Made by a program: the position numbers and the translations under genes
Shown here: piece by piece, positions 1 through 9,422 of the stretch
Position numbering within the stretch: the first letter of the stretch is position 1
How the letters are laid out: every line of letters starts with the position of its first letter
The notes under the pieces: generated by a model
Database searches by the model: none
Told to the model about the DNA's origin: nothing
The model's input: the letters and a program-made list of their open reading frames with translations, nothing else
Source of the DNA: a virus
Lineage: Duplodnaviria > Heunggongvirae > Uroviricota > Caudoviricetes
IMG/VR virus record: IMGVR_UViG_2554235187_000005
Length of the DNA stretch: 9,422 bases
Direction: 5' to 3' (one strand)

Positions 1-209
1 GCCTCTATGCTGTGTGCGTTGAAAATGGAAATATTGTTAGCCATTACCGCATTGTGTGTTTGCAAAAAAATGGGGCTGCGTTAATTAATTTTGTGGATGC
101 CCGAGTGACGGACGGATTTATCTTGCACGACGGTGAGTTTGTCACTTCATTACAGGCATTGAAAGAGATCGGAATAAAAGCTGGCTTTTCTGCTTTTGCA
201 GAAGAATAA
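1..209 (+). CDS. Hypothetical protein, 3' fragment (reading frame open to the left window edge)
   Basis: ORF in the frame of 12..209 stays open back to position 3; no recognisable family; stop TAA at 207-209. Confidence 0.3.
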   Translation, partial: LYAVCVENGNIVSHYRIVCLQKNGAALINFVDARVTDGFILHDGEFVTSLQALKEIGIKAGFSAFAEE

Positions 210-275
210 ACTCATCTACAATCTTGCGCGGGGCTGAACTCCCGCTGAGTAACACCGTGCCACCGGAGAAAACCG

Positions 276-554
276 ATGGCACGCAACGCAAAATATTACA
301 ATCATGATAATTCGACCGTTCTTGCCCACACGCACGAGCGGTATTCTCATGCATTTAAGTCAGACTGGTACCAGCATCCCCCATGCACTGAAGAACAGGC
401 CGAGTGGCTAATTCAGTGCTACCGCAGACACGGATACGAGATTAAGAAAGCCCTCAGCCTCGATTATCGTCACTGGATAATCTCCGTCAGGCTCCCTTAC
501 TCCGAACGGCCACCGCGTCCGTCCCGCACATTCCAGCAACGCATCTGGAGGTAA
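276..554 (+). CDS. Hypothetical small phage protein (92 aa)
   Basis: ATG at 276 preceded by GGAG at 265-268; its stop (552-554) abuts the GTG start of the next gene, suggesting translational coupling. Confidence 0.5.
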   Translation: MARNAKYYNHDNSTVLAHTHERYSHAFKSDWYQHPPCTEEQAEWLIQCYRRHGYEIKKALSLDYRHWIISVRLPYSERPPRPSRTFQQRIWR

Positions 555-555
555 C

Positions 556-1614
556 GTGCGGGTATTACTTCGACCTGTTCTGGTACCGGAACTTGGGCTG
601 GTGGTGCTAAAACCGGGCCGTGAATCCATGCCGGTATTCCACAATACCCGGGTACTGGTGGAGCCGGAACCGAAAAGCATGCGTAATCTGTCGTCCGGGG
701 TCGTTCCTGCCGTTCGCCAGCCGCTGGCGGAGGATAAATCATTACTGCCATTTTTCAGCGACGAACGAGTGATTCGTGCTGCTGGTGGCGCTGGCGCATT
801 GTCTGACTGGTTACTGCGCCATGTTAAATCCTGCCAGTGGCCACACGGCGATTATCACCACAGTGAAACCGTCATTCACCGTTATGGTACCGGCGCAATG
901 GTGTTGTGCTGGCACTGCGACAACCAGCTGCGCGACCAGACCTCCGAATCACTCGGGCAACTTGCTCACCAAAACCTGTCTGCATGGATGATTGACGTCA
1001 TACGCCATGCAATGAATGGCTCGCAGGAACGGGAATTATCGCTGGCTGAATTATCCTGGTGGGCGGTCCGCAATCAGGTGGCGGACGCGCTACCGGAAGC
1101 GGTATTACGTCGTTCGCTGGGGTTGCGTGCGGAAAAAATCCGCTCAATGTACCGTGAAAGCGACATCGTACCGGGAGAGCAGACCGCCACCAGCATACTG
1201 AAACAGCGCACAAAAAATCTTGCGCCGCTGCCTCACGCCCACCAGCAACAGAACCCACCACAGGAAAAGACGGTGGTCAGCATTGCCGTTGATCCGGAAT
1301 CTCCGGCTCAGTATCTCCAGCGCCAGAAACCACAACGGGAAGAGATGCCTGTATACACGCGCTGGGTAAAAACGCAGAAATGCATGACGTGTGGCAATCA
1401 GGCAGATGATCCGCATCACATCATTGGTCATGGACTGGGAGGGATGGGAACAAAGGCTGACGATTTGTTTGTTATTCCGCTGTGTCGTAAATGCCATAAC
1501 GAACTACACGCCGGGGTAAAAGATTTTGAAGAAAAACACGGTAGTCAGTTGTTGTTGCTGATTCGTTTTTTAATGCACGCGAGAAATTCGGGTGTTCTGA
1601 AGTGGAAAGCATAA
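556..1614 (+). CDS. DUF968-like prophage protein with C-terminal HNH-like zinc-finger motif (YdfU-like)
   Basis: 352-aa ORF with GTG start after GGAGG (546-550); C-terminal motif C-x2-C...HH...C-x2-C-H-x3-H (CMTCGNQADDPHHIIGHG...CRKCHNELH); sits directly upstream of rusA as in Qin/Rac-type prophages (recalled). Confidence 0.6.
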   Translation: MRVLLRPVLVPELGLVVLKPGRESMPVFHNTRVLVEPEPKSMRNLSSGVVPAVRQPLAEDKSLLPFFSDERVIRAAGGAGALSDWLLRHVKSCQWPHGDYHHSETVIHRYGTGAMVLCWHCDNQLRDQTSESLGQLAHQNLSAWMIDVIRHAMNGSQERELSLAELSWWAVRNQVADALPEAVLRRSLGLRAEKIRSMYRESDIVPGEQTATSILKQRTKNLAPLPHAHQQQNPPQEKTVVSIAVDPESPAQYLQRQKPQREEMPVYTRWVKTQKCMTCGNQADDPHHIIGHGLGGMGTKADDLFVIPLCRKCHNELHAGVKDFEEKHGSQLLLLIRFLMHARNSGVLKWKA

Positions 1615-1983
1615 ATGACCGAACGCATAGAATTTGTTTTGCCTTACTCGCCGACGGTGAACACTTACTGGCGACGCCGTGGCAGCACATATTTTGTATC
1701 AAAAGCCGGGGAGCGTTATCGCCGGGCAGTGGCGCTTATTGTTCGCCAGCAGCGACTGAAATTAAGCCTGTCCGGACGGCTGGCAATAAAAATTATTGCA
1801 GAGCCACCGGATAAGCGTCGTCGTGACCTGGACAATATTCTGAAAGCACCACTGGATGCGCTGACGCACGCGGGGTTGTTAATGGACGATGAGCAGTTTG
1901 ATGAAATCAATATTGTACGTGGCCAGCCAGTATCTGGTGGACGGCTGGAGATAAGAATTACAGAGGTGGGTGTGCATGAATAA
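1615..1983 (+). CDS. rusA: Holliday junction resolvase RusA
   Basis: 122-aa product with RusA family hallmarks (NTYWRRRG, DKRRRDLDNILKAPLDALTHAGLLMDDEQ, GGRLEIRITE); start ATG immediately follows upstream stop. Confidence 0.85.
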   Translation: MTERIEFVLPYSPTVNTYWRRRGSTYFVSKAGERYRRAVALIVRQQRLKLSLSGRLAIKIIAEPPDKRRRDLDNILKAPLDALTHAGLLMDDEQFDEINIVRGQPVSGGRLEIRITEVGVHE

Positions 1984-2665
1984 CCAGTATTTACAGTTTG
2001 TTCGTGAGCAACTCATGATTGCCACTGCAGATCTCAGTGGGTCGACAAAATGCCAGCTGGAAGCCTGGCAGGAAAATGCCCTGTTCGATACAGGGCGTTA
2101 CAGACGCAAAAAAATTCGTTACCGCGATGAGGTAACCGGAAAAATGATCACGCGGGATAATCCCCCGATCCAGGGTAAACAATCACTGGCGAAAGGCTCA
2201 TCAATTGCGCTGGTCAGTCCTGTTGAGTTTGCAACATCATCGTGGCGGCGTGCTGTTCTGGAACTGGAAGAACATCAGAAGGCGTGGTTGTTGTGGTGTT
2301 ATGGCGGAAACATTTGCTGGGAGCATCAGATCGCGATAACGCAGTGGGGGTGGAGTGAATTTAAAACTCAGTCCGGCTCCAGAAAAATTGCAGTGAAAAC
2401 GCTGGAGCGTGTGAAGAAGTTGATCTGGCTGGCGGCACAGGATGTCAGAGGATGGGTTACCGGGTGTGAGGTCTACCAGAGACAGGAGCTTGCCAGACTG
2501 TGTGGAGTTAAGCCTGATAACTGGAGCCATAATTATGCGAACTACTGGCGTGAGATGTGCGATATTTTTAAGCGCCTCGATAGAGAATCCTTGATTTGCT
2601 CCGTGAAAATAAGAGCGCAACAAAAAGCGACCTTTTCACGACGAGATATTGCAAAAGTCAATTAA
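1976..2665 (+). CDS. Late-gene antitermination protein Q-like (QuuQ-type size class)
   Basis: 229-aa ORF overlapping the rusA stop (ATG 1976; alternative GTG 1970); position between rusA and a strong intrinsic terminator upstream of the lysis genes is the canonical Q position; family assignment by recall only. Confidence 0.55.
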   Translation: MNNQYLQFVREQLMIATADLSGSTKCQLEAWQENALFDTGRYRRKKIRYRDEVTGKMITRDNPPIQGKQSLAKGSSIALVSPVEFATSSWRRAVLELEEHQKAWLLWCYGGNICWEHQIAITQWGWSEFKTQSGSRKIAVKTLERVKKLIWLAAQDVRGWVTGCEVYQRQELARLCGVKPDNWSHNYANYWREMCDIFKRLDRESLICSVKIRAQQKATFSRRDIAKVN

Positions 2666-2700
2666 ATCGCGTATGTTTCGTATAAATCTGATATTTTGCC
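2657..2700 (+). promoter_or_regulatory. Putative late promoter pR' / qut region
   Basis: Candidate -35 GTCAAT (2657-2662) and -10 TATAAA (2681-2686) with ~18-bp spacer, directly after Q and ~40 bp before the tR'-like terminator; hexamers are weak, position is the main argument. Confidence 0.3.
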
Positions 2701-2726
2701 GATTTTGTACGTGATGGCAAAGTAAG

Positions 2727-2754
2727 AAAAAACCACCGCCAGGTGGTTTTTTTT
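2727..2754 (+). terminator. Intrinsic terminator (tR'-like)
   Basis: Stem CCACC(2733-2737)/GGTGG(2742-2746), loop GCCA, flanked by an A-tract and followed by 8 T's (2747-2754). Confidence 0.65.
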
Positions 2755-2877
2755 ATGTCCGAAAATCGCGTCAGTACAGTAAACGCGCTGGTGGTTGCGA
2801 ATACGGGTCTTTCAGCTTGCCGGCTTTTTCGACAAGAGTTATTGGTATGTCACGTTAACCGGAAAAGGGAAAAAGAC

Positions 2878-3075
2878 ATGCTAAAACAGCAGGATATGAC
2901 AGAAGCCGCCAGAGTGGTGTTTAATGAATTAAGCGTTACCGACCCGGCGACAGTCAGGGAGATTGCACAGAATACTTACCTTTCACGCGAACGCTGCCAG
3001 TTAATACTGACCCAGCTTGTTATGGCGGGTCTGGCAGACTATCAGTTTGGTTGTTACAGACACCTTCAGTCCTGA
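2878..3075 (+). CDS. Hypothetical small protein (65 aa), possible HTH-like
   Basis: ATG 2878 preceded by AAGGGA; the longer in-frame GTG 2743/ATG 2755 starts lie inside the terminator T-tract with no SD; flanked by terminators on both sides. Confidence 0.4.
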   Translation: MLKQQDMTEAARVVFNELSVTDPATVREIAQNTYLSRERCQLILTQLVMAGLADYQFGCYRHLQS

Positions 3076-3089
3076 AGGCTTTTTTATTT
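3063..3089 (+). terminator. Intrinsic terminator
   Basis: Hairpin CCTTCAG/CTGAAGG (3063-3078) overlapping the stop codon, followed by CTTTTTTATTT. Confidence 0.5.
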
Positions 3090-3388
3090 GTGGTAAATGG
3101 GCGGCTGGTGGGTGTGGTGGTTGTTGCTTTCCCGTTGCTGAAAAAGAAAACGCCAGACTGTTAGCCGGGTATCAGTTAGCGGGAGAAATTTTTAAATACT
3201 TCACAATTCAGGCGGTTGACTGTTGTCTGGTTTGCGGGGAGTTTGTTAAAAGAAACTGGCATGGTGAATCCCCCTGTGCGGAGGGGCAATCAGCGAGTAG
3301 GTATATGGGATAATCGCGGATTCAGGTGCTGGTACTGAATTCACCGGGAGGCACCCGGCACCATGCAATGGCACATAGCGCCACTCTC

Positions 3389-3424
3389 CAGCCCCTCTCC
3401 GGAGGGGCTGTTTATATTGATTTT
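3389..3424. terminator. Strong GC-rich hairpin terminator (+ strand; also closes the convergent minus-strand ORF)
   Basis: 9-bp stem CAGCCCCTC/GAGGGGCTG with loop TCCG (3389-3410) followed by TTTATATTGATTTT. Confidence 0.6.
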
Positions 3425-3444
3425 GTCAGATGTGAGTAAACTCC

Positions 3445-3780
3445 TTATGGACTTTGTTGTTTTAGCCCATAAGGACATATTTGCAGAGTGCAACGGTTAT
3501 TAAAGCATTCATTCAATACGTTATCTGTATTTGTAGGGCATTCCTGGCTGTTTTTGATTAAATTCCAGAATGTTTTATTGAATGGTACTACGTTGTAAAT
3601 GGTTACAGGTAGCACTTTGTTATTGAGCATGATACCTGTGTGAGTCAGTGTAAATATACTTTCAGGAGGTAAGAAAGCATCCGATTGATACCAGATTATT
3701 AATTTTATTTTACTCCATATGACTGAAAAAGATATTCCGCATGATGGCTGGATAACTGTATCAATCACAATCCACTTCAT
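3445..3780 (-). CDS. Hypothetical protein (111 aa), Cys-containing, encoded on an AT-rich island
   Basis: Minus-strand ORF with SD AAGGAAA ~6 nt upstream of ATG (rc of 3781-3795); opposite orientation to the late operon; terminator hairpin just downstream of its stop. Confidence 0.5.
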
Positions 3781-3820
3781 TTAGTTTCCTTGTTTATGCC
3801 TTGCTGGTGATGTTCTGAAA

Positions 3821-3846
3821 AGTATAAATGATATTTTTGATTGTAA
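3821..3846 (-). promoter_or_regulatory. Putative sigma70-like promoter for the minus-strand moron gene
   Basis: On the minus strand, TTACAA (rc of 3841-3846) and TATACT (rc of 3821-3826) in an AT-rich tract upstream of the 3445..3780 ORF; spacing is short (~14 nt), so weak. Confidence 0.2.
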
Positions 3847-4040
3847 ACCATAGAGCAGAATTATTTTTCTGATGTTGTTTATTGTTTATTTAAATGCAGG
3901 GTGGTTTATATCTCGTCTTGTAGTTTATCCATGCATATCTGCTTGATGATGAGGTTTTTATTTAAGGTATGGTTTTGTGTTTTTTCTGTATTACATGTCA
4001 GGTATTTTAAAGAATCATTTTTCAGATGGTGGAAAGAACC

Positions 4041-4229
4041 ATGGCATTTAAACACTATGATGTTGTCAGGGCGGCGTCGCCGTCAGATCTTGCGGAAAAG
4101 CTGACACATAAACTGAAAGAGGGCTGGCAGCCGTTTGGTAGTCCGGTGGCCATAACCCCTTATACCCTGATGCAGGCGATTGCAGCAGAAGGTGATGTGG
4201 TGGTCAGTGGTGCAACTGAGCCGGAGTGA
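4041..4229 (+). CDS. Small conserved prophage protein found upstream of holins (DUF1737-like)
   Basis: ATG 4041 preceded by GGTGGAAAGA; 62-aa product MAFKHYDVVRAASPSDLAEKL...; family assignment by recall. Confidence 0.5.
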   Translation: MAFKHYDVVRAASPSDLAEKLTHKLKEGWQPFGSPVAITPYTLMQAIAAEGDVVVSGATEPE

Positions 4230-4536
4230 TACTACGTCATCGTACTGGCCCGGCATTCCAGGCCATAAAAGACGGTCTGGCAGTGGGACTAAATGCACTG
4301 ACGCTGACGGATATTACCAAAAATGCAACGTATGGCGTTGAGATAGAAAGTCTGGTGCTGGAGATAAATGCACCGGCATCATCATAAAAAGTGAGCCAGT
4401 CAAATGGAAGGTATCGTTAAACTCACCGGTAGTGTCAGTGGGTCGTCTGAGACGCCTGCATGAGTTATCAGAGCCATCAGTACTTAACTGGTGGCTTTTT
4501 TATTGTTGTCAGCTTCCGGATAACGGGAGACGGGGT

Positions 4537-4752
4537 ATGTACCAGATGGAAAAAATCACAACAGGTGTGTCATACACCACGTCAGCGGTGGGAACGGGCT
4601 ACTGGTTCCTGCAGTTGCTGGACAGGGTTTCCCCGTCTCAGTGGGCGGCAATAGGCGTGCTGGGGAGTCTGCTGTTTGGGCTGCTGACATATCTGACTAA
4701 CCTGTATTTCAAAATCAAAGAGGACCGGCGTAAGGCGGCGCGGGGAGAGTAA
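4537..4752 (+). CDS. S: Phage-21-type pinholin (class II holin) with dual-start motif
   Basis: 71-aa product [71 protein letters not shown] closely matches recalled S21 pinholin; Met1 and Met4 starts. Confidence 0.85.
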
Positions 4753-4756
4753 AGTG

Positions 4757-5647
4757 ATGAATAAAAAATATGAACTGGTTGTTAAGGGGATAAATAATTA
4801 CGGGGATAAGGTTACTGTTACTGTGAAGTCGGAAGGTGACGGGCAAGCGTCGCTGTTGTTGCCAGATGTGGCGATTAGTCTTGACCGTACTGAAGGTGCC
4901 ACGCTGGAGTTTTACGAAGCTGAGGCGAAAAAGCAGGCGAAGCAGTTTTTCATGGATGTTGCTGCCGGGTTATGTGAATGGAACGAACCGTTGCCGGAAA
5001 AGCGCCCCGTAATTTTAGAGGCGCAGGATGTGTTGATAACCTACAAAGGAAAGCTACCGGGAAGAATTACTTGTTCTCTGAAGATGCCGCCGTCAACACT
5101 GCGGTCAGAAAAAGATGATGTTGAATCACGTATTGAAAAACTGGAGAGCTACGTCGTTGAGCTGAATAAGAAATGGTCGATATTGGTGCCTTCTGGCGAT
5201 GAAAAGCAGTTTGCTGCGTTTGACGATTATTGTCGGAAAGTGATGAGCAGAAATCTCGCAGAGTGTTTCAGTATTCATAATGATAATTTCAGTGACCCGG
5301 AATGGGAGTGTAACCGGCCATCCTTTGTTGTATCCGGTGATGCTGGGAAAATAACCATCTCAGAAAATGGGAAAGTAACACCTCCATCGCACCAGCACAG
5401 TGAGGAGCTCATTGAATTTGCCATTGATTACCTGAAGAACAATAAAAAGCAGGGGCTGATGAAGCGCGTTGGCCGTTGCATGGGATATCTTCAGGTAGCC
5501 GCTGAGATTGAAGCGCTGGCCAGTGGTGCTGATAAGGATGCAATTGTGCGGGAGGCTCTTCTTCGTGATTTTAATACTCCACCCTTTAAAAAAGTGCCGG
5601 CTTACTGGCTTCATCCGGGGCTGACTTATCTTAAAGTGCGTATTTAG
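4757..5647 (+). CDS. Unknown-function protein (~296 aa) inserted between holin and endolysin
   Basis: ATG 4757 (GTG 4754) starts 2-5 nt after the holin stop with GGAGAG SD; long clean ORF, no TM segments, predicted coiled-coil-like stretch (DDVESRIEKLESYVVELNKKW); no family recognised. Confidence 0.7.
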   Translation: MNKKYELVVKGINNYGDKVTVTVKSEGDGQASLLLPDVAISLDRTEGATLEFYEAEAKKQAKQFFMDVAAGLCEWNEPLPEKRPVILEAQDVLITYKGKLPGRITCSLKMPPSTLRSEKDDVESRIEKLESYVVELNKKWSILVPSGDEKQFAAFDDYCRKVMSRNLAECFSIHNDNFSDPEWECNRPSFVVSGDAGKITISENGKVTPPSHQHSEELIEFAIDYLKNNKKQGLMKRVGRCMGYLQVAAEIEALASGADKDAIVREALLRDFNTPPFKKVPAYWLHPGLTYLKVRI

Positions 5648-5683
5648 TGGGCCAGGGACAGCGGCTGAATATTTAATATATCC

Positions 5684-6217
5684 ATGAACACCAAAATCAA
5701 ATACGGCCTGTCGGCTGCCGTTCTGGCGCTGATTGCCGCTGGTGCGCCTGCGCCTGACATTCTCGACCAGTTTCTGGATGAAAAGGAAGGCAACCACACC
5801 ACGGCATACCGTGATGGTGCAGGTATCTGGACCATCTGCCGTGGTGCCATCATGGTGGATGGCAAACCTGTCGTTCCGGGCATGAAGTTGTCGAAGGAAA
5901 AATGCGACCAGGTTAACGCCATTGAGCGTGATAAAGCGCTGGCGTGGGTGGAGAAAAACATCAGAGTGCCGCTGACCGAACCCCAGAAAGCGGGGATCGC
6001 GTCATTCTGTCCGTACAACATTGGTCCCGGTAAGTGTTTCCCGTCGACGTTTTACAGACGAATTAATGCTGGTGATCGAAAAGGTGCCTGCGAAGCGATT
6101 CGCTGGTGGATTAAGGACGGTGGCAGAGACTGCCGTATTCGTTCAAACAACTGTTACGGTCAGGTATCCCGTCGTGACCAGGAGAGCGCGCTGGCGTGCT
6201 GGGGTATCGACAGATAA
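5684..6217 (+). CDS. R: SAR endolysin (T4-lysozyme-like, R21-type)
   Basis: N-terminal Gly/Ala-rich weakly hydrophobic SAR segment (GLSAAVLALIAAGAPAP) followed by an E-x8-D-x5-T catalytic triad (EGNHTTAYRDGAGIWT). Confidence 0.85.
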   Translation: MNTKIKYGLSAAVLALIAAGAPAPDILDQFLDEKEGNHTTAYRDGAGIWTICRGAIMVDGKPVVPGMKLSKEKCDQVNAIERDKALAWVEKNIRVPLTEPQKAGIASFCPYNIGPGKCFPSTFYRRINAGDRKGACEAIRWWIKDGGRDCRIRSNNCYGQVSRRDQESALACWGIDR

Positions 6218-6305
6218 GCAGAATATTTTGCTGAAAAATGAGGAATGGCCACGCGGGCGGATAACACGAAATCCTGCGAACTGGCGAAACGTAAGTGAAT
6301 AAAAG

Positions 6306-6350
6306 TAAAAACCCCGTTTGTTGGCACCAAGCGAGGTTTTGTGTTTCTGA
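6306..6350 (+). terminator. Terminator-like structured element after the endolysin gene
   Basis: Imperfect stem AAAACCCCG/CGAGGTTTT enclosing a mini-hairpin TTGG-CA-CCAA, followed by a T-rich GTGTTTCTG; weak. Confidence 0.25.
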
Positions 6351-6373
6351 CCTTGAGTAAGGCAAGGGAGAAC

Positions 6374-6556
6374 ATGGCGAAGTGTAAACGAATTCTGTTG
6401 AGGTTGACTATGAAAAATGGCCTTGAACTGAAAGCGCCTGTAACTGATGACATCAGCAGAGCACTGGCTTTTGCCATTAAGTGGGTGGCGGTCGGTGTTG
6501 CTGTGTCCCCGATGCTGTATGGGCTGGCAAAACTGGTCATTGCGTTGAAATCGTGA
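6374..6556 (+). CDS. Small membrane protein (60 aa, C-terminal TM helix)
   Basis: ATG 6374 preceded by AAGGGAG; C-terminal hydrophobic segment [27 protein letters not shown]. Confidence 0.5.
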
Positions 6557-6570
6557 AGGGAGGATTAAGC

Positions 6571-6702
6571 ATGTCAGACAAACTCATAACGCTGGCGAAG
6601 ATCCTCTGTGTAATTGTCGGCATTTCATTTTCACTAATGCTGGTTGCTCTTTTTCTTTCCATGGCCTGGATGATGTTGTCTTCGTCGGGGTTGCTGGGGT
6701 GA
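6571..6702 (+). CDS. Small membrane protein (43 aa, single TM helix)
   Basis: ATG 6571 preceded by strong SD GAAGGGAGGA; hydrophobic core [26 protein letters not shown]; stop overlaps the Rz start. Confidence 0.45.
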
Positions 6703-7172
6703 ACATAAACCGAATGCTTTCCGCGTTTATCGTTATTCTGCTGGTGGCCTGTGGTGCGCTGTGGATGGCAACAGACCATTACCGTGATAACGCGATTACC
6801 TACAAAGCGCAGCGCGATAACAAAGCCAGTGAACTGAAGCTGGCGAACGCAACCATTACTGATATGCAGGTGCGCCAGCGCGATGTTGCTGCGCTCGATG
6901 CAAAATACTCGAGGGAATTAGCCGATGCGAGAGCTGAAAATGAAACTCTTCGCGCTGACGTTGCCGCTGGTCGTAAGCGCCTGCGGATCAACGCCACCTG
7001 TCCAGGCTCCGTGCGTGAAGCCCCCACCACCTCCGGCGTGGATAATGCAACCGGCCCCCAACTGGCAGACACCGTTACACGGGATTATTTCACCCTCAGA
7101 GAGCGGCTGATGACGATGCACAAGCAACTGGAAGGGGCACAGGACTATATCCGCACTCAGTGCCTGAAATAA
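6699..7172 (+). CDS. Rz: Rz i-spanin
   Basis: Near-identity to recalled lambda Rz over most of its length ([14 protein letters not shown]..., DYFTLRERL...); N-terminal TM; GTG start at 6699, alternative ATG at 6714. Confidence 0.9.
6940..7110 (+). CDS. Rz1: Rz1 o-spanin lipoprotein embedded in Rz (+1 frame)
   Basis: [15 protein letters not shown] lipobox followed by proline-rich mature region (PPPPPAW); fully nested inside Rz as in lambda; alternative upstream ATG 6925. Confidence 0.8.
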
Positions 7173-7482
7173 GTTTTGTTGATGCGCCGTATCGTCGCTA
7201 TATTCCCTCATTAACAGAGACCGCAGCCCGACAGGGAGACTCCTCTGCGCGAGTGTGCGGGGATAATTAAAAACGATGCACACCGGGTTTTTACCGCGTT
7301 AATGATTCGCGGGTTTATCCCGGTGCGATGGTGGAAGAAACAGGAAGCTGTATTACAGAAAGTGCTACTACTGTATCCCGATGCGATGTATGTAATGTGA
7401 GTCAGATAATGGCACAGGATGTGGTGATGTGGCAGTCTGGAACACAGGATATATTGTCAGAATAAGACCCGTAGGAATAAAA

Positions 7483-7809
7483 ATGAAAAGACGCCTTTTA
7501 CTACTTTTTCTGTTATCTGTCCTGGCAGTGGGATGCTCGCAGCAAAAAGCTGATGAGCCCCGGCAATTAGTGACGGTGTATCCACGATATCCGGAATATG
7601 CTGCAGCAAATTATATCAAGGGGCTGGTTGAGGTTAAGTTCGATATTGGTGCTGATGGGACTGTGACACGGATCGTTTTTCTCCGCTCAGAGCCTCATAA
7701 TTTGTTTCGTGATGAAGTGGTGAAGGCCATGGCGAAATGGCGATTTGAAAAGAATCGCCCCTGTCAGGGAGTGAAGAGACAATTTATCTTTACGCCGTCA
7801 CGTCCTTGA
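7483..7809 (+). CDS. Lipoprotein with TonB C-terminal-like domain (phage moron)
   Basis: SD AGGA 6 nt before ATG; signal peptide plus lipobox LAVGC; mature part matches the TonB-CTD pattern (YPxYPxxA...G-V-V-KFDI--DGTV--I--L-S-P---F--EV--AM--WRF). Confidence 0.6.
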   Translation: MKRRLLLLFLLSVLAVGCSQQKADEPRQLVTVYPRYPEYAAANYIKGLVEVKFDIGADGTVTRIVFLRSEPHNLFRDEVVKAMAKWRFEKNRPCQGVKRQFIFTPSRP

Positions 7810-7901
7810 TGCTTCCAGGTAGAGAGGGGCTGGACGCAGGAGAAAAATGAAAGAGCCAGCGGTTATATTTTTGTCATGGCTGACGAGGAATGATGGAAGA
7901 A

Positions 7902-7950
7902 GGCGTTGTATGCCACACAACGCCTCACTGTTCATTTCTTCTTTTTCTCT
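7902..7950. terminator. Bidirectional terminator between convergent genes
   Basis: Hairpin GGCGTTGT/ACAACGCC (7902-7924) followed on + by a T-rich TCACTGTTCATTTCTTCTTTTTCTC. Confidence 0.45.
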
Positions 7951-8111
7951 GGTGGAACCCGATGAATAAGAGTTGCACTGGTTTCCGATGAGATGGCGAT
8001 ATACTCGGGCAAAGTATGCTGGCAGTTTTCCAACTGGTCAAAAATACCTGCTCTCGTCTGTTGCAATGCCTGCAGCATGCGGCGGCAATGCGCCTTGCTT
8101 TTACTAACCAT
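7932..8111 (-). CDS. Hypothetical small protein (59 aa; in-frame extension possible to 8285)
   Basis: Minus-strand ATG (rc of 8109-8111) preceded by strong SD AGGAAGGA; the longer 117-aa version overlaps the adjacent ORF; C-terminal KKKK is encoded by the terminator T-tract, which is suspicious. Confidence 0.3.
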   Translation of the reverse strand: MVSKSKAHCRRMLQALQQTRAGIFDQLENCQHTLPEYIAISSETSATLIHRVPPEKKKK

Positions 8112-8172
8112 CTTTCCTTCCTCTATCAGTCGCTGCGTGAACTCATCATGTAATACCAGGTAAATGCGGATG

Positions 8173-8424
8173 TTATCGGTTTTGGCTACGCAGCATAGTA
8201 CAAAACGGACAGGTGCATCCCGGGACGGGGGAGGCGTCACATGTCCCTGTGATGGTTGTTCCGGGTAATGCACTGTGTGGGGCATAAAAATGTCCGATAA
8301 TTTTACTTTCTACCGCAGTTAGTTGATTCGTTGGTCCTGGTAGCACATTGGGCGAGGATTTAAATGCCAGGCAACTGAAGGATGATGTTGCAAGGGAGAT
8401 AGCGAGAATATTTCTGATTTTCAT
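8173..8424 (-). CDS. Small secreted Cys-rich protein (83 aa, predicted signal peptide)
   Basis: Minus-strand ATG (rc of 8422-8424) with SD AGAGG; N-terminal MKIRNILAISLATSSFSCLA signal-peptide-like; 5 Cys in the mature part. Confidence 0.4.
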   Translation of the reverse strand: MKIRNILAISLATSSFSCLAFKSSPNVLPGPTNQLTAVESKIIGHFYAPHSALPGTTITGTCDASPVPGCTCPFCTMLRSQNR

Positions 8425-8572
8425 TTGATGATGCCTCTGTGTGAAATGACGGTAAACGACGCACTTGTGCCGGCACATAATAGCAAGCACCATAATAGAT
8501 CAGATTCGATTCTTGCTGTAAGTGATAATTATTCTCGTTTTCGGGTCCTTTCCGTCGATCCAACAGGTTACG

Positions 8573-8584
8573 GGGCGGCGACCT
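8573..8584. other. cosN cohesive-end site (GGGCGGCGACCT)
   Basis: Exact match to the recalled 12-nt lambda cohesive end, preceded by ...CAGGTTACG and followed by CGCGGGTTTTCGCTATTTATGAAAATTTTCCGG as at the lambda left end; ~190 bp upstream of Nu1. Confidence 0.85.
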
Positions 8585-8620
8585 CGCGGGTTTTCGCTAT
8601 TTATGAAAATTTTCCGGGGA

Positions 8621-8736
8621 AAATCATGTCGGTACTTCTCGAACATAACTATTTGTTTTTTCTAATATCGAATCCGTAAAAGGTCCGACATGAAAACGCC
8701 TAAAAAAGTCATTTTCGGGCACTTTCATGTCGGCCC
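8621..8736. repeat. cosB-like terminase-binding repeats (3 copies of TCATGTCGG, the middle one inverted)
   Basis: TCATGTCGG at 8624-8632 and 8725-8733 (direct), CCGACATGA at 8685-8693 (inverted); the R3/R2/R1 arrangement mirrors lambda cosB, but the repeat sequence differs from lambda. Confidence 0.5.
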
Positions 8737-8760
8737 CTGTATTTATTGTGAGACTGTTTC

Positions 8761-9306
8761 ATGAAGGTTAATAAAAAGAAACTTGCCGAAATTTTCAACG
8801 TGGATCCGCGAACGATTGAACGCTGGCAGTCTCAGGGACTCCCTTGCGTCTCCGGAGGTGGTAAGGGCGTTGAATCTGTATTTGATACCGCCATGGCAAT
8901 TCAGTGGTATGCGCAGAGGGAAGCTGATATCGAAAATGAAAAACTCCGTAAAGAGGTTGAGGATTACAGGGCTGCCAGTGAGGCAGATCTCCAGCCTGGG
9001 ACTATTGAGTACGAACGCCATCGACTTACGCGTGCGCAGGCCGACGCACAGGAGCTGAAAAATGCCAGAGACTCCGCTGAAGTGGTGGAAACCGCATTCT
9101 GTACTTTCGTGCTGTCACGGATCGCAGGTGAAATTGCCAGTATTCTTGACGGGATCCCTCTCTCGGTACAGCGGCGTTTTCCGGAACTGGAAAACCGACA
9201 TGTTGATTTCCTGAAACGGGATATCATCAAAGCCATGAACAAAGCAGCCGCGCTGGATGAACTGATACCGGGGTTGCTGAGTGAATATATCGAACAGTCA
9301 GATTGA
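8761..9306 (+). CDS. nu1: Terminase small subunit Nu1
   Basis: 181-aa product near-identical to recalled lambda gpNu1 from ~residue 60 onward; N-terminal wHTH region diverged ([30 protein letters not shown]...). Confidence 0.9.
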
Positions 9307-9422
9307 TATTCTGCGGCGTGATGTACGCGCCGGGCTGCGAGCCCTGTTCAGGCCGGAGCCACAGACTGCCGTTGAATGGGCGGATGCCAGTTACTATCTC
9401 CCGAAAGAATCCGCATACCAGG
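9281..9422 (+). CDS. A: Terminase large subunit A (5' fragment, runs off window end)
   Basis: Start overlaps the Nu1 3' end by 26 nt as in lambda; translation (M/V)[46 protein letters not shown] matches the recalled gpA N-terminus. Confidence 0.85.

Follow-up and report, generated by a model that had tools for sequence, protein, structure and literature searches.

The anti-adaptor gene iraL in an AT-rich island of a lambdoid prophage late region

The small protein IraL was obtained by Hryckowian et al. (2014, mBio) from a screen for factors that raise RpoS, and was found to bind RssB and to stabilise RpoS in log-phase growth; deletion of iraL lowered the log-phase half-life of RpoS from about 5 to about 2.5 min, and RpoS stability returned when iraL was supplied under its own promoter (-100 to +33) (PMC4045071). 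The IraM protein (YcgW) of E. coli K-12 is of the same family and fold, with 62-63% amino acid identity to IraL, and keeps the four C-terminal cysteines and most of the RssB-contact residues. The two are described as distinct in regulation and binding, with IraM being induced by Mg2+ starvation in a PhoP-dependent manner and binding both domains of RssB, whereas IraL acts in log phase and contacts the RssB N-terminal domain only (PMC4045071, PMC10844676). IraM is in turn related in fold to PmrD (PMC10844676), the PhoP-activated connector which protects phospho-PmrA, and IraL likewise has the beta-barrel-plus-helix fold of PmrD (TM 0.70-0.74). Both PmrD and IraL are small binders of a response-regulator receiver domain, but PmrD is only about 15% identical to IraL, is without the four-Cys tail, has another target and is not prophage-borne.

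The iraL locus of the uropathogenic E. coli strain CFT073 was named the 'potB genomic island' (PMC4045071), and its annotation shows a complete lambdoid prophage. The known morons of lambdoid late regions (bor, lom and stx) resemble iraL in being expressed in the lysogen from promoters of their own, in their deviant GC content and in being present in some phages and missing from related ones; iraL differs from these in that it opposes the late operon, has a 3' end region in common with an sRNA gene and lacks a dedicated terminator. Here we describe how these systems compare with a stretch of 9,422 nucleotides from a Caudoviricetes record (IMG/VR IMGVR_UViG_2554235187_000005), referred to below as the window.

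Identity of the gene opposite to the late operon

A first-pass annotation of the window, made from the sequence alone, had described an AT-rich island between the Q module and the lysis genes, with a gene on the minus strand for a 111-aa Cys-containing protein with its own Shine-Dalgarno sequence. Such an ORF is indeed present (3445-3780, five Cys, AGGA at 3790-3787; Table 1), and the homology and structure searches that had been proposed for its product placed it in the IraM/IraL/RssC anti-adaptor family (NF007393, 8TWD). Its translation is residue for residue that of CFT073 IraL, with RefSeq accession WP_000871291.1 at both loci (gene C_RS06710, old tag c1429, in CFT073), and the two coding sequences are separated by two synonymous differences (99.4% nucleotide and 100% amino acid identity). 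For this identical protein, RssB binding and a longer RpoS half-life have been reported in CFT073 and S. sonnei (PMC4045071). Many E. coli chromosomes contain a 100% identical copy of the 801 bases around the ORF, which in these is labelled 'anti-adapter protein IraM'. Consistent with family membership, the protein scores 162 bits with NCBIfam NF007393 ('anti-adapter protein IraM'; cut-off 121) over residues 1-110 of 111, and also matches PHROG 4407 over its full length (3e-73) and PDB entry 8TWD, which holds IraM residues 1-78 with RssB (E 9e-32). No Pfam family matched the ORF at E <= 0.1; precomputed tables give PF11183 (PmrD) for its relatives, and for the ORF itself the link to PmrD was recovered solely via the fold search.

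IraL was told apart from IraM by at least 95% identity to CFT073 iraL together with the iraL promoter and 5' UTR, and the window ORF has the coding sequence identity, the promoter and the 5' UTR of iraL. The K-12 iraM gene aligns with the window only at the coding sequence (3461-3782, 71% nucleotide identity), with promoter and flanks being unrelated, which agrees with a regulation of iraM that differs from that of iraL. An identification as K-12-type IraM sensu stricto was thus rejected, as outside the coding sequence there is no similarity to the K-12 locus, and since the K-12-type regulatory region is absent, the RefSeq name 'IraM' is here a family name and does not designate the K-12 orthologue. 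The idea that K-12 iraM is a fossil of the same cassette was also dismissed, given that the DNA aligns in the coding sequence only. The dN/dS ratio was 0.12 against the paralogue of Stx2c phages and 0.18 against K-12 iraM, and as judged from these comparisons the ORF is under purifying selection.

The gene is therefore one that is already known: it is iraL, encoding a characterised anti-adaptor which keeps the stress sigma factor RpoS from being degraded. We consider it highly probable (about 0.9) that the island as a whole represents an iraL cassette carried by a lambdoid prophage, and that IraL stabilises RpoS in the lysogen via RssB. The first-pass annotation had seen the gene as a lysogen-expressed moron in the Q-to-S slot, bringing virulence, exclusion or defence cargo; the former part stands, while the cargo is a host stress regulator without a PADLOC match. 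A role in exclusion or anti-phage defence, for which the position and orientation of the gene would be typical, is very improbable, with PADLOC reporting no family at E <= 0.1, with the product being a characterised anti-adaptor for which a homologous complex has been solved, and with the gene encoding a lone small cytoplasmic protein with no partner gene.

Table 1. Features of the iraL locus and its surroundings, in window coordinates.
Feature	Position	Strand	Details
DUF968/HNH gene	556-1614		lambdoid late-region context
RusA gene	1615-1983		lambdoid late-region context
Antiterminator Q	1970-2665	+	PF06323, 2e-82; left end of Q-to-S slot
STnc100-family sRNA gene	3230-3419	+	Rfam RF02076, 132.4 bits (gathering score 47); model 1-206, full
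Intrinsic terminator hairpin of sRNA	3389-3410	+	9 bp, 7 G-C; T-run 3411-3425 on plus strand
iraL cassette (moron)	3420-4038		roughly 620 bp, from sRNA T-run to nanS-p/DUF1737 start codon; absent from iraL-less phages
iraL CDS, RssB anti-adaptor of IraM/IraL/RssC family	3445-3780	-	111 aa, ATG start, five Cys
iraL 5' UTR	3781-3813	-	33 nt; AGGA Shine-Dalgarno 3790-3787, 6 nt before ATG
iraL sigma-70-type promoter	3821-3847	-	-10 TATACT 3826-3821; -35-like TTTACA 3847-3842; 15-nt spacer
PhoP-box-like direct repeat TGTTTATTGTTTATTTA	3876-3892	+	-63 to -79 from iraL start; lead only
DUF1737 ORF, 5' remnant of NanS-p-type sialate O-acetylesterase gene	about 4026/4041-4229	+	PF08410, 4e-17; right flank of cassette
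Class II (phage 21-type) holin	4537-4752	+	PF04971, 2e-32; PGAP annotation in strain 7/2; right end of slot

Base composition, boundaries and distribution of the cassette

The surroundings of iraL are the late region of a lambdoid prophage, which also comprises lysozyme, Rz/Rz1, a TonB_C lipoprotein and the small terminase, and no tRNA genes were found in the window. The low GC content of the island, which had been noticed by eye, is confirmed by calculation (0.322 versus 0.496 elsewhere). The GC content of positions 3411-4025 lies about 5.5 standard deviations under the mean of the 615-bp windows outside the island (mean 0.496, sd 0.032, minimum 0.434), with that of the whole 9,422 nt being 0.486, and of all 615-bp windows in the sequence, the one beginning at 3408 has the lowest GC content. 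In 200-bp windows, GC ranged from 0.30 to 0.375 across 3401-4100 and from about 0.45 to 0.59 in the flanks. Within the island, the iraL ORF has a GC content of 0.345 and the 245 bp upstream one of 0.294, and codon bias, which had been suggested as a further check, deviates likewise, with a GC3 of 0.34 in iraL compared to 0.42-0.68 in eleven neighbouring genes.

Alignment with other phages delimits the cassette to about 3420-4038, almost exactly the extent proposed from the letters. Phage 933W is homologous through the sRNA terminator, which is followed by a stretch of about 230 bases without relation to the window, and its homology restarts exactly at the esterase start codon (ATGGCATTTAAACAC, window 4041), while phage JLK-2012 is 97% identical in the flanks and lacks window positions 3376-4038; both phages have the sRNA and the nanS-p start in common with the window, and miss about 3420-4038. 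The ORF on the right-hand side matches residues 1-55 of a 645-aa esterase encoded by phage 1717 with 91% identity, and is flagged as incomplete by PGAP; where JLK-2012 has TGG, the window has a TGA (4227-4229), and the remainder of the esterase gene is gone from the window. As for other morons, the cassette is a discrete insert between conserved phage sequences with a deviant base composition, and has its own promoter as placed by the mapped start, with no terminator on the minus strand.

The CFT073 locus is 99% identical to the window over 3200-4450, including the transcription start site, the sRNA and the DUF1737 remnant, and its iraL gene occupies the same slot, from Q to the holin of a lambdoid prophage. 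The left flank in CFT073 differs, with another Q type, three tRNAs and an IS200, and homology begins only at window position 3104. Among complete E. coli genomes, about 1,415 of 5,426 have iraL at >=95% identity, in line with the conservation of the ORF which the first-pass annotation had required, and up to four family copies were present per genome. The whole 3300-4100 stretch was found in 1,429 genomes, and this close agreement with the approximately 1,415 iraL records means that iraL is essentially always in the same context. Beyond Escherichia, the family has 94 representatives at 50% clustering, the named ones being from Salmonella, Citrobacter, Enterobacter, Kosakonia, Intestinirhabdus and Dryocola.

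The suggestion that stx occupies the same slot in other phages is also supported, as a paralogue lies right after stx2B in Stx2c and Stx2a phages. The Stx2c phage 1717 is homologous to the window over all of 3201-4198 (about 70%), with the gene order Q, stx2A, stx2B, IraM-like gene on the opposite strand, nanS-p esterase and holin. Its gp43, and the corresponding genes of phage 2851 and the Stx2a_WGPS phages, are IraM-family genes which share orientation, STnc100 and the nanS-p neighbour with iraL; unlike iraL, gp43 is directly downstream of stx2B, has an intact nanS-p gene beside it and encodes 107 aa. This Stx-phage paralogue, which is 74% identical to IraL in amino acid sequence, accounts for 41 of the 46 matching phage records and is present in 236 of the 5,426 complete E. 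coli genomes, mostly O157:H7 among the matches listed. No experimental study of the gp43 family was found in the literature.

Promoter and transcription of iraL opposite to the STnc100 sRNA

In CFT073, iraL transcription has been detected in the uninduced lysogen in mid-log phase by 5' RACE (PMC4045071), and the gene is upregulated by 1.6 log2 when the temperature is raised from 23 to 37 C (PMC12890032) and has higher mRNA levels in a fur mutant (PMC7157518), so that the lysogen expression predicted by the first-pass annotation has support from both 5' RACE and RNA-seq. The published 5'-RACE sequence ACATCACCAGCAAGGCATAAACAAGGAAACCA (CFT073, PMC4045071) aligns to the minus strand of the window from 3813 with one mismatch. 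The first-pass annotation had noted a candidate promoter for the gene, and relative to the mapped start there is a TATACT at -13 to -8 and a TTTACA at -34 to -29; phage 1717 keeps the -10 element as TATAAT. A consensus promoter scan missed the iraL promoter because of its 15-nt spacer, and the promoters that the scan did report, at 3888-3860 and 3729-3702, were discarded as incompatible with the mapped start.

Within the region from -100 to +33, the window differs from CFT073 at three of the 133 nucleotides (-1, -28 and +31), and the difference at -28 adjoins the -35 hexamer. We infer that the window copy would be expressed as strongly as that of CFT073 despite these three differences. It could also be that iraL is intact here but silent or near-silent in the laboratory, and would act only upon a specific cue (37 C, low iron or low Mg2+, for instance), with a promoter variant, the short spacer, H-NS silencing or interference by the convergent sRNA and late transcripts as possible causes. 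DNA such as the 29%-GC region upstream of iraL is a usual target of H-NS silencing, and this low upstream GC (0.29), the promoter differences and especially that at -28, and a PhoP-box-like repeat at -63 to -79 would all fit with a silent copy. So would the finding that CFT073 iraL is regulated (37 C, fur) and not purely constitutive, and the flagging in the IraL paper of a -35 variant of unknown activity, a point mutation in the second iraL copy of strain JJ1886 (PMC4045071). Against this, the -10 element, Shine-Dalgarno sequence and start codon are all intact in the window, the 45-mer around -28 is of the window type in 796 genomes and of the CFT073 type in 308, and neither this commoner promoter type nor the purifying selection on the coding sequence would be expected for a dead copy; we consider a silent or near-silent copy unlikely. 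The PhoP-box-like repeat itself has one mismatch to KGTTTA-N5-KGTTTA, and a match of this quality arises in 5% of shuffled versions of the upstream region; the aligned site of phage 1717 (CGTTTATTCTTTGTTTA) matches the PhoP box equally well, with the mismatched position falling in the opposite half-site. The repeat is borderline, is not significant on its own, and is given as a lead only.

The hairpin at the 3' end of iraL, which the first-pass annotation took for the terminator of this gene, has to be reassigned. Its T-run is on the plus strand only, and it belongs to an STnc100-family sRNA which that annotation overlooked; hairpin and T-run correspond to positions 176-206 of the RF02076 model. 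The stem at 3389-3410 can also form on the minus strand, but there it is followed by GGAGAGUGGCG, without a U-tract in the direction of iraL, and no terminator-like sites were found on the minus strand in 3050-3450. The hairpin is 100% conserved in phage 1717, and a diverged equivalent is present in 933W, a phage without iraL. A comparison with JLK-2012 had initially pointed to a hairpin moving together with iraL, but this was ruled out by the Rfam search on JLK-2012 and the alignment with 933W, which make JLK-2012 the odd one out for the hairpin.

The sRNA converges on iraL, with 25 nt between the sRNA end and the iraL stop codon, and a convergent pair of STnc100 and an anti-adaptor gene is also present in CFT073, phage 1717 and phage vB_EcoS-640R1; no STnc100 was found beside K-12 iraM. 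STnc100 has been described as a prophage sRNA downstream of stx2 and near esterase genes, which is related to PasD and has an unsettled function, and iraL and iraM are not mentioned in either of these papers (PMC12370729; bioRxiv 10.64898/2026.05.13.724894). From the arrangement of the genes, iraL transcripts would run antisense into the STnc100 gene, and Q-modified late transcription would, on induction, run antisense through iraL.

This arrangement also bears on the question whether the phage itself is the main beneficiary, in that a rise in RpoS, or an action of IraL on another response regulator, would tune lysogen maintenance, induction or the outcome of superinfection, and IraL would be a regulator of the phage life cycle and not a fitness factor of the host. 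The cassette is always in the late region, antisense to Q-dependent transcription and convergent with the sRNA, so that induction should run over it, paralogues are found directly after stx2B in inducible Stx phages, and the fold is common to PmrD, another receiver-domain binder. However, K-12 iraM works from a decayed locus without surrounding phage functions, and the published phenotype is RpoS stability in unstressed growth (PMC4045071), both of which make a primary benefit to the phage improbable.

RssB contacts, the cysteine tail and wider meaning

An AF2 model of IraL built on 30 diverse homologues predicts a core of residues 1-78 with a pLDDT of about 87-97, consisting of seven strands (residues 2-66) and one helix (69-77); an earlier run with 13 close homologues had a mean pLDDT of 63. 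In a Foldseek search with this model against the PDB, the best match was IraM of the RssB complex (8TWD_A, TM 0.90, rmsd 1.3 A), with PmrD (4HN7) coming next. In the structure of IraM with RssB, the contacts have been grouped into three clusters (PMC10844676). Cluster I (I4, I6, W22, K26, I42), which faces the RssB N-terminal domain, is identical in IraL at all five positions, while in cluster II, facing the C-terminal domain, three of the five residues are identical and two are conservatively replaced (T13S, C14, F18, L75I, W30), and in cluster III, facing the linker, two of four are identical (I61, Y62, H63N, I64V). [quoted passage not shown]

These comparisons suggest a mechanism by which sigma-70 RNA polymerase would start at 3813 on the minus strand in the lysogen, against the direction of the Q-dependent late operon and without relying on it, and the PmrD-like beta-barrel of IraL (residues 1-78) would bind the alpha4-beta5-alpha5 face of the RssB receiver domain. 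The RpoS-binding face of RssB would then be occluded and RpoS not be handed to ClpXP, which would stabilise RpoS in exponential growth and leave the general stress response pre-armed. By analogy with the IraM complex, occlusion of the RpoS-binding face on RssB is the most likely mechanism for IraL.

The C-terminal part of the protein is marked by a conserved set of cysteines (C81-x10-C92-x4-C97-x4-C102, in a CP...CPYG context). Among 30 family members with 20-63% identity, C81, C97 and C102 are invariant and C92, P82 and P103 nearly so, with all four C-terminal cysteines being invariant in 15 closer family members; down to 20-40% identity, only the four cysteines, M1, P12 and W72 are invariant or nearly invariant. 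This tail was dropped in the crystallography of IraM, where it was called flexible and less conserved (PMC10844676), and cysteines or zinc are not discussed in that paper or in Battesti et al. 2013. In the AF2 model the Cys-rich tail of IraL has a predicted pLDDT of 50-60, and the model thus supports no claim of a metal site.

The cysteine tail could be a module, either Zn(Cys)4 or redox-sensitive, which sets the stability or activity of IraL. Furthermore, as iraL has no terminator of its own and STnc100 ends 25 nt away, mutual interference of transcripts may occur, and iraL read-through, the sRNA and Q-dependent late transcription could interfere in such a way that the anti-adaptor is switched off at induction. 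Taken together, IraL may be a sensor within a two-gene convergent unit and not a plain constitutive inhibitor, a joint reading which we put forward tentatively and hold to be rather doubtful. The paralogue just after stx2B could also account for the high log-phase RpoS in EHEC without iraL. The leads that remain, namely the four-Cys tail, the convergence of sRNA and iraL and the Stx-phage clade, are modest ones.

The finding mainly confirms known biology. In practical terms, it shows that the RefSeq label 'IraM' masks the differently regulated IraL, and that what was described as a genomic island is a moron cassette of the lambdoid late region, physically coupled to a prophage sRNA and present in about one quarter of complete E. 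coli genomes. A temperate phage carries a small RpoS-rewiring protein in the slot that holds the Shiga toxin genes, and a sister clade of IraL rides on the Stx2 phages themselves.

Immediate surroundings of iraL

The minus-strand gene iraL, which encodes the RssB anti-adaptor, faces a full-length STnc100-family sRNA (features are listed in the table), with only 25 nt separating the 3′ end of the sRNA from the iraL stop codon. The same convergent pair of STnc100 and an iraL-family gene was also present in E. coli CFT073, in the Stx2c phage 1717 and in phage 640R1. The sRNA was absent from the first-pass annotation of this region.

Further to the left, homology to the CFT073 prophage starts only at position 3104, within the remnant of a DUF3927 gene, so the Q antiterminator module and the iraL/lysis module are joined here by a mosaic junction. 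The stem-loop just after Q looks like the short pR′-tR′ transcript of the late promoter, of the lambda 6S or StxS type, and Rfam matches over it (isrK, STnc370 and RNAI) were below threshold. On the right side of iraL, the esterase stump is 91% identical to residues 1–55 of the 645-aa NanS-p enzyme, and has TGA in place of TGG at 4227–4229, with the rest of the gene deleted.

Features of the iraL region, the late region and related loci
Feature	Position	Strand	Remarks
Stem-loop flanked on either side by T-runs, AAAAAACCACCTGGCGGTGGTTTTTT	2670–2756	+	Just after Q
110-aa ORF	2743–3075	+	After Q; PHROG 331, weak winged-helix matches
Segment beginning inside the DUF3927 gene remnant	3104–3230
STnc100-family sRNA	3230–3419	+	Rfam RF02076, 132 bits
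Four-Cys tail of IraL	3445–3537	-	Residues 81–111; cysteines conserved across IraM/IraL family
Substitutions versus CFT073 iraL promoter/leader	3841 (-28), 3814 (-1), 3783 (+31)		CFT073 version mapped experimentally
PhoP-box-like direct repeat, TGTTTATTGTTTATTTA	3876–3892	+	-63 to -79 from iraL start site
5′ stump of NanS-p sialate O-acetylesterase gene ('DUF1737 protein')	4041–4229	+
Predicted 126-aa lipoprotein	7429–7809	+	Lipobox LAVGC, TonB C-terminal domain
K-12 iraM region	3681–5108 of K-12 locus
Third-clade IraM/IraL family gene	6001–6324 of phage 1717 locus		74% identical to IraL, 107 aa

Promoter and C-terminal tail of iraL

Around -28, the sequence variant of the window is the commoner one (796 genomes, versus 308 with the CFT073 type), and is possibly, but not necessarily, the same change as the '-35 mutation' described for iraL2 of JJ1886. 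The PhoP-box-like repeat is borderline by shuffling (5%), and the aligned position in phage 1717 holds a PhoP-box-like site of equal match quality.

The cysteines of the IraL tail (CP-x9-C-x4-C-x4-CPYG) belong to the best-conserved positions of the whole IraM/IraL family, even at 20–40% identity, and possibly form a metal or redox site. AlphaFold2 confidence is low over this tail, and the IraM crystal structure was made without it.

Related loci and a second candidate moron

The third-clade gene lies directly after stx2B, on the opposite strand, in Stx2c and some Stx2a phages, and was present in 236 of 5,426 complete E. coli genomes, mostly O157:H7 among the matches listed; our literature search found no experimental study of it. 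In K-12, iraM is located just beyond the annotated end of prophage e14, and after it comes ycgX, a ydfO-type DUF1398 gene known from lambdoid prophages. This arrangement suggests that the locus belongs not to e14 but to a second, decayed prophage, although the K-12 iraM region aligns with the window only in the iraM coding sequence.

The TonB_C lipoprotein gene is flanked by Rz and the small terminase gene, the site where lambda carries bor, and on the basis of this position is likely to be another moron.

Follow-up and report, generated by a model that had tools for sequence, protein, structure and literature searches.

Probable mosaic origin of three gene modules in the lysis region of a common lambda-like prophage of Escherichia coli

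Introduction

The late region of phage 21 (OL657228) has the order S21-71/68 pinholin, R21 SAR (signal-anchor-release) endolysin, Rz/Rz1, bor, "TonB C-terminal domain protein", cos. The window analyzed here, the whole stretch of 9,422 nucleotides from IMG/VR record IMGVR_UViG_2554235187_000005, shares with phage 21 the holin family with its dual start, the spanin family, an identical TonB_C lipoprotein, and the final 1.39 kb to the cohesive end, which is 98.7% identical to positions 41542–42931 at the end of the linear phage 21 record. Unlike in the window, the phage 21 S, R, and Rz genes abut or overlap, so that the S|R and R|Rz junctions are empty, and bor lies between Rz and the TonB-like gene. 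The R alleles also differ: that of the window is of the 933W type, with 33% identity to the RrrD of the phage 21/DLP12 type.

The cryptic prophage Qin of E. coli K-12 (hokD-rem-ydfU-ydfT(Q)…essQ-ydfR-rrrQ-rzpQ/rzoQ…nohA) resembles the window in the presence of a DUF1327 gene, ydfR, in the S|R slot between essQ and rrrQ, in cargo located both in the Q–S interval and in that from Rz to the terminase gene, and in the order of genes upstream of the cassette (hokD, rem, DUF968, Q). However, YdfR of Qin has 103 aa and lacks the C-terminal extension, the R|Rz junction contains no small peptides, the spanin is of the DUF2514 type, and the cargo after rzpQ is cspI/gnsB/ydfO rather than TonB_C. In Stx-converting and related lambdoid phages (933W, BP-4795, Stx2-86, PhiR12), S, R, and Rz show 88–94% nucleotide identity to the window and a YdfR-family gene is found at S|R; PhiR12_1 carries the same small-peptide pair, and Stx1a phages and JLK-2012 have a 72% allele of the TonB-like gene. 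In many phages of this type, unlike in the window, the R|Rz junction holds the antirepressor gene ant.

The interval from Rz to cos is a classic accessory site of lambdoid phages, where the small lipoprotein genes bor of lambda and iss of the ColV type reside. They are dispensable for lysis, lie on the opposite strand, and are expressed in lysogens from their own promoter; iss adjoins the TonB-like gene in UTI89 and phage 21. The TonB-like gene is likewise a small lipoprotein gene in this interval, but it is co-oriented with the late operon, no promoter was detected for it in a consensus scan, and the folds are unrelated.

Two other systems offer possible analogies for the products of the window. 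Phage Mu gp25, or releasin (DUF2730), is a small protein tethered to the membrane; it is encoded close to a SAR endolysin, the release of which it controls (PMC9239132). It has 99 aa, the N-out/C-in topology, and a cytoplasmic domain of 73 aa. T5 Llp and Cor of φ80/N15 are phage lipoproteins that act from the periplasm to block the receptor FhuA, Llp being located on the inner leaflet of the outer membrane.

Results

Core Lysis Genes and Their Transcript

The window matches, at 100% identity, a prophage in about 400 complete E. coli genomes, and contains the lysis genes of this common lambda-like prophage. The core cassette is complete and conventional, consisting of pinholin S, SAR endolysin R, and spanins Rz/Rz1 (Table 1). 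The N-terminus of S reads MYQMEK and contains the dual-start motif MYQM, comparable to S21-71/S21-68 as annotated in phage 21; R has a hydrophobic SAR-type segment at residues 9–27, and Rz1 is nested inside Rz in the +1 frame. Downstream, the genes for terminase, portal, and protease are intact. The three extra elements described in the initial annotation are present and accurate to the gene boundaries: the gene between S and R (4757–5647), the pair of small membrane proteins between R and Rz (6374–6702), and the TonB-like lipoprotein gene after Rz (7483–7809). We refer to these places as slots 1, 2, and 3, and to the modules occupying them as A, B, and C, respectively.

Table 1. Features of the lysis region and its flanks (positions in the window).
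Feature	Position	Strand	Description
STnc100 sRNA family match	3230-3419	+	Rfam RF02076, 132 bits; ends in terminator hairpin
S, S21-type class II (pin)holin	4537-4752	+	PF04971, E=7e-33; dual start, Met1 antiholin, Met4 holin
Slot 1 gene, DUF1327/YdfR family	4757-5647	+	296 aa; PF07041, E=1e-40, residues 2-101; phrog_1085
R, phage lysozyme	5684-6217	+	PF00959, E=2e-24
Conserved spacer after R	6218-6373	+	155 nt; common to cassettes with differing slot 2 contents
sm60, slot 2 gene 1	6374-6556	+	60 aa; phrog_1115/4493; strong RBS
sm43, slot 2 gene 2	6571-6702	+	43 aa; phrog_4906; strong RBS
Rz, i-spanin	6714-7172	+	PF03245, E=2e-47; RefSeq start 6714
Rz1, o-spanin lipoprotein	6925-7110	+	PF06085, E=4e-20; lipobox VVSAC
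Right-end segment of phage 21-type chromosome	7183-8572	+	phage 21 match; ends at cos
Slot 3 gene, TonB_C lipoprotein	7483-7809	+	108 aa; PF03544, E=1e-12; TIGR01352; lipobox LAVGC
Candidate 59-aa ORF	7932-8111	-	phrog_4843; co-travels with TonB-like gene
Candidate 83-aa ORF, unannotated	8173-8424	-	inside TonB module; signal peptide, lipobox-like SSFSC, Cys-rich C-terminus

The STnc100 match, with its terminator-like hairpin at 3389–3410, is probably the 6S-like leader of the late promoter pR', marking the start of the late transcript that feeds the cassette. In the region 4537–7809 a simple consensus scan revealed no promoter-like site on the + strand and only weak hairpins. The slot 1 gene starts 4 nt past the stop codon of S, with a GTG at 4754, and the stop codon of sm43 overlaps a GTG in the Rz frame. 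The absence of recognizable promoters and terminators from slots 1 and 2, together with the tight packing or translational coupling of their genes, suggests that the Q-antiterminated late transcript most likely serves for their expression alongside S, R, and Rz. The TonB-like gene, co-oriented with the lysis genes and located 310 nt downstream of Rz, would also be read by this transcript, and its expression in lysogens is possible.

Content of the Three Slots

The slot 1 protein matches phrog_1085 over its full length (1–296 of 296) and comprises the N-terminal DUF1327/YdfR domain (residues 1 to ~75), a linker or coiled coil, and a conserved C-terminal domain of ~110 aa. The latter is also found in stand-alone proteins of 185–213 aa, demonstrating that modular homologs exist. 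No transmembrane segment or signal features were predicted, consistent with a soluble protein. Residues 1–74 are 47% identical to YdfR of K-12, a cytoplasmic protein whose residues 1–72 bind the N-terminal domain of RNase E and co-purify RNA (PMC13232886). The coincidence of these two regions provides a functional lead: by analogy, the DUF1327 domain may bind the catalytic half of RNase E and modulate RNA decay late in infection.

The spacer preceding slot 2 shows no significant RNA structure (fold z-score -0.75), and homology continues through 6372 in loci L001, L010, and L084 despite their different slot 2 contents. The sm60 product is a tail-anchored peptide with a basic N-terminus and one transmembrane segment predicted by Kyte–Doolittle (KD) hydropathy at about residues 30–58; the sm43 product also has a single predicted segment (KD maximum 2.89). 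Both ORFs behave as coding sequences. The pN/pS ratio of sm60 is 0.11–0.25; sm43 is less constrained (0.25–1.0), its frame being open in 12 of 12 alleles. Homologs of sm60 with 77–82% identity occupy the same place, between the lysozyme and Rz, in Salmonella. Among IMG/VR loci with holins at least 97% identical, every R–Rz interval longer than 100 bp (60 of 60; 47 of 47 unique) encodes at least one small single-transmembrane peptide, compared with 7% in shuffled sequences and 16% in random windows of the same loci. The R–Rz junction is empty in five cassettes with the same R allele. The peptides may reside in the inner membrane beside the SAR endolysin and might tune release of this enzyme or the timing of lysis.

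The slot 3 lipoprotein consists of a signal peptide, a lipobox (Cys18, with Ser at +2), a tether of ~12 residues, and a complete TonB C-terminal domain that is 41% identical to residues 150–230 of E. coli TonB. The lipobox Cys is invariant across alleles, and comparison of two alleles yielded pN/pS of 0.25 at pS of 0.63. The predicted topology is α-β-β-α-β and the top Foldseek matches are all TonB or FusB C-terminal domains, the underlying model being of low confidence. By analogy with periplasmic TonB fragments (33–239, 103–239, and 122–239) that inhibit TonB-dependent transport (bioRxiv 10.1101/2020.01.05.895219), the lipoprotein, with a predicted place on the outer membrane's inner leaflet, could occupy Ton boxes of TonB-dependent transporters and in this way block TonB-dependent phages and colicins. 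However, Ton-box binding is not assured, because the contacting residues R158, Q160, and R166 of TonB are replaced by T, Y, and Y, and strand β3 differs. T5 Llp offers a precedent, a small phage lipoprotein of the same predicted location, and the slot 3 product could similarly bind the periplasmic face of TonB-dependent transporters. Llp binds FhuA specifically, whereas for a TonB_C domain one would expect interaction with the Ton boxes of many transporters. The slot 3 product has no sequence relationship to Llp or Cor.

In most of 47 additional phage contigs, genes for more distant TonB_C lipoproteins (39–56% identity) lie 0.6–3 kb downstream of unrelated genes for holins, endolysins, or spanins. 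The label of this family in PHROGs, "Rz-like spanin", is most simply a positional mis-annotation. Among the matches listed, all 72 IMG/VR loci that carry the 100% TonB allele have an intact copy of the 83-aa ORF inside the TonB module, and profile and family searches found no family match for this ORF. In the region of the 59-aa ORF the phage 21 annotators place overlapping ORFs on the + strand instead of the - strand ORF.

Assortment of the Modules

Among 5426 complete E. coli genomes, at coverage of at least 80%, modules A, B, and C were found in 603, 1036, and 1221 genomes, respectively, A with B in 438, B with C in 406, and the whole cassette in about 405. In these raw counts, which take no account of host phylogeny, about 26 triples are expected under independence; the excess is attributed to one prophage lineage, since 394 of the whole-cassette genomes carry one prophage at ≥99% identity. 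The whole arrangement is present in none of 387 matching INPHARED phage records.

The IMG/VR samples are the best 80 loci by identity, mostly from E. coli isolates, and do not form an unbiased census. They contain 55 complete cassettes with S21 holins at least 97% identical, which reduce to 39 distinct architectures. Seven of the eight possible combinations of presence and absence of A, B, and C are observed among these architectures, with no association of A with C (Fisher test, p=0.62) or B with C (p=0.45). A weak association of A with B, which occupy physically adjacent slots, remains nominally significant after de-duplication (p=0.044). Co-occurrence of the three insertions, proposed in the initial annotation as a check of joint function, is seen in raw genome counts; among unique architectures it is reduced to the A–B pair.

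In the same best-ranked loci the S–R junction is occupied in 44 of 55 cassettes, the R–Rz junction in 60 of 65, and in 12 of 55 Rz is followed by a TonB-like gene. Given this occupancy and the identical TonB-like protein in the prototype phage 21, the data do not bear out that all three insertions are non-canonical, as they had been called. Nor do they bear out an unusual concentration: all three kinds coincide in 10 of 55 cassettes (18%), against ~12% expected under independence, and six of these ten are the same prophage.

The proposal that the locus is an accessory-gene hotspot is supported. Near-identical holins are followed by S→R intervals of 23 distinct lengths (4–1319 bp) and R→Rz intervals of 18 lengths (11–1911 bp), and the interval after Rz contains, depending on the phage, bor/iss, TonB_C, Dps/ferritin, csp/gns, or Acb2-like genes, or IS elements. 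Exchange breakpoints lie at gene borders: 4761/5710 (the whole slot 1 gene), 5085/5677 (its C-terminal part), 6373/6692 (coinciding with the sm60 and sm43 ORFs), 7183, and 7346/8507 (the part missing from the TonB-less relatives L043, L084, and L001).

The modules are also found apart from each other. The identical TonB-like protein is encoded after lysis cassettes of at least five kinds, among them the compact cassette of phage 21. Among the matches listed, the preceding genes are S21, DUF1327, and the pair in 17 loci; hol101, GH24, rzpD, and iss in 14; essD, short DUF1327, R, rzpD, and iss in 11; and essD, rrrD, rzpD, and iss in 10. Only the TonB-like gene is present in UTI89, phage 21, and L010; PhiR12_1 has the DUF1327 gene and the pair without TonB, L084 has only the long DUF1327 gene, and in Salmonella prophages sm60 alone lies between the lysozyme and Rz behind a different holin.

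Discussion

The analyzed region is probably a phage 21/933W-like lambdoid late lysis operon, in which the slot modules have been joined by mosaic recombination and form no functional unit. The S|R, R|Rz, and Rz|cos intervals would be recombinationally exchangeable slots, each holding one allele from a large pool; the slot 3 lipoprotein would belong to the phage 21-type right chromosome end, and joint inheritance in about 400 genomes would result solely from one shared prophage. Since the modules are shuffled independently among related phages, they do not constitute a working unit, and the arrangement is an instance of ordinary phage mosaicism.

That the three modules form one envelope-directed system, acting in exclusion or lysis control, is very unlikely. 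Their products are all predicted to be, or plausibly are, envelope- or lysis-adjacent, they lie in one operon, and the modules are found together in ~405 genomes and show the weak A–B association. However, those triples represent a single prophage, every module is common without the other two, as seen for the TonB-like gene of phage 21 and UTI89 and for the solitary sm60 of Salmonella, and the DUF1327 protein lacks both membrane and signal features, its K-12 homolog being cytoplasmic and RNase E-binding. Independent assortment has already largely refuted this explanation. The suggestion of the initial annotation that the components function together is therefore not supported: independent occurrence, which it had itself named as counter-evidence, is essentially what we observe. 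It had also considered that each insertion might prove a common, characterized moron; all three are common, and none is individually characterized. Still less credible is an origin of the extra ORFs as debris of a decaying prophage, that is, pseudogene fragments and chance ORFs. RefSeq annotates only 4757–5092 of slot 1, as "YdfR family, incomplete, pseudo", leaving 5093–5647 unannotated, the predicted structure of the 296-aa protein is of poor quality (pLDDT 50.6), and sm43 is weakly constrained. But the 296-aa frame is uninterrupted, matches its PHROG end to end, and also matches, at 98% identity, a cluster with 962 members; separate genes for its C-terminal domain alone are found, purifying selection acts on sm60 and the TonB-like gene, the downstream terminase, portal, and protease genes are intact, and the same modules occur in PhiR12_1 and phage 21, which were isolated and propagated on laboratory strains.

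A different possibility, unlikely but deserving attention, is that slots 2 and 3 hold unrecognized regular lysis components rather than cargo. The peptides could regulate release of the 933W-type SAR endolysin or timing of the pinholin. The universal presence of such a peptide in the longer R–Rz intervals, well above both controls, and the retained position of sm60 in Salmonella agree with this role, and releasin sets a precedent for control of SAR endolysin release by a small protein tethered to the membrane (PMC9239132). On the other hand, S, R, and Rz/Rz1 alone suffice for lysis by phage 21 with its empty R–Rz junction, and the junction is also empty in the five cassettes with the same R allele. 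Family search found no DUF2730 match for sm60 or sm43, whose transmembrane segments are C-terminal or central and whose topology is opposite to that of the longer releasin; moreover, the presence of a pinholin means that releasin is not required. The TonB_C lipoprotein, in turn, could assist outer-membrane disruption or spanin function, as its recurrence downstream of unrelated lysis genes and the PHROGs label would suggest. Yet the complete Rz/Rz1 pair needs no o-spanin substitute, the label has a simpler positional explanation, and the site after Rz behaves as a neutral insertion site would, also housing bor/iss, Dps, csp, and IS elements.

In summary, mosaic assembly best explains the locus as a whole, and two of its features are worth follow-up: the presence of a small membrane peptide in all 60 occupied R–Rz junctions, and the conserved place of TonB_C lipoproteins after the lysis genes across diverse temperate phages. 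Given these conserved places, the peptides and the lipoproteins may each contribute to lysis, and phage TonB_C lipoproteins may act as Ton-box decoys.

Organization of the lysis region

The window runs from Q to the terminase gene in a lambdoid E. coli prophage, and its 4400-7900 segment matches the chromosome of strain 7/2 and many further complete genomes at 100% identity. According to RefSeq and our own scans, the gene order is hokD-rem (outside the window), a DUF968 gene, rusA, Q, an STnc100 match, iraM (minus strand), a DUF1737 gene, the lysis region, and the small terminase gene at 8761. The initial annotation placed the genes correctly to the base. The core cassette, made up of the holin S, the endolysin R, and the spanins Rz and Rz1, is complete (see table). 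The S protein starts with MYQM..., a dual translational start yielding 71- and 68-residue products, which matches the annotation of phage 21. The N-terminus of R, MNTKIKYGLSAAVLALIAAGAP, is rich in Gly/Ala and reaches a KD19 value of 1.74 over residues 9-27; it fits a weakly hydrophobic SAR domain with preceding basic residues, from which release from the membrane is predicted. The region belongs with the lysis cassettes of the phage 21/933W type and lies within the standard lambdoid mosaic.

Features of the lysis region and its surroundings
Feature	Coordinates	Strand	Family match	Remarks
STnc100 sRNA family match	3230-3419	+	Rfam, 132 bits (gathering score 47)	
iraM	3445-3780	-	NCBIfam NF007393, 162 bits	between Q and S
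S, P21-type class II holin	4537-4752		PF04971, E=7e-33	
DUF1327/YdfR-family ORF, 296 aa	4757-5647		PF07041, E=1e-40	begins 4 bases past the S stop codon
R, lysozyme with SAR-type N-terminus	5684-6217		PF00959	
Putative 24-codon ORF, TTG-initiated	6230-6304	+		MLKNEEWPRGRITRNPANWRNVSE; within the conserved spacer after R
sm60, 60 aa	6374-6556			good Shine-Dalgarno, one predicted transmembrane segment
sm43, 43 aa	6571-6702			good Shine-Dalgarno, one predicted transmembrane segment
Rz i-spanin	6714-7172		PF03245, E=2e-47	
Rz1 o-spanin lipoprotein	embedded in Rz		PF06085, E=4e-20	lipobox VVSAC
TonB_C lipoprotein, 108 aa	7483-7809		PF03544	310 nt past Rz
83-aa ORF	8173-8424	-		MKIRNILAISLATSSFSC…; signal peptide, lipobox-like motif, Cys-rich C-terminus; annotated neither in RefSeq nor in the phage 21 record

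Upstream of the lysis genes, a terminator hairpin at 3389-3410 closes the STnc100 match, which is probably the late-promoter leader (6S-like) RNA of the prophage; pR' would then lie near 3225. The adjacent iraM, whose product is an anti-adaptor that stabilises RpoS, is a further accessory gene of the late region. It occupies an AT-rich patch (GC 0.33-0.35) and is found in many related cassettes, being absent from some.

Assortment of the three modules

The initial annotation described three separate insertions in this cassette: an unknown gene between S and R (here the DUF1327/YdfR-family gene), a pair of small membrane proteins between R and Rz (here sm60 and sm43), and a TonB-like lipoprotein gene after Rz. 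Their concentration was considered to mark an accessory-gene hotspot, and the components were proposed to function together, perhaps in envelope-directed exclusion or lysis control. The cassette indeed lacks the S-R-Rz contiguity of the phage 21 type, with 934 bp from S to R, 499 bp from R to Rz, and extra genes inside. Among relatives, such filled intervals are no exception; they are the majority state. We observed this in a holin-anchored sample of the best 80 IMG/VR contigs with an S protein at least 97% identical, in which junctions were scored by tblastn. Among the 55 loci complete to 1.3 kb past Rz, the S-R junction was occupied in 44 and the TonB-like gene followed Rz in 12; the R-Rz interval exceeded 100 bp in 60 of the 65 loci with S, R, and Rz. 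All three places were filled in 10 of 55 loci, as compared to about 12% expected under independence, and six of these 10 were this same prophage. The concentration of modules is therefore not unusual, and compact cassettes of the phage 21 kind are in the minority in this sample.

The hotspot itself is real. After de-duplication, the sample contained 39 architectures on near-identical holins, with 23 S-R lengths and 18 R-Rz lengths. The modules assort largely independently: seven of the eight presence/absence combinations were seen among the 39 architectures, and Fisher tests gave p=0.62 for the DUF1327 and TonB-like genes, p=0.45 for the peptide pair and the TonB-like gene, and p=0.044 for the adjacent S-R and R-Rz slots.

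In 5426 complete E. coli genomes (coverage at least 80%, DUF1327 gene probed by its C-terminal part), the modules were found singly in 603 (DUF1327), 1036 (peptide pair), and 1221 (TonB-like gene) genomes. DUF1327 and the pair occurred together in 438, the pair and the TonB-like gene in 406, and the whole cassette (at least 80% of 4400-7900) in 405. About 405 triples against some 26 expected could be read as association of the modules. However, 394 of them are at least 99% identical over 3.5 kb, so the excess is one prophage counted many times. A joint function of the three cargo modules is thus not supported. The full three-module arrangement was found in none of the 387 matching sequenced-phage records.

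Individual modules are also seen in other company. The identical 108-aa TonB_C protein stands behind at least five different lysis cassettes among the TonB-anchored IMG/VR matches listed. These contexts include the present cassette (17 of the listed loci), a 101-aa holin with GH24 lysozyme, rzpD, and iss (14), essD with a short DUF1327 gene, R, rzpD, and iss (11), and essD with rrrD, rzpD, and iss (10), plus others. UTI89 has a compact-type cassette with the TonB-like gene. In K-12 Qin, ydfR lies between S and R, the R-Rz junction is empty, and csp/gns/ydfO cargo is located past rzpQ.

In pairwise blastn comparisons, exchange breakpoints fall at gene borders. The whole DUF1327 gene corresponds to an indel at 4761-5710, and its C-terminal two-thirds to a separate indel at 5085-5677, in agreement with the occurrence of the C-terminal domain on its own in the protein alignment. 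The peptide pair is swapped exactly at 6373-6692, the upstream 155-nt spacer being retained. Measured against relatives without it, the TonB module spans 7346-8507. Positions 7183-8572 of the window are 98.7% identical to the final 1390 bases of the linear phage 21 genome. Judged by this match, cos lies at about 8572 and the post-Rz "insertion" is the phage 21-type right chromosome end. In phage 21 itself, S-R-Rz/Rz1 are contiguous and are followed by bor and then by an identical "TonB C-terminal domain protein".

The DUF1327 protein between S and R

The DUF1327 domain forms the first ~100 residues of the 296-aa protein (profile positions 1-88 of 93), and phrog_1085 matches the protein end to end. 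RefSeq/PGAP covers only 4757-5092, as "YdfR family protein, incomplete, pseudo", leaving the rest of the ORF unannotated. A truncated pseudogene can be rejected: the frame is intact and the family clusters have hundreds of members. The flag is an artefact of the 103-aa YdfR model used as reference. The C-terminal domain also occurs as a stand-alone protein of 185-213 aa and had no match in PADLOC, NCBIfam, or Pfam searches. The AlphaFold2 model of the whole protein is poor (pLDDT 50.6, pTM 0.34), and no sequence relative was found in the PDB.

Residues 1-74 are 47% identical to K-12 YdfR. Residues 1-72 of YdfR bind the catalytic N-terminal half of RNase E in two-hybrid and pull-down assays, and RNA co-purifies (PMC13232886). 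Because of this binding and similarity, the best guess is that the S-R protein would be a late-expressed modulator of RNA decay.

Small peptides between R and Rz

The 155-nt spacer separates R from sm60, and Rz directly follows sm43. The sm60 gene is under coding constraint (pN/pS 0.11-0.25), and its Salmonella homologues are 77-82% identical; sm43 is weakly constrained and always open. Together with the TonB-like ORF, both behave as genes. At least one single-transmembrane peptide of 28-60 aa was found in all 60 R-Rz intervals longer than 100 bp (47 unique sequences), as compared to 7% of shuffles and 16% of random windows of the same length. The peptides fall into at least five types with mix-and-match motifs (…AFAI[KR]…, …WKF[IL]L…, and a C-terminal IRWW or A[IL]K[GS]). 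In Salmonella prophages, a sm60 homologue again lies between the lysozyme and Rz, with an unrelated holin in front. Since such peptides are present in all occupied intervals and hold the same place in Salmonella, they look like the default occupant of this junction and not like an insertion.

Neither peptide has a Pfam match, even at E<=1, and PADLOC and NCBIfam gave nothing. They are predicted to be tail-anchored inner-membrane proteins beside the SAR endolysin, and small peptides of this kind may be a fourth element that 933W-type SAR-endolysin cassettes regularly contain. A role in lysis control is possible, with Mu releasin as a loose analogy; the Mu-type releasin belongs to the DUF2730 family and is N-out/C-in with a large acidic cytoplasmic domain, whereas sm60 and sm43 differ in size and predicted topology. 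Within the spacer, translations similar to that of the 24-codon ORF recur in relatives with different downstream peptides. The ORF may be coding or part of a conserved leader.

The TonB-like lipoprotein

In the 108-aa protein, a cleavable lipoprotein signal (LAVGC, Cys18, Ser at +2) leads directly into a complete TonB C-terminal domain, which has the predicted α-β-β-α-β order, the YP motif, and the conserved aromatic core. Its TIGR01352 score exceeds the cut-off. It is 41% identical to E. coli TonB 150-230 and retains Y163/P164, F180, G186, F202, W213, and F230; the top Foldseek matches of its model (pLDDT 57) are FusB/TonB C-terminal domains. Two alleles differ with pS 0.63 and pN 0.16. The LAVGC|S sequence fits a PROSITE-type lipobox, in which G17-C18 is invariant in all alleles; it is also present in distant relatives. 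The protein fits a bacterial outer-membrane lipoprotein, as it has no Asp at +2 and the Lol avoidance signal is absent; lipidation and localisation are both predicted.

The inner-membrane anchor of TonB with its SHLS motif and the Pro-rich linker that couples to ExbB/ExbD are missing, and all scores to the NCBIfam TonB equivalogs are far under the cut-offs (69 vs 315 bits). Lacking anchor and linker, the protein is unable to transduce energy and is not a TonB. Its family, phrog_1267, carries the PHROGs label "Rz-like spanin" (category lysis). We rejected an o-spanin or unimolecular spanin, since a complete Rz/Rz1 pair is present here and a C-terminal transmembrane segment is not; the label looks like a positional mis-annotation.

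The Cys18 anchor and a tether of ~12 residues would place the TonB_C domain under the outer membrane, where Ton boxes emerge. Inhibition of TonB-dependent transport by periplasmic TonB fragments is known (bioRxiv 10.1101/2020.01.05.895219), and by this analogy a decoy or exclusion function is the most concrete hypothesis. The tethered domains would fill the Ton boxes of such transporters as FhuA, BtuB, FepA, and CirA, and would thereby exclude TonB-dependent phages, colicins, and microcins, or protect progeny from receptor debris. Such a decoy would be a broad-spectrum counterpart of T5 Llp. Against Ton-box binding, the protein has other residues in place of R158, Q160, and R166 of TonB, as well as a different strand β3. 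That many temperate enterobacterial phages carry an unstudied family of outer-membrane-anchored TonB C-terminal domains, fixed in place after the lysis genes (also in phage 21) and acting as Ton-box decoys, is a tentative and on balance rather unlikely proposal.

A full HMMER scan extended the family to ~20 short proteins of 98-133 aa and 33-46% identity, most of them with lipoboxes; relatives of two were found on viral contigs. In most of 47 loci, the genes of these relatives are located 0.6-3 kb past a holin, endolysin, or spanin gene from another family (λ-S-type holin, GH19, DUF2514) and, where the flank is long enough, 0.8-3 kb upstream of a small terminase gene. The literature searched mentions the phage TonB-like lipoprotein only in genome annotations and gave no description of a function for it or for the R-Rz peptides. 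Two scans of species-representative genomes returned the gene only on a 418-bp contig (locus L086, NZ_SJEX01000172.1) of a Modestobacter excelsi assembly; the contig is 100% identical to the E. coli gene and almost certainly represents contamination of this actinobacterial assembly with E. coli or phage DNA.

Other contents of the post-lysis interval

The 83-aa ORF past the TonB-like gene is intact in all 72 listed IMG/VR loci with the 100% TonB allele; searches of Pfam, PHROGs, and NCBIfam gave no match for it. The coding strand of 7932-8153 is disputed: RefSeq has a 59-aa minus-strand ORF at 7932-8111 (phrog_4843), whereas a plus-strand ORF, 8016-8153 in the window, is annotated in the records of phage 21 and UTI89 (60 aa in UTI89). 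As the DNA hardly varies, both frames are conserved. PADLOC, NCBIfam, and Pfam gave nothing for the two minus-strand ORFs, and six cargo proteins had no significant match to PADLOC defence models (best PbeC, E=0.018, over a coiled-coil stretch).

In the comparison locus L185 (3102-3386), and also in L191 and L203, a protein with the Acb2/Tad1 hairpin domain is encoded between the endolysin and a distant TonB_C gene. The Acb2/Tad1 family comprises anti-CBASS/anti-Thoeris sponges. IS3 and IS605/TnpB elements also occur near distant TonB_C genes. Counter-defence and mobile genes thus accumulate in the post-lysis interval, as they would at an accessory site. In the Salmonella enterica prophages L216-L219, a 165-aa ferritin/Dps-family gene on the opposite strand past Rz takes the place of bor/iss or the TonB_C gene of E. 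coli phages.

Expression

With a simple consensus matcher, no plus-strand σ70-like site reached the scan threshold in 2600-8800 and no terminator lay directly 3' of any of the three modules. Folds of the spacers 6218-6373 and 7173-7482 gave nothing above background, and conserved blocks upstream of the TonB-like gene, in the alignment of two allele regions, hold only weak -10-like motifs. The genes at the S-R and R-Rz junctions are co-oriented with their neighbours, tightly packed or overlapping, and without recognisable promoters or terminators. They look like late-operon genes and would be translated from the Q-antiterminated late transcript. Late expression is likely also for the TonB-like gene, which is co-oriented and for which no promoter was found; it may in addition be expressed from the repressed prophage, in the manner of a classical lambdoid moron.

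Implications

Accessory hotspots and mosaic module swapping are well known for lambdoid late regions, and RefSeq, PHROGs, and the annotated phage 21 genome already contain all parts of this cassette. The arrangement illustrates known lambdoid mosaicism, and hundreds of genomes already have the sequence. It is of value because it points to three common phage gene families, found in 11-22% of complete E. coli genomes. The link of DUF1327 to RNase E suggests control of RNA decay at the late stage. [quoted passage not shown] The residual interest lies mostly in the TonB_C lipoprotein family: if its members are Ton-box decoys, they would exclude superinfecting phages and bacteriocins by a new mechanism that is easy to test, with consequences for iron uptake in pathogens, such as UTI89-like B2 strains and hosts of Stx phages.

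Follow-up and report, generated by a model that had tools for sequence, protein, structure and literature searches.

The DNA analysed here, referred to below as the window, is a stretch of 9,422 nucleotides from the IMG/VR virus record IMGVR_UViG_2554235187_000005 (Caudoviricetes), and it is the start of the late region of an E. coli lambdoid prophage. Its genes follow the order Q, a moron-rich Q-S interval, S, a YdfR-family gene, R, Rz/Rz1, a TonB_C-domain gene and Nu1 (Table 1). The YdfR-family gene is the subject of this work. It is enclosed by a P21-type pinholin gene (S) and the gene of a SAR-type endolysin (R), the product of which has a Gly/Ala-rich, SAR-like N-terminal segment (19-residue Kyte-Doolittle mean, KD19, of 1.74 at residue 9) and an E-x8-D-x5-T motif. 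A preliminary description of the locus had named these flanks, and had placed between them a long reading frame that is coupled to the holin, has a Shine-Dalgarno sequence of its own and stops 36 nt short of the endolysin; the present analysis bears out each of these points.

Table 1. Features of the window, with positions counted from its first nucleotide
Feature	Position	Strand	Remarks
DUF968, RusA, antiterminator Q	1970-2665		first in window order
STnc100 sRNA match (Rfam)	3230-3419	+	Q-S interval; 132 bits, E 1e-29
Terminator-like hairpin	3389-3410		strong; STnc100 match ends here
111-aa ORF	3445-3780	-	Q-S interval; RefSeq "anti-adapter protein IraM"
Pinholin S, class II (P21-type)	4537-4752	+	71 codons, dual start M1/M4; PF04971, E 7.2e-33; phrog_9876/phrog_20 holin
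Shine-Dalgarno-like GGGGAGAG	4742-4749	+	within 3' end of S; read from sequence; serves YdfR-family gene
YdfR-family gene	4757-5647	+	296 codons plus stop; alternative in-frame start GTG 4754
N domain, residues 1-73	4757-4975	+	DUF1327 core; predicted 3 beta-strands and long helix; pLDDT 79-98
Linker, residues 76-115	4982-5101	+	predicted disordered; pLDDT <50 for residues 76-116
Helical hairpin, residues 116-172	5102-5272	+	pLDDT ~70; variable insertions here in homologues
C domain, residues 185-296	5309-5644	+	predicted 3 short strands and 4 helices; pLDDT 81-96
145-aa ORF	5360-5797	-	across C module; regarded as spurious
Spacer to endolysin start	5648-5683	+	36 nt
SAR-type endolysin R (lysozyme)	5684-6217	+	PF00959, E 2.4e-24; phrog_7 endolysin
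R-Rz interval	6218-6698	+	second insertion slot within lysis cassette; small ORFs
ORF	6341-6556		no Pfam match
60-aa ORF (RefSeq)	6374-6556		R-Rz slot
43-aa ORF (RefSeq)	6571-6702		R-Rz slot; single hydrophobic helix; ends at Rz start
Rz/Rz1	6699-7172 and 6925-7110		downstream of endolysin
TonB C-terminal domain gene	7429-7809	+	between Rz and Nu1; lipoprotein-like N-terminus (LLSVLAVGCSQ)

The pinholin stop codon (TAA, 4750-4752) is followed by two start codons in the same frame, GTG 4754 and ATG 4757; the ATG lies 4 nt past the stop, and the GGGGAGAG run ends 7 nt upstream of it. Judged by alignment, ATG 4757 is the conserved start, since homologous loci that have no GTG begin at the equivalent ATG and since positions 1-296 of the PHROG 1085 profile pair with residues 2-297 when translation is taken from the GTG. 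The gene ends with TAG at 5645-5647. Its GC content is 46% and its GC3 0.47; S, R and Rz have 54-55% and 0.59-0.68, respectively. No sigma-70-like promoter was found upstream of it on the plus strand, and a terminator-like hairpin stands just 5' of S, so that its expression should need Q antitermination. The impression of late-expressed cargo given in the preliminary description thus agrees with both its transcription, which is shared with the lysis operon, and its composition.

The STnc100 match in the Q-S interval may be a short late-promoter leader or a prophage sRNA. The minus-strand gene annotated as IraM is a moron in the same interval, at the position that stx has in Stx phages, while the TonB C-terminal domain gene downstream of Rz is at the position of bor in lambda.

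A catalogued family and its domain architecture

The gene had been described as unrecognised, and this does not hold. Residues 2-101 match Pfam DUF1327 (PF07041) with 137.9 bits against a gathering cut-off of 25 (E 1.3e-40), the match to PHROG 1085 spans the entire protein (E 3.1e-190, 296 of 296 profile positions), public sources name the product "YdfR family protein", and BLASTP aligns it with E. coli K-12 YdfR at 47% identity over 78 columns (E 6e-21). By its sequence, the gene is the full-length form of an already catalogued family of E. coli lambdoid prophages. The window copy is also ordinary in its occurrence: the exact protein is found on at least 1000 contigs of a public collection, and by megablast 2703 of the 5426 complete E. 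coli genomes have at least part of the gene, 496 of them at a coverage of at least 80%, with many copies 100% identical. An exhaustive profile search of 1.84 billion representative proteins returned only 109 relatives. A scan of viral contigs with an alignment of distant homologues recovered E. coli-type loci only; a scan of genome contigs with a single peptide pattern gave three loci, all from Escherichia or Shigella, and is a poor guide to distribution.

The family is functionally uncharacterised. PHROG 1085 is of unknown function, as are all nine PHROG matches of the protein, and an NCBIfam search returned nothing. The preliminary description had considered that a well-characterised family might emerge; neither Pfam nor NCBIfam gives a match to Bro-N, an antirepressor or another common moron. 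Holin, antiholin and lysis-regulator families are equally absent, for there is no match in the lysis category of PHROG and Pfam gives DUF1327 alone. That the frame might be a degraded fragment had also been raised. A locus with DNA 100% identical to the window is indeed annotated by RefSeq/PGAP as a pseudogene "missing C-terminus" (L001, 9004-9339, equivalent to window positions 4757-5092), but the label covers codons 1-112, codons 113-296 carry no RefSeq annotation there, and the frame is open for 296 codons; the pseudogene call is therefore an annotation artefact, by which an intact 296-codon gene is listed as a 112-codon pseudogene.

The product has 33.3 kDa and a pI of 5.95, and in structure prediction it consists of two globular domains joined by a linker and a helical hairpin (Table 1); a second AlphaFold model (AF2) has a mean pLDDT of 76. 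Its N domain is acidic (pI 4.8), and the linker, despite its predicted disorder, is conserved in sequence among E. coli homologues (alignment A1). As the preliminary description had stated, there is no transmembrane segment or signal peptide by the Kyte-Doolittle measure, the maximum KD19 being 0.75, while the holin reaches 1.70 and the endolysin 1.74. The profile of the family gave no significant match to PDB sequences, no informative fold match was obtained, and the C domain (~110 aa) has no Pfam match at E<=1. An internal duplication of the N and C domains was rejected (hhalign probability 0.15%), and so was a P-loop NTPase: residues 193-201, SGDAGKITI, do not fit the Walker A pattern GxxxxGK[ST], and GDAGK (residues 195-199) is unconserved in homologues and falls within a predicted beta-hairpin. 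This agrees with the earlier view that the protein holds no recognisable catalytic motif.

Relatives of 266-314 aa from Salmonella enterica and from metagenomes, 26-33% identical to the window protein, have the same layout of N domain, coil and C domain. Their sharing of this layout indicates that the window protein is the full-length archetype and that the short K-12 form is a derivative. In alignment A2, which takes in these relatives, 12 residues of the C domain are invariant (H214, L226, G239, R240, L245, Q246, A248, P276, K278, W284, P287 and Y291). Comparison with the window gene gives dN/dS of 0.17-0.44 for the C module and of 0.34-0.83 for the N module, from which the C module is seen to be under purifying selection, so that the plus-strand frame is a real gene and no chance ORF. 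The minus-strand ORF that crosses the C module has no family match and, given the purifying selection on the plus frame, is regarded as spurious.

An optional occupant of a recombination hotspot

Among IMG/VR loci, 80 carry a holin at least 97% identical to that of the window; nine of these end before the endolysin, and 71 are informative. A YdfR-family ORF occupies the S-R slot in 59 of the 71, and in the other 12 the slot is empty, with S and R 1-4 nt apart. The preliminary description had held that S and R are normally contiguous, which is true of 933W and VT2-Sakai, as well as of Min27, but not of this population. Twenty-nine slots hold an N-only ORF of 86-116 aa, 6 hold the N domain with the middle region (140-176 aa), and 24 hold a C module, in nine cases within an ORF of 296/297 aa, in one of 328 aa, in three of 268 aa, in seven within an M+C-only form (185-214 aa) and in four within a disrupted one. 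Wherever the slot is occupied, the ORF begins 1-5 nt past the holin stop, except in three disrupted loci. Among GenBank phages, 366 records have this S-R pair, and of these 100 encode the N domain and only 5 (4 phages) the C module. Stx phages have versions of 114 aa (BP-4795 and many Stx1a/Stx2c phages), 211 aa, 268 aa (phage 86) and 329 aa (Stx2_95). Those of phage 86 (gp05) and Stx2_95 (BCI50300) come from inducible phages and combine N domain, coil and C domain in the S-R slot, as in the window; their C modules are 83-94% identical to that of the window, and their middle regions differ from it by insertions and deletions.

The variable content of the slot, together with the deviant GC and GC3 of its occupant, identifies the S-R slot as a recombination hotspot, the occupant of which is optional, compositionally foreign and modular, and the YdfR-family gene is no core lysis gene. 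Since M+C-only forms without DUF1327 use the same slot, the N and C modules may act independently. Such a locus invites the reading that the insert is functionless, a hitch-hiker spread and eroded by recombination and of no current role to the phage. Truncated, frameshifted and fragmentary versions are numerous (in L011 the frame is split into 163 + 135 aa), three loci (L014, L031 and L044) have no coupled start, the gene is dispensable in many phages, and the locus identical to the window bears the pseudogene flag. We nevertheless consider decay without function highly improbable. The window copy is full length by comparison with Salmonella relatives that, at 26-33% identity, keep its architecture and the 12 invariant residues of the C domain; the C module has dN/dS below 0.5, and the predictions for both globular domains are confident; the gene is carried by inducible Stx2 phages, phage 86 and Stx2_95 among them; and the flag concerns codons 1-112 of an open frame.

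The place of the gene within the cassette suggests a modulator of lysis timing, which, co-translated with the pinholin, would act from the cytoplasm on the tail of the holin, on the still unreleased SAR endolysin, or on the expression of the lysis genes. With a start 4 nt past the S stop, ribosome traffic is shared with S, and the distance to R is fixed: where the C module lies directly before R, most partner-less loci have a spacer of 36 nt and a minority one of 42 nt. C-module genes moreover adjoin three kinds of cassette (S21 pinholin-lysozyme, Phage_holin_2_3-lysozyme and GH108 endolysin), and Goepel et al. (PMC13232886) cite the 2014 screen of Paradis-Bleau as having scored a K-12 ydfR mutant for envelope integrity. 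The main text of Paradis-Bleau 2014 has no mention of ydfR, and we infer that polarity of the resistance cassette on the downstream lysozyme gene rrrQ could account for the envelope phenotype. Known systems offer a partial parallel: the soluble antiholins P1 LydB, encoded after lydA, and T4 RIII show the same order of a holin and then a soluble, cytoplasmic protein (see also PMC9025707). They have no homology to the window protein, however, and the S21 cassette possesses its own antiholin by way of the dual start of S (M1/M4); unlike them, the YdfR-family gene is dispensable and, in relatives, is encoded at a distance from holin genes. Holins with at least 97% identity function where the slot is vacant (12 of the 71 loci, 933W and VT2-Sakai) as well as where it contains an N-only or C-only version, and the protein lacks a transmembrane segment and any match in the lysis category of PHROG.

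Relatives at other positions also bear on this question. The full-length relatives from Salmonella and metagenomes stand between Q (with a HicAB pair) and the holin, which belongs to the Phage_holin_2_3 family at three loci and is P21-type at the fourth. Other genes separate these distant relatives from the holin, and they pair with unrelated holin families. In the Salmonella-type prophages (L170-L173, about 4780-5780, minus strand) genes for a HicA/HicB toxin-antitoxin pair are placed on the opposite strand, in the interval from Q to the YdfR-family gene. A C-only relative of 125 aa is found upstream of a GH108 endolysin, and stand-alone DUF1327 proteins of 72-76 aa (L174, 4695-4925; L175, 3788-4018; L178, 5001-5219), one of them from Sodalis ligni, are encoded inside lambdoid tail clusters, adjoining tail protein L. 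DUF1327 proteins are thus met in the S-R slot, in the Q-S interval and among the tail genes L/K, and their presence in tail clusters marks a mobile late-operon module that is not specific to the lysis cassette. What is constant across relatives is the lambdoid late operon, often near the lysis genes, with no fixed type of holin or endolysin. A lysis-specific role is weakened by these positions, and we hold lysis timing to be unlikely as the function of the gene; a general role in late infection, directed at the host, fits the varied positions better than a part in the lysis machine.

A second gene accompanies the C module in part of the family. This gene, phrog_1853 (~104-111 aa, with no Pfam match and of unknown function), is convergent and lies directly past the stop of the C-module gene; of 73 non-identical C-module loci, 21 have it, and prophages of E. 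coli and Salmonella Dublin as well as metagenomic ones are represented. Copies on the minus strand are L003, 4175-4489 (gp06 of Stx2 phage 86); L172, 6807-7124; L168, 2378-2713; L181, 495-812; and L180, 436-759. The distance from the C-module stop is 7-25 nt in four subtypes (tblastn), and in L180 the two genes overlap at the stop; copies are 39-41% identical to one another, that of L180 27%. In the phage 86 type the gene (orf6) stands between the YdfR-family gene and R, whereas the window has no phrog_1853. The C module and phrog_1853 look like a conserved two-gene module of which the second gene is missing in the window, and the C-terminal ~110 residues can be added to the list of conserved domains that lack a Pfam model.

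The convergent pair resembles some two-gene immunity modules, and it is one of several features that recall a moron for defence, superinfection exclusion or anti-defence, which would benefit the lysogen or shield the phage from host immunity. The foreign composition of the gene (GC3 0.47 against 0.59-0.68), the extreme presence/absence and module shuffling at a single hotspot, and the partly variable N domain with its relatively high dN/dS are in keeping with such a role. We judge it very unlikely all the same. The search of PADLOC-DB 2.0 gave nothing significant, the best match being PbeC (E 0.018, 11.3 bits) over the coiled segment 120-183; the gene has no plus-strand promoter of its own; the K-12 homologue is unexpressed in the lysogen under standard growth and is not toxic on overexpression; and the phrog_1853 partner is absent from the window. 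Anti-defence genes are usually early rather than late, and this gene is late.

A tentative link to RNase E

Among the closest known systems is YdfR of E. coli K-12 (b1555, P76160), encoded in the cryptic prophage Qin. It has the N-terminal DUF1327 in common with the window protein, and its gene is likewise found in the S-R slot, flanked by the genes of a P21-type holin and a lysozyme (essQ-ydfR-rrrQ) and tightly coupled to both. At 103 aa, K-12 YdfR consists of the N domain and a short basic helix, and is without the linker, helical hairpin and C domain of the window protein. In a two-hybrid screen published in 2026, residues 1-72 of K-12 YdfR were recovered three times and were sufficient for interaction with Rne and Rng; these first 72 residues bind the catalytic half of RNase E (PMC13232886). 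Full-length Strep-YdfR co-purified Rne(1-598) together with DNase-resistant nucleic acid, though the RNA, as the authors concede, may have come from a contaminant; a short-linker fusion of full-length YdfR scored with Rne(1-597) only (PMC13232886). In the same study ydfR was essentially silent in uninduced K-12 under standard growth, and overexpression of YdfR was not toxic and changed few transcripts (PMC13232886). Over residues 1-74 of K-12 YdfR, a region that covers the RNase E-binding segment, the window protein shows 47% identity and 67% similarity.

Based on this homology, we hypothesize that the YdfR-family product of the window is a non-essential, cytoplasmic, two-domain protein that would be made from the Q-dependent late transcript alongside the lysis genes, and that its likeliest mechanism would be the binding of a host factor rather than action on the membrane or the cell wall. 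Through its acidic DUF1327 domain, the protein would dock on the N-terminal, catalytic half of RNase E (and on RNase G), or on RNA bound there, and the C domain, carried by the flexible linker and the helical hairpin, would supply a second interaction. The outcome might be a tuning of RNA decay late in infection, for instance by making the long late transcript, which encodes lysis and morphogenesis proteins and, in Stx phages, the toxin, more or less stable. That a late accessory factor should dock on RNase E through DUF1327, make a second contact through its C domain and tune RNA decay in this way is in our view a tentative possibility, still short of probable; roles outside the four readings weighed here hold the remaining probability. 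Binding of RNase E by the window protein, and any consequence for RNA decay, would follow by analogy with the K-12 protein, to which the RNase E and RNA binding data belong (PMC13232886). Against the RNase E model, the binding evidence concerns a relative of 103 aa and not the 296-aa window protein, the dN/dS of the N domain is fairly relaxed (0.34-0.83), and there is no link between the C domain and RNA metabolism.

Phage-encoded modulators of RNase E include Srd of T4, gp0.7 of T7 and Dip of phiKZ, which are early or middle genes of virulent phages. They provide a working analogy, in that a small phage protein may bind RNase E and so alter RNA decay. The window gene, by contrast, is a late gene of a temperate lambdoid phage, and no relation in sequence or fold was detected between its product and the known modulators. 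A bolder form of the RNase E model, which we rate as decidedly unlikely, would make the full-length YdfR-family protein a temperate-phage adaptor or inhibitor of RNase E, in which the C domain, in some phages together with phrog_1853, recruits or blocks RNAs and so controls the stability of the late transcript.

About half of the complete E. coli genomes contain the family, as do many Stx-converting phages, and its gene lies on the late transcript that also encodes the toxin and the lysis proteins. If the phage proteins prove to share the link to RNase E, this would show how temperate lambdoid phages handle the decay of host RNA in late infection, and it could have a bearing on the output of Shiga toxin. 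Should the bolder form be true, the stability of the late transcript would set lysis timing, burst size and, in Stx phages, the yield of Shiga toxin, and the family would represent a new class of phage-encoded regulator of RNA decay, present in half of E. coli genomes.

What the first reader, a model, noticed from the sequence alone, without database searches (positions are those of the whole stretch)
6374..6702. Two tiny single-TM proteins inserted between SAR endolysin and Rz
Two consecutive short ORFs (60 aa and 43 aa), each with a good SD and one hydrophobic helix, occupy the gap between R and Rz, which is normally almost empty. The second ends exactly where Rz begins (TGA overlapping the GTG). 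Small membrane proteins at this position could modulate pinholin triggering or SAR endolysin release, or act as toxin-like peptides.
Basis: partly seen in the sequence, partly recalled or inferred. Interest (0 to 1): 0.6.

Follow-up and report, generated by a model that had tools for sequence, protein, structure and literature searches.

The report
Two tiny membrane genes before spanin
Two very small, conserved membrane-protein genes of unknown function sit between the wall-cutting enzyme and the outer-membrane-breaking genes of a lambda-like prophage; about a third of complete E. coli genomes and most Shiga-toxin phage records carry them, and they probably fine-tune host bursting rather than act as toxins.

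Summary
ORF1 (6374-6556, 60 aa) and ORF2 (6571-6702, 43 aa) are real genes between the SAR endolysin R and Rz/Rz1 of a Qin-like E. coli prophage. Both are under purifying selection in the called frame (pN/pS 0.28 and 0.35). Both match PHROG families of unknown function, and PGAP annotates them as 'hypothetical protein'. ORF2 occurs in 1750 of 5426 complete E. coli genomes and in 276 phage records, including 933W, where it is mostly unannotated. It always ends within 11 nt of Rz, or of a small lipoprotein gene. ORF1 relatives lie directly upstream of three different spanin families and after at least five endolysin types, so the pair follows the spanin side and is not tied to pinholin or SAR endolysin. 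ORF1 probably has two starts (60 and 48 aa) and a weakly hydrophobic, SAR-like helix. ORF2 has a strongly hydrophobic transmembrane helix. No promoter, antisense RNA or known family was found. The best reading (about 0.45) is late-operon, translationally coupled, non-essential inner-membrane modulators of lysis. The main rival is unrelated cargo such as superinfection exclusion. Function is untested, and interest is moderate.

The parts
4537..4752 (+). Class II (phage 21 S-type) holin, 71 aa, with the usual M1/M4 dual start. It is the context for the lysis cassette.
   Evidence: Pfam PF04971 2e-32. PGAP 'class II holin family protein' in strain 7/2.
5684..6217 (+). SAR-type lysozyme R, 177 aa
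   Evidence: Pfam PF00959 2.4e-24. The N-terminal segment is weakly hydrophobic, KD19 1.74.
6218..6373 (+). Conserved post-R leader of about 155 bp, with a hairpin at 6308-6340 flanked by T-runs on both strands. ORF1 or ant is inserted after it.
   Evidence: Query positions 1-155 match most Stx phages and more than 2000 E. coli genomes. Terminator-like site found. Fold -12 kcal/mol, z only -1.0 and -1.7. No promoter found.
6374..6556 (+). ORF1 long form, 60 aa (phrog_1115). It has a basic N-extension ([12 protein letters not shown]), a conserved head ([16 protein letters not shown]) and a weakly hydrophobic C-terminal helix.
   Evidence: PGAP CDS WP_001446668.1. phrog_1115 3.7e-42. pN/pS 0.28 against 0.67-4.0 in the other frames, except the antisense frame in codon register, 0.42. 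The N-extension has pN/pS 0.29 among distant homologues. AlphaFold2 (AF2) helix 23-59, pLDDT about 90.
6410..6556 (+). ORF1 short form, 48 aa, from the internal start Met13 with its own SD (GAGG 6400-6403)
   Evidence: GAGGTTG with ATG 6 nt downstream of the GAGG core is kept at nucleotide level in 12 diverged homologues, including the rare AGG codon. Met13 is nearly invariant. Many database entries are called as 48 aa.
6571..6702 (+). ORF2, 43 aa (phrog_4906): a single strongly hydrophobic TM helix. It is the conserved gene immediately upstream of the spanin.
   Evidence: PGAP CDS WP_001280932.1. phrog_4906 2.1e-23. pN/pS 0.35 with no internal stops in 38 distinct sequences. KD19 2.89. AF2 single helix 2-38, pLDDT 88.5. 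276 phage records and 1750 of 5426 E. coli genomes.
6699..7172 (+). Rz i-spanin. The start is either GTG 6699, overlapping the ORF2 stop (GTGA), or ATG 6714 (PGAP).
   Evidence: Pfam PF03245 2e-47, phrog_13. Junction comparison.
6925..7110 (+). Rz1 o-spanin lipoprotein, embedded in Rz
   Evidence: ORF with lipobox LVVSAC and a proline-rich mature part. Same architecture as annotated in 933W.

Best explanation
Both ORFs are real protein-coding genes of the phage late (lysis) operon. They form a small accessory module that is portable between otherwise unrelated lysis cassettes, and it sits at the junction between the endolysin and the spanin. ORF2 is a 43-aa single-pass inner-membrane protein. 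In E. coli lambdoid and Stx phages it is the constant gene immediately upstream of the spanin. ORF1 is made in two forms from two in-frame starts. The 48-aa form has a neutral to acidic head (MKNGLE..APVT.[DE]IS) and a weakly hydrophobic, SAR-like helix followed by basic residues. The 60-aa form adds a head with net charge about +4, which should change or block membrane insertion of the N-terminus. The genes are translated in series. The ORF1 stop lies 14 nt before the ORF2 ATG, and the ORF2 stop overlaps the Rz start or lies 4-11 nt before it. So the proteins appear together with holin, endolysin and spanin. Inferred mechanism: they sit in the inner membrane as non-essential modulators of the lysis programme. 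They could set or buffer when the membrane step fires (antiholin-like logic, with the ORF1 dual start as the switch), and/or restrain or assist the i-spanin whose gene they precede. Shown here: coding status, conservation, membrane character, synteny and the coupling geometry. Inferred only: expression timing, topology, dual-start usage and any effect on lysis.
For: Coding: pN/pS is 0.28 for ORF1 and 0.35 for ORF2 in the called frame, with third-position variation dominant and no stops. The other frames give 0.67-4.0, except the antisense frame in codon register, at about 0.41-0.42. Family membership: phrog_1115 and phrog_4906. Spread: ORF2 in 1750 and ORF1 in 1598 of 5426 complete E. coli genomes, and ORF2 in 276 phage records including 933W. 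They are also present in phages whose records list K-12 or E. coli C as host. Synteny over 316 loci: S21 holin>R>ORF1>ORF2>Rz; S21 holin>R>ant>ORF2>Rz; GH108 or M15>ORF1>ORF2>small lipoprotein; Salmonella lysozyme, GH19 or ant>ORF1>Rz. Distant ORF1 homologues lie directly upstream of three different i-/o-spanin families. Coupling geometry is conserved in every context. No promoter was found on either strand of 5600-7500. Dual start: the N-extension is under coding constraint (pN/pS 0.29), and the internal SD plus ATG are invariant at nucleotide level. Membrane character. Precedent for a separate lysis-timing gene between endolysin and spanin: P2 Y-K-lysA-lysB-lysC (PMC3091744).
Against: There is no expression or phenotype data for either gene. 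No paper mentions the sequences or accessions, and they are not in the Sakai Ribo-seq supplements searched. There is no detectable homology to any holin, antiholin, releasin or spanin family. By established knowledge, lambda, 21 and P22 lyse without them, so any role is accessory. The same slot also carries obvious cargo (ant, a DNA methylase), and a few ORF1 relatives sit among tail genes, outside lysis cassettes. ORF2 topology is ambiguous by charge: both flanks are about +1 in many variants. pN/pS of 0.3 on such short genes rests on few substitutions.
Confidence: 0.45

Rival explanations
1. The two genes are cargo (moron-like) genes unrelated to lysis. They could be small inner-membrane proteins that block superinfection or DNA entry, or that alter the host envelope. 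On this view they sit in the R-Rz junction only because that junction tolerates insertions.
For: The same slot holds ant in Stx phages and a DNA methylase in L318. ORF1 relatives occur between tail genes, or after tail-fibre genes, in L317, L319, L169 and L170. Neighbouring positions carry known or likely cargo: bor in 933W and a TonB_C lipoprotein here. Small inner-membrane superinfection-exclusion proteins from lambdoid morons, such as HK97 gp15, are established (own knowledge).
Against: No promoter or terminator of their own was found, and they are tightly coupled to late genes, so they should be silent in the lysogen, where exclusion genes normally act. Adjacency to the spanin gene is kept across three spanin families and at least five endolysin types, which random cargo insertion does not predict. 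There are no PADLOC hits.
Confidence: 0.25
2. They take part directly in envelope disruption. Together with a short outer-membrane lipoprotein they would form an alternative last-step lysis device, and in Rz/Rz1 phages they would assist the spanin.
For: In 36 of the loci tabulated, a GH108, M15 or cut-off upstream end is followed by ORF1>ORF2 and then a 60-aa lipoprotein (phrog_7528, unknown function), with no match to the window's Rz in the stretch held. In L321, ORF1 is followed by a different 59-aa lipoprotein. Kongari et al. found no spanin in 91 of 677 phages (PMC6139136).
Against: At most 14 residues follow the ORF2 hydrophobic core, and the mature lipoprotein has about 29, which is too short to bridge the periplasm as spanins do. 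Spanins elsewhere in those genomes were not excluded. In the window a complete Rz/Rz1 pair is present.
Confidence: 0.08
3. They are leader ORFs. Only the act of translating them matters, because it delivers ribosomes to the poorly initiated Rz. The peptides themselves would have no function.
For: The ORF2 stop lies within 11 nt of the downstream start, or overlaps it, in every context. Its last codons (GGTGGGGTGA or GGTGGATAG) resemble an SD for the next gene. The candidate Rz starts in the window lack a good SD.
Against: The amino-acid sequence is constrained: pN/pS 0.28-0.35, with invariant K4, S19 and F20 in ORF2 and FAIKW..G..S...YG in ORF1. In L318, Rz is coupled to a methylase gene instead, yet ORF1 is kept. 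Length and hydrophobic character are conserved.
Confidence: 0.07
4. ORF2, or the pair, is a type I toxin-like membrane peptide held in check by an antisense RNA.
For: ORF2 is 43 aa, mostly one very hydrophobic helix, like Hok or Ldr-class toxins. Its SD can pair with codons 9-12 in the predicted fold. The hairpin at 6308-6340 would also work as a minus-strand terminator.
Against: No promoter-like site was found on either strand of 5600-7500. There is no Rfam hit in the region. The fold of the ORF2 region is not better than shuffles, z 0.02. The gene is embedded in and coupled to the late operon in all contexts.
Confidence: 0.04
5. The ORFs are chance ORFs in a non-coding spacer, or the antisense ORFs (6160-6540 and 6537-6779, minus strand) are the real genes.
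For: A single ORF of at least 43 codons arises in 34% of shuffles. The antisense frame in codon register is open and shows pN/pS of about 0.41.
Against: The sense frames have the lowest pN/pS and no stops across 33-38 distinct sequences. Both sense products match PHROG families, and the antisense products match none. The antisense signal is the expected mirror of a sense TM-coding frame. The antisense ORFs would also run across the R 3' end and the Rz 5' end.
Confidence: 0.02

Closest known systems
Phage P2 LysA (separate antiholin gene in the Y-K-lysA-lysB-lysC cassette)
   Same: It is a non-essential membrane protein whose gene lies between the endolysin and the Rz/Rz1-like spanin genes, in the same operon. 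It is annotated as affecting lysis timing (PMC3091744).
   Different: LysA is 141 aa with four predicted TMDs. ORF1 and ORF2 are 48-60 and 43 aa with one helix each. hhalign probability is 1.5-1.6%. A phenotype is known for LysA and none is known here.
Dual-start holin/antiholin pairs (lambda S105/S107; phage 21 S68/S71)
   Same: ORF1 has two in-frame starts, each with an SD. The longer product carries extra N-terminal positive charge next to a membrane helix, and it is encoded in a lysis cassette. The helix is weakly hydrophobic, like the SAR-type TMD1 of S21.
   Different: The starts are 12 codons apart rather than 1-3. There is no charged C-terminal tail and no match to any holin Pfam or PHROG family. 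A bona fide S21-type holin is already present upstream. Use of both starts is untested.
Phage Mu gp25 releasin (DUF2730)
   Same: It is a small membrane-anchored accessory lysis protein encoded a few genes from a SAR endolysin.
   Different: The releasin is 99 aa with a 73-aa cytoplasmic domain and belongs to DUF2730. Neither ORF matches any Pfam family at threshold. ORF1 and ORF2 also accompany GH108, M15 and GH19 endolysins, not only SAR lysozymes.
Small inner-membrane superinfection-exclusion proteins of lambdoid morons (e.g. HK97 gp15; own knowledge)
   Same: They are tiny inner-membrane proteins of temperate enterobacterial phages that move as cassettes. Some ORF1 relatives sit among tail genes, as gp15 does.
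   Different: Morons carry their own promoter and terminator and are expressed from the prophage. None was found here, and the genes are coupled to late lysis genes. Homology was not tested because no reference sequence was at hand.
Type I toxins (Hok, Ldr, TisB class)
   Same: They share the size and extreme hydrophobicity of ORF2.
   Different: No antisense RNA, no independent promoter and no long structured 5' UTR were found, and the context is an operon.

Membership tests
PHROG phrog_1115 (ORF1) and phrog_4906 (ORF2), both 'unknown function' | Significant full-length match to the family HMM | tested here: met
   ORF1 3.7e-42 (residues 1-60 against profile 8-67 of 67). ORF2 2.1e-23 (residues 1-43 against profile 7-49 of 49).
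Holin / antiholin (dual-start type) | Small membrane protein with at least one TMD, encoded in the lysis cassette | tested here: met
   Position between R and Rz. Hydrophobic helices.
Holin / antiholin (dual-start type) | Two in-frame starts giving products that differ in N-terminal positive charge | tested here: inconclusive
   ORF1 has ATG 6374 and ATG 6410, each with an SD. The N-extension has pN/pS 0.29, and the internal GAGGTTG and the ATG are invariant. Actual use of both starts is not testable with these tools.
Holin / antiholin (dual-start type) | Sequence membership in a known holin family; charged hydrophilic C-terminal tail | tested here: not met
   There are no holin hits in Pfam, PHROGs or NCBIfam. 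The C-termini are ...LVIALKS and ...SSSGLLG.
Holin / antiholin (dual-start type) | Lethal, energy-poison-triggerable hole formation, or a delay of it | not testable with these tools
   This needs induction and lysis-curve experiments.
P2 LysA-type antiholin | Gene between the endolysin and the Rz/Rz1-like genes | tested here: met
P2 LysA-type antiholin | Homology to LysA; four TMDs | tested here: not met
   hhalign probability 1.5% (ORF1) and 1.6% (ORF2). Each ORF has one helix.
Mu releasin (DUF2730) | DUF2730 domain; N-terminal TMD plus a cytoplasmic domain of about 70 aa | tested here: not met
   No Pfam hit at E<=1 except a sub-threshold DUF3930 match for ORF2. The proteins are 43-60 aa.
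Spanins (i-, o- or u-spanin) | i-spanin: N-terminal TMD plus a long periplasmic domain. o- or u-spanin: lipobox. | tested here: not met
   At most 14 residues follow the ORF2 hydrophobic core. Neither ORF has a lipobox. There are no spanin PHROG hits for ORF1 or ORF2.
Type I toxin-antitoxin | Small hydrophobic membrane peptide | tested here: met
   ORF2 has KD19 2.89.
Type I toxin-antitoxin | Own promoter and an overlapping or adjacent antisense RNA | tested here: not met
   No promoter-like site on either strand of 5600-7500. No Rfam match in the region. A consensus scan cannot exclude weak promoters.
Anti-phage defence proteins (PADLOC) | Match to a PADLOC model | tested here: not met
   Zero families at E<=1 for either ORF.

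The most novel reading that the evidence does not exclude
ORF1 and ORF2 define a new, spanin-linked class of lysis-cassette regulators. ORF1 would be a dual-start micro-protein whose two forms (60 and 48 aa) take opposite topologies. ORF2 would be a single-pass partner. Together they would gate the last membrane steps of lysis: holin triggering, or premature spanin action. In cassettes without Rz/Rz1 they would work with a 60-aa lipoprotein as an alternative outer-membrane disruption route. That would add an unrecognised component to the lambdoid/Stx lysis paradigm, present in 933W and Sakai Sp5.
Probability: 0.25. Interest if true: 0.7.

Novelty: new variant of a known kind. Interest (0 to 1): 0.5.

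Why it matters
Lysis by lambdoid phages is one of the best-understood pathways in virology, usually described with four or five proteins: holin/antiholin, endolysin, Rz and Rz1. Here two further conserved genes sit inside that cassette. They occur in about 30% of complete E. coli genomes and in most Stx-phage records searched, including 933W, where ORF2 is not even annotated. If they tune lysis timing or spanin action, they affect burst size. In Stx phages they would also affect the timing of toxin release, because toxin exits at lysis. The hypothesis is directly testable with standard inducible-lysogen genetics. If they turn out to be cargo, they are still a very common uncharacterised pair of E. 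coli small membrane proteins.

Tried and rejected
- Pfam, NCBIfam, PADLOC and PDB sequence searches gave nothing for either ORF.
- Rfam on the whole window gave nothing in 6200-6720.
- RNA folds of the ORF2 region and of the post-R leader are no better than shuffles, so a structured-RNA explanation was dropped.
- Species-representative genomes gave no ORF1 hit. ORF2 gave a single 328-bp contig in a Xanthomonas assembly, probably contamination. The families are therefore confined to prophages absent from reference strains.
- The exhaustive profile search for ORF1 found only 18 clusters in 1.8 billion representatives, with no link to a larger family.
- Full-text searches for peptide strings, WP_/YP_ accessions and ECs_5707 found nothing.
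- The Sakai Ribo-seq paper's supplements contain no entry at the Sp5 coordinates or flanking locus tags.
- The enterobacterial microproteome preprint does not mention lysis genes.
- Profile comparisons rejected homology of ORF1 or ORF2 to P2 LysA, and of ORF1 to ORF2.
- The antisense ORFs have no PHROG match.
- A distant-homologue alignment was too divergent for pattern scanning, so single sequences were used instead.
- An apparent Rz-plus-lipoprotein locus (L151) proved to have an ordinary Rz/Rz1.
- Fold searches were not run, because single-helix models give meaningless matches.

Full report
**What the window is.**
The window is the late region of a Qin-like lambdoid prophage of E. coli. The 485 bp from 6218 to 6702 is 100% identical to the chromosomes of strain 7/2 and several other human isolates. 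Annotation of the matching locus and domain searches give this gene order:
- DUF968, RusA and Q
- a phage-21-type class II holin (4537-4752)
- a 297-aa YdfR/DUF1327 protein (4754-5647)
- a SAR-type lysozyme R (5684-6217)
- the two small ORFs
- Rz (6699 or 6714 to 7172) with Rz1 embedded (6925-7110)
- a TonB_C lipoprotein (7483-7809)
- the small terminase subunit

**Check of the observation.**
- ORF1 is ATG 6374 to TGA 6556 (60 aa). ORF2 is ATG 6571 to TGA 6702 (43 aa). PGAP annotates exactly these as hypothetical proteins WP_001446668.1 and WP_001280932.1.
- Both have Shine-Dalgarno (SD) sequences. ORF2's is strong: GGAGG, 7 nt upstream.
- The ORF2 stop overlaps a GTG (GTGA at 6699-6702). PGAP prefers ATG 6714 for Rz. 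In 933W-type phages Rz begins ATG-AAC-CGT (MNR...), and the window has ATA-AAC-CGA at the same place. The ancestral ATG is therefore lost.
- ORF presence alone is weak evidence. One ORF of at least 43 codons appears in 34% of shuffles of the gap. The tandem pair appears in 0.4%.

**Are they genes?**
I collected 316 related loci.
- Across 38 distinct ORF2 and 33 distinct ORF1 nucleotide sequences there are no internal stops.
- Variable sites concentrate at third codon positions: 27/19/39 for ORF2 and 19/9/37 for ORF1.
- Pooled Nei-Gojobori pN/pS is 0.35 for ORF2 and 0.28 for ORF1. Other frames give 0.67-4.0. The exception is the antisense frame in codon register (about 0.41-0.42), which is the expected mirror of the sense signal.
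- The antisense ORFs have no PHROG match.
- ORF1 matches phrog_1115 (3.7e-42) and ORF2 matches phrog_4906 (2.1e-23). Both families are labelled 'unknown function'.
- The region has no Rfam match, and its RNA fold is not better than shuffles.

Both are therefore real protein-coding genes.

**Distribution.**
- ORF2 DNA is found in 1750 of 5426 complete E. coli genomes, with up to 11 copies per genome. ORF1 DNA is found in 1598.
- By tblastn, ORF2 is full-length at 65-100% identity in 276 phage records. These are overwhelmingly Stx-converting phages, including 933W, vB_EcoP_24B and Min27. In about 48 of the 60 sampled rows no feature is annotated there.
- In 933W, ORF2 lies in the 'empty' 153 bp between ant and Rz. 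The current Sakai RefSeq calls it ECs_5707.
- ORF1 also occurs in E. marmotae and Salmonella enterica prophages.
- Neither gene is in the species-representative genomes.
- An exhaustive profile search for ORF1 found only 18 clusters at 50% identity among 1.8 billion representatives. The families are narrow and enterobacterial.
- No paper in the library mentions them. The Sakai Ribo-seq supplements have no entry there.

**Synteny, the most informative result.**
The main architectures across the loci are:

| Architecture | Loci |
|---|---|
| S21 holin>SAR-R>ORF1>ORF2>Rz, with or without the TonB_C lipoprotein | about 160 |
| S21 holin>SAR-R>ant>ORF2>Rz (933W type) | about 80 |
| GH108>ORF1>ORF2>60-aa lipoprotein | 27 |
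| M15>ORF1>ORF2>60-aa lipoprotein | 2 |

- In the last two classes the holins are Phage_holin_8 and a 3-TM holin, and there is no match to the window's Rz in the stretch held.
- In Salmonella, ORF1 alone sits 10-20 nt upstream of Rz. It follows a lysozyme, a GH19 endolysin (with a lambda-S-like holin) or an ant gene.
- More distant ORF1 homologues (35-60% identity) lie directly upstream of three unrelated i-spanin/embedded o-spanin pairs, and after at least five endolysin types. In one case ORF1 precedes a different small lipoprotein. Three lineages are exceptions, with the gene among tail genes.
- ORF2 always stops 4-11 nt before the next start, or overlaps it. Its last codons form an SD-like GGTGGGG or GGTGGA.

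The constant neighbour is therefore the spanin side, not the holin or endolysin type. It also argues against random cargo placement.

**Anatomy of the proteins.**
- ORF2 has a strongly hydrophobic core (best 19-residue Kyte-Doolittle window, KD19, 2.89; summed dGapp -3.8). It is predicted as one helix, residues 2-38 (pLDDT 88.5). Invariant residues are K4, S19 and F20. The flank charges are nearly balanced, so topology is unresolved.
- ORF1's hydrophobic segment is weak (KD19 1.88; dGapp +4.0), close to the SAR domain of R (1.74; +5.5). It has an invariant FAIKW...G...S...YG core bounded by basic residues, and is predicted as a helix, residues 23-59.
- ORF1 and ORF2 are not related to each other.

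**A probable dual start in ORF1.**
- Met13 is nearly invariant.
- GAGGTTG, with the ATG 6 nt downstream of the GAGG core, is kept at the nucleotide level in 12 diverged homologues. This includes the rare Arg codon AGG and one specific Leu codon, as expected for an internal SD.
- The nine codons upstream (YKRILLRLT) still evolve as coding sequence: pN/pS 0.29, with synonymous ATT/ATC/ATA and CTG/CTC/CTA changes. An ATG, GTG or TTG start is usually present 10-12 codons upstream.
- Within the close E. coli set alone, codons 1-12 gave pN/pS of about 1, based on very few changes. The case therefore rests on the distant homologues.
- Two products are thus likely. The 48-aa form has a neutral to acidic head and a basic C-terminal side, which by the positive-inside rule predicts N-out/C-in. 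The 60-aa form carries about four extra positive charges at its N-terminus. This is the logic of holin/antiholin dual starts, but it is inference only.

**Expression context.**
No sigma-70-like promoter was found on either strand of 5600-7500. The inter-cistronic gaps are 14 nt or less. The 155-bp block after R is conserved in most Stx phages. Its hairpin (6308-6340) is unremarkable energetically. The simplest reading is transcription from the Q-dependent late promoter and serial, coupled translation of ORF1, ORF2 and Rz. This is inferred from geometry and has not been shown.

**Comparison with known systems.**
- The nearest analogue by position and type is P2 LysA, a non-essential membrane protein between endolysin K and the spanins LysB/LysC that affects lysis timing (PMC3091744). 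There is no homology, and LysA has four TMDs.
- The Mu releasin is a 99-aa DUF2730 protein (PMC9239132). Neither ORF matches it.
- The two ORFs are not spanins: they lack both a periplasmic domain and a lipobox.
- They match no holin family, no PADLOC family and nothing with a solved structure.
- The type I toxin reading lacks a promoter and an antisense RNA.

**Verdict.**
I commit, at about 0.45, to non-essential, late-expressed inner-membrane modulators of the lysis programme. They travel with the spanin genes, and ORF1 acts through a dual-start switch. The main rival, at about 0.25, is unrelated cargo such as superinfection exclusion. The genes are already catalogued as hypothetical families, so the sequences themselves are not new. 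What is new is their placement as a conserved, portable, spanin-adjacent pair, the probable dual start, and the unannotated ORF2 in 933W-type phages. Interest is moderate: a lysis specialist would want to test it, but nothing here overturns the current model.

Noticed in passing
window 7483-7809 (+): A 108-aa lipoprotein with a TonB C-terminal domain (PF03544, 7e-13) sits directly after Rz/Rz1, in the slot where 933W carries bor. PHROGs labels its family (phrog_1267) 'Rz-like spanin', which looks like a mislabel. It might interfere with TonB-dependent uptake.
   Followed up: partly
window 4754-5647 (+): An intact 297-aa YdfR/DUF1327-containing ORF lies between holin S and endolysin R and matches phrog_1085 over its full length (3e-190). 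PGAP annotates only a truncated 'YdfR family protein' pseudogene there in the identical strain 7/2.
   Followed up: partly
window 3230-3419 (+) and 3445-3780 (-): An STnc100 sRNA (Rfam RF02076, 132 bits, E 1e-29) lies downstream of Q, next to an iraM (anti-adapter) gene on the opposite strand.
   Followed up: no
window 6218-6373, hairpin 6308-6340: A non-coding block of about 155 bp after R is conserved in more than 2000 E. coli genomes and most Stx phages, whatever follows it (ORF1 or ant). It contains a hairpin with T-runs on both strands, but its stability is not above shuffles (z -1.0 and -1.7).
   Followed up: partly
window 6559-6566 with 6594-6601: In the predicted fold, the ORF2 Shine-Dalgarno (GGAGGAUU) pairs with ORF2 codons 9-12 (AGAUCCUC). 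Similar pairing appears in several but not all ORF2 variants, and not in the 933W type. It could make ORF2 translation depend on ribosomes finishing ORF1.
   Followed up: partly
L006 2913-3095; L010 2155-2337; L321 3120-3299: In lysis cassettes with GH108 or M15 endolysins (L006, L010), ORF1 and/or ORF2 is followed by a lipoprotein of about 60 aa (phrog_7528, unknown function). No match to the window's Rz was found in the stretch held. L321 has a different, long endolysin-like ORF, followed by ORF1 and an unrelated 59-aa lipoprotein. These may be spanin-less cassettes.
   Followed up: partly
L008 (933W, AF125520) 2498-2632; L316 (Sakai) 8383-8529: The ORF2 homologue is unannotated in 933W and in most Stx-phage GenBank records. 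In the current Sakai RefSeq it is called as a 48-aa protein (ECs_5707) whose upstream ATG overlaps the ant stop codon.
   Followed up: yes
L007 2793-3043; L054; protein P0214: Rearranged versions exist: ORF2>ORF1' and ORF1>ORF2>ORF1'. In these a second copy of the ORF1 C-terminal core starts inside the 3' end of ORF2 in another frame. One database protein is an ORF2-N/ORF1-C fusion.
   Followed up: partly
L164 (Xanthomonas pisi DSM 18956, 328-bp contig): The only ORF2 hit among species-representative genomes is a 328-bp contig in a Xanthomonas assembly. It is probably contamination with E. coli phage DNA.
   Followed up: no

What the first reader, a model, noticed from the sequence alone, without database searches (positions are those of the whole stretch)
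7483..7809. Prophage-encoded lipoprotein carrying a TonB C-terminal-like domain in the bor position
Directly after Rz, where lambda carries the outer-membrane lipoprotein gene bor, this phage has a lipoprotein whose mature part resembles the TonB C-terminal domain that docks onto TonB boxes of outer-membrane transporters. A lipid-anchored TonB-CTD mimic could compete with host TonB at receptors such as FhuA and so block TonB-dependent phages or colicins, analogous in outcome to Cor-type exclusion. That mechanism is my inference.
Basis: partly seen in the sequence, partly recalled or inferred. Interest (0 to 1): 0.7.

Follow-up and report, generated by a model that had tools for sequence, protein, structure and literature searches.

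The report
Prophage outer-membrane lipoprotein mimicking TonB's C-terminal domain
This prophage gene encodes a small lipid-anchored copy of the part of TonB that docks onto outer-membrane nutrient transporters; it is found in about a quarter of E. coli genomes and in classical phage 21, but nobody has tested what it does.

Summary
Window 7483-7809 (+) encodes a 108-aa protein with three parts:
- a lipoprotein signal peptide, with the lipid-modified Cys at residue 18;
- a 7-residue tether;
- a complete TonB C-terminal domain.

Evidence for the domain:
- Pfam TonB_C E=7e-13.
- A gapless alignment to E. coli TonB 150-230.
- An AF2 model (pLDDT >97) that superposes on receptor-bound TonB at 0.8-1.0 Å.

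The gene is real and under purifying selection (dN/dS 0.12 against a 72%-identical variant). It is already annotated but unstudied. An identical copy is in phage 21 ("TonB C-terminal domain protein"), in a Nissle 1917 prophage and in 1225 of 5426 complete E. coli genomes. The 72% variant is in 415 genomes.

"In the bor position" is imprecise. In phage 21, and in 35 of 58 surveyed loci of this variant, bor lies between Rz and this gene on the opposite strand. The gene occupies its own cargo slot between the lysis genes and ylcI/cos, in late-operon orientation.

It is not a fragment of host tonB. It belongs to a clade of short lipoprotein TonB_C proteins, some of which are chromosomal or plasmid-borne.

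The decoy mechanism (blocking TonB boxes) is plausible and has an experimental precedent, but it remains inference. I found no promoter evidence and no published phenotype.

The parts
7483..7809 (+). CDS, 108 aa: lipoprotein with a TonB C-terminal domain (WP_000830178.1; phage 21 CPT_21_73)
   Evidence: ORF. Pfam TonB_C E=7e-13. PDB TonB CTD E=1e-14. Fold TM 0.91. dN/dS 0.12. Identical gene annotated in phage 21 and in RefSeq.
7483..7536 (+). Lipoprotein signal peptide, residues 1-18, with lipobox A-V-G-C; Cys18 codon at 7534-7536
   Evidence: Read directly from the sequence. Cys18 is invariant in 13 family members, and every lipobox is followed by S, T or A at +2.
7537..7557 (+). Short tether SQQKADE, residues 19-25, between the lipid anchor and the first ordered residue of the domain (P26, equivalent to TonB P153)
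   Evidence: Alignment to 2gsk_B, whose chain begins at the equivalent Pro. The tether is about 7-14 residues in most aligned lipoprotein relatives (read).
7558..7797 (+). TonB_C domain, residues 26-105 (short helix, beta1, beta2, helix, beta3). The YP motif (Y36-P37) and the aromatic cluster F53, F75, W86, F88, F103 are retained. Only 5 residues follow beta3 (94-103).
7473..7476 (+). Shine-Dalgarno AGGA, 6 nt before the ATG
   Evidence: Sequence. Annotated as the RBS in phage 21.
7183..7345 (.). Conserved non-coding joint upstream of the gene, with a hairpin at 7281-7325. It is shared with many lambdoid phages and forms the left boundary of the cargo slot.
   Evidence: Homology to phage 21 resumes at 7183, after the point where phage 21 has bor. 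The block is found in 432 phage records, including lambda. It is much better conserved against JLK-2012 than the CDS is.
7901..7925 (+). 9-bp GC-rich hairpin followed by a T-rich tract; a possible plus-strand terminator 92 nt after the stop codon
   Evidence: RNA fold. It was not picked up by the strict terminator scan, so it is tentative.
7932..8111 (-). Convergent YlcI/YnfO-family small gene (59 aa), the right boundary of the slot
   Evidence: phrog_4843. RefSeq WP_000253883.1. It follows the TonB_C gene in 78 of the 80 surveyed loci.
6699..7172 (+). Context: i-spanin Rz, with o-spanin Rz1 embedded at 6940-7110. The lysis cassette is complete without the TonB_C protein.
   Evidence: Pfam Phage_lysis E=2e-47. 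The Rz1 ORF has lipobox VSAC and a Pro-rich mature part.
8761..9306 (+). Context: terminase small subunit Nu1, the start of the head genes
   Evidence: Pfam Phage_Nu1 E=7e-91.

Best explanation
The gene makes a small lipoprotein. [quoted passage not shown] A 7-residue tether would then hold a complete but un-energisable TonB C-terminal domain against the periplasmic face of the membrane.

There it would act as a decoy. Its exposed beta3 edge strand would pair with the TonB boxes of TonB-dependent transporters (FhuA, BtuB, FepA, Cir and others), and possibly with the TonB boxes of incoming group B colicins. Host TonB would be kept off.

The result would be a partial tonB phenocopy: reduced sensitivity to TonB-dependent phages (T1, phi80), group B colicins and microcins, at some cost in siderophore and B12 uptake.

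Because the gene lies in late-operon orientation between Rz and cos, it is transcribed at least during lytic growth. Expression in the lysogen is not established.

Shown here: the architecture, the domain identity, the fold, purifying selection, and the conserved position in phages.
Inferred: outer-membrane localisation (from sorting rules), TonB-box binding, and the exclusion phenotype.
For: - Domain identity and a fold essentially the same as receptor-bound E. coli TonB CTD: rmsd 0.8-1.0 Å to 2grx_C and 2gsk_B.
- The YP motif and the aromatic residues equivalent to TonB Y163, F180, F202, W213, Y215 and F230 are retained, as is G186.
- The protein ends 5 residues after beta3, so the strand that pairs with TonB boxes in 2GRX and 2GSK has no C-terminal extension after it (the pairing itself is established knowledge from those structures).
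- The lipobox Cys is invariant, +2 is never Asp, and tethers are about 7-14 residues in most aligned lipoprotein relatives. That is too short to reach the peptidoglycan layer but suits the periplasmic rim of a barrel (inference).
- Strong purifying selection: dN/dS 0.12 with dS about 1.5.
- The same architecture sits in the same place (lysis cassette, then this gene, then terminase) in three unrelated phage backbones: phage 21-like, JLK-2012/Stx1a phages, and Klebsiella phage ST13-OXA48phi12.4. A further prophage shows the same.
- Precedent: over-produced periplasmic TonB fragments inhibit iron import through TonB-dependent transporters (Howard et al. 2001, J Bacteriol 183:5885, as cited in PMC9841981). 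That they also inhibit phi80 infection and colicin M killing is from my own recollection of that paper, which is not held in the library.
- Phage outer-membrane lipoproteins that inactivate a TonB-dependent transporter from the periplasmic side already exist: T5 Llp and Cor.
Against: - No experiment on this protein was found.
- TonB R158, Q160 and R166, implicated in receptor contacts or suppressor genetics, are T, Y and Y here.
- No sigma-70 promoter at the usual threshold and no Fur box lie upstream, so lysogenic expression, which exclusion or colicin tolerance needs, is unproven.
- Relatives with the same architecture sit in ordinary chromosomal contexts (Raoultella, Erwinia, Gibbsiella) and on a plasmid. 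The family's basic function is therefore not phage-specific.
- Blocking all TonB-dependent uptake would be costly for a lysogen.
- There is no hit to any PADLOC defence model.
- To my knowledge, no exclusion phenotype against T1 or phi80 has been reported for phage 21 lysogens. This is weak evidence because it was probably never tested.
Confidence: 0.4

Rival explanations
1. Same fold, different partner. The lipoprotein uses the TonB_C domain as a general beta-augmentation module to bind something other than TonB boxes, for example another envelope protein or peptidoglycan. It would serve envelope physiology or host fitness, as a moron like Bor, Iss or Lom, and not exclusion.
For: - Homologues with the same architecture are chromosomal in Raoultella, Erwinia and Gibbsiella, next to sugar or redox genes with no phage genes nearby.
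- The gene travels with virulence or fitness cargo (bor/iss, sitABCD) in phage 21 and the Nissle 1917 prophage.
- The receptor-contact residues R158, Q160 and R166 are not conserved, and the clade has its own signature (Y at the R166 position, A-N, SEPxHLFD) distinct from true TonBs.
Against: - The tether of about 7-14 residues keeps the domain at the membrane, which makes peptidoglycan an unlikely target (inference from Lpp dimensions).
- The only partners established for this fold are TonB boxes and TonB-box-like segments.
- No alternative partner is suggested by the gene neighbourhood.
Confidence: 0.25
2. A TonB trap instead of a TonB-box blocker. The domain forms mixed dimers with the C-terminal domain of host TonB at the outer membrane and sequesters TonB itself.
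For: - Short TonB CTD fragments crystallise as intertwined dimers (1ihr and 1u07 appear among the hits).
- Howard et al. 2001 raised mixed dimers as an alternative explanation for inhibition by periplasmic fragments (my own recollection of the paper, which is cited).
Against: - A paper listed (PMC3005593) is titled 'The TonB Dimeric Crystal Structures Do Not Exist In Vivo'.
- The protein lacks the residues after beta3 that contribute to the 1u07 dimer.
- It is only 39% identical to host TonB CTD.
Confidence: 0.1
3. A lysis accessory or spanin-like protein, as the PHROG label ('Rz-like spanin', phrog_1267) implies.
For: - Full-length match to phrog_1267, E=5e-43.
- It is a small lipoprotein lying downstream of Rz in late-operon orientation.
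Against: - A complete Rz/Rz1 pair is already present at 6699-7172 and 6940-7110.
- o-spanins are short, Pro-rich and unfolded, whereas this is a folded TonB_C domain.
- bor on the opposite strand separates it from Rz in most loci.
- Chromosomal and plasmid homologues have no lysis genes nearby.
- The label looks like annotation by position.
Confidence: 0.03
4. A non-functional remnant of host tonB picked up by the phage, as labels such as 'TonB fragment' and 'partial tonB-like membrane protein' suggest.
For: Database labels in phage Perceval, ev017 and CP-933N. It has only the C-terminal domain.
Against: - dN/dS 0.12 over 108 codons.
- It has its own lipoprotein signal with an invariant Cys, plus an RBS.
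- It clusters with other short lipoprotein TonB_C proteins and not with enterobacterial TonB CTDs.
- It is intact in 1221 of the 1225 genomes that carry it.
Confidence: 0.02

Closest known systems
C-terminal domain of E. coli TonB (residues ~150-239; PDB 1U07, 1XX3, 2GSK chain B, 2GRX chain C)
   Same: - Same Pfam domain and the same fold, with rmsd 0.8-1.5 Å.
- About 39% identity in a gapless alignment.
- The YP motif and the aromatic cluster are conserved.
   Different: - No N-terminal membrane anchor, no Pro-rich spacer and no link to ExbBD, so it cannot be energised.
- It is anchored to the opposite (outer) membrane by lipid.
- It ends just after beta3.
- R158, Q160 and R166 are substituted.
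- It forms a separate clade.
Periplasmically expressed TonB fragments (Howard, Herrmann, Stratilo and Braun 2001)
   Same: An un-energised TonB C-terminal domain placed in the periplasm. These fragments inhibit iron import through TonB-dependent transporters. The details on phi80 and colicin M are from my own knowledge.
   Different: - Those were laboratory constructs of host TonB: soluble, over-produced, and at least 118 residues long.
- This is a natural phage gene, lipid-anchored, with an 80-residue domain of a different lineage.
Phage lipoproteins Llp (T5) and Cor (phi80, HK022, N15, mEp167)
   Same: Small phage-encoded outer-membrane lipoproteins that act on a TonB-dependent transporter (FhuA) from the periplasmic side to give superinfection exclusion.
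   Different: - Unrelated sequence and fold. The model has no significant match in the viral structure library BFVD.
- Llp and Cor are FhuA-specific and work allosterically.
- A TonB-domain decoy would act on the shared TonB box and so on many transporters.
Bor / Iss lipoprotein of lambda
   Same: A small outer-membrane lipoprotein encoded as cargo just after Rz in lambdoid phages.
   Different: - No sequence relationship: the only Pfam hit is TonB_C.
- Opposite strand.
- The two genes co-occur side by side in phage 21, in the Nissle 1917 prophage and in 35 of 58 surveyed loci of this variant.
Short chromosomal and plasmid lipoproteins with a TonB_C domain (e.g. Raoultella ornithinolytica, Gibbsiella, Erwinia; all uncharacterised)
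   Same: Same architecture of lipobox, short tether and TonB_C ending after beta3. They share 35-45% identity and fall in the same clade in a rough tree.
   Different: They are not in prophages, and none has a known function.

Membership tests
TonB_C domain family (Pfam PF03544 / TIGR01352) | Profile match above the curated threshold | tested here: met
   PF03544 gives 49.2 bits against a cutoff of 24.6, E=7e-13. TIGR01352 gives 47.4 bits against 27.1.
TonB_C domain family (Pfam PF03544 / TIGR01352) | The TonB CTD fold (short helix, two-stranded hairpin, helix, third strand completing the sheet) | tested here: met
   The AF2 model has pLDDT >97 over the domain. The top 16 Foldseek PDB hits are all TonB-family CTDs, with TM up to 0.92.
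TonB_C domain family (Pfam PF03544 / TIGR01352) | Conserved YP motif and aromatic core residues | tested here: met
   Y36-P37, F53, G59, F75, W86, F88 and F103 align with TonB Y163-P164, F180, G186, F202, W213, Y215 and F230.
TonB energy transducer proper | N-terminal cytoplasmic-membrane anchor that couples to ExbB/ExbD | tested here: not met
   The N-terminus is a cleavable lipoprotein signal peptide, and the mature protein starts at Cys18.
TonB energy transducer proper | Proline-rich periplasm-spanning spacer, and full-length equivalog HMM score | tested here: not met
   The protein is only 108 aa. The TonB equivalog models score 45-69 bits against cutoffs of 265-448 and match only their C-terminal ~80 positions.
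Bacterial outer-membrane lipoproteins | Signal peptide with a lipobox ending in Cys, and no Asp at +2 | tested here: met
   MKRR-LLLLFLLSVL-AVGC-SQQ. The Cys is invariant in the family and +2 is S, T or A. This is sequence rules only.
Bacterial outer-membrane lipoproteins | Actual lipidation and outer-membrane localisation | not testable with these tools
   Needs globomycin or palmitate labelling and membrane fractionation.
Cor / Llp superinfection-exclusion lipoproteins | Cor/Llp sequence family or fold | tested here: not met
   TonB_C is the only Pfam hit. No BFVD viral structure matches with E<0.2. The Llp/Cor fold is described as distinct.
Cor / Llp superinfection-exclusion lipoproteins | Blocks infection by phages that use a TonB-dependent transporter | not testable with these tools
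   Needs plating assays.
Bor / Iss | Homology to lambda Bor | tested here: not met
   No Bor-family Pfam hit. A true bor is found as a separate neighbouring gene in phage 21 and in 35 of 58 surveyed loci of this variant.
o-spanin (Rz1-like), the PHROG 1267 label | Small Pro-rich lipoprotein paired with, usually embedded in, an i-spanin gene and required for outer-membrane disruption | tested here: not met
   A separate embedded Rz1 exists at 6940-7110. This protein is a folded domain and is separated from Rz by bor in most loci.
Known anti-phage defence systems (PADLOC) | Match to any defence-system protein model | tested here: not met
   No hit at E<0.1.

The most novel reading that the evidence does not exclude
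Temperate phages of Enterobacteriaceae carry a lipid-anchored molecular mimic of TonB's docking domain. It occupies TonB boxes at the outer membrane and gives the host broad tolerance to many TonB-dependent phages, colicins and microcins at once. This would be a receptor-independent form of exclusion, distinct from Cor/Llp, and present in roughly a quarter or more of E. coli genomes. In phage 21-type prophages it might be offset by the TonB-independent iron/manganese importer SitABCD carried on the same element.
Probability: 0.3. Interest if true: 0.75.

Novelty: new variant of a known kind. Interest (0 to 1): 0.55.

Why it matters
If the decoy idea is right, one 108-residue prophage protein would modulate every TonB-dependent process of the host: siderophore and B12 uptake, group B colicin and microcin killing, and T1/phi80-type infection.

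The gene is widespread:
- variant 1 is in 1225 of 5426 complete E. coli genomes, and variant 2 is in 415;
- carriers include probiotic Nissle 1917, the E. coli type strain, and Stx1a-converting phages.

It would then bear on phage-therapy host range, on colicin and microcin ecology in the gut, and on siderophore-conjugate ("Trojan horse") antibiotics.

It would also be a natural tool: an un-energisable TonB domain placed at the outer membrane, useful for separating binding from energy transduction.

Even if the decoy idea is wrong, the family of short TonB_C lipoproteins found on chromosomes, plasmids and phages has no known function. The experiments that would settle it are simple.

Tried and rejected
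- First AF2 run used only 6 close homologues and gave pLDDT 60.8, too low to use. It was repeated with 21 diverse sequences.
- The BFVD viral fold search gave nothing significant, so there is no structural link to Cor or Llp.
- The PADLOC defence models gave no hit.
- Seven literature searches for any study of this protein found none. Howard 2001 is not held in the library.
- The promoter search found no plus-strand sigma-70 site at the standard threshold. A relaxed scan gave only weak candidates: TTGTTG-17-TATATT at 7176-7204, and an extended -10-like TGTCAGAAT at 7455-7463. I do not rely on them.
- The best Fur-box match upstream is 11 of 19, so there is no evidence of iron regulation.
- The upstream 45-aa ORF (7328-7465, annotated in phage 21) does not look like a real gene. 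Its alignment with JLK-2012 contains single-base indels that break the frame.
- 'Pseudogene or fragment of host tonB' was rejected on dN/dS and the tree.
- The 'spanin' PHROG label was rejected.
- Rfam found no known RNA in 7100-7500.
The repeat found only 4 loci.
- The afdb50 fold library was unavailable.
- Linkage to sitABCD is not general. It is present in phage 21 but absent from the window's own prophage.

Full report
**What is there**

Window 7483-7809 (+) is an intact 108-codon ORF. It has an AGGA ribosome-binding site at 7473-7476 and a TGA stop at 7807-7809. RefSeq (WP_000830178.1) and the curated phage 21 record use the same start.

The product reads MKRRLLLLFLLSVLAVGC|SQQKADE-PRQLVTVYPRYPEYAAANYIKG... 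It has three parts:
- a lipoprotein signal peptide ending in a lipobox, with Cys18 as the lipid-modified residue;
- a 7-residue tether;
- an ~80-residue domain.

Evidence that the domain is a TonB C-terminal domain:
- Pfam TonB_C E=7.3e-13, 49.2 bits against a gathering score of 24.6.
- TIGR01352 above its cutoff.
- phmmer against PDB gives E=1.4e-14 to E. coli TonB C-terminal domain chains. Residues 23-103 align without gaps to TonB 150-230, with 33 of 85 identical.
- With a 21-sequence alignment, AF2 gives pLDDT >97 across the domain.
- Foldseek against PDB returns only TonB C-terminal domains at the top. These include the receptor-bound forms in BtuB:TonB (2gsk_B, rmsd 1.0 Å) and FhuA:TonB (2grx_C, rmsd 0.8 Å).

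**Is it a real gene?**

Yes.
- Against the 72%-identical variant in phage JLK-2012, dN/dS is 0.12 with dS about 1.5.
- The lipobox Cys is invariant across 13 family members.
- The gene is full length in 1221 of the 1225 complete E. coli genomes that carry it.

**How common, and is it already annotated?**

- The identical protein is encoded by classical phage 21 (CPT_21_73, "TonB C-terminal domain protein"), by phages ev017, Perceval and the PhiR series, and by a prophage of Nissle 1917.
- It is in 1225 of 5426 complete E. coli genomes, nearly all at 99% identity or more.
- The 72% variant, found in Stx1a-converting phages and JLK-2012, is in 415 genomes.
- A 41% relative with the same architecture is in Klebsiella phage ST13-OXA48phi12.4.
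- PGAP calls it "TonB family protein". Older records call it "TonB fragment" or "partial tonB-like membrane protein". PHROGs files it under "Rz-like spanin".

So the resemblance to TonB is already in the databases. I found no paper that studies the protein.

**Where it sits**

The window is part of a lambdoid prophage next to potB in strains such as MZ1211. The gene order is Q, pinholin, a DUF1327 ORF, endolysin, Rz/Rz1, this gene, a convergent ylcI/ynfO-family gene, then Nu1.

- In phage 21 and in the Nissle 1917 prophage, bor/iss lies between Rz and this gene on the opposite strand.
- The window simply lacks that segment. Homology to phage 21 resumes at 7183.
- In a survey of 80 IMG/VR loci, wherever the flanking genes are within the locus the order is Rz(+), [bor(-)], TonB_C(+), YnfO(-), terminase(+). 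bor is present in 35 of the 58 loci of this variant.

The gene is thus alternative cargo in a slot bounded on two sides:
- on the left by a conserved non-coding joint (7183-7345), found in 432 lambdoid phage records including lambda;
- on the right by ylcI/cos.

It runs in the direction of the late operon, so Q-antiterminated late transcription must cross it. I found no convincing promoter of its own and no Fur box. A hairpin with a T-rich tail at 7901-7925 could be its terminator.

**Where it comes from**

It is not a recent piece of host tonB.
- An exhaustive profile search found 5311 TonB_C proteins. The closest full-length matches are other proteins of ~107-133 aa with a lipobox, a short tether and a TonB_C domain that ends soon after beta3.
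- In a rough neighbour-joining tree the phage proteins group with these, apart from true enterobacterial TonB C-terminal domains.
- Their contexts vary. One is in a prophage between a spanin-like gene and HNH/terminase. Others are in ordinary chromosomal neighbourhoods in Gibbsiella, Raoultella and Erwinia. One is on a plasmid beside ParM/StbB and a Qat defence system.

The phage gene therefore belongs to a wider, uncharacterised family of short TonB_C lipoproteins.

**How it most likely works**

What is shown here:
- the architecture, the fold, the selection and the conserved placement in phages;
- the YP motif and the aromatic core of TonB are retained;
- only five residues follow beta3, the strand that pairs with the TonB box in 2GRX and 2GSK.

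What is inferred:
- With a tether of about 7-14 residues in most aligned lipoprotein relatives, the domain would be held at the periplasmic rim of the barrels. That is too close to the membrane to reach peptidoglycan.

Precedents:
- Over-produced periplasmic TonB fragments inhibit iron uptake through TonB-dependent transporters (Howard et al. 2001, as cited in PMC9841981). By my own recollection of that paper they also inhibit phi80 infection and colicin M killing.
- Phage lipoproteins Llp and Cor already show that phages block FhuA from the periplasmic side.

My best explanation, at confidence 0.4, is a lipid-anchored, un-energisable TonB-domain decoy. It would occupy the TonB boxes of transporters, and possibly of incoming colicins, and give a partial tonB phenocopy.

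**Evidence against, and rivals**

Against the decoy idea:
- R158, Q160 and R166 of TonB are T, Y and Y here.
- The clade has its own sequence signature.
- Chromosomal relatives argue that the family's basic role is not phage exclusion.
- Lysogenic expression is unproven.
- Blanket inhibition of TonB would be costly.

Rivals:
- A different binding partner or an envelope-fitness role (0.25).
- Sequestration of TonB itself by mixed dimers (0.1).
- A spanin accessory (0.03). This is contradicted by the complete Rz/Rz1 pair and by the folded domain.
- A dead tonB fragment (0.02). This is contradicted by the dN/dS value.

**Comparison with known things**

It is a member of the TonB_C domain family; all three defining features tested were met. 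It is not a TonB: it has no membrane anchor and no Pro-rich spacer, and it falls far below the equivalog scores. It is not a Cor, Llp, Bor or spanin family member. Functionally it may resemble Cor and Llp in outcome and laboratory TonB fragments in mechanism.

**Verdict**

- Novelty: a new variant of a known kind. It is a natural, outer-membrane-anchored TonB domain carried by phages. It is annotated but unstudied.
- Interest is moderate to high (0.55). The gene is very common, the hypothesis is sharp, and simple plating, colicin and uptake assays would settle it.

Noticed in passing
window 3230-3419 (+): Strong Rfam match to the sRNA family STnc100 (132 bits, E=1e-29). It lies downstream of the Q antiterminator gene.
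   Followed up: no
window 3445-3780 (-): ORF annotated in the identical RefSeq region as the anti-adapter protein IraM (an RpoS stabiliser). It is prophage cargo between Q and the holin gene.
   Followed up: no
window 4754-5647 (+): An intact 297-aa ORF (DUF1327 at the N-terminus; full-length match to phrog_1085) lies between the pinholin and endolysin genes. RefSeq annotates only a partial YdfR-family pseudogene here.
   Followed up: partly
window 7183-7345, hairpin 7281-7325: A non-coding block upstream of the gene is shared with 432 lambdoid phage records, including lambda. Against JLK-2012 it is much better conserved than the adjacent coding sequence (dS about 1.5). It contains a two-step hairpin, CACCGGG..CCGCG..CGCGG..CCCGGTG, whose stems are kept in JLK-2012. 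It could be a mosaic recombination joint or an unrecognised RNA or DNA element. There is no Rfam match.
   Followed up: partly
window 7901-7925 (+): A 9-bp GC-rich hairpin followed by a T-rich tract, 92 nt after the stop codon, may be a terminator. It overlaps a 40-aa ORF that phage 21 annotates as a hypothetical protein (CPT_21_74), and that ORF is therefore doubtful.
   Followed up: partly
window 7328-7465 (+): A 45-aa ORF annotated as a hypothetical protein in phage 21 (CPT_21_72). Its frame is broken by single-base indels in the JLK-2012 alignment, so it is probably not a gene.
   Followed up: partly
L014 (phage 21, OL657228.1 21967-25416) and L001: Phage 21 carries sitABCD (a TonB-independent iron/manganese ABC importer) and bor/iss as well as the TonB_C lipoprotein. 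This is a suggestive iron-related cargo set. sitABCD is absent from the window's own prophage, so the linkage is not general.
   Followed up: partly
L013 5348-5737: A 129-aa lipoprotein with a TonB_C domain lies on a plasmid-like contig, directly after ParM/StbB partition genes and upstream of a Qat anti-phage defence system (KAP NTPase, QatB, TatD).
   Followed up: no
L096 6998-7333 (Raoultella ornithinolytica), L098 (Erwinia sp.), L007 (Gibbsiella): Homologues with the same lipoprotein plus TonB_C architecture sit in ordinary chromosomal neighbourhoods (lacZ/lacI and DUF1440; araA/araB; ahpC/ahpF and GST). The family is not restricted to phages and has no known function.
   Followed up: partly
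PHROG phrog_1267: This PHROG, which the protein matches over its full length, is labelled 'Rz-like spanin'. The label appears to be annotation by position and is not supported by the domain, the fold or the context.
   Followed up: yes
window 8524-8542: The best Fur-box-like site in the window (15 of 19 matches) lies in the AT-rich region next to the position equivalent to phage 21 cosQ. It is probably a chance match.
   Followed up: no

Follow-up and report, generated by a model that had tools for sequence, protein, structure and literature searches.

A packaging signal that begins exactly like that of phage lambda and then continues with a different set of repeats raises the question of which terminase it is built for. 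Such a site lies towards the right-hand end of the window, by which we mean the whole 9,422-bp stretch of DNA analysed here. An earlier note on this DNA had regarded the repeats as a non-lambda cosB set, and the locus as a swap of packaging specificity with the nicking site kept. The evidence described below makes it very probable that positions 8542-8760 are the cos site of a lambda-like Escherichia coli prophage with a cosB of the phage 21 packaging-specificity type, and that the locus is a natural 21/lambda mosaic. The elements of the site, in window coordinates, are as follows.

8542-8553, plus strand: R4 box/cosQ region, to the left of the nick; identical to the feature 'R4 (R box)' at 136-147 of M81255
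8573-8584, plus strand: cosN cohesive-end sequence GGGCGGCGACCT, the same as bp 1-12 of lambda and phage 21
8585-8621, plus strand: I2 spacer from cosN to cosB; the 'IHF I2 site' of M81255 (196-210) corresponds approximately to 8602-8616
8622-8637, plus strand: R3 box AATCATGTCGGTACTT (cos bp 50-65), 15/16 against phage 21 AATCGTGTCGGTACTT, positioned as R3 in OL657228
8646-8658, minus strand: predicted IHF site I1 AAACAAATAGTTA, a consensus match with one mismatch to WATCAANNNNTTR, at the position of the annotated I1 in phage 21 (74-86)
8680-8695, minus strand: R2 box TTTCATGTCGGACCTT, inverted, 16/16 against the annotated phage 21 R2
8723-8739, plus strand: R1 box TTTCATGTCGGCCCCTG; its 11-nt core equals that of phage 21 R1 TTTCATGTCGGGCCTTG (150-166), with two differences in the flanks

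The cohesive end and its flanks

The ends of linear phage records would place the top-strand nick between 8572 and 8573, as window position 8573 corresponds to the first base of the linear records of lambda, phage 21 and others, and the Perceval record ends at 8572. Starting from this base, lambda (NC_001416, bp 1-45) and the window (8573-8617) share a gapless identical prefix of exactly 45 bp, made up of cosN and 33 further bp. The lambda match described in the earlier note, across the 12-nt cohesive end and about 45 bp, is confirmed. For phage 21 the gapless identical prefix is 17 bp. Calling 8573-8617 lambda-identical needs a caveat, because lambda and 21 can be distinguished there at 4 of the 45 positions only (cos bp 18, 24, 42 and 44). 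All four of these informative sites, which fall within 8590-8616, are of the lambda type.

The left flank has a different affinity. Over the 166 bp to the left of cosN the window is 100% identical to phage 21 (M81255), with 103 gapless mismatches against lambda. Inside the R4 box/cosQ region we find GGGTCCT at 8543-8549, a 7-bp element that we take, from the lambda literature, to be cosQ. The sequence GGGTCC TTTCC (GGGTCCTTTCC) to the left of the nick is common to the window and lambda, and a conserved cosQ/R4 element some 20-30 bp left of the nick is a hallmark of a lambda-like cos with a complex cosB. The 7-bp cosQ has been described as highly conserved, cosQ and cosN are reported to be common to lambda and 21, and termination of packaging needs I2 together with cosQ and cosN (PMC4669245).

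The repeats align with the R boxes of phage 21

Exact copies of TCATGTCGG occur three times in the 9,422-bp window, at 8624-8632 (+), 8685-8693 (-) and 8725-8733 (+), confirming the direct, inverted, direct arrangement described previously. The mean number expected by chance is 0.06, and 0 of 200 dinucleotide-preserving shuffles reached three. When one mismatch was allowed, four copies were found across the whole window against 2.17 expected, which is not significant, so the repeat signal consists of the three exact, clustered copies. The repeats extend past 9 nt, with 14-nt arms of 86% complementarity for R3/R2 and 30-nt arms of 77% around R2/R1.

When 8400-9000 was searched by megablast against phage records, the matches, at 86-92% identity, were to phage 21 (M81255, X02501 and OL657228) and to 21-like phages. 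Of the phage 21 records, M81255 and OL657228 carry curated cos features. The annotated phage 21 layout runs from R4, left of the nick, through cosN and I2 to R3 (bp 50-65), the IHF site I1 (bp 74-86), the inverted R2 (bp 107-122) and R1 (bp 150-166), and the three repeats of the window align exactly onto the annotated R3, R2 and R1. The R3-to-R2 spacing is 61 bp in the window versus 60 bp in phage 21, and R2 to R1 is 40 bp in both. The three boxes share the core CATGTCGG. The arrangement has the features of a lambda-like complex cosB: of its three R boxes, R3 (at about bp 50-65) and R1 have one orientation and R2 the opposite one, and I1 lies between R3 and R2. In an alignment of six sequences that included PhiR5_1, itself 75.6% identical over window 8508-8996, the R cores are conserved and the spacers have diverged. 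Within R3, bp 56 and bp 59 are both G, as in phage 21, whereas lambda has T and C; bp 54 is A in the window and G in phage 21.

On this alignment the three repeats are the well-characterised terminase-binding R3, R2 and R1 boxes of phage 21, lying beside a matching 21-type small terminase. The implied view that they form a new repeat set does not survive, since they fall on the R3, R2 and R1 of phage 21 (M81255, OL657228) and are accompanied by a 21-type DNA-binding domain. The outcome that the earlier note had named as counting against its own reading, an already characterised cosB such as that of phage 21 with a matching Nu1, is what the alignment returned.

A small terminase with 21-like and lambda-like parts

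Two terminase genes follow the cos site.

8761-9306, plus strand: small terminase gene (TerS, Nu1/gp1 family), 181 aa; Pfam Phage_Nu1 PF07471, E = 6.9e-91, full length
9281-9422, plus strand, running off the window end: 5' end of the large terminase gene (TerL, gpA family), with a GTG start

The match to the Phage_Nu1 profile scores 302.6 bits against a cutoff of 30 and covers profile positions 1-164 of 164. The best PDB match for the N-terminal domain is 7lwr, whose sequence is that of phage 21 TerS residues 1-54; the window differs from it at five residues (K7R, V30A, G32K, G34S and V37I) and retains K35. At the level of sequence, the 7lwr match together with Pfam settles the family membership of the small terminase. 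Over residues 1-68 the protein shares 88% identity with phage 21 gp1 and 60% with lambda Nu1, the identity of the N-terminal domain to lambda being 56-60%. Over residues 73-181 the figures are 98% for lambda and 50% for 21. The N-terminus of the large terminase follows the same pattern, matching lambda gpA at 40/47 residues versus 17/47 for phage 21 gp2. As judged from these identities the small terminase is a natural 21/lambda chimera, 21-like over codons 1 to ~64 and lambda-like from ~73 to 181. The informative sites place the switch between nt 8952 and 8976, or about codons 65-72. The 21-like part is the winged helix-turn-helix domain, and the lambda-like part serves oligomerisation and large-terminase binding.

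Residues 8-29 are identical to phage 21 and include the recognition helix, RTIERWQS at 17-24. Two residues in this helix discriminate between the phages, and the window has the 21-type E20 and S24 where lambda has Q20 and E24. In the wing the window reads GGGKG versus KGSKG in 21, and four residues differ there (V30A, G32K, G34S and V37I). According to work of the Feiss laboratory (PMC4669245, PMC9026076), discrimination between lambda and 21 is determined by residues 20 and 24 of the small terminase together with bp 56 and 59 of R3. The window thus carries the marks of the phage 21 group, namely 21-type R boxes (G at bp 56 and bp 59) and a 21-type recognition helix (E20, S24), and we assign 21 specificity because all four known determinants are of the 21 type.

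A natural mosaic with two breakpoints

Mapping the positions at which lambda and 21 differ divides the locus to the right of cosN into three segments.

8590-8616: lambda-type, at 4 informative sites
8618-8952: 21-like, ~90% identical, in long runs with scattered exceptions
8976-9422: lambda-like, in long runs with informative sites up to 9420, taking in the C-terminal domain of the small terminase and the first part of the large terminase

The type changes at 8617/8618 and again somewhere from 8952 to 8976, giving two breakpoints. On this mapping the locus is a natural mosaic of a 21-like DNA-recognition module, comprising cosB and small terminase codons 1 to ~64, and a lambda-like assembly module, comprising the small terminase C-terminus and the large terminase. 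One joint falls at the border between cosN-I2 and cosB (8617/8618) and the other in the central, conserved part of the small terminase gene; it would follow that the R boxes and the recognition helix were inherited intact as one pair, and the small terminase C-terminus and large terminase as another.

Compared with phage 21, the window has the same cosQ-cosN-I2-cosB (R3-I1-R2-R1) architecture, positions and orientations, and the same R cores, I1, recognition helix and specificity determinants. It differs in its four lambda-type bases in cosN/I2, in the A rather than G at R3 bp 54, in the ~10% divergence of the block made up of cosB and the 5' part of the small terminase gene, in one extra A between I1 and R2, and in the C-terminal 110 residues of the small terminase and the large terminase, which are lambda-type and not 21-type. 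With lambda it shares cosN and 33 bp and the general R3-I1-R2-R1 layout; the C-terminal domain of the small terminase is 98% identical, and the N-terminus of the large terminase is lambda-like. The R boxes in lambda, in contrast, are of the CGTTTCC type, bp 56 and 59 differ, and the helix has Q20/E24 where the window has E20/S24.

A close parallel to this combination is found among the lambda-21 hybrids (lambda 21hy51, 21hy33; Frackman/Feiss), which likewise join a 21 cosB and the DNA-binding end of the 21 small terminase to the lambda C-terminal part and lambda large terminase. Laboratory lambda-21 hybrids have served to map terminase domains since 1985, and a hybrid in which a chimeric small terminase joins the 21 DNA-binding domain to the C-terminal half of lambda is reported to be viable and 21-specific (PMC4669245, PMC9026076). 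Prophage constructs combining lambda cosQ and lambda cosN with a 21 cosB have already been built and assayed (PMC4669245). Unlike these hybrids, the window represents a natural lineage and does not stem from a recent cross of lambda with 21. Its crossover is placed around codons 65-72, and the hybrid is described as having a 21-derived left end of ~600 bp (PMC4669245).

An exchangeable module beyond position 8617

In several E. coli prophages, for example that of strain 7/2, the match to window 1-8618 has a single mismatch, and the sequences diverge completely beyond it. Downstream of 8618 these sibling prophages carry a different cosB, with three copies of CATGTCCGG, and a different small terminase of 169 aa. 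The same alternative cosB/169-aa small terminase module is present in PhiR12 phages. PhiR47_2 matches 8400-8617 at 100% and the match then ends. Since the siblings and PhiR47_2 stop matching at this point, one recombination joint sits precisely where the conserved cosN-I2 block ends. In these comparisons cosB and the DNA-binding end of the small terminase behave as an exchangeable specificity module. This also determines how much of the proposed swap can be kept. A lambda-type cosN/I2 joined to a non-lambda cosB stands, as does exchange of the module, given that siblings switch at 8618; the novelty of the repeat set does not, as it had already been characterised as that of phage 21.

In E. coli 7/2 (NZ_CP023820, 11618-12277; L008) the CATGTCCGG copies lie at cos bp 50 (+), 110 (-) and 140 (-), and the orientation of R1 in this alternative cosB appears unlike the lambda/21 layout.

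Occurrence and prophage context

At least 80% of 8573-8760 is present in 554 of 5426 complete E. coli genomes. Part of this interval is matched in 4440 genomes, and the matches that we sampled down the ranking mostly cover the first 45-46 bp alone; the lambda-type cosN-I2 segment therefore appears to be common to many lambdoid prophages with different cosBs. A prophage of E. coli MZ1211 differs from the window by 4 mismatches, and full-length matches at a reported 100.0% come from two further records. The late region encodes hokD, rem, DUF968, rusA, Q, iraM, holin, lysozyme and Rz, then the small terminase, large terminase and head genes. In the genome with 4 mismatches to the window the large terminase gene has a full length of 1926 bp and is followed by head genes. 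In IdasGreatGrand, an isolated phage, the small terminase is identical to that of the window and the cos site is 98.5% identical. IdasGreatGrand forms plaques with the same cos and small terminase, which argues that the combination is functional.

A scan of IMG/VR for the 21-type R3 returned at least 120 contigs, and 105 of those listed were long enough to score. The haplotype of the window (G, G, C and G in I2; R3 TCATGTCGG; a 181-aa small terminase with a lambda C-terminus) was found in at least 38 of the 105. The true-21 haplotype (T, A, T and A in I2; R3 TCGTGTCGG; a 182-aa small terminase with a 21 C-terminus) was found in at least about 55. These two linked haplotypes dominate among the IMG/VR matches listed. 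Across the 21-type cos sites of the listed contigs the R3-to-R2 spacing varies by 1-3 bp, in A/T runs (window 8677-8680), with R2 starting at bp 111-114 and R2-to-R1 constant at 40 bp. At least 13 of the 105 scored contigs join a 21-type cosB to a different cohesive end, GGGCGGAAGGCG, with bp 7-12 changed, and one further scored contig has the cohesive end GGGCGGGAGCGT.

Among GTDB species-representative genomes the exact I2-R3 junction gave 0 matches, and exact 21-type cores were not seen in either of the two pattern scans of this set. A looser R3-R2-R1 pattern gave two matches there, in a Treponema MAG and a Pseudomonadota MAG; both are without cosN or a small terminase gene and were set aside as chance or unrelated repeats. 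The Treponema MAG (JAITIX010000046, L013, ~3700-3860) contains a dense array of direct and inverted CTTCATGTCGGCAAAAG-like units, with no cosN or small terminase gene nearby.

Several further features of the window and related records were observed. An Rfam match to the sRNA STnc100 lies at 3230-3419 (+), scoring 132 bits against a gathering score of 47, directly upstream of, and convergent with, an iraM-like anti-adapter gene at 3445-3780 (-). In the lysis region, window ~4041-5092, the DUF1737 and YdfR-family genes are partial pseudogenes according to RefSeq in the genome with 4 mismatches to the window (7041-8092 in L007). The IdasGreatGrand record has a 'hypothetical protein' CDS at L005 8860-9138 that runs across cosN (cos at L005 9032) and is probably spurious, and its large terminase is annotated as two CDSs. 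The record of phage ev017 (LR597643.1, L011, positions 1-90) opens with poly-T and Illumina Nextera adapter/index sequence (CAAGCAGAAGACGGCATACGAGAT...AGATGTGTATAAGAGACAG) preceding the phage sequence, and the true cos end is truncated.

Alternative readings of the site

Could the site be a relic in a decaying prophage, no longer packaged and conserved merely through recent insertion? The late region does resemble that of cryptic Qin/Rac-type prophages (hokD, rem, DUF968 and rusA), and the copy that bears the partial YdfR-family and DUF1737 pseudogenes may be decaying and not fully functional. However, the cos elements (cosQ/R4, cosN, I2, R3, I1, R2 and R1) are intact, as are the two terminase genes, and head genes then follow, and the same cos and small terminase are found in an isolated phage. 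The relic reading also bears on one prophage copy and not on what the element is, and we consider it unlikely. Lambda-like cosQ and cosN next to a non-lambda cosB are equally a feature of the cos sites of PICIs (PMC6739421), which hijack the terminase of a helper via an Rpp protein. Those sites are described as having no repeated R sequences and as being followed by rpp (PMC9026076, PMC6739421), whereas the window has three R boxes together with a full-length 181-aa Phage_Nu1 protein and a large terminase, within a prophage late operon; the gene content contradicts a PICI origin, to which we attach next to no weight. The same holds for the proposal that the repeats are chance matches, or part of a coding ORF at 8425-8679 (+, 84 aa), with no packaging role. 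A mechanical ORF does span the site, and in IdasGreatGrand a hypothetical CDS crosses cos. Yet three exact copies stand against 0.06 expected, their positions and orientations are conserved across diverged phages, and cleavage at cos would cut the ORF, so that both the statistics and the conservation pattern contradict this explanation.

A further question is whether the repeats specify packaging distinct from that of both lambda and 21. The segment is ~10% diverged from 21, R3 bp 54 differs, the wing reads GGGKG where 21 has KGSKG, the R3-R2 spacing is 1 bp longer, and the variant is a discrete, common haplotype. Against this, the recognition helix and the R-box cores are identical to those of 21 (R2 at 16/16), and the discriminating bp 56 and 59 and residues 20 and 24 are all 21-type. 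The A at R3 bp 54 merely matches the R2/R1 core that 21 itself uses, and variation of 1-3 bp in the spacing is also seen among true 21-type contigs. We judge a distinct specificity to be highly improbable. It is also improbable, in our estimation, that the widespread haplotype of the window (lambda-type I2, A at R3 bp 54, GGGKG wing and lambda-type C-terminus) is a sub-specificity that has drifted from phage 21. Were this so, its terminase would package phage 21 DNA poorly, or its DNA would be packaged poorly by the 21 terminase, and the haplotype would provide a natural intermediate for the study of cosB/small terminase co-evolution.

A proposed model for packaging and its implications

For a cos site of 21 specificity in a 21/lambda mosaic, a mechanism can be proposed from the lambda/21 paradigm. 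R1 would add a third contact. The lambda-like large terminase would be anchored and held via the lambda-like C-terminal half of the small terminase, and by analogy would nick cosN 12 nt apart, cutting the top strand at 8572/8573, to leave 12-nt 5' ends starting at 8573. After nicking, the DNA would be translocated rightwards. cosQ, cosN and I2 would act in termination, independently of the type of cosB. Two co-adapted pairs would be kept together in such a scheme, the R boxes with the recognition helix, and the small terminase C-terminus with the large terminase N-terminus.

The element is thus already known, an ordinary and common packaging signal in a common prophage lineage. Its value is modest, as a natural example of terminase modularity. 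A cos site of the 21 type also predicts which helper phages or PICIs would be able to mobilise the DNA of this prophage.
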